Source of the DNA: Macrostomum hystrix
Taxonomy: Eukaryota > Animalia > Platyhelminthes
Assembly (NCBI GenBank): GCA_950097015.1
Contig: CATNEN010000039.1
Coordinates: forward strand, 15,066,001-15,130,000
Direction of reading: 5' to 3'
Length of the DNA stretch: 64,000 bases
Part shown: in pieces, positions 1 to 64,000 of the stretch
Layout: each line of letters starts with the position of its first letter
Position numbering within the stretch: position 1 is the stretch's first letter
Made by a program: the position numbers and the translations under genes
Notes under the pieces: generated by a model
The model's input: only the letters and a program-made list of their open reading frames with translations
Told to the model about the DNA's origin: nothing
Database searches by the model: none

Positions 1-710
1 ATTCTCACCTGTTATCCTACAATTCTCACCTGTTCTACTATAATTCTTACCTGTTCTGCTATCATTCCCACCTGTTCTACTATCATTCTGACCTGTTCTA
101 CTACAATTCTCACCTGTTCTTCTATCATTCTTACCTGTTCTACTATCATTCTTACCTGTTCTGCTATCATTCCCTCCTGTTCTACTATCATTCTCACCTG
201 TTCTCCGACTATTCTCACCTGTTCTACTACCATTCTAACCTGTTCTACTATTATTCTTACCTTTTCTACTATCATTCCCACCTGTTCTACTACCATTCTC
301 ACCTGTTATCCTACAATTCTCACCTGTTCTACTATAATTCTTACCTGTTCTGCTATCATTCCCACCTGTTCTACTATCATTCTGACCTGTTCTCCTACAA
401 TTCTCACCTGTTCTTCTATCATTCTTACCTGTTCTACTATCATTCTTACCGGTTCTACTATCATTCCCACCTGTTCTACTATCATTCTCACCTGTTCTCC
501 GATTATTCTCACCTGTTCTACTATCATTCTTTCCTTCTACTATCATTCTTACCTTCTACTATCATTCCCACCTGTTCTACTATCATTCTCACCTGTTCTC
601 CTACAATTCTCACCTGTTCTACTAGCATTCTTACCTGTTCTACTATCATTCTCACCTGTTCTCCTACTATTCTCACCTGTTCTACTACCATTCTCACCTG
701 TTCTCCTACA
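1..710. repeat. 21-bp minisatellite (ATTCTCACCTGTTCTACTATC)
   Basis: Tandem periodicity read directly; the array runs off the window start. Confidence 0.95.
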
Positions 711-1359
711 TGTATCTCTGTTTCGCCATTGTTTCTTCTGCTTTCCTATTTTCTTTATTTGAAATTTGGGCCACATTTTTTTATAGTCATTGTTGAGAGA
801 GTCAGAAATGTTACCCGTCAGTCATTCCTCGCCTCACCTTATATACACTTCTGCCCTGTCGTGTCGCATTATTGTTTAAAATTAAACAACAGGAGAACTT
901 CAGTAACCAGCAAAGCCTATTGATAAAATCAGATTTCATGAAGCTTTCTAACTTTGGAAAGGTAATATGAATGTAATCGATTATGGACTCTACAATGTTG
1001 ACTTAATTTAAAATGCCTTTGATGTTGCTAAGGTTATAGGCAATGGGGAATGGGGAGCATTGCTTTTCAATGCTGAAGATCATCACAGATAGCTGAAAGT
1101 TCACTTAATCTAATTAATTAGCAATGATTTGTTTCGTTTAAACTATTTACAGAAAATAACAATTTTGTTGTTTTCAAAATACACTTAATTTAAAACTAAT
1201 GACTCTAGCAATTTGGCAAATTGAAATTGCTTTTTTAAAGCAATTGCTGGCACTTTCAAGTTGAGAAGGCAGTACGATTGGAAGGAATTTTCAACGAACG
1301 CCTATTATGTATATCGACAGCCTTTTTTAATTCTCGGAAAGCAGAGAGGGAGTGAATCA

Positions 1360-1518
1360 TCACAGATCCTCACAGAGCCTCACAGAGCCTCACAGATCCT
1401 CACAGATCCTCACAGATACTCACAGATCCTCACAGATCCTCACAGATCCTCACAGATCCTCACAGATCCTAACCGATACTCACAGATCCTCACAGATCCT
1501 CACAGATCCTCACAGATC
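1360..1518. repeat. 10-bp minisatellite (CACAGATCCT)
   Basis: Tandem periodicity read directly. Confidence 0.95.
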
Positions 1519-2163
1519 ATAAAAATCCCTAAAGTTACTTATCAGAGAACAATTTTTCAAGTCTTATCATCCCTGCACATTTTATTAAGTTCACTAAAAG
1601 TGCTTAATACAAATATAAATAATTATATTTAATGATAACTTAAAAAAAATAATCTTTCTATTTGTCAGCAGTTTTTCTCACTTGTCCATTTTCTCCCAGT
1701 CGTGCGTGGATGCAAGAAGTGCAAATATTTTAGACTGTGTGAACAGACTGCTAAGGACAAAGGCCATTAAAAATTCTGTAGATTTTATTCCTATACAAAA
1801 GGCCTAGCGCCTACATCTCAGTAGAGGCATTGATCCTGGCTTGTTAGTGCCGTTAACACTGTGCATTTTTTTAATCATAGTCAATGTGGCACTAACTTCT
1901 GTATCAGCATCCTATCTAACCCTGAATCCGTCCTGTCTCCTCAGTCAATGAGATACTCTCTATACGCGTATGCGGATTAGGGGGGTGAGGTTGGTTGGTT
2001 GCGATGTGCAGGTACAGTTAGTTGGGACAAGAACTATTGATGTGAACTATTGATATGAAAGCTATTGATTGAAGCCTGGCATACAGCACTTGATAAAGGT
2101 ACAACGCCCTCATATTCTTCAGATAATCACTAATTTTATGTATACTCAGCTACTTGTTTTTTA

Positions 2164-3100
2164 ATCCTCACAGATACTCAATAATCCTCACAGATACTCA
2201 ATAATGCTCACAGATACTCAATAATGCTCACAGATACTCAATAATGCTCACAGATACTCAATAATGCTCACAGATACTCAATAATGCTCACAGATACTCA
2301 AGAATGCTCACAGATACTCAATAATGCTCACAGATACTCAATAATGCTCACAGATACTCAATAATGCTCACAGATACTCAATAATGCTCACAGATACTCA
2401 ATAATGCTCACAGATACTCAATAATGCTCACAGATACTCAATAATGCTCACAGATACTCAAGAATGCTCACAGATACTCAATAATGCTCACAGATACTCA
2501 AGAATGCTCACAGATACTCACAGATCCTCAAGAATCCTCACAGATCCTCAAGAATGCTCGCAGATACTCACAAATCCTCGAGAATGCTCACAGATCCTCA
2601 AGAGTACTTAAAGATACTCACAGATGCTTAAAAGTGCTCACAGATCCTCACAGATCCTCAAGAATGCTCGCAGATCCTCAAGAATGCTCACAGATCCTCA
2701 AGAATGCTCGCAGATACTCAAGAATGCTCACAGATCCTCAAGAATGCTCACAGATACTCAAGAATGCTCACAGATACTCAAGAATGCTCACAGATACTCA
2801 AGAATGCTCGCAGATACTCAAGAATGCTCACAGATCCTCAAGAATGCTCGCAGATCCTCACAGATCTTCAAGAATGCTCACAGATACTCACAGATCTTCA
2901 AGAATGCTCACAGATTCTCACAGATCCTCAAGAATGCTCGCAGATACTCACAGATCCTCAAGAATGCTCACAGATCCTCAAGAATGCTCGCAGATCCTCA
3001 CAGATCCTCAAGAATGCTCACAGATACTCACAGATCCTCAAGAATGCTCACAGATACTCACAGATCCTCAAGAATGCTCGCAGATCCTCACAGATCCTCA
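2164..3100. repeat. 10/20-bp minisatellite (CACAGATACT-CAAGAATGCT)
   Basis: Tandem periodicity; related to the array at 1360-1518. Confidence 0.95.
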
Positions 3101-3530
3101 TTTATTATTAGGAAGTTCTTTGATTAATCAAGAATCACCAATAAATTCACGATGTCACAGACATTGAGTTGCCTTCTCAATGATTCTTAAAACTCTTAGT
3201 TAGATTCATCAGACAGGCAACATCTAAGGCTCGCAATATATTTGTCGGTCTTCAAACTCTTTAATTCAATTGCTGTCTGCACTTTATTGTAAACGTGGCC
3301 AAAAGAGGATAACGAGGATAACGCCATTTACCAAAATACGAGTAGATTTGACTCAACTCAGTAAGCATTCTTCAGTGCTTCAAGCTAAAATTAGATTTCT
3401 GTTCCAGGACTCTCTTTGATCTGGCTGGCAGCGTTTCAACAGGCAAAACGCAAAGATTAATCTAATAATTGGCCACACTAAATGACTGACGAGCTTGGTA
3501 ATTTCCTTATCACATCGTATTATCCCTGGA

Positions 3531-4972
3531 CTACTACCATTCTCACCTGTTCTCCTACCATTCTCACCTGTTCTCCTACCATTCTCACCTGTTCTCTTAC
3601 CATTCTCACCTGTTCTCCTACCATTCTCACCTGTTCTCCTATCATTCTCACCTGTTCTCCTATCATTCTCACCTGTTCTCCTGCCATTCTCACCTGTTCT
3701 CCTGCCATTCTCACCTGTTCTCCTGCCATTCTCACCTGTTCTACTACCATTCTCACCTGTTCTCCTACAATTCTCACCTGTTCTACTATCATTCTTACCT
3801 GTTCTACTATCATTCTTACCTGTTCTACTATCATTCCCACCTGTTCTACTATCATTCTCACCTGTTCTACTATCATTCTCACCTGTTCTCCTGCCATTCT
3901 CACCTGTTCTCCTGCCATTCTCACCTGTTCTCCTGCCATTCTCACCTGTTCTCCTATCACTCTCACCTGTTCTCCTGCCAATCTCACCTGTTCTCCTGCC
4001 AATCTCACCTTTTCTTCTGCCATTCTCACCTGTTCTCCTATCATCCCCACTTATTATTTTACTATTCTCACCTGTTCTACTTTTATTCTCACCTGTTCTC
4101 CTACTATTCTCACCTGTTCTACTATTATTCTTACCTGTTCTACTATCATTATTACCTGTTCTACTATCATTCTTACCTGTTCTACTATCATTCTCACCTG
4201 TTCTCCTACCATTCTCACCTGTTCTCCTATCATTCTCACCTGTTCTCCTATCATTCTCACCTGTTCTCCTATCATTCTCACCTGTTCTCCTATCATTCTC
4301 ACCTGTTCTCTTATCATTCTCACCTGTTCTCCTACCATTCTCACCTGTTCTCCTATCATTCTCACCTGTTCTCCTATCATTCTCACCTGTTCTCCTATCA
4401 TTCTCACCTGTTCTCCTATCATTCTCACCTGTTCTCCTACCATTCTCACCTGTTCTCCTACCATTCTCATCTATTCTCCTACCATTCTCACCTGTTCTCC
4501 TATCGTTCTCACCTGTTCTCCTACCATTCTCACCTGTTCTACTACCATTCTCACCTGTTCTCCTACCATTCTCACCTGTTCTACTACCATTCTCACCTGT
4601 TCTCCTACCATTCTCACCTGTTCTCTTACCATTCTCACCTGTTCTCCTACCATTCTCACCTGTTCTCCTATCATTCTCACCTGTTCTCCTATCATTCTCA
4701 CCTGTTCTCCTGCCATTCTCACCTGTTCTCCTGCCATTCTCACCTGTTCTCCTGCCATTCTCACCTGTTCTACTACCATTCTCACCTGTTCTCCTACAAT
4801 TCTCACCTGTTCTACTATCATTCTTACCTGTTCTACTATCATTCTTACCTGTTCTACTATCATTCCCACCTGTTCTACTATCATTCTCACCTGTTCTACT
4901 ATCATTCTCACCTGTTCTCCTGCCATTCTCACCTGTTCTCCTGCCATTCTCACCTGTTCTCCTGCCATTCTT
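3531..4972. repeat. 21-bp minisatellite, same family as 1-710
   Basis: Tandem periodicity; an internal ~0.36-kb block is duplicated at both ends of the array. Confidence 0.95.
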
Positions 4973-5481
4973 AATACTTTGACTCTCCTGAAGATTTTTT
5001 CCAGGAAAAATGTTGAAGAGTAAGAGCAAATTGACTGTGTGTATCGAAACGTCATTATAATGAAGTTTCACAATTATATGATAGTCTATTGTATCTTTTG
5101 TTTCCATGCATTTTAAAATTGTATTTTTCACAGCTTTTACAGAATACAAACAATAGGACATGACAGTATTTACGAAATATATTAAATATTATCTAAGCTT
5201 GGTAAACAGTTCTTTTTTTCTGAATTCGCTGTCTTGACTTCTGAAATTAGTTGAATTTTTAATAAGTTCCATTTCCAAGAAACATGACACGTTTAATATG
5301 CATTAAATCATAAAAATTTGCATCATTTCAGAATACTTTCTTTAGCCAATAATGAAGGCTATGACAGTGACACAAAACTACAACAACAAACAGCAGTTCT
5401 GCGCAGAGAAAAAATATCTACAAAATTCAGTAAAAATGTGCAAATCTGGTCACCTGGGGTGTTGTGCTAGATTGTGCCGTT

Positions 5482-5814
5482 TCAACCACCTTCGGGTGCA
5501 TCTCGCAACCTGGCCAGACTCTGCAGGTAGGTTCTTAACTGACTTCGCTTCATCAATCGTCGGAGACTCTCGAAGGATCGTCGGTTTCTGAGTAGAACTC
5601 TCTGACTCACCGTCACCGAATGCTCAGCCTCAGATGCGGTCAAGTTCAACTGACGAACGTGGATGCCGTGCGCCAGGAAGCTTTGCTCTGCCGCCGTCAG
5701 GTGAGGCAACGCTTTCACCGCCGCCGTATCATTCTGAGTTTGCGAACCAGCTGCTAGTACTGCGTAAAGCAGCAGCAGCACCGGCTGTAGGGACGGATTT
5801 GACGCGAAAATCAT
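5482..5814 (-). CDS. Candidate small secreted protein or prepropeptide (110 aa as unspliced ORF)
   Basis: It has a hydrophobic N-terminus (PVLLLLYAVLAAGS), the basic sites RNRR, RR and KR, and sits in a GC-rich island. There is a plausible 5'UTR intron at 5930-5832 (GTAAGC..CTAG) and CCAAT/TATA-like motifs at 6171-6242. I recognised no family. Confidence 0.4.
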   Translation of the reverse strand: MIFASNPSLQPVLLLLYAVLAAGSQTQNDTAAVKALPHLTAAEQSFLAHGIHVRQLNLTASEAEHSVTVSQRVLLRNRRSFESLRRLMKRSQLRTYLQSLARLRDAPEGG

Positions 5815-6302
5815 TGCTCAAATCTTCTTATCTAGTAGTTGAGCGCATCGGTCATGATCCGGATGGATTCGGGTCGGGGATTTGAGCAGCTGTCGGGTCT
5901 GCCGCAATTTGAAGATTCTTGCAGGCTTACCTTAACGGGGCGGTGTCTATCCACGGCTGACTGTAGTGACTGAGCGCGCGCCTCACTTCTACAGCCTCCT
6001 ACAGCCTTGCTAAATTATTCAGCTAAGTAAGAATTTGAGAGCGGCTAGTGCTGCTGATGCACAGGGGAATGCATAAATAAAAAAACTGGTGGACAGGCAG
6101 ACAGATAGACTGGCTGGCTGGCTGGCAGGTGATTCGTGCCTATTAGCTAGATGTTCCCGGTTCCGGAGTATTATAAGCCTACAAGGCCTCCCCCGCAGTG
6201 TGGCCAAGACTGCGTTCCTATTGGCTGGCACTGTTAGCCAATCAAATGCGACTAAGCGATTTCATTCTCTAGAAATCAGAACTATTATGTGCGTCTGAGA
6301 CA

Positions 6303-6540
6303 CGGGGAGAGATTAGACAGGGGAGAGATTAGACAGGGGAGGGATTCGACAGGGGAGGGATTAGACAGGGGAGGGATTAGACAGGGGAGAGATTAGACAG
6401 GGGAGAGATTAGACAGGGGAGAGATTAGACAGGGGAGAGATTAGACAGGGGAGAGATTAGACAGGGGAGAGATTAGACAGGGGAGAGATTAGACAGGGGA
6501 GGGATTAGACAGGGAAGGGATTAGACAGGGGAGGGATGAG
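6303..6540. repeat. 16-bp G-rich minisatellite (GGGGAGAGATTAGACA)
   Basis: Tandem periodicity read directly. Confidence 0.95.
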
Positions 6541-7076
6541 ACGCACTGGGTATAGAAACAATGGAAATTGAATTAAAGAAACGAGTACACGAAATAATTC
6601 AAACATTAAAGCATGATGCACGTTTAATTAACGTGTTTATTAAACGCAAAAAATAATCATTCATTCAGAGAAGTGCCAATTAAGCTTGAATTCCCAACAA
6701 TCCCTTCTCCGTCAGTTTGATTGGGTGAACGCAAAGGACGCATTAGACAGTTGTATATTTCCCAGAACAATCCCTAGCCTAACCTGGCGGTCCCTGGACA
6801 GGAGGAGCGGTACGTCCAAGTTGATGTGGCGGTTGGGTGGCTGCGAAACTGACTGCATGCGATCTGTCATGTCATTAAAAATGAAAAAAAACTACATTAA
6901 TTGAGCAGGGCTAGGCTAAATAGTTGGGGCCTGGGTGCCCAGTGAACAATATGAGCCAATGTAGCTGTTAGCGCTATTGTAAAACTTTTTAATGAAATAA
7001 CAAATAGAACATTTATTTCAGGTTAGATATTATTGGAGTCTACTAATCTAGGTCCGGGATGTTCTGAGTAGAGATG

Positions 7077-9140
7077 TTCTACTCAGTTGATAGCAGGTTC
7101 TACTCAGATGATAGCAGGTTCTTCTCAGTTGATAGCAGGTTCTACTCAGTTGATAGCAGATTCTACTCAGTTGATAGCAGGTTCTACTCAGATGATAGCA
7201 GGTTCTACTCAGTTGATAGCAGGTTCTACTCAGTTGATAGCAGATTCTACTCAGTTGATAGCAGGTTCTACTCAGATGATAGCAGGTTCTACTCAGTTGA
7301 TAGCAGATTCTACTCAGTTGATAGCAGGTTCTACTCAGATGATAGCAGGTTCTACTCAGTTGATAGCAGATTCTACTCAGTTGATAGCAGATTCTACTCA
7401 GTTGATAGCAGGTTCTACTCAGATGATAGCAGGTTCTACTCAGTTGATAGCAGATTCTACTCAGATGATAGCAGGTTCTTATCAGATGATAGCAGGTTCT
7501 TATCAGATGATAGCAGGTTCTTATCAGATGATAGCAGGTTCTACTCAGATGATAGCAGGTTCTTCTCAGATGATAGCAGGTTCTTATCAGATGATAGCAG
7601 GTTCTACTCAGATGATAGCAGATTCTACTCAGATGATAGCAGGTTCTACTCAGATGATAGCAGGTTCTTCTCAGATGATAGCAGGTTCTTATCAGATGAT
7701 AGCAGGTTCTTATCAGATGATGGCAGGTTCTTATCAGATGATAGCAGATTCTACTCAGATGATAGCAGATTCTACTCAGATGATAGCAGGTTCTACTCAG
7801 ATGATAGCAGGTTCTACTCAGATGATAGCAGGTTCTACTCAGATGATAGCAGATTCTACTCAGATGATAGCAGGTTCTACTCAGATGATAGCAGGTTCTA
7901 CTCAGATGATAGCAGGTTCTACTCAGTTGAGAGTAGGTTCTACTCAGTTGAGAGCAGGTTCTACTCAGATGATAGCAGGTTCTACTCAGATGATAGCAGA
8001 TTCTACTCAGATGATAGCAGGTTCTACTCAGATGATAGCAGGTTCTACTCAGATGATAGCAGGTTCTACTCAGTTGAGAGTAGGTTCTACTCAGATGATA
8101 GCAGATTCTACTCAGATGATAGCAGGTTCTACTCAGATGATAGCAGGTTCTACTCAGATGATAGTAGGTTCTACTCAAATGATAGCAGATTCTACTCAGA
8201 TGATAGCAGGTTCTACTCAGATGATAGCAGGTTCTACTCAGATGATAGCAGGTTCTGCTCAGATGATAGCAGATTCTACTCAGTTGAGAGTAGGTTCTAC
8301 TCAGTTGAGAGCAGGTTCTACTCAGATGATAGCAGGTTCTACTCAGATGATAGCAGATTCTACTCAGATGATAGCAGGTTCTACTCAGATGATAGCAGGT
8401 TCTACTCAGATGATAGCAGGTTCTACTCAGATGATAGCAGGTTCTACTCAGATGATAGCAGGTTCTACTCAGATGATAGCAGGTTCTACTCAGATGATAG
8501 CAGGTTCTACTCAGATGATAGCAGGTTCTACTCAGATGATAGCAGGTTCTGCTCAGATGATAGCAGGTTCTGCTCAGATGATAGCAGGTTCTGCTCAGAT
8601 GATAGCAGGTTCTGCTCAGATGATAGCAGGTTCTACTCAGATGATAGCAGGTTCTGCTCAGATGATAGCAGGTTCTGCTCAGATGATAGCAGGTTCTACT
8701 CAGATGATAGCAGATTCTACTCAGATGATAGCAGGTTCTACTCAGATGATAGCAGGTTCTACTCAGATGATAGCAGATTCTACTCAGATGATAGCAGGTT
8801 CTGCTCAGATGATAGCAGGTTCTGCTCAGATGATAGCAGGTTCTGCTCAGATGATAGCAGGTTCTGCTCAGATGATAGCAGGTTCTACTCAGATGATAGC
8901 AGATTCTACTCAGATGATAGCAGGTTCTGCTCAGATGATAGCAGGTTCTACTCAGATGATAGCAGATTCTACTCAGATGATAGCAGATTCTACTCAGATG
9001 ATAGCAGGTTCTACTCAGATGATAGCAGATTCTACTCAGATGATAGCAGGTTCTGCTCAGATGATAGCAGGTTCTGCTCAGATGATAGCAGGTTCTACTC
9101 AGATGATAGCAGATTCTACTCAGTTGAGAGTAGGTTTTAC
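7077..9140. repeat. 21-bp minisatellite (TTCTACTCAGATGATAGCAGG), ~98 units
   Basis: Tandem periodicity read directly. Confidence 0.97.
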
Positions 9141-9559
9141 TCAAGCGACAGTTTAAGGCTATAGCTTAGGACTGGAAGCTTTGTCTACGAATTGTATAAA
9201 AAAATTTTCAGACAAAGACATATAAAGATGTCATTCACAATCTACATTTTTTCCTTAGCTTTTTGCTTTTAGTCTGAAAACTGTATAAGAGTATAATATT
9301 ATCTGGGAAAAGCCAGTATTAAATTAAGTATGAGAATACGAACAAATAATTGACATTTGCCCATAAGTAGGCCCTGAGAATGGCCTGATCAGGGCGTTTG
9401 CAGTCTATTATTATGCCCAACTGAAGTCACCCTTTATTAATGCTTGATTTTGACTCGGCATGACATTCTCACATTTCTTTCTCGTCATTCATTATATATT
9501 TATATCCCTCGTCTCATCTCCATTTTAGATTCCATCTGCGTTTCTCTTATCTCCCATTT

Positions 9560-9820
9560 TCCCCTCACTCCCTTCTCGCCTCACTCCCTTCTCGCCTCAC
9601 TCCCTTCTCCCCTCACTCCCTTGTCCCCTCACTCCCTTCTCCCCTCACTCCCTTCTCCCCTCACTCCCTTCTCCCCTCACTCCCGTCTCCCCTCACTCCC
9701 TTCTCCCCTCACTCCCTTTTCCCCTCACTTCCTTCTCCCCTCACTCCCTTCTCGCCTCACTCCCTTCTCCCCTCACTCCCTTCTCCCCTCCCTCCCTTCT
9801 CCCCTTACTCCCTTCTCCCA
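9560..9820. repeat. ~17-bp polypyrimidine minisatellite (CCCCTCACTCCCTTCT)
   Basis: Tandem periodicity read directly. Confidence 0.9.
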
Positions 9821-10530
9821 TTACTCTTTTTTTCCTCTCCCATCTCTCTGCTCTCGTCTCTCGTCTCTCCGATTTTAATTCTCCCTCTGTTCTTCATTCT
9901 TCCCCATCATTTTCCTTCTCCGAAAAGGGTGATTTTACATCACCAGATTCACCTTAAAAATCACAAAAAACACCGCGTCTCAATGCGTAATTCACACGTA
10001 TTCTACATTTACACATTAAACTGAATTAGCACCTGTTTCCTACTGAGTCTACTGTGATGACACACACACACACACTCTCTCTCTCAGTCTGTTCTGGAAG
10101 CTCTGACGTAGGTCACGCAATTTTTTCTGACGGCCTCCATTACGTCATCGCGCATTGATCCGTGTAAGAAATGTGAAATCCAAGTATAGTTTAGAGAATT
10201 ATCAGGTACGCCAATTGCATTGATCTTTCGTATTATGGGAGGTGGAATAACAAAAAGACATTAGCCGAATCTGAGCATGAGCTGATTGCGTCATATCGCT
10301 TTCACTTCCAAACGATTTCGTAAAAAAATATAGCATTCTTCTATTTCTATTCTTTGGCGGATCTGTCATTGCAGAAACTTTCAGAGTCTCGTCCAAGCTG
10401 TTTCTCGGATTTGTTGAGCAAACAGTTTCTTGTGTGTCCTGTGCGACTAACAATGGCATATGAGGATAGTAGGATTAGTAGGATCATGTCTTCTCTGACG
10501 CAATCAGTCATGCCTGTAGTGAGCTAGTCT

Positions 10531-12266
10531 TGTCTGTATTGAACTAGTCATGTCTGTAATGAACTGTAATGAACTGGTCATGTCTGTAATGAACTGTAAT
10601 GAACTGGTCATGTCTGTAATGAACTGTATTGAACTGGTCATGTCTGTAATGAACTGTATTGAACTAGTCATGTCTGTAATGAACTGTAATGAACTGGTCA
10701 TGTCTGTAATCAACTGGTCATGTCTGTAATCAACTGGTCATGTCTGTAATGAACTGGTCATGTCTGTAATAAACTGGTCATGTCTGTAATGAACTGGTCA
10801 TGTCTGTAATGAACTGGTCATGTCTGTAATGAACTGGTCATGTCAGTATTTAACTGGTCATGTCTGTAATGAACTGGTCATGTCTGTAATGAACTGGTCA
10901 TGTCTGTAATGAACTGGTCATGTCTGTAATGAACTAGTCATGTCTGTAATGAACTGGTGATGTCTGTAATCAACTGTAATGAACTGGTCGTATCAGTATA
11001 GAACTGGTCATGTCTGTATTGAACTGGTCATGTCTGTAATGAACTGGTCATGTCTGTATTTAACTGGTCATGTCTGTAATGAACTAGTCATGTCTGTAAT
11101 GAACTGGTGATGTCTGTAATCAACTGTAATGAACTGGTCGTATCAGTATAGAACTGGTCATGTCTGTAATGATCTGTATTGAACTGGTCATGTCTGTATT
11201 GAACTAGTCATGTCTGTTATGAACTGTAATGAACTGGTCATATCTGTAATGAACTGGTCATGTCAGTATTGAACTGGTCATGTCAGTATTGAACTGGTCA
11301 TGTCTGTATTGAACTAGTCATGTCTGTTATGAACTGTAATGAACTGGTCATATCTGTAATGAACTGGTCATGTCAGTATTGAACTGGTCATGTCAGTATT
11401 GAACTGGTCATGTCTGTATTGAACTGGTCATGTCAGTATTGAACTGGTTATGTCAGTATTGAACTGGTCATGTCTGTAATGAACTGGTCATGTCAGTATT
11501 TTACTGGTCTTGTCTGTATTGAACTGGTCATGTCTGATTGAACTAGTCATGTCTGTTATGAACTGTAATGAACTGGACATATCTGTAATGAACTGGTCAT
11601 GTCAGTATTGAACTGGTCATGTCAGTATTGAACTGGTCATGTCTGATTGAACTAGTCATGTCTGTTATGAACTGTAATGAACTGGTCATATCTGTAATGA
11701 ACTGGTCATGTCAGTATTGAACTGGTCATGTCAGTATTGAACTGGTCATGTCTGTATTGAACTAGTCATGTCTGTTATGAACTGTAATGAACTGGTCATA
11801 TCTGTAATGAACTGGTCATGTCAATATTGAACTGGTCATGTCAGTATTGAACTGGTCATGTCTGTATTGAACTAGTCATGTCTGTTATGAACTGTAATGA
11901 ACTGGTCATATCTGTAATGAACTGGTCATGTCAGTATTGAACTGGTCATGTCAGTATTGAACTGGTCATGTCTGTATTGAACTAGTCATGTCTGTTATGA
12001 ACTGTAATGAACTGGTCATATCTGTAATAAACTGGTCATGTCAGTATTGAACTGGTCATGTCAGTATTGAACTGGTCATGTCTGTATTGAACTGGTCATG
12101 TCAGTATTGAACTGGTTATGTCAGTATTGAACTGGTCATGTCTGTAATGAACTGATCATGTCAGTATTTTACTGGTCTTGTCTGTATTGAACTGGTCATG
12201 TCAGTATTGAACTGGTCATGTCTGTAATGAACTGGTCATGTCTGTAATGAACTGTTTATATCTGTA
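10531..12266. repeat. 20-bp minisatellite (GAACTGGTCATGTCTGTAAT) with 10-bp subunits and ~110-bp higher-order units
   Basis: Tandem periodicity read directly. Confidence 0.95.
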
Positions 12267-12971
12267 CGTTTTAAATGATGGATGATCCCACATATATCGC
12301 AGTTAAATTAATTGATGAAATTTACAAACCAAGAATTTTCAAAAAACGGACAAATTATCTAAGTTCAAATTGGATAAGAAAAAACACAGGAAAACCAGCA
12401 GATCTGAGTCTAAATTACTAACTAATAAAATATTAATATATTCCATTAGTTAATCTTTCTTAATGGACAGGGCATTGTGCTCGAAAAAATGCTTTTAACG
12501 ATTGCACTCTTGTAAAAAATAAATTTGTTTCATTTCTATCGGAATCCAATAGAAGCAATGCGGGTTGGTTTGCACTTTAATAAAAAGAAGAAAAAGAGGC
12601 GCGGTAAAAGAAGCTGTTTGTCTCTCTCTGCTGAGTCCATTACGTAATGAAGGCATAAGCGCGACAGAAGGTTTTAACGGTAGGAAAGCAAGTTGAAATT
12701 ATTTTCTAGTTGAAGAGAATATTTAGCCTCTTGTGGCGAAGTTTAAACCCTGTTCAAAGTAGGGAAACAAATTTTCTGGCTGACTACTATGAAATAGTGA
12801 TTAGCAATGAATAATTAAGCAGCATGTGTAAGTATTAGTGACGAAAAATGATTAATTCGCTTCACAGCATTCTGAGTAGCTGAGTAGGGGAGCAAAGTCA
12901 GGCCTGGAGACAAGATTGTTGGCACACAGCTCTTGTGGGGTGTATAATTCACCCCACAGGGTGTAAGTCAG

Positions 12972-13937
12972 GTGTTTAATGATTGGGATTTCCCGTGTAA
13001 AATTCTGGGGATTTCCCGTTTTAAATGCTTGGGATTTCCCGTTTTAAATGCTTGGGATTTCCCGTGTTTAATGATTGGGATTTCCCGTGTTTAATGATTG
13101 GGAATTCGTGGGTTTAATGATTGGGATTTCGCGAGTTTAATGCTAGGGATTTCCCGTGTTTAATGATTGGGATTTCGCGAGTTTAATGCTAGGGATTTCC
13201 TATGTTTAATGCTTGGGATTTCCCGTTTTAAATGCTAGGGATTTCCCGTGTTTAATAATTGGGATTTCGCGAGTTTAATGCTAGGGATTTCCCGTGTTTA
13301 ATGATTGGGATTTCGCGAGTTTAATGCTAGGGATTTCCTGTGTTTAATGCTTGGGATTTCGCGAGTTTAATGCTAGGGATTTCCTGTGTTTAATGCTTGG
13401 GATTTCCCGTTTTAAATGCTTGGGATTTCCCGTGTTTAATGCTTGGGATTTCCCGTGTTTAATGATTGGGATTTCGCGAGTTTAATGCTAGGGATTTCCT
13501 GTGTTAAATGCTTGGGATTTCCCGTGTTTAATGCTTGGGATTTCCCGTGTCTAATGATTGGGATTTCGCGAGTTTAATGCTTGGGATTTCCCGTTTCAAA
13601 TGCTTGGGATTTCCCGTGTTTAATGCTTGGGATTTCCCGTGTTTAATGATTGGGATTTCGCGAGTTTAATGCTAGGGATTTCCTGTGTTAAATGCTTGGG
13701 ATTTCCCGTGTTTAATACTTGGGATTTCCCGTGTTTAATGATTGGGATTTCGCGAGTTTAATGCTAGGGATTTCCCGTGTTTAATGCTAGGGATTTCCTG
13801 TGTTAAATGCTTGGGATTTCCCGTGTTTAATGATTGGGATTTCGTGTGTTTAATGAATGGGATTTCGTGTGTTTAATGAATGGGATTTCGTGTGTTTAAT
13901 GATTGGGATTTCGTGTGTTTAACGACTGGGATTTCGC
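12972..13937. repeat. 23-bp minisatellite (GTGTTTAATGATTGGGATTTCCC)
   Basis: Tandem periodicity read directly. Confidence 0.95.
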
Positions 13938-14558
13938 TAGTTAATTGAATGGGACATCTAGTTTTCGATTGTTTTAATTTCGTTGTACTTAGTGATTTGG
14001 ATTCAATTGTGTTTAAAGATTCAAAGTGTATTGATTTATTAATAAAGTATGTTCTGGAACTGCAAAGAAGTAATAGTGTATGTCCAGAGTCGCTATGATA
14101 TTTTTTATAGGTTTTTCTACTTGCATAATCTATATTTATTAGAGTTTGTAGACCAATTCACTTACGAGGCATATGGAATTAGATGACACAGATCAGTGTG
14201 TCAGAGTGAATGGATTAGGCGCAAATGTAGCACATGTTATTTCTGTACTAGCTAATGGATTGCTAGTTAATCCACTGTCTCCAGGACCAGCTCAGTGTGT
14301 AGCTAGCTCTCTTAAAGCCAAAAAATTTTTTTTAAGCATAGATGAGTCTTGATATAGAAAGTACATTCGTGTTCTAATATTTCAAACCTTGAGCGGTTTT
14401 AAACAAATATTTAAGCCTAGGTTTCCAAGAAACATGCTAGATTAAGGATTTTCTGGGTTCCAGGTAATACTGAGGTTCAGTTCCATCGACAACGATGATC
14501 TAGTTAGGCTTCTAACGTATTTCGATCCGAGCTCGAAAAATTGCTCCAAACAGCAATA

Positions 14559-15223
14559 GGAACAGTGGTATTTTAATAGACACTGAAGGAACAGTGGTAT
14601 TATGGTAGAGACACTGAAGGAGCAGTGGTATTTTGGTAGAGACACTAAAGGAACAGTGGTATTTTGGTAGAGACACTGAAAGAACAGTGGTATTTTGGTA
14701 GAGACACTGAAGGAACAGTGGTATTTTGGTAGAGACACTGAAGGAACAGTGGTATTTTGGTAGAGACACTGAAGGAGCAGTGGTATTTTGGTAGAGACAC
14801 TGAAGGAACAGTGGTATTTTGGTAGAGACACTGAAGGAACAGTGGTATTTTGGTAGAGACACTGAAGGAACAGTGGTATTTTAGTAGAGACACTGAAGGA
14901 ACAGTGGTATTTTAGTAGAGACACTGAAGGAACAGTGGTATTTTGGTAGAGACACTGAAGGAACAGTGGTATTTTGGTAGAGACACTGAAGGAACAGTGG
15001 TATTTTGGTAGAGACACTGAAGGAACGGTGGTATTTTAGTAGACACTGAAGGAACAGTGGTATTTTGGTAGAGACACTGAAGGAACGGTGGTATTTTAGT
15101 AGACACTGAAGGAACAGTGGTATTTTGGTAGAGACACTGAAGGAACGGTGGTATTTTAGTAGACACTGAAGGAACGGTGGTATTTTAGTAGACACTGAAG
15201 GAACAGTGGTATTTTGGTAGAGA
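14559..15223. repeat. 31-bp minisatellite (GAGACACTGAAGGAACAGTGGTATTTTGGTA), block 1
   Basis: Tandem periodicity read directly. Confidence 0.95.
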
Positions 15224-15567
15224 AGCTGCATCCTAAGTTGGATTTCAATATCGCGGACTGCATCGTCTTTCATTCGATCGGGGACTAATTCTAAAATCAG
15301 GCTCGTTATTTTGCCAGGCAGCCGGTTGGACACCTAATATACAGTTTCGGATGCATCGAGTCATGCTGGATGTCATCCTAAAGTCCAGCTCCAACTTCAA
15401 TCACGGATCTGTCAACTGCCAAAACCACATGTACAGGTACAACAGATTCATCTAGTTCTAATGGCGGTTTCAACGCGCCTGTCTCAATTGGTCCAAATGA
15501 TGGCTGTGTACAGCTGTTGAGTCCATGGACTAAGATATGACCACCTTCCATTAACCTAGTTGATACT

Positions 15568-15880
15568 GGTACCTATTCAACAGCTGGATTAACTGAAGCA
15601 ATATAGAAGTGTCTTGCTACAGGACACGAATTGGTCGAGTAGAGTCGGAAATTTCAATGCTTACGTCTAGGTTAAAACACTCAATTTTTTTATATAAAAC
15701 ATTTACCCACAAGGGCCCTGGGCAATGGCTTATCATTTGGTGACACTGGACCCGCAGCGAGCGAGGATTCTACCCATTTTGCTGACTTCTGAGCACACGC
15801 ACACGGATACCGTATGCAGGAATCGAGCTCAGGGACCTTGGCTCAAGAGGCAAACGCGTTAACCGTTCAGCTACTCACTC
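15568..15880 (-). mobile_element. tRNA-derived SINE fragments, including a CORE-like domain
   Basis: The minus strand at ~15880-15815 has an A-box-like TAGCTGAACGG and a B-box-like GCTCGATTCC. The minus strand at 15627-15568 reads GTGTCCTGTAGCAAGACACTT..TGCTTCAGTTAATCCAGCTGTTGAATAGGTACC, which resembles the CORE-SINE central domain. Confidence 0.55.
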
Positions 15881-16389
15881 GAGAATAAATTTCGTCATTT
15901 TTATCCTGATTGAAGTGCAGTAGAAAATGCCCGGCAGCAACAAAAATATTGGCCCAATGATTCCTGATTGGCTGTTGATGCTGCTTCGCTCAACATTTGA
16001 GGATTTGAGAAGTAGCTATTGTGCGGGTCAGTTTTGCTTGGTCTGTGTGTTAAAGCTTGAAGATTTTCAACCGACTGAAGCCACTTGGCTGTAATAATGT
16101 TTGCCAAAGTGTTTAGCTTCAAAGCTGAAATTTTCTCTGGTTTGTTTGTTCATCAATTTTTTATGAAGACCTTGGAGACTAGCAGCTATGACTTGCGCCA
16201 TTTGGGGAAGACCTTTTCGCAACTTCCGGATTGTTTTTAAATCAGCAACTCAACCGTTTATGAGCGGAGGTCACGCGAATCATAAAGCTCACAGACCTAG
16301 GCAAAAAATTTGCAATGTCAAAGATTTTGTTTGCCTTGGACAGCTTAGACAGTGGAATATGACAGAAAATGCTGGGTTAGGAGTATGGA

Positions 16390-17658
16390 AGACACTGAAG
16401 CAACAGTGGTATTTTAGTAGAGGCACTGAAGGAACAGTGGTATTTTGGTAGAGACACTGAAGGAACAGTGGTATTTTGGTAGAGACACTGAAGGAACAGT
16501 GGTATTTTATTAGAAACTGAAGGAACAGTGGTATTTTGGTAGAGACACTGAAGGAACAGTGGTATTTTGGTAGAGACACTGAAGGAACAGTATGGTAGAG
16601 GCACTGAAGGAACAGTGGTATTTTGGTAGAGACACTGAAGGAACAGTGGTATTTTATTAAACACTGTAGGAACAGTGGTATTATGGTAGAGACACTGAAG
16701 GAACAGTGGTATTATGGTAGAGGAACTGAAGGAACAGTGGTATTTTGGTAGAGACACTGAAGGAACAGTGGTATTTTGGTAGAGACACTGAAGGAACAGT
16801 GGTATTATGGTAGAGACACTGAAGGAACAGTGGTATTTTGGTAGAGACACTGAAGGAACAGTGGTATTTTGGTAGAGACACTGTAGGAACAGTGGTATTT
16901 TGGTAGAGACACTGAAGGAACAGTGGTATTATGGTAGAGACACTGAAGGAACAGTGGTATTTTGGTAGAGACACTGAAGGAACAGTGGTATTATGGTAGA
17001 GACACTGAAGGAACAGTGGTATTTTGGTAGAGACACTGAAGGAACAGTGGTATTTTGGTAGAGACACTGAAGGAACAGTGGTATTATGGTAGAGACACTG
17101 AAGGAACAGTGGTATTTTAGTAGAGACACTGAAGGAACAGTGGTATTTTAGTAGAGACACTGAAGGAACAGTGGTATTTTGGTAGAGACACTGTAGGAAC
17201 AGTGGTATTTTGGTAGAGACACTGAAAGAACAGTGGTATTATGGTAGAGACACTGAAGGAACAGTGGTATTATGGTAGAGACACTGAAGGAACAGTGGTA
17301 TTATGGTAGAGACACTGAAGGAACAGTGGTATTATGGTAGAGACACTGAAGGAACAGTGGTATTATGGTAGAGACACTGAAGGAACAGTGGTATTATGGT
17401 AGAGACACTGAAGGAACAGTGGTATTATGGTAGAGACACTGAAGGAACAGTGGTATTATGGTAGAGACACTGAAGGAACAGTGGTATTATGGTAGAGACA
17501 CTGAAGGAACAGTGGTATTATGGTAGAGACACTTAAGGAACAGTGGTATTATGGTAGAGACACTGAAGGAACAGTGGTATTATGGTAGAGACACTGAAGG
17601 AACAGTGGTATTATGGTAGAGACACTGAAGGAACAGTGGTATTATGGTAGAGACACTG
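16390..17658. repeat. 31-bp minisatellite, block 2 of the same family
   Basis: Tandem periodicity read directly. Confidence 0.95.
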
Positions 17659-18388
17659 GTATCCGCAATGGAAGACTCTATAACTAGAGACAATGGTAGA
17701 GAGTTGAATTGGGTCTCCAGTGACGTGTCGAAAAACTATCATTGTGCAAGTTGCAAACTACCTTATATAACGCAAAAAATCGACCCTTCGTGAAACCGAA
17801 TCCTTGGTAAAAATCTAGCTACAGTTGGGTGATTTTGACCTGTCTAGCTTTGTACTCTCAGTGGGGTTTCAGCAATGACTGTGAGACAGTCCAAGCTACT
17901 CTCTTCCTTCTCATCCTTCACTCAGACTGTCTACCCATTTCCCCACTCACTTTCGCTTCAATACCCAACGGCCTAGGCCTGGGCAGATTTCAGATTGGAG
18001 AAGAAAAATCTCATTCGACGCGCGCGTCTCACAATCTGTCCCCCATTTTTACCGACCGTGCGAGCACTTTAAACGACAGAAATCTAGCCGACTCCGCTGT
18101 TACAGCCAGGCCAATCCAACAAATTGTGTTAGCAACAAACAAATTAGTCTAGATTAGGAATTCGAGCTAATTGTGAATCCAGCTGAATCTTACTAGAGAA
18201 AGTCAATCACCAAAGGGGACGTCGAACTGTCTCATCTAGAGTAGAATATTATTAGCAGATGGGATTGAAGACCGATTGGGCACACTCCGATTAGGTCCCG
18301 CTTCACAGCTTCCAGTGAGCCACCAAAATCTACTATGAACAACTTGGAAAAACTTTAATCAACTCTTCCCTTGAATAGATTGACGCCA

Positions 18389-19237
18389 TGAAGAACCAAG
18401 GATGGCAGCAGCTAATGAATTGAAGGACCAAGGATGGTAGCAGTTAACGAATTGAAGGACCAAGGATGGTAGCAGTTAACGAATTGAAGGACCAAGGATG
18501 GTAGCAGTTAACGAATTGAAGAACCAAGGATGGTAGCAGTTAACGAATTGAAGGACCAAGGATGGTAGCAGTTAACGAATTGAAGAACCAAGGACAGTAG
18601 CAATTAACGAATTGAAGAACCAAGGATGGTAGCAGTTAACGAATTGAAGGACCAAGGATGGTAGCAGTTAACGAATTGAAGGACCAAAGATAGTAGCAGT
18701 TAACGAATTGAAGGACCAAAGATAGTAGCAGTTAACGAATTGAAGGACCAAGGATGGTAGCAGTTAATGAATTGAAGGACCAAGGATGGTAGCAGTTAAC
18801 GAACTGAAGGACCAAGGATGGTAGCAGTTAACGAATTGAAGGACCAAGGATAGTAGCAGTTAACGAATTGAAGGACCAAGGATAGTGGCAGTTAACGAAT
18901 TGAAGAACCAAGGATAGTGGCAGTTAACGAACTGAAGAACCAAGGATGGTAGCAGTTAATGAATTGAAGGACCAAGGATGGTAGCAGTTAACGAATTGAA
19001 GAACCAAGGATGGTAGCAGTTAACGAATTGAAGAACCAAGGATGGTAGCAGTTAACGAATTGAAGAACCAAGGATGGTAGCAGTTAACGAATTGAAGAAC
19101 CAAGGATGGTAGCAGTTAACGAACTGAAGGACCAAGGATGGTAGCAGTTAACGAATTGAAGAACCAAGGGTTGTAGCAGTTAATGAATTGAAGAACCTAG
19201 GATGGTAGCAGTTAACGAATTGAAGGACCAAGGATGG
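18389..19237. repeat. 32-bp minisatellite (GAATTGAAGGACCAAGGATGGTAGCAGTTAAC)
   Basis: Tandem periodicity read directly. Confidence 0.95.
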
Positions 19238-20089
19238 ACCCAGGAAGGACCTAGGCAGGACAAACTGACACTATGATTACACCAATAATGCAAAAATCCC
19301 TCGATTCGATTCGATCCAGCCTGTAAATTAGAAGCTTCATCATTGCTAGCTCTCTCGCCAAAGATAATTATTAAATATTCCAGCCTCTGAGACACATTCT
19401 CCCATCCTTAAAGACGGTAGTCCCTCTGTAGCTGTCTGTCTGTCTGTCCGTCTGTCCGTCTCCTTTTGTCTATTTTTTTACCGAGCTCTCATTAGCAATT
19501 CCGCTAACATTCTATTAGCTATAACGACAGTCCCTAGGCTGCATAATGAATTACCCGTTGCAGTCCGTAAGTTTAATCGAAGGAAATTATAACAAATAAT
19601 AATTTAGAATCAGTCGGCTTGACTTACTCGTCCGCACGGAGCGAGTTTTCAACAGTTAATTAAATCACGGAAAAGCTGCCGAGCAGGATTTAGATCGGGA
19701 GATCTATCAGGATATAGAGGGACGAAGCGTCCAAGATGACGTTAACATCTGGAGCTTTGGATTAAAGATTAATAAGCATTCGGATGCTCAGAAAGGGGGA
19801 ATAATTCAAGAAAAAAAAGCGCGTTGAAGAAATATTGCTCAGATGTTGAATTATTTCAGCTGGTAACTCGTATTTGTTTGTTAGGATTTTTCTGAGATGA
19901 GTTTTAGCGTTGATGAAGGAAATTCACGAGTTTAATTAATTTTCTTAACTTCTTAAACCAACCAGCTGATCTATTTCGAAGTTCTCTAAGAAAAACTGAA
20001 TGTGAGAGCTATATTAGACAAATATGACTTGCGAGGTGTGGGGAAATTGAATGGGACAAAAAAGTAGGATCTGCAAGGCAAATTATTTT

Positions 20090-20900
20090 GTGGGATTAAA
20101 GTGGGATCGAAAGTATATGAACTTGTGGGATAAAAGTGGGATCTACAAGGTAGATGAAGTTGTGGGATAAATGTGGGATCGAAAGTATATGAACTAGTGG
20201 GAATAAAGTGGGATCTAAAGTAGATGAATTTATGGGATAAAAGTGGGATCTGCAAGGCAGATGAATTTATGGGATAAAAGTGGGATCTGCAAGGCAGATG
20301 AATTTATGGGATAAAAGTGGGATCTGCAAGGCAGATGAATTTATGGGATAAAAGTGGGATCTAAAGTAGATGAACTTGTGGGATAAAAGTGGGATCTACA
20401 AGGTAGATGAACTTGTGGGATAAAAGTGGGATCTAAAGTAGATGAACTTGTGGGATAAAAGTGGGATCTACAAGGTAGATGAAGTTGTGGGATAAAAGTG
20501 GGATCGAAAGTATATGAACTAGTGGGAATAAAGTGGGATCTAAAGTAGATGAATTTATGGGATAAAAGTGGGATCTGCAAGGCAGATGAATTTATGGGAT
20601 AAAAGTGGGATCTGCAAGGCAGATGAATTTATGGGATAAAAGTGGGATCTGCAAGGCAGATGAATTTATGGGATAAAAGTGGGATCTAAAGTAGATGAAC
20701 TTGTGGGATAAAAGTGGGATCTACAAGGTAGATGAACTTGTGGGATAAAAGTGGGATCTAAAGTAGATGAACTTTTGGGATTAAAGTGGGATTTAAAGTA
20801 GATGGACTTGTGGGATAAAAGTTGGATCTAAAGTAGATGAACTTGTAGGATAAAAGTGGGATCTGAACGGTAGATAAATTTGTGGGATAAAAGTGGATCT
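20090..20900. repeat. 35/37-bp minisatellite (TGGGATAAAAGTGGGATCTAAAGTAGATGAACTTG)
   Basis: Tandem periodicity with a higher-order block duplication. Confidence 0.93.
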
Positions 20901-21488
20901 GAAAAAGTAGAAATTTTGTCATTCCTTTTTTAGCCAAATCTTTTTGCCAGTGAAGCCACTTTTATTTTCCTTTCGTTCAAACATTTTCCCCTTAAAAAAA
21001 TCCCAATTTTCGCACGCCTTTCCAAACAATTTTTTCGGTTCTCCTCAGTTAATGAACGCCACATCCGCGAAGTCCGCAGTGCGCCATTCGCCCCGCCAAT
21101 TGCATCAACGGATGGGGCCGGAAGGTCCACACGAAGATGGCCATTCAGATAGAATCAGCTGTGATCAGGACTAGCGGCTGTTTTGCAATTGAATTCTCAT
21201 TCTGTTGCCAAAACAGACGGAATACTTGGAAAAATGCATGACAGTGCAGTTATCAGTGCACGATCAGCAGACTAAAAGTTGCTTGCATTTTTCTGTTCCT
21301 CTTTTTCCCCCAAGGGATTGTGGAAGAGAGTGGGTTGGAAGGAATGTACCGCGTCAGGGATCGAAACAAGAAAATAGGCTCTATGAATTACAGTGGAGCA
21401 AGCATAAGCTGGTAATTATAATAATAATAATAATAATGACTCGAAACATATAGAAATAAAGTTGAAATTTCAAAATTAATAGACTAGT

Positions 21489-22825
21489 TCCATAAGGAAT
21501 CCACATTCCATAAGGAATCCACATTCCATAAGGAATCCACATTCCATAAGGAATCCACATTTCGTAAGAAATCTACGAACTCCACATTCCACCAATTACA
21601 CATTCCACGAATTCCACTTTCCACCAATCACACATTCCACAAATTCCACATTCCATAATAAATTCAAATTCCATAAGAAATCTACCAGTTCCATTAGAAA
21701 TAAACGAATTCCATATTCCATGAATTCCACATTCCACTAATTCTACATTCCACGAATTCCACATTCCATAAATTCCACATTCCACCAATTACACATCCCA
21801 TAAATTCCACATTCTACCAATTACACATTCCATAAATTCCACATTCTACCAATTACACATTCCACAAATTCCACATTCCAGCAATTACACATTCCACAAA
21901 TTCCACATTCCACCAATTACACATTCCATAAATTCCACATTCCACCAATTACACATTCCATAAATTCCACATTCTACCAATTACACATTCCATAAATTCC
22001 ACATTCTACCAATTTCACATTCCACAAATTCCACATTCCACCAATTACACATTCCATAAATTCCACATTCTACCAGTTACACATTCCATAAATTCCACAT
22101 TCTACCAATTACACATTCCACCAATTACACATTCCACGAATTCCACATTCTACCAATTACACATTCCACGAATTACACATTCCACGAATTCCACATTCTA
22201 CCAATTACACATTCCACGAATTCCACATTCTACCAATTACACATTCCATAAATTCCACATTCTACCAGTTACACATTCCACCAATTCCACATTCCACCAA
22301 TTACACATTCCACCAATTACACATTCCACGAATTCCACATTCTACCAATTACACATTCCACGAATTCCACATTCCACCAATTACACATTCCATAAATTCC
22401 ACATTCTACCAGTTACACATTCCATAAATTCCACATTCTACCAATTACACATTCCACCAATTACACATTCCACGAATTCCACATTCTACCAATTACACAT
22501 TCCACGAATTACACATTCCACGAATTCCACATTCTACCAATTACACATTCCACGAATTCCACATTCTACCAATTACACATTCCATAAATTCCACATTCTA
22601 CCAGTTACACATTCCACCAATTCCACATTCCACCAATTACACATTCCACCAATTACACATTCCACGAATTCCACATTCTACCAATTACACATTCCACGAA
22701 TTCCACATTCTACCAATTACACATTCCACCAATTACACATTCCACGAATTCCACATTCTACCAATTACACATTCCACGAATTCCACATTCCACCAATTAC
22801 ACATTCCACGAATTCCACATTCCAC
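21489..22825. repeat. 16/32-bp minisatellite (CACATTCCATAAATTC / CACATTCTACCAATTA)
   Basis: Tandem periodicity read directly. Confidence 0.93.
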
Positions 22826-23410
22826 AGCACTAATTTTATATGCCTTTTAATTGCTTACAAGTTAATCAGTGTTAACGACAGCAAGGCTCACTTCTGTAAT
22901 ATTAGTACTAGAGTAAGGCTAATTAATATAGTCATAGCATCACAATATTCCGTAGAAAATGAGTACATAAGATATGGCAAAGGTTTAGCTTTCAGCATTT
23001 AAGCTAGTTTTCACACTGAGTCGAAAGTTTCTCCGCTGGCATTGTTTTGCATAGTTTTTTTTATTCATTTCTAACCCACCTTCCGTTTCTCGCCCTATCC
23101 CTCTCACAGCCCCCAGCTGGTGTTGGGCGTTAAAGAATCGCTATTTTTAAAAATGTCCAGCCCAGTAGAAACCCAATTAATCGGTTAGCAACTACAAGAC
23201 AGAGAAAAGAGAGACAGAGACAGAGACAGTGAGAACGATGAGAGCTATAGACTCAAGTTCATCAGCAATATAATGAAAAAATATAGTAGTTAAGAACTGA
23301 GTCAGCCCTTTATCTTCGGCTAGAAATTGTAGCTGAATTTGTATATATATATATACAGATTTAGTAACTAAGGCGGTTAGTTTTACAGTCTCCGACTGGA
23401 TAATGCAATC

Positions 23411-26400
23411 ATGGTAAGTTACGTCTCGTGCTTTTCAAATCTTTCTTTTAAGTCGTATCTGTCTTTTTTAGAGTTTCAGCTCGCACGAAGTTTATTATGC
23501 TAATTGTGTAAGAAATTCGAGGTTGCGTGGAAATAAAGTTTAAAATAATAATTTGAAAAGCTAACTAATTCTACTCATGAATATTTATACTTACCAAGAT
23601 AGAAATCAAATTGCGGTATTTCGGCAAATCGAGAGTGCTTAAGAATTAATAACTCTTTTATAACCACCTCGGTGCTTTGGATTCATCATTCCAAAACTAC
23701 CATCAAATAATAATTTCAGTCTGAGCAAACTCACAACGATCAACGAATTGATGAATCAGCTCGGACTCAAATCGGAGACAACATTCACCAGGGAAACTCA
23801 GGAAAAAATCCCGATGAGAATCCTGTGGGAAATTCAAAGGAGAATCCCGAGGGGAATCCCGAGGTAAATTCCGAGGAGAATACCGAGGGGAATCCCAAAG
23901 GAAACCCTAAGGAGAATCCCGAGGGGAATCCCGAGGTAAATTCCGAGGAGAATACCGAGGGGAATCCCAAAGGAAACCCTAAGGAGAATCCCGAGGGGAA
24001 TCCCGAGGTAAATTCCGAGGAGAATACCGAGGGGAATCCCAAAGGAAACCCTAAGGAGAATCCCGAAGGGAATCCCGAGGTAAATTCCGAGGAGAATACC
24101 GAGGGGAATCCCAAAGGAAACCCTAAGGAGAATCCCGAGGAGATTTCCGAAGCGGATTCCGTTGAGAAAATACTGAGAATCTCCACTGTAAATTCTACGT
24201 CAGAAAACTCAGTGGAGAGTAGAGAAGAACAAACCGAGGATATTTCCACAGAAGCTTCTAAAATCAGTGCCAAGGAAAACTCAGAGATCAAGCCAAACGA
24301 AGACTCTGAAGAAGAGGAGGCAGAACACACCGAAGAAGCTGTCAATAAAGATGAAGTCGAGGAAGTCAACAATGACGCTGAGGAATTCCCGCCGATACGC
24401 ACGCCGCCGCAGCTCCGAGTGTATCGCAGGGTGCCGGGTTTTCGCTATCGGGTGAGCGAGCCACGCAGAAGACTTTGAAACAAAGTCGAAAATATTTGAA
24501 CATATTTTTAAAATATTTTTTCGTCTTTTTCCACCCCACAGATGCCGGCCATGCAAAGATGGAAGCGGATCGCTCACTCAATCATTATCTGGCTGCGACT
24601 GTACCACTTTCACTCGTCACAGTGAGCTCTCATTCGCACAACTTTGCTTGCTCTGAATCTTCCTCTTTTTCTCTTCCATTTTCTCACCCGTTCTCTCTCA
24701 TCATTCTCTTTTCTTTAAAGAGGTTCTTGACACATTTGTATTTACAAAAAAAACTGTGATTGTATTGAGAATAGCTTTCTCCTAGAATTTCCCATCCTTT
24801 CTTATCCCCTCGCAGAGTTAGAGAGATTTTGCGTTTCTTCTCCGACTCTGACCTTCTGATGGACGCCTTGGAGGAATCCAACTTTGAGGAGCTTGTGTTC
24901 TCAGTGCACAGCTTCAAGCCCAACAAACAGGTGAGAAGGGGTTTATTAATTTGCTTTCGCAATCTTCTATAGCTGCTGGGGCGTCAAGACCTGTAAAGTT
25001 TTGCAGATTTCTGGTGTAGTTTGCAGATTTCTGGTGCAGCTGGCAGATTTCTTATCTACTCGTAGTTTGCAGATTTCTTATCTACTCGTAGTTTGCAGAT
25101 TTCTGGTGTAGTTTGCAGATTTCTGGTGTAGTTTGCAGATTTCTGGTGTAGTTTGCAGATATCTGTGTAATTTGCAGATTTCTGGTGTAGTTTGCAGATT
25201 TTGCGTAGTTTGCAGATTTTTTGTGTAATTTGCAGATTTCTGGTGTAGTTTGCAGATTTCTGGTGTAGTTTGCAGATTTCTGGTGTAGTTTGCAGATTTC
25301 TCGTGTAATTTGCAGATTTCTGGTGTAGTTTGCAGATTTCTGGTGTAGTTTGCAGATTTTTTGTGCAGTTTGCAGATTTCTGTGTAATTTGCAGATTTCT
25401 TATCTACTCGTAATTTGCAGATTTTTTGTGTAGTTTGCAGATTTTGCGTAGTTTGCAGATTTTTTGTCTAATTTGCAGATTTCTGGTGTAGTTTGCAGAT
25501 TTCTGGTGTAGTTTGCAGATTTCTCGTGTAATTTGCAGATTTCTGGTGTAGTTTGCAGATTTCTGGTGCAGCTGGCAGATTTCTTATCTACTCGTAGTTT
25601 GCAGATTTCTTATCTACTCGTAGTTTGCAGATTTCTGGTGTAGTTTGCAGATTTGTGGTGTAGTTTGCAGATTTCTCGTGTAATTTGCAGATTTCTGGTG
25701 TAGTTTGCAGATTTCTGGTGTAGTTTGCAGATTTTTTGTGCAGTTTGCAGATTTCTGTGTAATTTGCAGATTTCTGTGTAATTTGCAGATTTCTGTGTAA
25801 TTTGCAGATTTCTGTGTAATTTGCAGATTTCTTATCTACTCGTAATTTGCAGATTTTTTGTGTAGTTTGCAGATTTTGCGTAGTTTGCAGATTTTTTGTC
25901 TAATTTGCAGATTTCTGGTGTAGTTTGCAGATTTCTGGTGTAGTTTGCAGATTTCTCGTGTAATTTGCAGATTTCTGGTGTAGTTTGCAGATTTCTGGTG
26001 TAGTTTGCAGATTTCCGGTGTAGTTTGCAGATTGCTGGTGTAGTTTGCAGATTTCTGGTGTAGTTTGCAGATTTGTGGTGTAGTTTGCAGATTTGTGGTG
26101 TAGTTTGCAGATTTCTGGTGTAGTTTGCAGATTTCTGGTGTAGTTTGCAGATTTTTGTGTAGTTTGCATATTTTGTGTAGTTTGCAGATTTTGTGTAGTT
26201 TGCAGATTTTTGTGTAGTTTGCAGATTTCTGATCTAGCTTGCAGATTCCTTTTGTAGTTTAAATATTGACAAAGTTGATAGCTTCTTGAATTTGTTATTT
26301 CTACAATTCAAGACGATGAAAAACAACTATAGTTTGATAGTAAAACAGATCGGATAAGAGATTAACCCATTGCTGCTGCTTCTGTTGCTGCAACTGAGCC

Positions 26401-29400
26401 TGGTTTAAGAGAAAAAACTGTATTTTAGAAAATCTGACCCACGGAATCGAAAAAAAGCGAAAAAGTACGGCGTTTTCGATCAATCATTCCAGGAAATGAG
26501 ACTCGTACGAGAAGGAAAACAAACCCAGTTGCTTAATTTGCAGGCGGCCCCAACCCAAATCTAGACGGGTAGCTTCTGACGGACCACGACACAGGTGGGA
26601 ACGGAGAGGTTGAAAGGAGAGGAAAGTTGAGCTCATTGCTTTTTAGAGCTATAAAAGACTTCCGTTCCCCAGATCATTTTTTTCTGACAGAATTTTTTCG
26701 ACGCAGGTTACAGCAACAGAGGATCGCAAACAACACCGGAGAATTGCAGATTTGTTTTAAAAACTTATTTAAAAACTGCAACGTGCAAAGTCTAGTTTTT
26801 TAGAAAACTTCTTGACTTTTGATTTGTTGAGCTAATGCACCATGCTTTTACTCGAAATTACTCCTGATTTGACAGCATGCGAGGTTTTAAATTGAAATTT
26901 TAGTTTAATATTTTTTTATAAAAATGATAACGATATAGTAAAACTATTGACTAGCTAACTGTGCCAAATCAGTGTTCAACTTTGAACATTTTATTCAATG
27001 CAGGCGCGAGTGAATCATAAGACGCTTAACATTATGCGAATTGATCCTAATGAACGATTTCAGCGCGACGTACGGCCAGTAAGTTTGGCAGGAGACTGGC
27101 GGGGTTTAGAGGACTGGAGTTTAGAGGGGTAGAAGTTTAGAGGCAAAGGGTTTTAGAGGGGTAAGGATTTGTAGGGCTTGAAGGGGTTGGGGTTTCGACT
27201 GGGGTTTAGTGATGTTGGAGTTTAGGGAGACTGGGGTTTAGAGGTGTTGGGGTCTAGAGAGGTAGGGGTTTAGAGGGGTAGGGGTTTAGAGGGGTAGGGG
27301 TTTAGAGAGGTAGGGGTTTAGAGGGGTAGGGGTTTAGAGGGGTAGGGGTTTAGAGAGGTAGGGGTTTAGAGGGGTAGGGGGTTTAGAGGTGTTGGGATTT
27401 GATGGGGCTTGAAGGGGTTGGGGTTTTAAAGAGCTGGGGTTTAGAATTTTTGCAGTTTAGAGGGACTGGGGTTTAGATGGCTTAAGGTTTAGACGGGTAG
27501 GGGTTTAGAAGGTCTGGGGTATTTAAAAGTCAACGAAAATGCACAACAGTGCTCCGCCGCTCCGACCCTCCCACCACCCAGATCGAGGCCGGCCTCAGGG
27601 GCTACGAGGCGTTTCGCAAGTATCCGCCGAATATGTTGCGCAAGATCGCTGAGCGCGCCTGGTTCCAGGAGTTCGAGCGGCACTCGGTCATTGTTAGGGA
27701 GGGCGATTATCCGCTCTATTATTACTTTATCATCTACGGATCTGGTGAGACTATATTTGTAATTAAATACCAATATTTTAGTGCATAATCACAGAACGAT
27801 CAACTATAACAAAAATCACAAGAGTTTAGCCTCCGTGGCAACTAGAAAATTTTAATTTGGATGTCCTGAAACAAATTTAACAAAGTTGGGTATCTATTTA
27901 ACTACGAGCGTAGCTAGCTAGTTGAGCTTTGAATTCAGAAGAAATGAAACTAGGTCGCCATGGAAACTAGAATAGTTGTTGTGTATACGATAGCTATGAA
28001 AACTAGTTTTTTATGTATGGTTGCCATGGAAACTAAGATATTTTTGTATACGGTTGCTCTGGAAAAAGGTTAGTTATGTGTCGTTGCTATTGAAAATAGG
28101 ATAGTAATGTATGGTTGCCATAGAAACTAGGATAGTTGTCTTTGGTCGCCATGGAAACTAGGATAGATATGTATGGCTGCCATGAAAAATGGGAAAGTTT
28201 TTGTGCATACGGTTGCTATGGAAACTTTGATAGTTATGTACTCGCATAGTTGCCATGGAAATTGGGATAGTGTGCATTATTGCCATGGAAACTATGGTAA
28301 TGAGTAATGGATGTCATGGGAATGGTTGTCTTGTAGGCAAGGTTATAATTTGTTATAGAAACGCTTTTCTCCCCAACGCACCCAGCGCTCGTGTCGATTA
28401 TCGATCGCGACAAGATGATCGCCAGAGTGGCGGCTCTGCTCAACCGCGGCGACTCATTCGGCGAGCTCGCCATCATCGATCGCGTCAAGCGAGCCTCCAC
28501 CGTCATCGCCAGGGAGAAGTGCGGCCTGATGATGCTGGAGGACAAAGACTATTTGGAGATCTTTATGCACGGCGGAGTAAAGTTTCTCGACAACAGTTTT
28601 GTGAAGAGTCACGTGCTGTTTAAGGGCTTCGATCTGGGTGTGCTGAAGGCGAACCCGAGGCTGGTCAAGCTTAATTATTTCTCACCAGGCGTCACCATTG
28701 TTGAGGACAGCCGCTTGTCCTACTGGATCTTTCTCGTCATCTCCGTGAGTGAAAAAAAGCTATTAATTCAGTGTCCTCCATGTGGTAGTGGCGCCCCCAT
28801 GTGGTAGTGGCGCCCCCCATGTGGTAGTGACACCCCCATGTGGTAGTGACGCCCCCATGTGGTAGTGGCGCCCCCATGTGGTAGTGACACCCCCATGTAG
28901 TAGTGACGCCCCCATGTAGTAGTGACACCCCCATGTGGTAGTGACGCCCCCATGTAGTAGTGACGCCCCAATGTGGTAGTGACGCCCCCATGTAGTAGTG
29001 ACGCCCCCATGTGGTAGTGACGCCCCCATGTGGTAGTGACACCCCCATGTGGTAGTGACACCCCCATGTGGTAGTGACACCCCCATGTGGTAGTGACACC
29101 CCCATGTGGTAGTGACACCCCCATTTGGTAGTGACGCCCCCATGTGGTAGTGACACCCCCATGTAGTAGTGACACCCCCATGTAGTAGTGACGCCCCCAT
29201 GTGGTAGTGACGCCCCCATGTAGTAGTGACGCCCCCATGTAGTAGTGACACCCCCATGTAGTAGTGACGCCCCCATGTGGTAGTGACGCCCCCATGTAGT
29301 AGTGACGCCCCCATGTGGTAGTGACGCCCCCATGTGGTAGTGACACCCCCATGTGGTAGTGACACCCCCATGTGGTAGTGACACCCCCATGTGGTAGTGA

Positions 29401-32400
29401 CACCCCCATGTGGTAGTGACACCCCCATTTGGTAGTGACGCCCCCATGTGGTAGTGACACCCCCATGTGGTAGTGGCGCCCCCATGTGGTAGTGACACCC
29501 CCATGTAGTAGTGACGCCCCCATGTAGTAGTGACACCCCCATGTGGTAGTGACGCCCCCATGTAGTAGTGACGCCCCCATGTAGTAGTGACGCCCCCATG
29601 TAGTAGTGACACCCCCATGTAGTAGTGACACCCCCATGTGGTAGTGACACCCCCATGTAGTAGTGACACCCCCATGTGGTAGTGACACCCCCATGTGGTA
29701 GTGACACCCCCATGTGGTAGTGACACCCCCATGTGGTAGTGACACCCCCATGTAGTAGTGACACCCCCATGTGGTAGTGACACCCCCATGTGGTAGTGAC
29801 ACCCCCATGTGGTAGTGACACCCCCATGTGGTAGTGACACCCCCATGTGGTAGTGACACCCCCATGTGGTAGTGACACCCCCATGTGGTAGTGACACCCC
29901 CATGTGGTAGTGACACCCCCATGTGGTAGTGGCGCCCCCATGTGGTAGTGACACCCCCATGTGGTAGTGGCGCCCCCATGTAGTAGTGACGCCCCATGTG
30001 GTAGTGACACCCCCATGTGGTAGTGGCGCCCCCATGTGGTAGTGACACCCCCATGTGGTAGTGGCGCTTCCATGTATAAGTGGCGCACCCATGTGACCAG
30101 GACAGCCAAGACACAAATCCTGGCTACGCCACTGCGCGAGACCCTAACCCTCTGACGTCGGCCAGTAGTAAAGTTTCGAACTAAATCTTGTTCGTCAGGG
30201 CAAGGCCACGGTCAAGATGGCCGTACACAAGAGCGTCCTCCAGAGAGAAGAGGAGGAGGTCGTCGATCGGGACGAGCGCGAGCGTCAGCGCCTGTTGGAG
30301 GACTACAGGCGGGGCGACATCGGGCACCGGACCCTGATTCGGCGCAACTGGCGGCGCCACCTGCTGCAGCAGGACCGGCTGTCTCATCGGCCGGAGTTTC
30401 AGGCAAATTTGGAGCTCCGCCAGATCGGCTTGGCTGGGCCAGCCGATGGCGGCAGTCTCAAACGGGAGCTCAGCAGGGTCGGTCGGGAGGCGACGCGACT
30501 GCCGCCGCTGGCTGTGAGTTTCACGGTGGATTGTTAAATGAAGGTCTAGTGAGAACTGATTAGAGACAGCCAATGTTTTTTGAATCCTCGCAACAGAAAG
30601 CCTACCTGGTGGCACCGGCACCGGACGATCAGAACGCGCAGACGGTCGCCGAAGATCAGTCGAAGCTGCAGCCGCCTGACGCCGAGGCGTCTGGAACAGC
30701 AGCAGGTCAGGTGCACGTGAACTAGATAAATAATTGCGCACGCAATCGATCTAAAAGTACACACGAGTACTTGATCCAGAAGTACACGCGTACTTGATCC
30801 AGAAGTACACGCGTACTTTATCCAAAAGTACACGCGCACTTAAATAAAAACTACACGCGAATTTGATTTTAAAGAACAAACTCGTAACTTTTTTTAATTT
30901 TTTTTCAGAGAACGGTCGCGAGGCGATTGCGGGCCAAAAGATCACCTACATTACAGGAAAGGAGGCTGTGCTGCAGGGTCGTCGCACTTTGGCAACGGAT
31001 TTGAATAGAGAATTTTACCAAGAAGTAAGTTCGTATCACAGATAATATATAATATTATATATTATCTGTGGTTTGTATTGCTGCATTTGCTCATTGGAAT
31101 CAGTAGGTCATTGGGATACATGCGTCATTCGGATTAGTAGGTCATTCGGATCAGTAGGTCATTGAGATCAGTGGGTCATTGGGATCAGTGGTCATTGGGA
31201 CCAGATTATTATCTGGTCATAGGGTTTAAGGCCAAACTGATCTTAAAATTCTAATGTACGTGTGTACAATTTAACTTATTCACAGGTGGAAATGAAGCTG
31301 TTGCTAGGCGAATTCGAAGAGGAATCCCTGTTCGAATACCTGCCGGTGCAGGTCCTGGAGCGGGGCATGCTGTTTGTGAGGCTCATAATATTTCCTGCCA
31401 CTCGCTTTATGTGAACCTGTTCAAGCGTGACACAAGTGTGAAAAGAATATTTTTATGATCAGTTGGTCATTGAGGATCAGTTGGTCATTGAGGATCAGTT
31501 GGTCATTGAGGATCAGTTGGTCATCGAGGATCAGTTGGTCATTGAGGATCAGTTGGTCATTGAGGATCAGTTGGTTATTGGTGATCAGTTGGTCATTGGT
31601 GATCAGTTGGTCATTGAGGAATAGTTGGTCATTGGTGATCAGTTGGTAATTGAGGACAGTTACTCAGTCAAATGAATTTCATGCAGGGCTTCGCGGACCA
31701 CTTTTTCGAGAACCAGCCGGCACTGAAGCTGATCAGCAAAGGCTGCGAGCTGTTATGCATCAGGCGCGAATTGTACTTTGACAATGCCAACGAAATCACC
31801 CTGTTTGGAGTTGGCAACTCTGTAAGCTCATTGAACTGTTGCGCAGTAGACGGAGGATAATGGAATTAGAATTTCACTGAGATTGCTGTGTCATTGGGAT
31901 TCTAATTGACATTGATAAAATTGGTGACAATGCTGGTCAGGGCTCAGTCAGTCAATGGGATCAGGGAGTGGGTCATGGTGGTGAGTCGATGGGATCAGAG
32001 AGTGGGTCATTGTGAGTCAATGGGATCAGAGAGTGGGTTATTGTGAGTCAATGGGATCAGGGAGTGTGTCTTGGTGGTGAGTCGATGGGATCAGGGAGTG
32101 GGTCATGGTGAGTCAATGGGATCAGGGAGTGGGTCATGGTGAGTCAGTGCAATGAGGGAGTAGGTCTTTGCGAGTCAATGGGATCAAGGAGTGGGTCATG
32201 GTGGTGAGTCGATGGGATCAGGGAGTGTGTCTTGGTGGTGAGTCGATGGGATCAGGGAGTGGGTCATGGTGAGTCAATGGGATCAGGGAGTGGGTCATGG
32301 TGAGTCAATGGGATCAAGGAGTCACGGGTCAGTAGGTCAATGTGGGGAGTCAAAGGGATCTGGGTCAGTAGGTCATTGTGATGAGTCAATGAGATCATGA

Positions 32401-32855
32401 GTCATGGGTCAGTAGGTCATTGTGGTGAGTCAATGGGATCATGAGTCATGGGTCAGTAGGTCATTGTGGTGAGTCAATGGGATCATGAGTCATGGGTCAG
32501 TAGGTCATTGTGGTGAGTCAATGGGATCATGAGTCATGGGTCAGTAGGTCATTGTGGTGAGTCAATGGGATCATGAGTCATGGGTCAGTAGGTCATTGTG
32601 TTGAGTTAGTGTTATCAGGAAGTGTTAGTCAGCGGTATCTGACGGAGCGAATCCTTGTTGCAGCTTCGGCCGTATCCTTCGGAGCAGGCTGTGCTGGGCA
32701 AGAACAAAGAAGTCCGCGCCTGGACTGATGTCAAATCCAGGCACTACAACAAGACGGTAGCAGACATAGCCCGGGAAGATGTCGATGTGCACGACGCTCT
32801 AACCAGATTTCCGCCAATAGCGGCGAAATCGTCTCAACAGCGCTACTTAAAGTAG
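23411..32855 (+). CDS. Cyclic nucleotide-binding domain-containing protein 2-like (CNBD2/CRIS-like), ~827 aa, 13 coding exons
   Basis: Phase-consistent GT-AG exons: 23411-23413 (ATG only), 23720-24451, 24542-24621, 24816-24930, 27004-27078, 27582-27744, 28386-28744, 30199-30513, 30597-30705, 30909-31024, 31286-31375, 31687-31821, 32664-32855. CNBD motifs include VIVREGDYPLYYYFIIYGS and the phosphate-binding cassette GDSFGELAIIDRVKRASTV. A second, degenerate CNBD (YFSPGVTIVEDS..WIFLVISGK ... VLERGMLFGF ... LISKGCELLCI) is split by a long insertion. The start exon and the 30705/30909 junction are the least certain parts. Confidence 0.8.
23840..24138 (+). repeat. Coding 72-bp repeat (24 aa, ENPEGNPEVNSEENTEGNPKGNPK, x4) built from 12-bp subunits
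   Basis: Lies inside exon 23720-24451 of the CNBD2-like gene. Confidence 0.9.
24999..26230. repeat. ~20-bp intronic minisatellite (GTAGTTTGCAGATTTCTGGT)
   Basis: Tandem periodicity read directly. Confidence 0.95.
27100..27510. repeat. 16-bp G-rich intronic repeat (GGGGTTTAGAGGGGTA)
   Basis: Tandem periodicity, cleanest at 27235-27390. Confidence 0.85.
27954..28292. promoter_or_regulatory. Degenerate ~31-36 bp intronic repeat carrying about 10 RFX X-box-like motifs
   Basis: GTCGCCATGGAAAC at 27954 and 28145, GTTGCCATGGAAAC at 28020, GTTGCCATAGAAAC at 28114, GTTGCTATGGAAAC at 28212, GTTGCCATGGAAAT at 28249, plus weaker copies. Confidence 0.5.
28778..30065. repeat. 20-bp intronic minisatellite (CCCCCATGTGGTAGTGACAC)
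   Basis: Tandem periodicity read directly. Confidence 0.97.
30755..30860. repeat. 23-bp short array with internal hairpin (AAGTACACGCGTACTTGATCCAG)
   Basis: About 4-5 units read directly. Confidence 0.8.
31455..31655. repeat. 18-bp minisatellite (GATCAGTTGGTCATTGAG)
   Basis: Tandem periodicity; related copies at 31095-31200. Confidence 0.9.
31950..32605. repeat. ~32-50 bp minisatellite (GTGAGTCAATGGGATCAGGGAGTGGGTCATG)
   Basis: Tandem periodicity with two sub-blocks. Confidence 0.9.
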
Positions 32856-33397
32856 GGCTATTGGCGAAATATTGTCAAAAAACAATCGGAGTCTAAAACA
32901 GCACCAGTTGTTTTTTAATAATTTTTGTTCCGTGAAGTGAAAATATGCAGTGACTGAATAGAACACTGAATCGAGCTTTCTTGTAATAAACAATACAGAT
33001 TTCTTTTTGTATTTAGAAAATCCAACTAAATAATTAAATCCAAAATTAAAGCAAATTAAGTACGCGAAGAAAAAACATTTGAATGAACATTTTGTGGAAA
33101 ATATATTAAGTACGTAGAGATGTTAACAAAATAAACATGAAAATTTGCTTACTGTAACAAGTACGAGCATTATTATATAATCTTACCTTTATTTTCATGA
33201 TAGTAAATTATTTCTTTGGATTATATCAAGGCTTTTATATCAACAAAAGTTAGGATTTTTTAATTTTAATATCGAACAAAATTTGATGACAAAAATATTT
33301 AAAAAATCTAATCCAAAAGCAGCAAGTACTAAATGTTTTCCCTGATAGACAGAGGGGAAATTGAAAAAAAGCCGAAAATATACTGACAGTACGCCCC

Positions 33398-33442
33398 GTC
33401 TGTCCTGGGTGTCTGTCTGTCAGTCTGTCTTTCTGTGCTGGG

Positions 33443-33478
<36 letters not shown>

Positions 33479-34172
33479 CTGGGTGTCTGTCTGTCTGTCT
33501 GTCAGTCTGTCTTTCTGTGCTGGGTGTCTGTCTGTCTGTCTGTCTGTCTGCCTGTCCTGGGTGTCTGTCTGTCTGTCCTGGGTGTCTGTCTGTCCTGGGT
33601 GTCTGTCTGTCCTGGGTGTCTGTCTGTCCTGGGTGTCTGTCTGTCCTGGGTGTCTGTCTGCCTGTCCTGGGTGTCTGTTTGTCTGTCTGACCTGGTTGTC
33701 TGTCTGTCTGTCCCGGGTGTCTGTCTGTCTGTCTGCCTGTCCTGGGTGTCTGTCTGTCTGTCTGTCTGTCCTGGGTGTTTGTCTGTCCTAGGTGTCTGCC
33801 TGTCCTGGGTGTCTGTCTGTCCTGGGTGTCTGTCTGTCCTGGGTGTCTGTCTGTCCTGGGTGTCTGTCTGTCCTGGGTGTCTGTCTGTCCTGGGTGTCTG
33901 TCTGCCTGTCCTGGGTGTCTGTCTGTCTGTCTGCCTGTCCTGGGTGTCTGTCTGTCTGTCTGTCTGTCCTGGGTGTCTGTCTGTCCTGGGTGTCTGTCTG
34001 TCCTGGGTGTCTGTCTGTCTGTCTGCCTGTCCTGGGTGTCTGTCTGTCTGTCTGTCTGTCCTGGGTGTCTGTCTGTCTGTCTGCCTGTCCTGGGTGTCTG
34101 TCTGTCTGTCTGCCTGTCCTGGGTGTCTGTCTGTCCTGGGTGTCTGTCTGTCCTGGGTGTCTGTCTGTCTGT
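33398..34172. repeat. Compound (GTCT)n microsatellite punctuated by CCTGGGT
   Basis: Read directly. Confidence 0.95.
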
Positions 34173-34977
34173 ACGGGGTCACCCAAAAAGTTAAATAATG
34201 TTGGATTGATGTTACGAGTAATTAAAATCAAAACGAAAGATCATCATTTTAAAATAGAAAACAAACGGAAATCTAATGAGAACTCATATAATGGCTAAAC
34301 GATAGTACAGTTACAAAGCATCCCGTACCTGAAAAGTAATGACTAGAGTAAAAAAACAATGAAGAAAACTACTGTAAGTAGTACGCCACAGCAAGTAGGT
34401 AAATTTTAGATTGAAGAAAAAATGAACACAGCGAGATTAGGAACAGATATTAGAAGTGATGGTACGGGTAACCAGATACAAAACTATGCGGAATTCTGAC
34501 ATGATTAAACATGTAAAAATCTGTATTATGTTGTTTATTAACACTGAATTAAAAATCGAAGTGTTCAACCAACAGTTCAATATTTAATGGATAATTTTTA
34601 TTTTAAATTTTAAACAGCGACAAAGTGTTTTTTATCAATTATCAGCTGCTTTCTAACATCAATATTTTGGACAAACAATACGACAGGATAAATTGAAATT
34701 GGGATTCTTGTTACAAACATAAAAAATGTATATAATCAACGATTTGTAAATCTGCTCTAGGAAAAAATAGTTTTTTAAAAGAAATAATGTACGCAGTGTC
34801 TATGGGTAATGCCGTCTTGGTGCCATATGCCGATATAAAATAATTTGGTTCAAGAGGGTCTTTGCTGGAAGTCCTGCCCTTACGTTTCGCACCTTTGCCC
34901 CACACGTGTAAAAGTTTCAAGTGTATAGATATTGTTTATGACCGAAATCGAAAACTTTGACGGAATTTATAAACGGT

Positions 34978-35623
34978 CATTGTCAAATGACCGAATTTGC
35001 AATAATTTTATTGTCTATGACCGAATTTGCAATCATCTCATTGTCTATGACCGAATTTGCAATCATCTCATTGTCTATGACCGAATTTGAAAGCATCTCA
35101 TTGTCTATGACCGAATTTGCAAACATCTCATTGTAAAATTACCGAATTTCAAACATCTCATTGTCAAATGACCGAATTTGCAAACATCTCATTGTCTATG
35201 ACCGAATTTGCAGACATCTCATTGTCTATGACCGAATTTGCAAACATCTCATTGTCAAATGACCGAATTTGCAAACAGGTCATTGTCTATGACCGAATTT
35301 GTAAAAGGATCATTGTCTATGATCACATTTGTAAACGGGTCATTTTCTATGATCACATTTGTAAACGGGTCACTGTCTATAATAGAATTTGTAAAGGGGT
35401 CATTGTCTATAATAGAATTTGTAAATGGGTCATTGTCTATAATAGAATTTGTAAATGGGTCATTGTCTATAATAGAATTTGTAAATGGGTCATTGCCTAT
35501 AATATAATTTGTAAATGGGTCATTGTCTATAATAGAATTTGTAAATGGGTCATTGTCTATATTAGAATTTGTAAACGGATCATTTTCTATGACCGAATTT
35601 GCTAACAGGTCATTTTCTATGAC
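34978..35623. repeat. 30-bp minisatellite (ATTGTCTATGACCGAATTTGCAAACATCTC)
   Basis: Tandem periodicity; the consensus drifts along the array. Confidence 0.93.
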
Positions 35624-35867
35624 TAATTGTTAACGGATTTTTTGTCATGACAGAATGATAAACGAGATGACCTGTTTAAGTGAACGGATCATCACGCATG
35701 ACTTATTTTCATAGGCCAATCTGTGGCAAAAATGGTCACGCCGAAAAAGGTAATTGTCGAAGTTTAAGTACACAGGCCATCGAGTTTCGATTCCAGCAAA
35801 GGCTTTCTTAGTTTCAAAAACCTGCGCCGCAGACATACTATTAACAATGAGATTTCCAATTATTCAG

Positions 35868-38800
35868 TCATCTAGCCGACGATGCCGCGGAGTTAAAGTA
35901 CTCTCGCCTGGCAGCTCTGGCTAGCATTCGGCGGCGTTGCTCCAAGCCGGACAGACTGAAATCGGCGCCTTCCATCAAGCCGCCGCCGCCGCCACCGTCG
36001 CCAGCTCCGCCGAAGTCGTCGGAGAAGAAATCCTGCGGACCGTGCGGCACGTGCGGGCCGGCCGAGCCGACAACCCGGCCCTCCAGAATGTTGGCGATGG
36101 TGGCGTCCGGACTGCCGCTCAGGCGCAAATCTTCAACAATGGCCAGAGTGGAAATGTGAGGGAAAATTTGCTTGACAGCGTCGGCCTGTTCACGAAGGCG
36201 AGCGTCGATGGCCTTGTCGCGAAGACTCCGTCCAGTGGAGGCTGTTCCAGACGAGACAACGGACGTAGAAGCCGCGACAGCTGTTGTTGATATCAAAGAT
36301 GAAGACGAAATGACGGGGGATGTTGATGAAACGGCTGCAGACGTAATCGCTGATGCCGCGGTGGTGGTTGGCATTGATGTCGTTGTCAACGCCGACGCGG
36401 ACAAACTGCTGTTGACGTTGACAATCGACGAAGAATCGCCGTTAAAAGTTGCCGAGGATGAGGCGGCCGCTTGGACGACTGGCGAAGGGACAGCACTGGC
36501 TGACGCGGCGGCTGCGGCGGCTGCGGCATCAGGGGTTGACACGGGACGACGGCAGGTTGGACAGGCCAGTTCCTGCTCAAGCCAGAGGCCCAGGCAGTCG
36601 GAGTGGAAGGCGTGGCGGCAGGGCAGGCGGCTGCTGCCGCTGGCGAGCGGGTCCCAGCAAATCGGGCAGAGCTCCGGCTCCGCAGCGTCGCCAGCTGCCT
36701 GGTAGCGGCTGCAGACGCTGCTGATTAGCCGGTGGACCAGGCGGTATCTGGGGTGGGGAGAGGGTGAGACTGATAGTTCTCAGAATGAGACCCAGAAGTG
36801 AGACTCAAAATGAGGGAAGATGAGACTTAGAATGAGGGAGGGTGAGACTCAGATACTGAGAGGGGGAGACTCAGATACTGAGAGAGTGAGACTCAGGTAC
36901 TGAGAGTGAGACTCAGATACTGAGAGAGTGAGACTCAGGTACTGAGAGAGTGAGACTCAGGTACTGAGAATGGGAGACCCAGATACTGAGAGAGTGAGAC
37001 TCAGGTACTGAGAGGGTGAGACTCAGATACTGAGAGTGAGACTCAGATACTGAGAGAGTGAGACTCAGATACTGAGAGAGTGAGACTCAGATACTGAGAT
37101 AGTGAGACTCAGGTACTGAGAGTGGGAGACCCAGATACTGAGAGAGTGAGACTCAGGTACTGAGAGTGAGACTCAGATACTGAGAGAGTGAGACTCAGGT
37201 ACTGAGAGTGGGAGACCCAGGTACTGAGAGTGGGAGACTCAGATACTGAGAGAGTGAGACTCAGATACTGAGAGAGTGAGACTCAGATACTGAGAGAGTG
37301 AGACTCAGGTACTGAGAGTGGGAGACCCAGATACTGAGAGAGTGAGACTCAGGTACTGAGAGTGAGACTCAGATACTGAGAGAGTGAGACTCAGGTACTG
37401 AGAGTGAGACTCAGATACTGAGAGTGGGAGACCCAGGTACTGAGAGGGGGAGACTCAGGTACTGAGAGGGTGAGACTCAGATACTGAGAGTGAGACTCAG
37501 ATACTGAGAGAGTGAGACTCATGTACTGAGAGTGAGACTCAGATACTGAGAGAGTGAGACTCAGATACTGAGAGAGTGAGACTCAGGTACTGAGAGTGGG
37601 AGACCCAGGTACTGAGAGTGGGAGACCCAGGTACTGAGAGTGGGAGACTCAGATACTGAGAGAGTGAGACTCAGGTACTGAGAGTGAGACTCAGATACTG
37701 AGAGTGGGAGACCCAGGTACTGAGAGGGGGAGACTCAGGTACTGAGAGGGTGAGACTCAGATACTGAGAGTGAGACTCAGATACTGAGAGAGTGAGACTC
37801 ATGTACTGAGAGTGAGACTCAGATACTGAGAGAGTGAGACTCAGATACTGAGAGAGTGAGACTCAGGTACTGAGAGTGGGAGACCCAGGTACTGAGAGTG
37901 GGAGACCCAGATACTGAGAGAGTGAGACCCAGGTACTGAGAGTGGGAGACTCAGATACTGAGAGAGTGAGACCCAGGTACTGAGAGTGGGAGACCCAGAT
38001 ACTGAGAGAGTGAGACCCAGGTACTGAGAGTGGGAGACTCAGATACTGAGAGAGTGAGACTCAGGTACTGAGAGTGGGAGACCCAGATTAATCAAAAGTA
38101 AAGACACAAAAATGCAATACGTTAAGCTGCAGTTAAAATTAGTTAGAATTAGAATTTAGTATTTTTTCTGCAACCTAAGCTAAATTGAGAGAAGTGAGTG
38201 CATGCACTGTCAGCACGTATAAACTATAATAACATTAACTTTGAAACTATTATTTACTCACCCTAGATATAAATTAAATTCTTTGTGTAAACATAATTAT
38301 TACAAGATAGCATTGCTTTTATAGCTAGTACTCGTAGACAGTAAGGTAAGTCTGGAAATATATTTGTGCAAAAAGTTCTTACTAGCCGACTAAGCTACAG
38401 AGCATAATATAGATAAGATAAAAACTAATATAATATACTAAAAGAAAGAGTGTTAGAAAACTTACAATCTAGAAACGAATAAGTTGTATAACAGATAAAC
38501 AAACCATTTACAACCGATTGCTTTTATTAGGTCTGCCTGTCATTACACTGCTTATCAAAAGACTAGACTATAATATTCAATGATTATGAAACTAACTGAA
38601 TAATTATCAACAAGCCATTACACTAATTGGGTAATGATCCACTTGTCATTACTCTAGTTGGGTAATTGTCAATTAGCCGAGAGACTAATTAGGCAATAAT
38701 CAATTGATCATTACAGTTATTATGTAGCAATCAATGGATCATTACCGTTATTATGTAGTAATCAATGGATCATTACAGTTATCATGTAGCTATCAACGGA

Positions 38801-41313
38801 TCATTACAGTTTTTATGTAGTAATCAATGGATCATTACCTTATTAAGCAGTAATCAATTGATCATTACAGTTTTTATGTAGTAATCAATGGATTATTACC
38901 TTTATTATGTAGTAATCAATGGATCATTACAGTTATTATGTAGTAATCAATTGATCATTACAGTTTTTATGTAGTAACCAATGGATTATTACCTTTTATT
39001 ATGTAGTAATCAACGGATCATTACACTTATTAAGCAATAATCAATTGATCATTACAGTTTTTATGTAGTAATCAATGCATCATTACCCTATTATGTAGTA
39101 ATCAATGCATCATTACCCTATTATGTAGTAATCAACGGATCATTTAGTTTTTATGTAGTAATCAATGGATTATTACCGTAATCTGGCAGTACTAAATCGA
39201 TAGTATTGACTGACTTCTAAAAAATCGGTAAATTATTGGTCTACTTAGAGTAGTGATTAAAAAAGAATGAGTTTCTCACCTCAAATGCCTGTGCCATCGA
39301 TCGCACAGCTGATAATATAGATACCTAAGCTGCATGAAGATTACCAGATTAGCAATAGACAATGTAAAATTGCTCCATAGCAGCATGTGTAGATTGTGAA
39401 ATCCGTCTAATAGCATGGCTGCGCAGTCGAATGCCAGGTCGGTGTGATAAGAGAAGCTGGACCGGAGTGGAGATGACGCGCCTGACCCACCCGCTGAATC
39501 CCGCCTAGCCAGATGATGCAGGAATCGGACGCACACGTGCCCCGTTGCGGCAGCTAGCATGGCCAATTCAGCTAGCATGAATAGCATGAAATGCGCTGAT
39601 GTATGCAAGCCGATGTACACAGACAGGCCAGACAAGGAGCCGCAGACTGTTAGAACGCAAGCTAGCAGGGTGAGCATTTTAACTCGAACTTTTAACGACG
39701 GCTTACTGGCGGCCGCGTTCATTAAATAATCTAAGCGATCCTTTGTCAGGTGGGTTAGCAGGTGTAGAAAGCCTAGAATGCTGTACCAACCGGACCAGAG
39801 CAGCACCTGCAATGATTGGCCATTTGGCTAAGAATCGAACTCCTGACCTCAAGGCTAAAAAGTACAAAGTATAAAAAACTCTAAAACTCAGTATGTGCCT
39901 CTACCAAAAACATCTGCATTTAATTTATGATTTTAGACATCCAATTCAGGTAGATTTAGGGCGTCAAATAACTAACCGTAACTCAGGTAGACTTCAGGCA
40001 TTAAACATACTGTAACTTCAGGTAGACTTCAGGCATTAACTATACTGTAACTTCAGGCAGATTTAAGGCATTAACTATACTGTAACTTCAGGCAGATTTC
40101 AGGCATTAAACATACTGTAACTTCAGGTAGACTTCAGGCATTAAACATACTGTAACTTCAGGCAGATTTCAGGCATTAAACATACTGTGACTTCAGGTAG
40201 ATTTCAGGCATTAAACATACTGTAACTTCAGGCAGATTTCACGCATTAACTATACTGTAACTTCAGGCAGATTTCAGGCATTAAACATACTGTAACTTCA
40301 GGCAGATTTCAGGCATTAAACATACTGTAACTTCAGGCAGATTTCAGGCATTAAACATACTGTAACTTCAGGTAGATTTCAGGCATTAAACATACTGTAA
40401 CTTCAGGTAGATTTCAGGCATTAAACATACTGTAACTTCAGGTAGATTTCAGGCATTAACTATACTGTAACTTCAGGTAGATTTCAGGCATTAAACATAC
40501 TGTAACGTCAGGTAGATTTCAGGCATTAAACATACTGCAACTTCAGGCAGATTTCAGGCATTAACTATACTGTAACTTCAGGTAGATTTCAGGCATTAAA
40601 CATACTGTAACTTCAGGTAGATTTCAGGCATTAACTATACTGTGACTTCAGGTAGATTTCAGGCATTAAACATACTGTGACTTCAGGTAGATGTCAGCAT
40701 CGGGTGTTAGAACCTTATAATTTCCTTAAAATATGTAAAGATTCGAAAATCTCACCTGATAAAGTGATTGCACATTGAGTATACCGAATATGAAGATGAA
40801 TTTATAAAAGACAAAATTCCAAAATTTGTCTCGAATATGATCCTGTTCCATAACGCGCAGCTCGCCAAACACAGTATTCTGTATAGTCTTGCCAAGCAGC
40901 ACTAGCAGGCAATAGATAGTGTTTATGACCGTCCAGAAGCACCACGGCTCCTCGTTTAGTGCGGTTACGACCTCGTCGAATAGGCTCTCAGCCGTGGCAT
41001 TGACCAGCAGGCGATAAGTGAGGTTGGCCGAGTTAGCGGCTGGACAAAAGCCAGCGGTTGCATTGAATAATTGGAGTCTAGGACAGACCAGATCCTGATG
41101 CCGCAGTTGCTCAGAAATCTGCTGCCGCAGTTGCTGACTACTGTCGGCGCTAATAATCACTAGCAGCATGCCGATGAATAGTCTAGCCTGCAGAGCCAGA
41201 TCGAGGTAGCGCCTATGCACGTGATAAATAGCAGCGCCTAGCAGGGTTACACTGCACACTACGTAAGTTGAGAAATCTGGCAATGGTATCTTTTCCAAGA
41301 ATACTGAAGACAT
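35868..41313 (-). CDS. AMFR: E3 ubiquitin-protein ligase AMFR/gp78-like (multi-TM, RING-H2, CUE, C-terminal VIM/G2BR-like helix), ~654 aa
   Basis: Exons are 41313-40756 (phase 0), 39806-39280 (phase 2) and 36747-35868. Signature segments: FGELRVMEQDHIRDKFWNFVFYKFIFIFG; RING-H2 [71 protein letters not shown]; C-terminal RRRMLARAARR. Confidence 0.92.
36763..38087. repeat. 20/22-bp minisatellite in an AMFR intron (GAGACTCAGATACTGAGAGAGT)
   Basis: Tandem periodicity read directly. Confidence 0.95.
38698..39177. repeat. ~31-bp minisatellite (ATCAATGGATCATTACAGTTATTATGTAGTA)
   Basis: Tandem periodicity read directly. Confidence 0.9.
39976..40692. repeat. 35-bp minisatellite in an AMFR intron (CTTCAGGCAGATTTCAGGCATTAAACATACTGTAA)
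   Basis: Tandem periodicity read directly. Confidence 0.95.
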
Positions 41314-44300
41314 GATGTCAGATTTGAGCGCCGAATATTAAGCAACTCAGCTGCTGGAATCGGCGCTGGGATTCCTGAATAGCAAGGCGCCGCTTTGGAA
41401 ATCTGCAGTAGAATAATATAATAATGTAATATATTATTATATACAATTGACTTTCATAACAGTGATATTCTAATATATTATATATTATGTTAGTAGACAA
41501 ATACTAAGAATGCGACTCAAAGTTGACAGAGGGGAAGTATGTCTGCAAGTGATGTACATAGTCACAAGTACATAGCCACAATGCTACACCACAATCTGTC
41601 AGGCAGTGATTTATGATTTCAGAGGTAACAAATGCATTTAAGCATTGTGACACAAGAGTTCCAGAAAGTTTATACTTGAGTTTTAAAAAATATTTGACAC
41701 TTTTTACCTTAGCAAAGGTAATGATAGGATGCTACTAATTGGTTTATAAAAGTTGTCTAAAAATTTATGGAGGCATTTAAGAACTACAAATAAAAAAGTC
41801 ACAATTTAAGCATAAAAATACTCTATGTGCCATGTACTTCAATACCCTTAAGGGTAAAGAAATATAAGAGCGAGCTTTGTGCCAGCATGCACACTTAGTG
41901 ATGGTGCATATAGATAGGCCTTAACAACACACACACAGACATATTGGTATGAAGGACCAAGGCAATGTTCTACTTCTGTTCGTTATATTATTTTTTGTGT
42001 GCAAACAACAGATAACGACAAAAAAAAGTCTAACAGTAACAAAAAGTCAGTAGTTTAGTCAGACAGTTCTGAAAAGTCTTGGTCAGTCTTTCTTCTTTCA
42101 AACCAGGTAATAGTGCCTAATCCAATAAATGAGGGCACCAAAGCTATTCTTGGGGTATAGACGGCACCATAAGAATTCTTCAAGGTGGCTTTCGAATAGA
42201 GCAGCACTCGTGCCATGCATTTGATGCAGCTTAGCCTTCGCATGGGCCCAGGTGCCCTTGATGGTATTTGTATAGAGTGTCAGATCAGTCCAAACAGCAA
42301 AGAATTATTTATTTGAATGCAAGGTCTTGCGAAATCTTCAGGCTCTATAGAATTTCTGTGCTTTAGCTTCCTGTTCCCCCATATTTGCCAGATTTTGCCA
42401 TAGACATAGATTCAAGTGTCAAGTCACAGCAAAGCCACGTCAGCACAACTTTTTCAAACTCAGAATGCACGTGTGGCATGAATAAAAAAATATAACAAAT
42501 GGAAGTAGAACATTGCCAAGATCAATGCCATGACTAAAAGGCCTAGTTATAAGTAAATAAAGTTGTAGACATGAGAAAATAGAATTAGTTTCATTGCTCA
42601 ATCCTATTCATCAGATTCTTAAACTTCTCTTAACTTTCAAGTGTCTAATTCCAAAAAAACATTTTTAGTAAGCACTTTCTCCAGTACTCTAGTTTCAAGC
42701 CTTTTAAATATTTTTCTTGCATGCACCTAGCATGATCCTGACTATGGCTGTTTGACCCTGTTTTACGGGGCCAGTTTATACCTCTATAGGCTGCAAATTA
42801 GGGTTTTAGCTGCAGTTAAGAAAGAAAAGGGCATGTACAGGTGCAGTCACAATGGTAGGCCTACCTATTTGTGTATACATGCTGCACCTAAAAAGAATCC
42901 CAAAAGCACAATGAAAACTATACATGGATTGGTCCCAGGTCATTTCGGTGACAGTCATTTTGGTGACAGTCATTTTGGTGACAGAATTGGTCAGTTTGGT
43001 GACAACTATTTTTGCACCTAAATATGCTGAGAAAACAAAACAGCCTTCCATGTGAACTATGCATAGGCCTACCTATAGGCCCTAAAGGATTATTAAATAA
43101 TAATTGCGATTTTGTTTTAATCAATATGTGGTGCCAATGACAGGTCTTAATTTTTTTACTTTCCAATGGTACTTTTGAGTAGTTTGGATACTTTCTACTT
43201 GAACAAATAGCAAATTAGCTTCAAACAGTTTTTCAAACAGTTAAAGTGGCACTTGTCCCACTTCAGGTGCACTTTCTGTCCAGTCCAGAGGAATGCTGTG
43301 CCAAGAGCAACGGCTGGCCAACTTTTCCCATATAATATTATGTTTGCTCAAATGGCAAAAATAGTTTTCACTGCATGGCACACATTTTTGATGTTCGATT
43401 TTTTACTGTGTACACTGCAACCTTCCTGACTTCCTGACCAACCATCCTGACAAACTCAATAGGCTCAGTGCTGCAGCCTGCAGGTCAGGACAACAAGCAA
43501 TACAGACAAGAGCTAAAACGTTTTTTATTGGTGGAAATAATTATTTTGAGTAGGAATAGGTAGCGTAGAATAAAAAAACTGGCAATAGGCCCTACACTAA
43601 AATTTAATTAAGCGTGTCTATTCTTTGATTTAGCAAGGACTTTGATTATTTCAACAAAAACAATAATTGTAGCTACTAAATATACTACCAATACTACCAA
43701 CGCTTCTAGCCATGATAAATTGAACGGTTGATGTACATCTAGCTATTTCTCATTGCATTAAGCCTATTAAAGGCCTGAGCAAGTTGTCAATTTGTCAATA
43801 AAATCAGCTTTAGACGCGCGCACTCGGTTTTTCACTAGGCCTATTTTTGGATTCTAAGAAAATAGCTTTGAGAATTGCAAAGTAAGTATTTAAAGACACA
43901 AAGAAAGTTTTTTATTTTAATGACTTTCTTAACAATTGCTGTTTTTTAATGCTTTTCTGCGTATTTATTAAAACTTTGGTTTAAAAATAATTTTCTTTTA
44001 AATTCAACTTTTCTACGACGTCATCGTGTTGTCGTCGACGTCGTCTTCCAACGCAAAGAGGCTGAAGCAGTTTAGTTGAGGCCTGGCTGGAAGTTAGTTA
44101 GCAAAAATTAAGACTGCTCTGAATGGATCAACTGTAATAGTGCAGATGAAATGTTTTTTTTTGTTTTATTCGTTAAGTGATTAGTTATTCGCGAAGAGTT
44201 CTTATTTGACATACTAATTAAAATGATCCAGGTCCTTAAATTAAAATGTAAAAATAGAGCCCCAAGACTAAATTTTTCCTGTAACTTGGCCCTGTACTTA

Positions 44301-44621
44301 GCTCAATCAACTGAATAGGCTGAGTGTTGTCATCTTTATTAATAATGTAAAAAAGCATGAACTTTATTTTTGTCTTGTTGTGAAATAAGTGTTTAGGCCT
44401 ACTTTTTATCAAGTTAGAGTGATTATCCATAGGTAGTCAGAAAGGTGGCACAGCATGCGCCAGAATAAATTTTGGAGGGACAACCTGTGGGCCGTCTGTG
44501 CGCCATCTATGCACCGTCTATGCACTGTTTCTGTCTCCTAACCCTGACCCTACACAGAAAAGCACCCTATGTTAACCCAAGACCCTTTGTGTGCACCGCA
44601 CTCGTGAACCAATGTGCCCCA

Positions 44622-45225
44622 AGACCCTTTGTGTGTGCAGGAATTTTCCCCCTCAGAGGCCACCTTCCTTACTTTGGCTGATCATAACTTATGTAATGCT
44701 GGACCTGTGTATTCTAGGCTAGGCCTATTTTATTTGTCTAGAAACTATAGGTACTTTAAATTTGTGCAAGTCTGCCTTATTGATTTTAATATGTAGGCCT
44801 ATTGCAAATGATTAGGGCCTATTATTAGGCCTAGTTTATAGCCTACAAAATATCTGTCTTTGGGGCCTAGGCTTTGACAAAATGACTTAAACATGGCCTT
44901 TATTTGCTCATTTGGTACAGAGACCCTTTGTGTGTGCAGGAATTTCCCCCTCAGAGGCCACCTTCCTTACTATGGCTGATTAGGCCTATAACTTATGTAA
45001 TGCTGGACCTGTGTATTCTAGGCTAGGCCTATTTTATTTGTCTAGAAACTTTAGGTACTTTAAATTTGTGCAAGTCTGCCTTATTGATTTTAAATATGTA
45101 GGCCTATAGCAAATGATTAGGGCCTATTATTAGGCCTAGTTTATAGCCTACAAAATATCTGTCTTTGGGGCCTAGGCTTTGACAAAATGACTTAAACATG
45201 GCCTTTATTTGCTCATTTGATACAG
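44622..45225. repeat. ~300-bp tandem direct duplication (44622-44920 / 44921-45225)
   Basis: Two near-identical copies, each starting AGACCCTTTGTGTGTGCAGGAATT and ending GCTCATTTG.TACAG. Confidence 0.9.
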
Positions 45226-47046
45226 AAGCACCCTAGGCATATAGTGCATTGGGTGCTTCTAGAGTTGCCAATGATATAGCACTGCAACTGTTCACTTGGA
45301 TAGGTCAGGCCTTTGTAGTAAGAGTGCCAAATTAGTGACCACAGTGTTGACTCTAGCTTGCAAGCCATAGGGCCTATCATCTGTACCAAGTTCTACTGCC
45401 TACAACTGGTGCAGGATATGCTATTGCTCCTGCACAAATAGCCATGGCACCCTACTGGCTTGGCCAGGCTCAAACTTGGCATTTGTCAACTGCCTGCTAG
45501 CTGATATTGGTGCCGACTGCTTTGCTGGCAGTGTAGGCCTATCCACAGTTTGCATCTGGGCTCTGAAATATTCCCTGTGATGTGACACACATTTACTTAT
45601 TGTTTCATCTTGACAGTATACTTTTTGTTGGTTTTTATGTTAGCTAGGGTAATGTATCATCAACCAAATAAGAATGTGTATTTTTTTAACTTCAGACATA
45701 AGCTACAGATTTTCTATTTAAGATATGATGATAAATCAAAAGCCAAGTTATAGAAAACAGTTACATCTTTTTAAAAAGTATCTGCTTTTGCTATTTTATC
45801 AAATAGAAAATAGATATTCCTGCTTTTTATCTAAAACCGAGCAATGATTTTCATGTATCTTCAAACCAAACAGAGAATTTGATGTTTGGTTTTACAATTT
45901 GAGTAAGTGGTTTAATCTTATTTTAAGGAGTGAACTATCATGAATTATGTAATTTGAAAGCATTTTTTATGCTCTATAAATAACTACATTTATGGTCATT
46001 TAATTGGCAAGCAACCACATACAATCTTCGTCTAAAGTACATACTGAAAAAAATGTTGTTAAAAAGTATGCTTTTGCAATAAAAATTTCTACTGAAACAT
46101 CAATATCTTTCTTTGCTCTTAATGTTTCATTGCACATCATGCCTCAGCTTGTAGATAATTTCTTTAACTTTCAAATTAGTTGTTCTGTGAAACACAATAG
46201 CTTGTTTCTGTCTTGAACGAGACCAAGGAAGAAGTCAAAATTCTTGTTCGGTTTTGAAGATACACTGTTTGGTTGATGATACATTACCCTATAGAAATAT
46301 AAAAAATTTTCTTCTCTTAAACAGCAACATTTTAACAGGGCAACTTATTTGTCACCCTATTGGAATAAATGTCAAAAACCTGCAGACGGGCAACACAGGT
46401 ATCAAAAGTGTGGCTCAAAAGGGCGACGAGACACAAAATGCAATAATAACCTAACCAACTAACTATGCTTTATAAAAAAGAAAAGCGACGCGGTGCAGCA
46501 GTGCGATGCCCTGCGATGCCCTGCGATGCGATATGACACTAAAAAAGTCTGAAACTGTGATGTACCGATTTGTCAACTTATTCCAATAGGGATTTGTCAT
46601 TGTATACCAGTCTGTATTTACTGTCCAGCAATATACAATCGAAACTGTAGACACATGCTGAGTATGCATAAAAAAACAGGCCACTGGCCATCTTCTTGCC
46701 AGTGCACCAACTTCATCAAAGCTTCATGTGCAGGTTCTCCTTATCATTTAAGTTCCACATGACTCGCACTTGCTTTTAGGGTCATAATATGATAATTTCA
46801 GGTCTTGAATTCCAAAAATTGTCCTGCACCAATCACTCACAAACTTAAACATCAACAATACTTTGAATTAGCACAAAGCCAAATAGATGTCTTACTTAGT
46901 TGTTGTCAAACAAAATATGTTGATTTGATATTGCAAAAAGTTGCAGATCTACTAAAATTGTTTTCTTGAAAAATTAATAAAGAAATGAAGTACTTAAAGT
47001 AAAGGTATTTGATGTATGCAAAACTTCTCCTGAATTTTTCAGAAAG

Positions 47047-50000
47047 ATGCATTGGCAGTCAACACTATTGGTTGTGGCAATTGTTCTAAGTTGCCTGACT
47101 GGCTGCTTTGCGCCACCAGTTAATAAGAAGACAGGAAAAGTGGTTGAAAAAAAGCCTGGACCTGCTGATGATTTGCTGGTAAGTTCACTCTTGTATGCAT
47201 ACATATGAAAGCTAGAATATATATCTTGAAACTGAAACTCTTGACACACATTCTATTGTGCAAATTTACTATTTCCATAAATAGTAAATGATATTTGACT
47301 TAATGATATTTGACTCAATGACTTCCTATGGCTGCCTCATATTTACAATTTTACAATAAGCTCTTTTAACTCATTAATTTTTCATTCCCATATTCAAACT
47401 TAACATTTGTATTTATTATTTCCTGACTTTTAAAGAAAAAATATTGTTTTTAATACTTGCTGAATTTTCAATAAAATCTGAGAAATTCACAATATCTGTC
47501 GTTTTTCAGGCTTTACAGAAAATCTTTAAAAAATTCAGGTTGTCTAGTTATACATGTAATTATAGTTACTGTTTTAGGACACATTTCTCATGCCATGCTT
47601 TGTGTTCAAGTAGTTACATAGTTAGCTAGAACAGAAATATTTTTAAACCCAACTGGGTCCATTAGCCCACGTCTTAGCTGTTCAGTCCGTGGACTGGTTC
47701 AGGGCACCATAATGTACACGAATTTTCTATCTAATGCTGAGTATACCCATTCTGTAACTGGGTGAATTGTCACTTTATGCATTTTTGTTATGTGGAAACT
47801 ATAAAAAAAAATTACAGAAGACCTACACACCTGATGACTATAAGAAATATGTCGAAGAAGTCTTATCTCATCTTCACACTGACAAGCATTTCAAATCTGA
47901 ATGGGAGAAATTCAAAAATTCTACTCACAAGATGAGTGTATGTTTAAAATTGCCTTTTTAAATATGGTGTGTTTGTTTATTACATGCTGGGATTTATATT
48001 GCAATTTGCTAACATTTTTCTAACGTATTCTTTTTTTCTGGTTGACAAGTGTTTTTATTTTCCTAGAATATGCACCAATGCTAACATTTTTGGTTGACCT
48101 TGATTTCTATTAAACTCATTATATAACATTTAAGATACTAAAATGACCCTTATCAGGCTAATCTACCATACAGCACTTACATAAAAGAAGTGGCACAGAT
48201 TTTGGAATCGGATAAAGTTTTTGCTAGACGTATCCAGAATATGTCAGAGGTTTGTACCAATTCTTTTTCTTGCTTATTTTGCTATTCGTTGTTGTTGTTG
48301 TTGTTGTTTCAATTGGCCTCCAATAATGGATGTACTACGATGATTTGGACATTAAGATTAACTTGATGCACACATATTGAACTAAACAATGTATTTTAAA
48401 ACACATTTTATAGCGTAAAATCTATTAAAATCGGAATTATTCAATAGTTAGACAATTAAGCAATAAAAAAGGTTAATATGAAACATTACTGCATCGTTTA
48501 TAGTGGTCCGTCCAGTGTTAATGATTTATGACTGTCATGTTTTATGAATAAGAGCACATGCCGGTGATTTTAACAACACTTATCTTAATTTGTGTCAATT
48601 AGCCTTTGCATTTCCTAATCATTTAACAGCCTGCCTGCTTCATTAGTTTGCTATTTTATATTAATATTATTAACTGATACCTTTATTTCGTTACAAGAGC
48701 CTAAATAGTAATTAGCAGTTTCAAAATTCACATTTTAAATGTGAAACTCAGGTAATTCTGGTAAGTGAAGCTTTGGATTACAATGGATGGGGTTGAGTAT
48801 ATTAGGGATTTTAGGACATTATGTGGGGGAATTTAGGAGATTGAGTAGGGAGTTCAAGAGATTGAGTAGGGGCCTAGGGAGTTCAGGTGCATGAGTAGGG
48901 AGTTCAAGAGATTGAGTAGGGATTTCAGGAGATTGAGTAGGGACTTCAGGTATTGAGAAGGGAGTTTAAGAAATTGAGTAATGAGTTCAGGGTATTGAGT
49001 AAGGAGTCCAGGGAATTGAGTAGGGAGTTCAGGTGAATGAGTAGGGAGTTCAAGAGATTGAGTAGGGACTTCAGGAGATTGTGGGAGATTAGTTAGAAGT
49101 TTGAGTCGTGTTTATGAGTTAGGGAGATTGAGTAGAGCATTCTTATATAGCCATCTAAGTATAAAACAAAGCTCAGAGGCGCCCCAGCCTGATGATGTCA
49201 CCCATTCGTCCCCTACCGTGCAGGCTGGTGATTTCGCCAGTCAGCTAGAGTTTGTGGATCACGAGGTGCGCAGCCGCCTAGACGAGATCAAGCGCAAAGA
49301 GATTGATCGGCTAAATGCGCTGGAGAAAATGTTGGAGGCTAAGCGAGCCGCGGCCGGTGATCCAATTCGCGAAGCTGAGGTGCCAATCCACCCGGATATA
49401 TTCAACATGGACCAGGAGACCATTAAGAAGGCCCACTTGGATCACGAAAATCCGCACTCGTTTGAGGCGTCCGATTTGGAGAAACTAATACGCCAGGTTG
49501 TGGCCGATATGCATCGAGTGGACGAGGCTAAACAGGTGCGCAATTAGCCAGGGATGGAATCGATTCGATGGGAAAGATAGTAAGGTGACAGAGTAACATG
49601 AATGAGAAGACGACAGAATGACAAGATGAGACAATACGACACAATGACAAGATGAGACTAGGAAGATGACAGAATGACAAGATGTAGGAAGATGACAGAA
49701 TGACAAGATGTAGGAAGATGACAGAATGACAAGATGTAGGAAGTCGACAGAATGACAAGATGAGACTAGGAAGTCGACAGAATGACAAGATAAGTCTAGG
49801 AAGTCGACAGAATGACAAGATTAGACTAGGAAAATGACAGAATGACAAGATGTAGGAAGACGACAGAATGACAAGAAATGACAAGATGAGACTAGGAAGA
49901 CGACAGAATGACAATAAATGACAAGATGAGACTAGGAAGACGACAGAATGACAATAAATGACAAGATGAGACTAGGAAGATGTCAGAATGACAAGATGAG

Positions 50001-53000
50001 GCACTGGAAAGATAACAAGACGATAAAAATATGAAAAGAATTGAGCAAATGATCAATTAGGATAATCAAATATTACGAAAAGGACAAAATCTGATTTTAA
50101 AGAGTTATAATATAACGACAGAATACATAATATAATGTGATTTATAATGACAAGATTAATTAGCCAATCCTAAACCAAAACAATCCAGGAGCAATACAAG
50201 CAATACGAGATGATGAAGGATCATTTGCGCCTCCGCAAGCTGCAAAAGATTAACGACACCAAGGTCAGGCAGGAAGAGGAGAAGCACTATCAGGAGGAGA
50301 AGAAGAAGCATAAGGAGCACGACAAGGTTCATCACCCGGTGCGTGACTTTCTACTGATAGTAGCCTAATGGAAATATACAAAAATAATTATCGATTGCTT
50401 TGGTACATTTCTCAGCAATGCTTGAAATGTCCCCTGTACTAGATAGTTTTTTGCACCAGATTTGTTTTAAAAACAAACAGACCCTGTTCACCTAGTAGGA
50501 TTTTTTTCAAGTAATCCATATTTTCAGTCAGTTTTTACCTGACTCTGGTTAAGGGTCGCGTTAACCCACGCATTTATAACAGATTAACTTACCTATTCAC
50601 CCAGATGCTTCCCATAATTATGCACTGACATCCCTACTGACCCACTGACATCCCTACTGACCCACTGACATCCCATGCTGACCCACTGATATCCATACTG
50701 ACCGACTGACATCCCTACTGACCCACTGACATCCCTACTGACCCACTGACATCCCATGCTGACCCACTGATATCCATACTGACCGACTGACATCCCTACT
50801 GACCCACTGACATCCCTACTGACCCACTGACATCCCATGCTGACCCACTGATATCCATACTGACCGACTGACATCCCTACTGACCCACTGACATCCCTAC
50901 TGACCCACTGATATCCCTACTGACCCACTGACATCCCTACTGACCCACGGATATCCCTACTGACCCACTGACATCCCTACTGACCCTTTGACATCCCTGC
51001 TGACCCACTACAGTAGGGATATATCACTGAAATCACTTCAAAACCGCTGGCATCACTGCTAAACCATTGACATCCCTCATGACTTAATGACATCACTAAT
51101 TGATATTCCCCATTTTATTACTGAGGTGAGTGACCTACAATTATTTTAACTGCAAGCTTTTTTCTACCCTGCATTCATTAGACCTTATATCATGTTTGAT
51201 CCTATGTTATTACTATTGTTGTGCCAGGTCAGAAAATATAAGTACATTGGACTTATTAATTACAGGGCAGTTTGGCACAGCTAACTGATCTTTGGACCAA
51301 TCAGGATGGACTTAGTCAAGATTTCGATGCTAAAACATTTTTTAATTTGCACGGTAATTCTTCTCTAACAAGCTAGATAAAACAATTGAAAATCTCAAAT
51401 CGTTCTTTTTTAAATAGTGGAAAGCGGGTTTTAATGTTCTTTTTATCGATAACGGCATTTTTGTCTATTTTGCCTTGTTCTTTTTTCTTATGCCATTTTT
51501 GTCAAAACTTTTCTTAGAACTTAATCTAGCTAGTTTATGAAATTGTTTGCCAACCACTGCAGCCTCATGGCTACTGAACTCTCAACCCAATGACCCAACC
51601 ACTGCAGCCTCATGGCTACTGAACTCTCAACCCAATGACCCAACCACTGCAGCCTCATGGCTACTGAACTCTCAACCCAATGACCCAACCACTGCTGCCT
51701 CATGGCTACTGAACTCTCAAACCAATGACCCAACCACTGCAGCCTCATGGCTACTGAACTCTCAAACCAATGACCCAACCACTGCAGTTTCATGGCTACT
51801 GAACTCTCAACCCAAGGACCCAACCACTGCAGCCTCATGGCTACTGAACTCTCAACCCAAGGACCCAACCACTGCAGCCTCATGGCTACTGAACTCTCAA
51901 CCCAATGACCCAACCACTGCAGCCTCATGGCTACTGAACTCTCAACCCAATGACCCAACCACTGCAGCCTCATTGCTACTGAACTCTCAACCCAATGACC
52001 CAACCACTGCAGTCTCATGGCTACTGAACTCTCAACCCAATGACCCAACCACTGCAGCCTCATGGCTACTGAACTCTCAACCCAATGACCCAACCACTGC
52101 AGCCTCATGGCTACTGAACTCTCAACCCAATGTCCCAACCACTGCAGCCTCATGGCTACTGAACTCTCAACCCAATGACCCAACCACTGCAGCCTCATGG
52201 CTACTGAACTCTCAACCCAATGTCCCAACCACTGCAGCCTCATGGCTACTGAACTCTCAACCCAATGACCCAACCACTGCAGCCTCATGGCTACTGAACT
52301 CTCAACCCAATGACCCAACCACTGCAGCCTCATTGCTACTGAACTCTCAACCCAATGACCCAACCACTGCAGCCTCATGGCTACTGAACTCTCAACCCAA
52401 TGACCCAACCACTGCAGCCTCATGGCTACTGAACTCTCAACCCAATGACCCAACCACTGCAGCCTCATGGCTACTGAACTCTCAACCCAATGACCCAACC
52501 ACTGCAGCCTCATTGCTACTGAACTCTCAACCCAAGGACCCAACCACTGCTGCCTCATGGCTACTGAACTCTCAACCCAATGACCCAACCACTGCAGCCT
52601 CATGGCTACTGAACTCTCAACCCAATGACCCAACCACTGCAGCCTCATGGCTACTGAACTCTCAACCCAATGACCCAACCACTGCAGCCTCATGGCTACT
52701 GAACTCTCAACCCAATGACCCAACCACTGCAGCCTCATGGCTACTGAACTCTCAACCCAATGACCCAACCACTGCAGCCTCATGGCTACTGAACTCTCAA
52801 CCCGATGAACCAACCACTGCAGCCTCATTGCTACTGAACTCTCAACCCAATGACCCAACCACTGCAGCCTCATGGCTACTGAACTCTCAACCCAATGACC
52901 CAACCACTGCAGCCTCATTGCTACTGAACTCTCAACCCAATGACCCAACCACTGCTGCCTCATGGCTACTGAACTCTCAACCCAATGACCCAACCACTGC

Positions 53001-56000
53001 AGCCTCATTGCTACTGAACTCTCAACCCAATGACCCAACCACTGCAGCCTCATTGCTACTGAACTCTCAACCCAATGACCCAACCACTGCAGCCTCATGG
53101 CTACTGAACTCTCAACCCAAGGACCCAACCACTGCAGCCTCATGGCTACTGAACTCTCAACCCAATGACCCAACCACTGCAGCCTCATTGCTACTGAACT
53201 CTCAACCCAAGGACCTAGAAATGAACTTTTTTTATTTAATATTTGGTTTACATGCTTTGATAATCATTATTTCTTTGGTAAATTTTTACCTAATCTAAAT
53301 TTTTTACTCTCTTTTACTTTTTGCTTTGTAAAACACTACTAACACAGGGCAGCAAGGAGCAGCTGCAGGATACTTGGGTTGAGGAGGACCACTTGGACAA
53401 GGAGTCTTTCAATCCGAAAACATTTTTCCTGCTTCACGGTAGGTATTACATTCTGAACAGTTTGTCAATTGGACCGGTTTGATAATCTGCATCTGCAACG
53501 ATTTTTTAACTAAGCTACTATTAGTAGGCCTTCGCGATTACAGTGCTTCTATTGAATTACGATTCTTATTTACCCGCAGATGTGAACGGAGACGGTCACC
53601 TGGATGTTAACGAGATTGAGGCTTTGTTTTTAAAAGAGGTTCGCACACAATTGCTATGGTTTTTGTGCTTTAGCATGGATTAGCTTCTGTAGCTCTATTG
53701 TTTTTTATTCTATCCATCTGTTTATCTACACTGACCCCATCCTGTCCTCCAGTGTGTCTGCATTGACCCCATTCTGTCCTCCAGTGTGTCTGCATTGACC
53801 CCATCCTGTCCTCCAGTGTGTCTACCCTGACCCCATCCTGTCCATCAGTTTGTTAATATTGACCCCATCCTGTCCATCAGTGTGTCTACATTGACCCCAT
53901 CCTGTCCTCCAGTGTGTCTACCCTGACCCCATCCTGTCCTCCAGTGTGTCTACCCTGACCCCATCCCGTCCATCAGTTTGTTAATATTGACCTCATCCTG
54001 TCCTCCAGTGTGTCTACCCTGACCCCATCCTGTCCTCCAGTGTGTCTGCATTGACCCCATCCTGTCCTCCAGTGTGTCTGCATTGACCCCATCCTGTCCA
54101 TCAGTGTGTCTACATTGACCTCATCCTGTCCTCCAGTGTGTCTACCCTGACCCCATCCTGTCCTCCAGTGTGTCTACACTGACCCCATCCTGTCCTCCAG
54201 TGTGTCTGCATTGACCCCATCCTGTCCTCCAGTGTGTCTGCATTGACCTCATCCTGTCCTCCAGTGTGTCTGCATTGACCCCATCCTGTCCTCCAGTGTG
54301 TCTGCATTGACCCCATCCTATCCTCCAGTGTTTCTACATTGACCCCACCCTATCCATCAGTGTGTCTACACTGACCCCATCCTGTCCATCAGTGTGTCTA
54401 CCCTGACCCCATCCTGTCCTCCAGTGTGTCTGCATTGACCCCATCCTGTCCTCCAGTGTGTCTGCATTGACCTCATCCTGTCCTCCAGTGTGTCTGCATT
54501 GACCCCATCCTGTCCTCCAGTGTGTCTGCATTGACCCCATCCTATCCTCCAGTGTTTCTACATTGACCCCACCCTATCCATCAGTGTGTCTACACTGACC
54601 CCATCCTGTCCTCCAGTGTGTCTACCCTGACCCCATCCTGTCCATCAGTGTGTCTACACTGACCCCATCCTGTCCATCAGTGTGTCTACCCTGACCCCAT
54701 CCTGTCCTCCAGTGTGTCTACACTGACCCCATTCTGTCCTCCGGTGTGTCTACACTGACCCCATCCTGTCCTCCGGTGTGTCTACACTGACCCCATCCTG
54801 TCCTCCGGTGTGTCTACACTGACCCCATCCTGTCCTCCGGTGTGTCTGCACTGACCCCATCCTGTCCTCCGGTGTGTCTACACTGACCCCATCCTGTCCT
54901 CCGGTGTGTCCACACTAACCCCATCCTGTCCTCCGGTGTGTCCACACTGACCCCATCCTGTCCATCAGTGTGTCCACACTGACCCCATCCTGTCCTATCC
55001 TGACCCCTACAATTCGTAAATTGGTACCCTCCTACCGAATCAATTTGTTATTTTTTCATTTAAATTTGCTTTATAGTTAACTGGATGACCCTGACTAACT
55101 AATTGAAAGTGAGTTTCGAGATACACTGAGCTAATTGCAGTTGCAGGTGCTTCACAATAGCAGTAGCGGTGCTGTCTGGTAACTTGCAAATTTAGACATT
55201 TAGTAGTTTTGTATATATAGTGATTAGATGGAATTGGTAAAAAATGCAACCTATCAGTAGTTTCTTCTTCAAATACACGTTACATGCTACTATAAGTAAG
55301 CAATCTAAATAAAAGCCTGTCATAAACTGCTTCTGTTTAGCTTACAAGTTAAAAGATGCATTGCAATTGACGATTTGAAATTAAAATATATTAAAATTTC
55401 ATTTGTATTCGCAGTTGGAGAAGGTATATAATCGGACTAACGATACGACCGTGTCTGCTTTTGAAAAACAACACGAAATGGAGCGAATGCGTCAGGAGGT
55501 CCTTGACAAGGTGGACACCAACAGGGACATGATGATCAGCTGGGAGGAATTCGAGCGATGGACCAAGAACCCGGAGTTTAAGAAGGACGAGGATTGGAAG
55601 GTAGCTAGTTGTGGTCTTTGATAACAATTCCCCCTTCCTGTGTTCCAGTGGGATGTCACTGACCTCCCTTCCTGTGTTCGAGTGGGATGTCACTGACCTC
55701 CCTTCCTGTGTTCAAGTGGGATGTCACTGACCTCCCTTCCTGTGTTCCAGTGGGATGTCACTGACCTCCCTTCCTGTGTTCCACTGGGATTTCAATGCCC
55801 TATTTAAAAATGGCTATCGTTCAATACTGACACATTGCTGACCAAATTCCCGCATCGCAGACTTCCGAGGAGGATGATGCGGCCCCATACAAAGATGACG
55901 AATTCAAACAGTTCGAAGATGACTACGATCGCGAACACCCGGATGATGATGACGACGTGAGTAACAGCAGAATCATGTCCTTCCTGTTGTTAATTCAACA

Positions 56001-56791
56001 TGTTTTTGAACTAATACTCCGTAAAAACTCACAACTATAAACTAATTCAGTGGATCAATTATTTCTACTTGTTCACCCAAGCCTTATGTGTTACCTTTTA
56101 CCTCTGACTATATATCGTACACGCATAGTTGTTTGTTTAAAATAACTGTTAAAATTAAAATCGAAAAAAATCACGACAAACCCGGAAAACTTACGTCAAA
56201 CCCGGAAATATTACGACAAAAGCGCTAAAATTGCAACAAACCAAACAGCGCAATATGAACCCGTGCAACGCGTAAAACATCTCGTTGTCTAAAGTTTTAA
56301 TGAACTGTCGTTATGAAAATTATATATTGTTCCAGCGTGGCAGTCGTCACGACAGAGACAAAGACGATCACGATAGTCGCGAACACGACGACAGGCCGTC
56401 TGATCATCACGATAAAACACCTGAGCATCACGACGAGGCTCCTGAACACCACGATAAGGCTCCTGAACACCACGATAAGGCTCCTGAACACCACGATAAG
56501 GCTCCTGAACACCACGATAAGGCTCCTGAACACCACGATAAGGCTCCTGAACACCACGATAAGGCTCCTGAACACCACGATAAGGCTCCTGAACACCACG
56601 ATAAGGCTCCTGAACACCACGATAAGGCTCCTGAACACCACGATAAGGCTCCTGAACACCACGATAAGGCTCCTGAACACCACGATAAGGCTCCTGAACA
56701 CCACGATAAGGCTCCTGAACACCACGAAGCTGCCAGTCCTCAGCATCACGACGATGTTTCTGCTTCGCATACAGCCGGAGGCCACAAATAA
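47047..56791 (+). CDS. NUCB2: Nucleobindin (NUCB1/NUCB2 family, Golgi/secreted EF-hand protein) with alternative exons and a His-rich tail, ~530 aa
   Basis: Exons: 47047-47178 (signal peptide MHWQSTLLVVAIVLSCLTGCFA), 47818-47937 and/or 48157-48249, 49224-49535 (LEFVDHEVRSRLDEIKR..HLDHENPHSFEASDLEKLI), 50189-50338 (YKQYEMMKDH..KVHHP), 51266-51353 or 53348-53438, 53580-53638 (EF1 DVNGDGHLDVNE), 55415-55600 (EF2 DTNRDMMISWEE), 55861-55956, 56336-56791. The symbol is nominal, since invertebrate nucleobindins are expected to be co-orthologous to NUCB1 and NUCB2. Confidence 0.9.
47818..47937 (+). CDS. Nucleobindin alternative exon A1 (KTYTPDDYKKYVEEVLSHLHTDKHFKSEWEKFKNSTHKMS)
   Basis: Flanked by TACAG and GTATGT, 120 nt, phase 0/0. 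It resembles the nesfatin-region helix Y..YL..V...LETDKHF of NUCB2. Confidence 0.75.
48157..48249 (+). CDS. Nucleobindin alternative exon A2 (ANLPYSTYIKEVAQILESDKVFARRIQNMSE)
   Basis: Flanked by ATCAG and GTTTGT, 93 nt, phase 0/0. It is paralogous to A1 and matches the same NUCB segment. Confidence 0.75.
48836..49135. repeat. Degenerate ~20-bp repeat (GAGATTGAGTAGGGAGTTCA)
   Basis: Tandem periodicity read directly. Confidence 0.8.
49606..50000. repeat. Purine-rich ~25-40 bp repeat (GACAGAATGACAAGATGAGACTAGGAA)
   Basis: Tandem periodicity read directly. Confidence 0.85.
50623..51009. repeat. 20-bp minisatellite (ACTGACATCCCTACTGACCC) with an 81-bp higher-order unit
   Basis: Tandem periodicity read directly. 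Confidence 0.92.
51266..51353 (+). CDS. Nucleobindin mutually exclusive exon B1 (GSLAQLTDLWTNQDGLSQDFDAKTFFNLH)
   Basis: Flanked by TACAG and GTAATT, 88 nt, phase 0/1. It matches NUCB [30 protein letters not shown]. Confidence 0.85.
51550..53215. repeat. 45-bp minisatellite, ~37 units, between NUCB exons B1 and B2
   Basis: Unit CCAACCACTGCAGCCTCATGGCTACTGAACTCTCAACCCAATGAC. Confidence 0.97.
53348..53438 (+). CDS. Nucleobindin mutually exclusive exon B2 (GSKEQLQDTWVEEDHLDKESFNPKTFFLLH)
   Basis: Flanked by CACAG and GTAGGT, 91 nt, phase 0/1. It is a paralogue of B1. Confidence 0.88.
53724..54995. repeat. 32-bp minisatellite (TGACCCCATCCTGTCCTCCAGTGTGTCTACAC)
   Basis: Tandem periodicity read directly. 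Confidence 0.95.
55632..55790. repeat. 34-bp short array (CCCTTCCTGTGTTCCAGTGGGATGTCACTGACCT)
   Basis: About 4.5 units read directly. Confidence 0.9.
56411..56724 (+). repeat. Coding 21-bp minisatellite encoding (DKAPEHH) x ~15
   Basis: Lies within the NUCB terminal exon, in frame. Confidence 0.9.
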
Positions 56792-57396
56792 TAAAATTAG
56801 AAGATTCTAAGAAATATCGCCAGTAAAAATAGTTTTAACTTCGTTGTTGGTGTCTAGTGTTTTTCATCCAAAATACTCGTAATTATATCAAAAAAGCATT
56901 ACGGGATTAAAACGCGCTGCATACTACTGATCCAGTTCAAGATCTTCGTCTCAATCTAAATTAAAACCTAGTAAGCAGAGTGTGCAGCTAATACGTGTTT
57001 TAAATATGATTTCCTTCTTTCCTCTTGCTATACTTCTGCTAAAGGTGATTTTATGGGTATAGAATCATCCTTTTTGTTCGTTTGTTTTACTTTTGTTACT
57101 TTTCCTATAAATTTCAGGTAAGTATTCCGCTAATATACTTTTAAAGGCCAGTCATTCAGAACTACGACATGTACTTAACAAACTACTTATGTTAATTAGC
57201 AAATTTGCTATTTATACTACTTATAGTAACGTAAGTAGGATAATAAACATGCAGATATTTTCTTAATTTTCTCAAACCCCCTTTTCACTTATTTCAGCAC
57301 CCGATGTCGCCTCCGCGCGATGACTGAGAGTTTTTCGACTGAACTAAACTGCTTTTTGAACTCCTGTCCCTTCAATACTCCACCCGCTGCAACTGG

Positions 57397-57414
57397 ATTG
57401 GCCAGCCTATAAAA
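57397..57414 (+). promoter_or_regulatory. Putative core promoter: inverted CCAAT (57397-57401) plus TATAAAA (57408-57414)
   Basis: The motifs are read directly from the sequence. They lie upstream of a structured region and of SEC13. Confidence 0.35.
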
Positions 57415-58773
57415 ATTCTGTTCTTGTCAGCATCTGCTTATTTTAATAGTGTATTTCATTATCCTTGTTTTAGTAGAATTCATACTCCCGCTAAAACAAT
57501 AGGGATGTTTCTTTGGGTGATTTCAGTTGGAATCTGCGGTGTTTCCAGAAAAAGAAACAGCCGAACGCTGGAAACATACCAATCGGATGATTCCATACTT
57601 AGAATCTACCCAACTGGGCGTTTTCTCGGTGCTTCTTGGTGGCGAAATTGAATCACCCAAAGAACCCTCCAGTTCGGAAGATTCCATGCTCAGAAACCGC
57701 CGAGGAATCGCCCGTTAATAATTCTCTGGTTGTCCCATGGGCCACTGGTTCGGGTGATTCTTCGGCGGTTTCCGCACAATTTACGGTTACATCGGCTGCT
57801 AAACCTGGGTGGTTTCTTTAACTCTTGCGAGATAGGGGGGATTTTGGTAGATTCCACTCCTATTTTGCACAATAAAACCCGCCGAAGAAGCAGCCGAATT
57901 TTTTACAGGGCTACTATTGATTAGCTAGCGTAACGCATGGCTGTTCTATTGCTTATCCAATATTGATAAACAGTGAACCTTCTTGTAAACAAAGGTGAGA
58001 ATTATTTTTATTTTAAAGCTGCTGTTGTGCTTTTGTAATATTGGTATGAACAAATGCTTTATGCCGTGAAAAACTGTGCAACTATATCTGATTGACATAC
58101 CCCAAGTAATCTTAAGTAGTTTAATAAGTTTAATTTTATTCAAGTCAACTTCTACGGTTTTATCACATTTTCTTCACATGGTGAATTGCTAATTTTTATT
58201 TCTGACGGATTTGTTTTATTTCTTGAGATATCCCCAATACCTGGTTTTATTATTGCTTGACTAATTGAGCAAATTTCTTTTATTCAAATCACACCGGGTG
58301 CTTCTCAAATTAGTAAAATTAAAACAATTTTTTGTTTAATCTCTCTCTCTCTCGCTTTATTCCGCTTCAATACGTCTTCGCTTCGCAAATGTGCTTTGCA
58401 GAAATGACCATTAATGTGACAATAGAAACAAAGAAAATCTTTTGAGTGATAACAAATAAATCGACAGCCGAATTATTCGCTATTGTGATGTGTTGTTGTG
58501 TGTGACTTCAAATCGATTTTATTTATTTTTTTTCTTTCGGGCAAAACTTTTATAAACTATGAAGTTATCTACTTACTCAAGTAGGATATTTAGCATCGTT
58601 GAATCAGAAATCATTAAAAATATTAATGGCTGTCATGGGTTCGAAACCGCCATGGTCCTAGAATTTTTGTAAAATTTTTGCTTTATACGCACCGCTTCTA
58701 CTATTAGTAGTTTAATATCTATTTTGAATGTTTTTTTCAGCTGAAGGCAGCCATTTGAATTAAGCAATTAATC

Positions 58774-61515
58774 ATGGTTTCTGTAATGCAAACTGTTGAC
58801 ACTGCGCACGATGATATGATTCACGACGCCCAGTTGGATTACTACGGCACCCGCCTGGCTACCTGTTCCTCCGATAAAACCATTCGAGTTTTCGATGTAC
58901 GCAATCGTGCCCAATCGTTGCTGTGCACTTTAACTAGGCACGAGGGCCCCGTGTGGCAGGTAGCCTGGTCTCATCCGGTTCATGGCTCCCTGCTGGCTTC
59001 GTGTAGCTACGATCGGCGAGTCCTAGTTTGGCGCGAGACCGCCGCGACGGCTCCGCAGTCTCAGCTGCATCAGCAGCGCCTAATGCAACAGCAGCAGCAG
59101 CAGTGGGAGGTGATCTATGAGCACAGTCAGCACGAGAGTAGCGTCAATTCTGTGGCCTGGGCGCCGCACGAATATGGCCTGATGTTCGCCTGCGCTTCCT
59201 CTGATGGCAACATCTCCGTAGTGACCTGCGGTCAGGTAACTTTTTTCGAGATTTGAAAATTTCACCCGATATGTATCGAAAAATATCAATGTCAATTTAT
59301 AGCCTGTTTAACGCAATAACTTAATGAATACAGAATATACGATGAATGAATAGATTTTTTCTATGAATTTTAAACCTGCGTTAAAAACAAGCCGATTCGA
59401 ATTTTGCCTATATGTATCGAAAACCAATAATGTGTGTAAAAAAAGAAAAAATTTAAGTAATTTTTACCGCCGATATGTATAGAAAAACGTAACATTTATG
59501 TATTTCGAATATATAAATTGCAACATGCCTTTAAATCAAGAACCGTGCCTAATAGTTGAAATGATAAATCACATTCAGGATGGCAATTGGGAGACTTCGA
59601 AGATCCCCAACGCGCACACCATCGGCGTCAACGCCGTCAGCTGGGCGCCGGCCACCCAGCCGAGCTCCCTGCTGTGCACTCCGATGACCGCCAACTCCGC
59701 CGACGAAGCTAGCGGCCGCGGCTCGTCTGGCGCCTCCAGCATCGCCGCTCGCCGACTTGTGTCAGGAGGATGTGATGGACAGGTGGCGTGTTACTTTTGT
59801 ATCACTATTAGAGCCTTAAAGATCATTCGACTCCAATAAAATATAATTTAAGTTCCTCCGATTCACTCTAAAGTCCTAAAAGTACATAGAGTTCCCTCCC
59901 AAATCTCTAAAGTACATTCTGATCCCTTCCAAATCCCAAAGTAACATATTCACTCCCAGATCACTAAAGTACATTCTGATCCCTCACAAATCCCTAAAGT
60001 AACATATTCACTCCCAGATCACTAAAGTACATTCTGATCTCCCACAAATCCTCCAAATAACATTGACTGCCAGATCCCTAAAGACTTTTAAGTACCTTCC
60101 AATTCCCAAAATACATATTCACTCCCAGATCCCTAAAGTACATTCTGATCCCTCACAAATCCCCCAAATAGCATTCACTCCCAGATTCCTAAAGTACATT
60201 CTGATCCCTCACAAATCCCCCAAATAGCATTCACTCTCAGAACCCTAAAGTACATTCTGATCCCTCACAAATCCCCCAAATAGCATTCACTCCCAGATTC
60301 CTAAAGTACATTCTGATCCCTCACAAATCCCCCAAATAGCATTCACTCTCAGATCCCTAAAGTACATTCTGATCCCTCCTAAATCCCCCAAATAGCATTC
60401 ACTCTCAGATCCCTAAAGTACATTCTGATCCCTCCTAAATCCCCAAAGTACCATATTCACTCTCAGATCCCCAAGGTACACCTTCCCCTCTCTAAAATCC
60501 CTAAAGTGCATGTTGATCCCTTCCAGATCCTTATCCCAGATTCAACTATTCTTTCCTTTTATCCCTAACATTCGCCGTATTAAAATCCAATTCTATTCTC
60601 CGTGCGCTCGGATTTATTGCAGGTGCGAATTTGGCGCCTCGAACCGGACGGAGCCCAGTGGGTCCGGGAGAGCACACTCGAGGGCCACTCAGACTGGGTT
60701 CGCGACGTAGCCTGGGCGCCAAACCTCGGATTGTCCAGGGACATGATCGCCAGCTGCGGACAGGTAAGCTATTTTTCATTGAATAACTGTCTAGAAATCG
60801 CCGTTTTCCCGGTGAAATCTACGATTTTCTGTCAGATCGAAACACCGATTTTCTCATCTTGTCATATTAGATCGCCGATTTTGTCTGAAATCTCGGAAAG
60901 GATCGCCGATTTTCTCATCCTGTCAGATTGGATCGCCGATTTTCTCATCCTGTCAGATTGGATCGCCAATTTTCTCATCCTGTCAGATTGGATCGCCGAT
61001 TTTCTCATCCTGTCAGATTGGATCGCCGATTTTCTCATCCTGTCAGATTGGATCGCCGATTTTCTCATCCTGTCTGTCAGATTGGATCGCCGATTTTCTC
61101 ATCCTGTCTGTCAGATTGGATCGCCGATTTTCTCATCCTGTCAGATTGGATCGCCGATTTTCTCATCCTGTCTGTCAGATTGGATCGCCGATTTTCTCAT
61201 CCTGTCTGTCAGATTGGATCGCCGATTTTCTCATCCTGTCAGATTGGATCGCCGATTTTCTCATAATTTGCCACCTCCGCCACTGTCTATGTCCAGGACT
61301 GCCGAGTGATGATCTGGACCCGTCGCGAGGAGGACGCCTCCTGGAGCTCCGTCACCCTGCCGCCGTTCCCGGACGTGCTCTGGCACGTCAGCTGGAGCGT
61401 CACTGGCAACCTCCTGGCCGTTAGCAGCGGCGACAACAAAGTCAGCCTGTGGAAGGAGAGCCTGGACGGCCAGTGGATCTGCCTGAATGCGGCAGGCAGC
61501 GCCGATGAGCAGTGA
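58774..61515 (+). CDS. SEC13: Protein transport protein SEC13 (COPII/nucleoporin WD40), ~341 aa
   Basis: Exons are 58774-59235, 59579-59782, 60623-60763 and 61297-61515, all phase 0. Diagnostic motifs: [75 protein letters not shown]. Confidence 0.96.
59870..60510. repeat. ~58-bp dimeric minisatellite in a SEC13 intron
   Basis: Unit approximately CCCTAAAGTACATTCTGATCCCTCACAAATCCCCCAAATAGCATTCACTCTCAGAT. Confidence 0.85.
60890..61264. repeat. 30/34-bp minisatellite in a SEC13 intron (GATCGCCGATTTTCTCATCCTGTCAGATTG)
   Basis: Tandem periodicity read directly. Confidence 0.93.
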
Positions 61516-61870
61516 CAAGCTCAGCACTATTTTAGCTTAATTGATTTGATAAAACAGTCTATTCATATTATAACAGGATTGACTATTTGTTTATTTGCGT
61601 TTAAAAATATTTTCACTTTTATCTAAATCTGATTGTTTCAAAGAACTATCATTATTTAGGCCTCTTAAGAGATATATCCTGCAGCAACCATATAATTTTA
61701 TTTAAAAAATCCCTCAAGTGTTTAGATAACCTGTCTTAAACAATTCCCTTGATTGATTGTTGAAATATTGTGTGATAATTCCCAATAGAATGTGGAAGTA
61801 TCCGTTTAGGAAATCCCCCTATTTAATGTCACAGATACCCCTTAAGATAATTTGTCAAGAAAATCCCCTT

Positions 61871-62270
61871 TTGAATGTTGGGATAATTTGTCTAGAAAAA
61901 TCCCCTAATGAATGTAGGGATAATCTGTCTAGAAAAATCCCCTAATGAATGTTGGGACAATATGTCTAGAAAAATCCTCTAATGAATGTAGGGACAATCT
62001 GTCTAGAAAAATCCCCTAATGAATGTTGGGACAATCTGTCTAGAAAAATCCTCTAATGAATGTTGGGACAATATGTCTAGAAAAATCCTCTAATGAATGT
62101 TGGGACAATCTGTCTAGAAAAATCCTCTAATGAATGTTGGGACAATATGTCTAGAAAAATCCTCTAATGAATGTTGGGATAATATGTCTAGAAAAATCCC
62201 CTAATGAATGTTGGGATAATCTGTCTAGAAAAATCCTCTAATGAATGTTGGGATAATCTGTCTAGAAAAT
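61871..62270. repeat. 37-bp minisatellite (TCTAGAAAAATCCTCTAATGAATGTTGGGACAATCTG)
   Basis: Tandem periodicity read directly. Confidence 0.92.
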
Positions 62271-62709
62271 TCCCAGTAGTTATACAACAAGGTACAGTTA
62301 CCTCTTACCTTCTTGTAGCTGTCTTTAACTAAAGTATCCTAATAGAATATCGCCAATAGTTATTTATAGTCCATGTGTTCTGGCCTTCTCGCTTTTGCTT
62401 TACAAAATTTTATTTTTAAGTCGGGTTCCGGTTATGTCTTCACTAATCCCTTGTTTGCTTACGTATTTATTAATGGATTGAGATCAGTTTCGTTGTCTCG
62501 ATCAGCAATGTTCAGTTTCTATCTGATAATAATTCTTAAATCGTTCATTGATAAACATGCTGATTGATTTGCTAGTAGCTTTGCCGAGAAATTTAGTATC
62601 AATATGGTAAAATAATATAAAATTTTCTGCCTGCTGTTTTACTAATTGTTTCGGCTCTGAGCAAACTTACTTGATCCGCGTTTTATGACTACGTTTAATT
62701 GGTCCGTTC

Positions 62710-63363
62710 TACGAGGGGTGTTTTAAAAGTAGCGAGAATTTAGTCATAACTTTTTAATGGATAAACTTTTAAATTTGAAATTTTTACCCTGCAATTTTGC
62801 ATATATGGACAGCACACAGCTTCAGTTGCAACCCTGTCGGTCTAGATGCACCAGTGAAATCTCACATTGGAGTCCAGACCTCGAGATTAAAAATTACGAT
62901 TTTTGTCTGTGGAAAAGAGTGAACAGGTAAACGTGTTTGTTGTGTCAAAATCAGCGCCTTCGTCCATTTCTTCAGCGATTTCAGCACGTTCCACAAAGCT
63001 GCCATTGAGCTGGATACACTTCTCATAGCGATGCAGCAGTTTGTCGATTCCCTCCCCCCAAAAACTCGCAGGCAGCGCATGGAGAGATTCGTTGGCCGCC
63101 GCAATGACTTCCTGTCGACTGGTGAAGACGCGACCTCGCATGGGCTTCTTCATTACTCCAAACAAGTGAAAGTCAGCAATGGCGAGGTCTGGTGAATAGG
63201 GTGGAGGATCAAGCAGCCGAAAGCCGAGCTCTTCCACTTTCCTTGTGGTGGCCGCGGCGACGTGAGGGCGAGCATTGTCCCACAATATGAAGGGCCTGGC
63301 ACGCATGATGCGGCGCTTCTGGAGGATGACTTCACGCAGACAAGCAAAGCACTTTTCAGTCAA
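62710..63363 (-). mobile_element. Mariner (D,D34D) DNA transposon, 3' part: catalytic C-terminal half of the transposase plus the 3' TIR
   Basis: ORF 62887-63363 contains DNARPH...PPYSPDLAIADFHLF with exactly 34 residues between the 2nd and 3rd catalytic Asp. TA at 62710-62711 is followed by the mariner-type terminus CGAGGGGTGTTTTAAAAGT. The N-terminal part is absent from the window, where a 26-bp minisatellite lies instead. Confidence 0.9.
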
Positions 63364-63422
63364 GAATTTGCAATTTTGGGTTTTTGCTATTATTTTCTAA
63401 ACTCGTATTTCTCTATTCCCAC

Positions 63423-64000
63423 AGATTATATTTCTCAATTCTCATCTCAGATTCTATTTCTCGATCCTCATCTCAGATTCTATTTCTCAATCCTCATCTC
63501 AGATTCTATTTCTCAATCCTCATCTCAGATTATATTTCTCGATCCTCATCTCAGATTCTATTTCTCAATCCTCATCTCAGATTCTATTTCTCAATCCTCA
63601 TCTCAGATTCTATTTCTCAATCCTCATCTCAGATTCTATTTCTCAATCCTCATCTCAGATTCTATTTCTCAATCCTCATCTCAGATTCTATTTCTCAATC
63701 CTCATCTCAGATTCTATTTCTCAATCCTCATCTCAGATTATATTTCTCAATCCTAATCTCAGATTCTATTTCTCAATCCTCATCTCAGATTCTATTTCTC
63801 AATCCTCATCTCAGAATTTATTTCTCGATCCTCATCTCAGATTCTATTTCTCAATCCTCATCTCAGATTCTATTTCTCAATCCTCATCTCAGAATTTATT
63901 TCTCGATCCTCATCTCAGATTCTATTTCTCAATCCTCATCTCAGATTATATTTCTCAATCCTAATCTCAGATTCTATTTCTCAATCCTCATCTCAGATTC
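63423..64000. repeat. 26-bp minisatellite (CTCAATCCTCATCTCAGATTCTATTT)
   Basis: Tandem periodicity; the array runs off the window end. Confidence 0.95.

Follow-up and report, generated by a model that had tools for sequence, protein, structure and literature searches.

The window, a stretch of 64,000 nucleotides from Macrostomum hystrix, contains a nucleobindin gene whose features are collected in Table 1. Nucleobindins are conserved Ca2+ proteins of the secretory pathway, and their biology in invertebrates has been little studied. Homology searches were run exon by exon, and the gene was identified as the ortholog of M. lignano protein P0097, with exon 3 being 88% identical. This exon matched the NUCB1-like N-terminal domain (Pfam PF25434) with 67.7 bits (cut-off 27), exons 2a and 2b covered positions 34-61 and 32-61 of the NUCB1_N profile (Pfam) respectively, and an EF-hand pair followed a conserved block ending in KTFF-x-L-H. 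P0097 likewise comprised PF25434 and EF-hand families, and the EF-hand 1 exon was 79% identical to that of a paralog in M. hystrix. The exon borders around EF-hand 1 (proline at the end of exon 4, histidine at the end of B1 and B2, and glutamate at the end of the EF-hand 1 exon) agreed with the conserved borders of human NUCB1 at Pro221, His252, and Glu271 (bioRxiv 10.1101/566836).

Table 1. Features of the nucleobindin gene, with positions counted from the first nucleotide of the window
Feature	Positions	Strand	Description
Exon 1	47047..47178	+	Start codon and hydrophobic N-terminus, end phase 0; aligns to the N-terminus of P0097
Exon 2a	47818..47937	+	Phase 0-0; diverged member of the N-terminal exon pair; NUCB1_N profile
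Exon 2b	48157..48249	+	Phase 0-0; canonical-looking copy, same N-terminal segment as 2a; NUCB1_N profile
Exon 3	49224..49535	+	104 codons; remainder of the NUCB1_N domain; PF25434
Exon 4	50189..50338	+	50 codons; basic stretch ending right before the B segment, end phase 0; donor 50339; aligns to P0097
Exon B1	51266..51353	+	88 nt, phase 0 to 1; diverged version of the exon preceding the EF-hand 1 loop
Minisatellite	51550..53215		Intronic, in the B1-B2 interval; 45-bp unit, 37 copies (Tandem Repeats Finder)
Exon B2	53348..53438	+	91 nt, phase 0 to 1; canonical copy, probable default exon
EF-hand 1 exon	53580..53638	+	59 nt, phase 1 to 0; Ca2+-binding loop common to both predicted isoforms; read from sequence
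EF-hand 2 exon	55415..55600	+	62 codons; Pfam EF-hand_7 E = 1.6e-4 and EF-hand_1 E = 1.1e-3, both below the cut-off for a single exon
Acidic exon	55861..55956	+	32 codons; aligns to P0097
Last exon	56336..56791	+	In-frame 21-bp coding repeat at 56400-56727; stop TAA at 56789-56791

The sequence-only reading had described B1 and B2 as paralogous exons with intact splice sites that supply the entering helix of EF-hand 1, and of which one but not both can be joined without shifting the frame. Each of these points held. The lengths, the phases, and the absence of stops were confirmed from the sequence, as were the splice signals of B1 (AG 51264-65, GT 51354-55) and B2 (AG 53346-47, GT 53439-40). 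The two exons shared 15 of 29 residues and 56% of their DNA, and found each other by reciprocal tblastn within the window (E = 9e-6). The same search detected no further exon of this type in the window, and besides B1 and B2 the only B-type exon in the whole 220-Mb genome was the single one of the paralog on another contig. B2 agreed with the B block of P0097 at 23 of 30 residues, and aligned to residues 3-29 of the NUCB1 Ca2+-binding domain structure 1SNL (E = 2.3e-5); B1 aligned to the same residues as a weak match (E = 0.17). Residues 3-29 stop one residue short of the EF-hand 1 loop, and the Ca2+-ligating loop is encoded in the common exon that follows, outside B1 and B2. Inclusion of both exons put B2 one base out of frame and led to a stop after 10 codons, and skipping of both put the EF-hand 1 exon in phase 0 with a stop at its second codon. 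The reading frame permits exactly one of B1 and B2 per productive mRNA, and it is by frame arithmetic only that the two are predicted to be mutually exclusive.

We consider, with moderate confidence, that B1 and B2 are a mutually exclusive exon pair with B2 as the default. An ancient nucleobindin exon would have been duplicated in tandem to give B1 and B2; it encodes the roughly 30 residues that lead up to the EF-hand 1 loop and comprise a short helix, a linker, and the entering helix. Each mRNA would carry exactly one of the two copies. B2 would serve as the default exon, with B1 as a minor or tissue-restricted alternative that places a less acidic segment before the unchanged Ca2+ loop. Since transcripts in which both or neither are joined would be unproductive, they would probably be removed by nonsense-mediated decay. 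The chief rival of this reading, which we hold to be quite possible although not the favoured reading, is that B1 is a relic, that is, a duplicate that worked for a long time and is now unspliced or spliced at noise level, with B2 alone making protein and the intactness of B1 reflecting a recent loss of use.

The divergence of B1 bears on both readings. B1 was the most diverged version of the B segment among about 140 family members, with a family-profile score of 43 bits compared to 69 for the lowest family member and 75 for B2, and such a lowest score is expected of a relic. Even so, B1 had no disabling change, with its frame, AG, GT, and phase all intact, and it kept 11 of the 15 conserved columns (those at least 80% conserved across 137 distinct family segments). 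Between B1 and B2 synonymous sites were saturated and dN was 0.50, and two leucines were retained despite two or three base changes. Neutral decay of B2 to the divergence of B1 was simulated 200,000 times; 19% of the simulated copies (37,353) were free of stops, and none of these matched B1 in profile score or in conserved-column count. B1 was therefore long under selection at the protein level, which bears out the earlier suggestion of selection on the diverged copies as far as past selection is concerned, by a simulation within one genome. That conserved residues were retained far more often than under neutral decay, although synonymous sites are saturated, argues against the relic reading. 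Third-position GC was 0.31 in B1, an intron-like value that would suit an exon out of use, compared to 0.70 in B2, 0.62 in exon 3, and 0.78 in exon 4. However exons 1, 2a, and 2b were also low in third-position GC (0.35-0.42), and yet both 2a and 2b are used in M. lignano. Among the models of that species, P0097 and P0266 use 2a, and P0264 and P0265 have 2b in its place. Judged by these models, the gene has in 2a and 2b another duplicated exon pair whose copies are used alternatively, which speaks for the exclusive-pair reading of B1 and B2.

Gene models and reads were more favourable to a relic. All four M. lignano ortholog models, taken from two annotation sources, carried the B2 type, and a B1-type segment was absent from each of the four, though they captured the 2a/2b alternative. 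The protein searches returned no Macrostomum orthologs beyond those of M. lignano. In the read contigs of four public runs (X1, X2, X5, and X8), no spliced B1 contig was found over the stretch 50900-51950. X1 had one contig of 211 nt covering B1 and its intron flanks, which was colinear with the genome and looked like DNA, and X2, X5, and X8 had no contig on B1. X5 and X8 are probably RNA, with all sampled words of exon 3 present. Since contigs drop rare variants, the lack of a spliced B1 contig is weak evidence that B1 is out of use.

The sequence-only reading had known of no exon switch in nucleobindins. Our literature search likewise found no paper describing a swap of the B block in these proteins, but exactly this block was swapped between protein records in Mytilus galloprovincialis, in Watersipora subatra, and in a bryozoan-like organism. 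The mussel has two nucleobindin-2-like isoforms, X1 and X2 (XP_076116084.1 and XP_076116085.1; P0191 and P0274), of the same gene family and with the same exon swapped. Both are 580 aa long, and all 10 differences between these annotated models, compared as proteins, fell at positions 236-260, within the block of 30 residues that precedes the EF-hand 1 loop. The X2 type was also present in an independent annotation (VDI68174.1; P0272). The mussel variants are equal in length and near the family consensus, whereas B1 of M. hystrix is shorter by one codon and has diverged far more. The same block was swapped between X1 (P0099) and X2/X3 (P0017, P0100) of the Watersipora nucleobindin-2-like protein. 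In the JGI pair P0098/P0310 from the bryozoan-like organism, both proteins were 384 aa and all 10 differences lay at positions 233-257; their 2-kb contigs hardly exceed the coding sequence and were therefore taken for intronless transcripts. P0106 and P0313 of Bugula neritina belong with these cases. Both bryozoan B types were conserved between genera, with 25/30 and 22/30 identities across genera versus 20/30 between the two types within Watersipora. Mussel and bryozoans have this same exon as a pair of working alternatives, which argues against the relic reading of B1.

Watersipora X1 and Bugula P0313 also had a second copy of the exon-2-like N-terminal segment, so that the same two exons appear to be duplicated in bryozoans as in the window. 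Bryozoans add the extra N-terminal copy in tandem, whereas M. lignano substitutes it for the other copy. As for the B block, the canonical version was acidic at position 4 and had a histidine at position 15, and the other version lacked both features. The identities did not support a single ancient origin for the variants of the different phyla: the two versions within a lineage (20/30 both in mussel and in Watersipora) were closer to each other than versions of the same type from different phyla (16-18/30), in a 30-residue block that is too short to settle the origin of the variants. On a broader and rather speculative view, the exon before EF-hand 1 might be an isoform switch that recurs in spiralian nucleobindins and is possibly ancient, with flatworm, bryozoan, and mollusc each keeping two versions. 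Combined with 2a/2b, the flatworm switch might then yield up to four proteins differing in partner or Ca2+ behaviour; we regard this as somewhat unlikely.

Two further explanations of B1 were weighed. B1 could be used otherwise than in a simple swap, for instance if transcripts read through its donor and ended in the intron, so that B1 became the terminal exon and the protein was truncated before the EF-hands. The open frame of B1 (51260-51373) ends 7 codons beyond its donor, and a short tail would result if the donor were skipped. Against this, the donor is a good GT site, neither polyadenylation nor transcript evidence was found for such an end, and B1 keeps the entering-helix residues, which are useful only with the EF-hand 1 loop after them, so that we judge this use very improbable. 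That two haplotypes were merged in assembly has next to no chance of being right: this had no direct support beyond the long minisatellite between the copies, a typical place for assembly error, and was rejected on the divergence of B1 and B2, which at 56% identity, one codon of length difference, and strongly different third-position GC are unlike near-identical alleles, and X1, which may be the source sample of the assembly, independently has B1 with its own intron flanks.

The mutually exclusive pair that we prefer resembles known systems. C. elegans has 22 clusters of homologous mutually exclusive exons, and in 14 of 29 clusters fidelity depended on nonsense-mediated decay (PMC4165533). 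As in B1 and B2, the exons of these clusters are adjoining, homologous, and of near-equal length, and keep the downstream frame, with fidelity there achieved partly via nonsense-mediated decay of frame-shifted products in which both exons are included or both skipped (PMC4165533). The C. elegans clusters were experimentally confirmed, whereas for B1 and B2 exclusivity is predicted from frame arithmetic. A second likeness is to alpha-actinin and P/Q-type Ca2+ channels, which, as cited in PMC9177970, have mutually exclusive EF-hand exons and isoforms of differing Ca2+ behaviour. As far as that citation goes, these resemble B1 and B2 in that alternative exons within or next to an EF-hand are duplicated, and differ in that their alternative exons include the motif, whereas B1 and B2 would change the preceding helix and linker and leave the loop in the common next exon. 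Judging from sequence, B1 and B2 are probably a new case of an established class, namely homologous mutually exclusive exons arising from tandem duplication.

We infer that B1 is probably spliced in M. hystrix, that wrong combinations would be removed by decay, and that the two isoforms may differ in function, for which the sequence-only reading had proposed different Ca2+-binding or partner properties. Should B1 be in use, three animal phyla would have duplicated this small exon and retained it as an alternative, and the segment before EF-hand 1 would be a tuning site of nucleobindin. The pair would also offer a natural comparison of isoforms in a flatworm genus of which M. lignano is routinely studied by RNAi and in situ hybridisation. 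If B1 is silent, the locus would be an ordinary relic of exon duplication.

Several other candidate features were set aside. Overlap of B1 or B2 with the G-alpha-binding (GBA) motif was rejected, in that a review places this motif elsewhere, in the C-terminal part of EF-hand 2 (PMC8198689). As a candidate docking/selector RNA structure, the best inverted pair outside the repeats (50351-50377 with 53501-53527, with a 14-bp core) was at the chance level for 3.2 kb, where by our own estimate about one such pair is expected. The minisatellite unit was complementary to the start of B2 at -45 kcal/mol, a value that ranked 11th among 234 windows, was reached by 20 of 1,000 shuffles, and was not taken as evidence. 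Both introns flanking B1 contain repeats: the 45-bp minisatellite takes up the larger part of the B1-B2 intron, and a 20-bp repeat (50623-51009) sits between exon 4 and B1.

We cautiously favoured the reading that B1 and B2, two homologous neighbouring nucleobindin exons just before the EF-hand 1 loop, function as an exclusive pair in which B2 is the default. The gene lies on the + strand of the window, which is part of contig 39 of the genome. Its identity was given by a Pfam NUCB1_N match to exon 3 (67.7 bits) and by the Macrostomum lignano ortholog P0097 (UniRef A0A1I8HPU3), which was 88% identical to exon 3 and matched the gene exon for exon. By this likeness the genome belongs to a flatworm near M. 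lignano, though to a different species. The exon borders around EF-hand 1 fell at ancient borders of the family, Pro221, His252 and Glu271 of human NUCB1 (bioRxiv 10.1101/566836).

Exons of the nucleobindin gene, read from the sequence, with associated features
Feature	Position	Strand	Phase
Exon 1	47047-47178	+	
Exon 2a	47818-47937	+	0-0
Exon 2b	48157-48249	+	0-0
Exon 3	49224-49535	+	
Exon 4	50189-50338	+	
B1	51266-51353	+	
B2	53348-53438	+	
EF-hand 1 exon	53580-53638	+	
EF-hand 2 exon	55415-55600	+	
Acidic exon	55861-55956	+	
Last exon	56336-56791	+	
Intronic minisatellites	48875-49081, 49606-50023, 50623-51074, 51550-53215, 53725-54996, 55632-55801		
Paralogous nucleobindin gene	M. hystrix genome (G000) contig 34, 6421600-6424750 (stretches L007 7629-9815, L008 48-732)		

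The anatomy described in the sequence-only reading was confirmed. On re-reading, B1 (88 nt) and B2 (91 nt) were both stop-free, preceded by AG and followed by GT, entered in phase 0 and left in phase 1. The frame shift claimed for transcripts with both or neither exon also held: inclusion of both brought a stop after 10 codons of B2, and skipping of both a stop at the second codon of the EF-hand 1 exon. The exons shared 15 of 29 residues and 56% of their DNA, bearing out their paralogy, and were each other's sole match within the window (E = 9e-6); genome-wide (220 Mb, 42 contigs), only B1, B2 and the exon of a paralog matched this type. Their placement at the entry to EF-hand 1 agreed with the alignment of B2, and more weakly of B1, to residues 3-29 of 1SNL, the solved Ca2+-binding domain of NUCB1. 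Between 50338 and 55415, the EF-hand 1 exon totals 150 nt with B2 and 147 nt with B1, so joint skipping of a B exon and the EF-hand 1 exon would leave the frame intact and the protein lacking EF-hand 1; P0071, a family member of another organism, has exactly such a shape.

The interpretation was supported in part. Selection on both copies had been proposed, and for B1 this stood as to the past, not as to present use. A simple profile was built from 137 distinct 30-residue blocks of proteins returned by the searches, the M. lignano ortholog being left out. B1 scored 43 bits, under every family member (minimum 69), and B2 75 bits. B1 agreed with the consensus in 11 of the 15 columns of at least 80% conservation, where the block-picking pattern itself requires several conserved residues and full-length members missed by the pattern have the same residues. 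Neutral decay was simulated in silico by mutating B2 until it differed from its starting sequence at 38 of 87 bases, the divergence observed for B1; this null model assigns all change to B1. Of 200,000 runs, 37,353 (19%) stayed stop-free, none of which attained B1's profile score or conserved-column count, and one kept 15 identical residues. Synonymous sites were saturated, dN was 0.50, and two leucines were retained despite two or three base changes. The simulation and profile showed long past constraint on B1 and say nothing on its present use.

That B1 is a relic, now silent, is a possibility to which we gave less weight. Third-position GC was intron-like in B1 (0.31 versus 0.70 in B2), and also low in exons 1, 2a and 2b (0.35-0.42). 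All four M. lignano ortholog models, from two sources, were of B2 type. Eight public sequencing runs (X1-X8) matched exon 3, none recorded as RNA. The proposed read check found no spliced B1 contig in runs X1, X2, X5 or X8: within 50900-51950, the 211-nt contig of run X1 followed the genome without a break through B1 and the adjoining intron sequence on either side and therefore looks like DNA, and X2, X5 and X8 had no contig on B1. Every sampled word of exon 3 was present in each of X5-X8 within only 39-47 million letters, so they probably represent RNA. In that case B1 is no major form there, and the gap proves nothing since contigs lose rare variants. Other uses of B1, or an artefact, are improbable.

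If B1 and B2 are a working pair, the splicing machinery would choose one per transcript, and products with both or neither would meet early stops and be lost. Such a route is established for homologous exon pairs of the exclusive kind: in C. elegans, 14 of 29 clusters need nonsense-mediated decay for fidelity (PMC4165533). A search for RNA structure able to enforce the choice found no convincing one. Several acidic residues of B2 are uncharged in B1. The exon that follows, which both isoforms have in common, carries the Ca2+ loop, so it is the helix and linker ahead of the loop that would vary, and the isoforms may thereby differ in function. The G-alpha-binding motif, located at EF-hand 2 (PMC8198689), is unaffected by the choice.

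The sequence-only reading knew of no such switch in nucleobindins. Our literature search likewise found no published account of duplicated exons or of exclusive splicing in the family, but protein records of other animals contain the swap; B1/B2 is of a well-known kind of exon pair, undescribed in papers for this family. Watersipora subatra isoforms X1 and X2 differ only by a 39-residue insert and an exact B-block swap. The two Mytilus galloprovincialis isoforms (X1 and X2, 580 aa each) have 10 differences, confined to positions 236-260, and an independent mussel record (P0272, VDI68174.1) is of X2 type. P0098 and P0310, 384-aa proteins from 2-kb JGI contigs of a bryozoan-like organism (60% identity to Watersipora), have 10 differing residues between positions 233 and 257 and none elsewhere; the contigs barely exceed the coding sequence and were taken as intronless transcripts. 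The two bryozoan types are maintained between genera: Watersipora X1 matched Bugula at 25 of 30 residues and X2 matched P0098 at 22, against 20 between X1 and X2. No swap was seen among the protein records compared from spiders, horseshoe crabs, insects, springtail, amphioxus, scallop and fishes. B pairs within a lineage were closer than same-type pairs across phyla, and at the second residue ahead of the invariant tryptophan both exons and the M. lignano ortholog have aspartate, the paralogs glutamate; separate duplications would therefore be the simpler reading, on 30 residues that cannot decide. In Drosophila simulans P0107 (GD12377) the B block occurs twice, at 215 and 379, in identical sequence; this looks like a duplication introduced in assembly or annotation rather than an alternative exon.

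Exons 2a and 2b both matched NUCB1_N profile positions 32/34-61, 2b being the canonical-looking copy and 2a the diverged one. M. lignano models carry either 2a (P0097, P0266) or 2b (P0264, P0265), so alternative use of a duplicated pair does occur in this gene; in bryozoans a second exon-2-like copy is added, whereas in M. lignano it is swapped. The paralog on contig 34 is orthologous to M. lignano P0001. Its exon-2-like exon and its B exon are each single, its exons 3 and 4 have a different arrangement, and the intron preceding its EF-hand 1 exon contains a 30-bp minisatellite.

Minisatellites (units of 20-45 bp, up to 40 copies) occupied five introns of the window's gene from exon 2b onwards, most of them C-rich on the + strand; the 585-codon open frame of the 45-bp array is meaningless. 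An in-frame 21-bp coding repeat in the last exon (56400-56727, about 15.6 copies) encodes a histidine- and aspartate-rich C-terminal tail, which is arginine/aspartate-rich in the M. lignano ortholog. Downstream on the same strand lies a SEC13-like WD40 gene (58759-61512). In the M. lignano model P0266 this SEC13-like protein is joined to nucleobindin, probably a read-through mis-annotation, and the gene order is therefore common to M. lignano.
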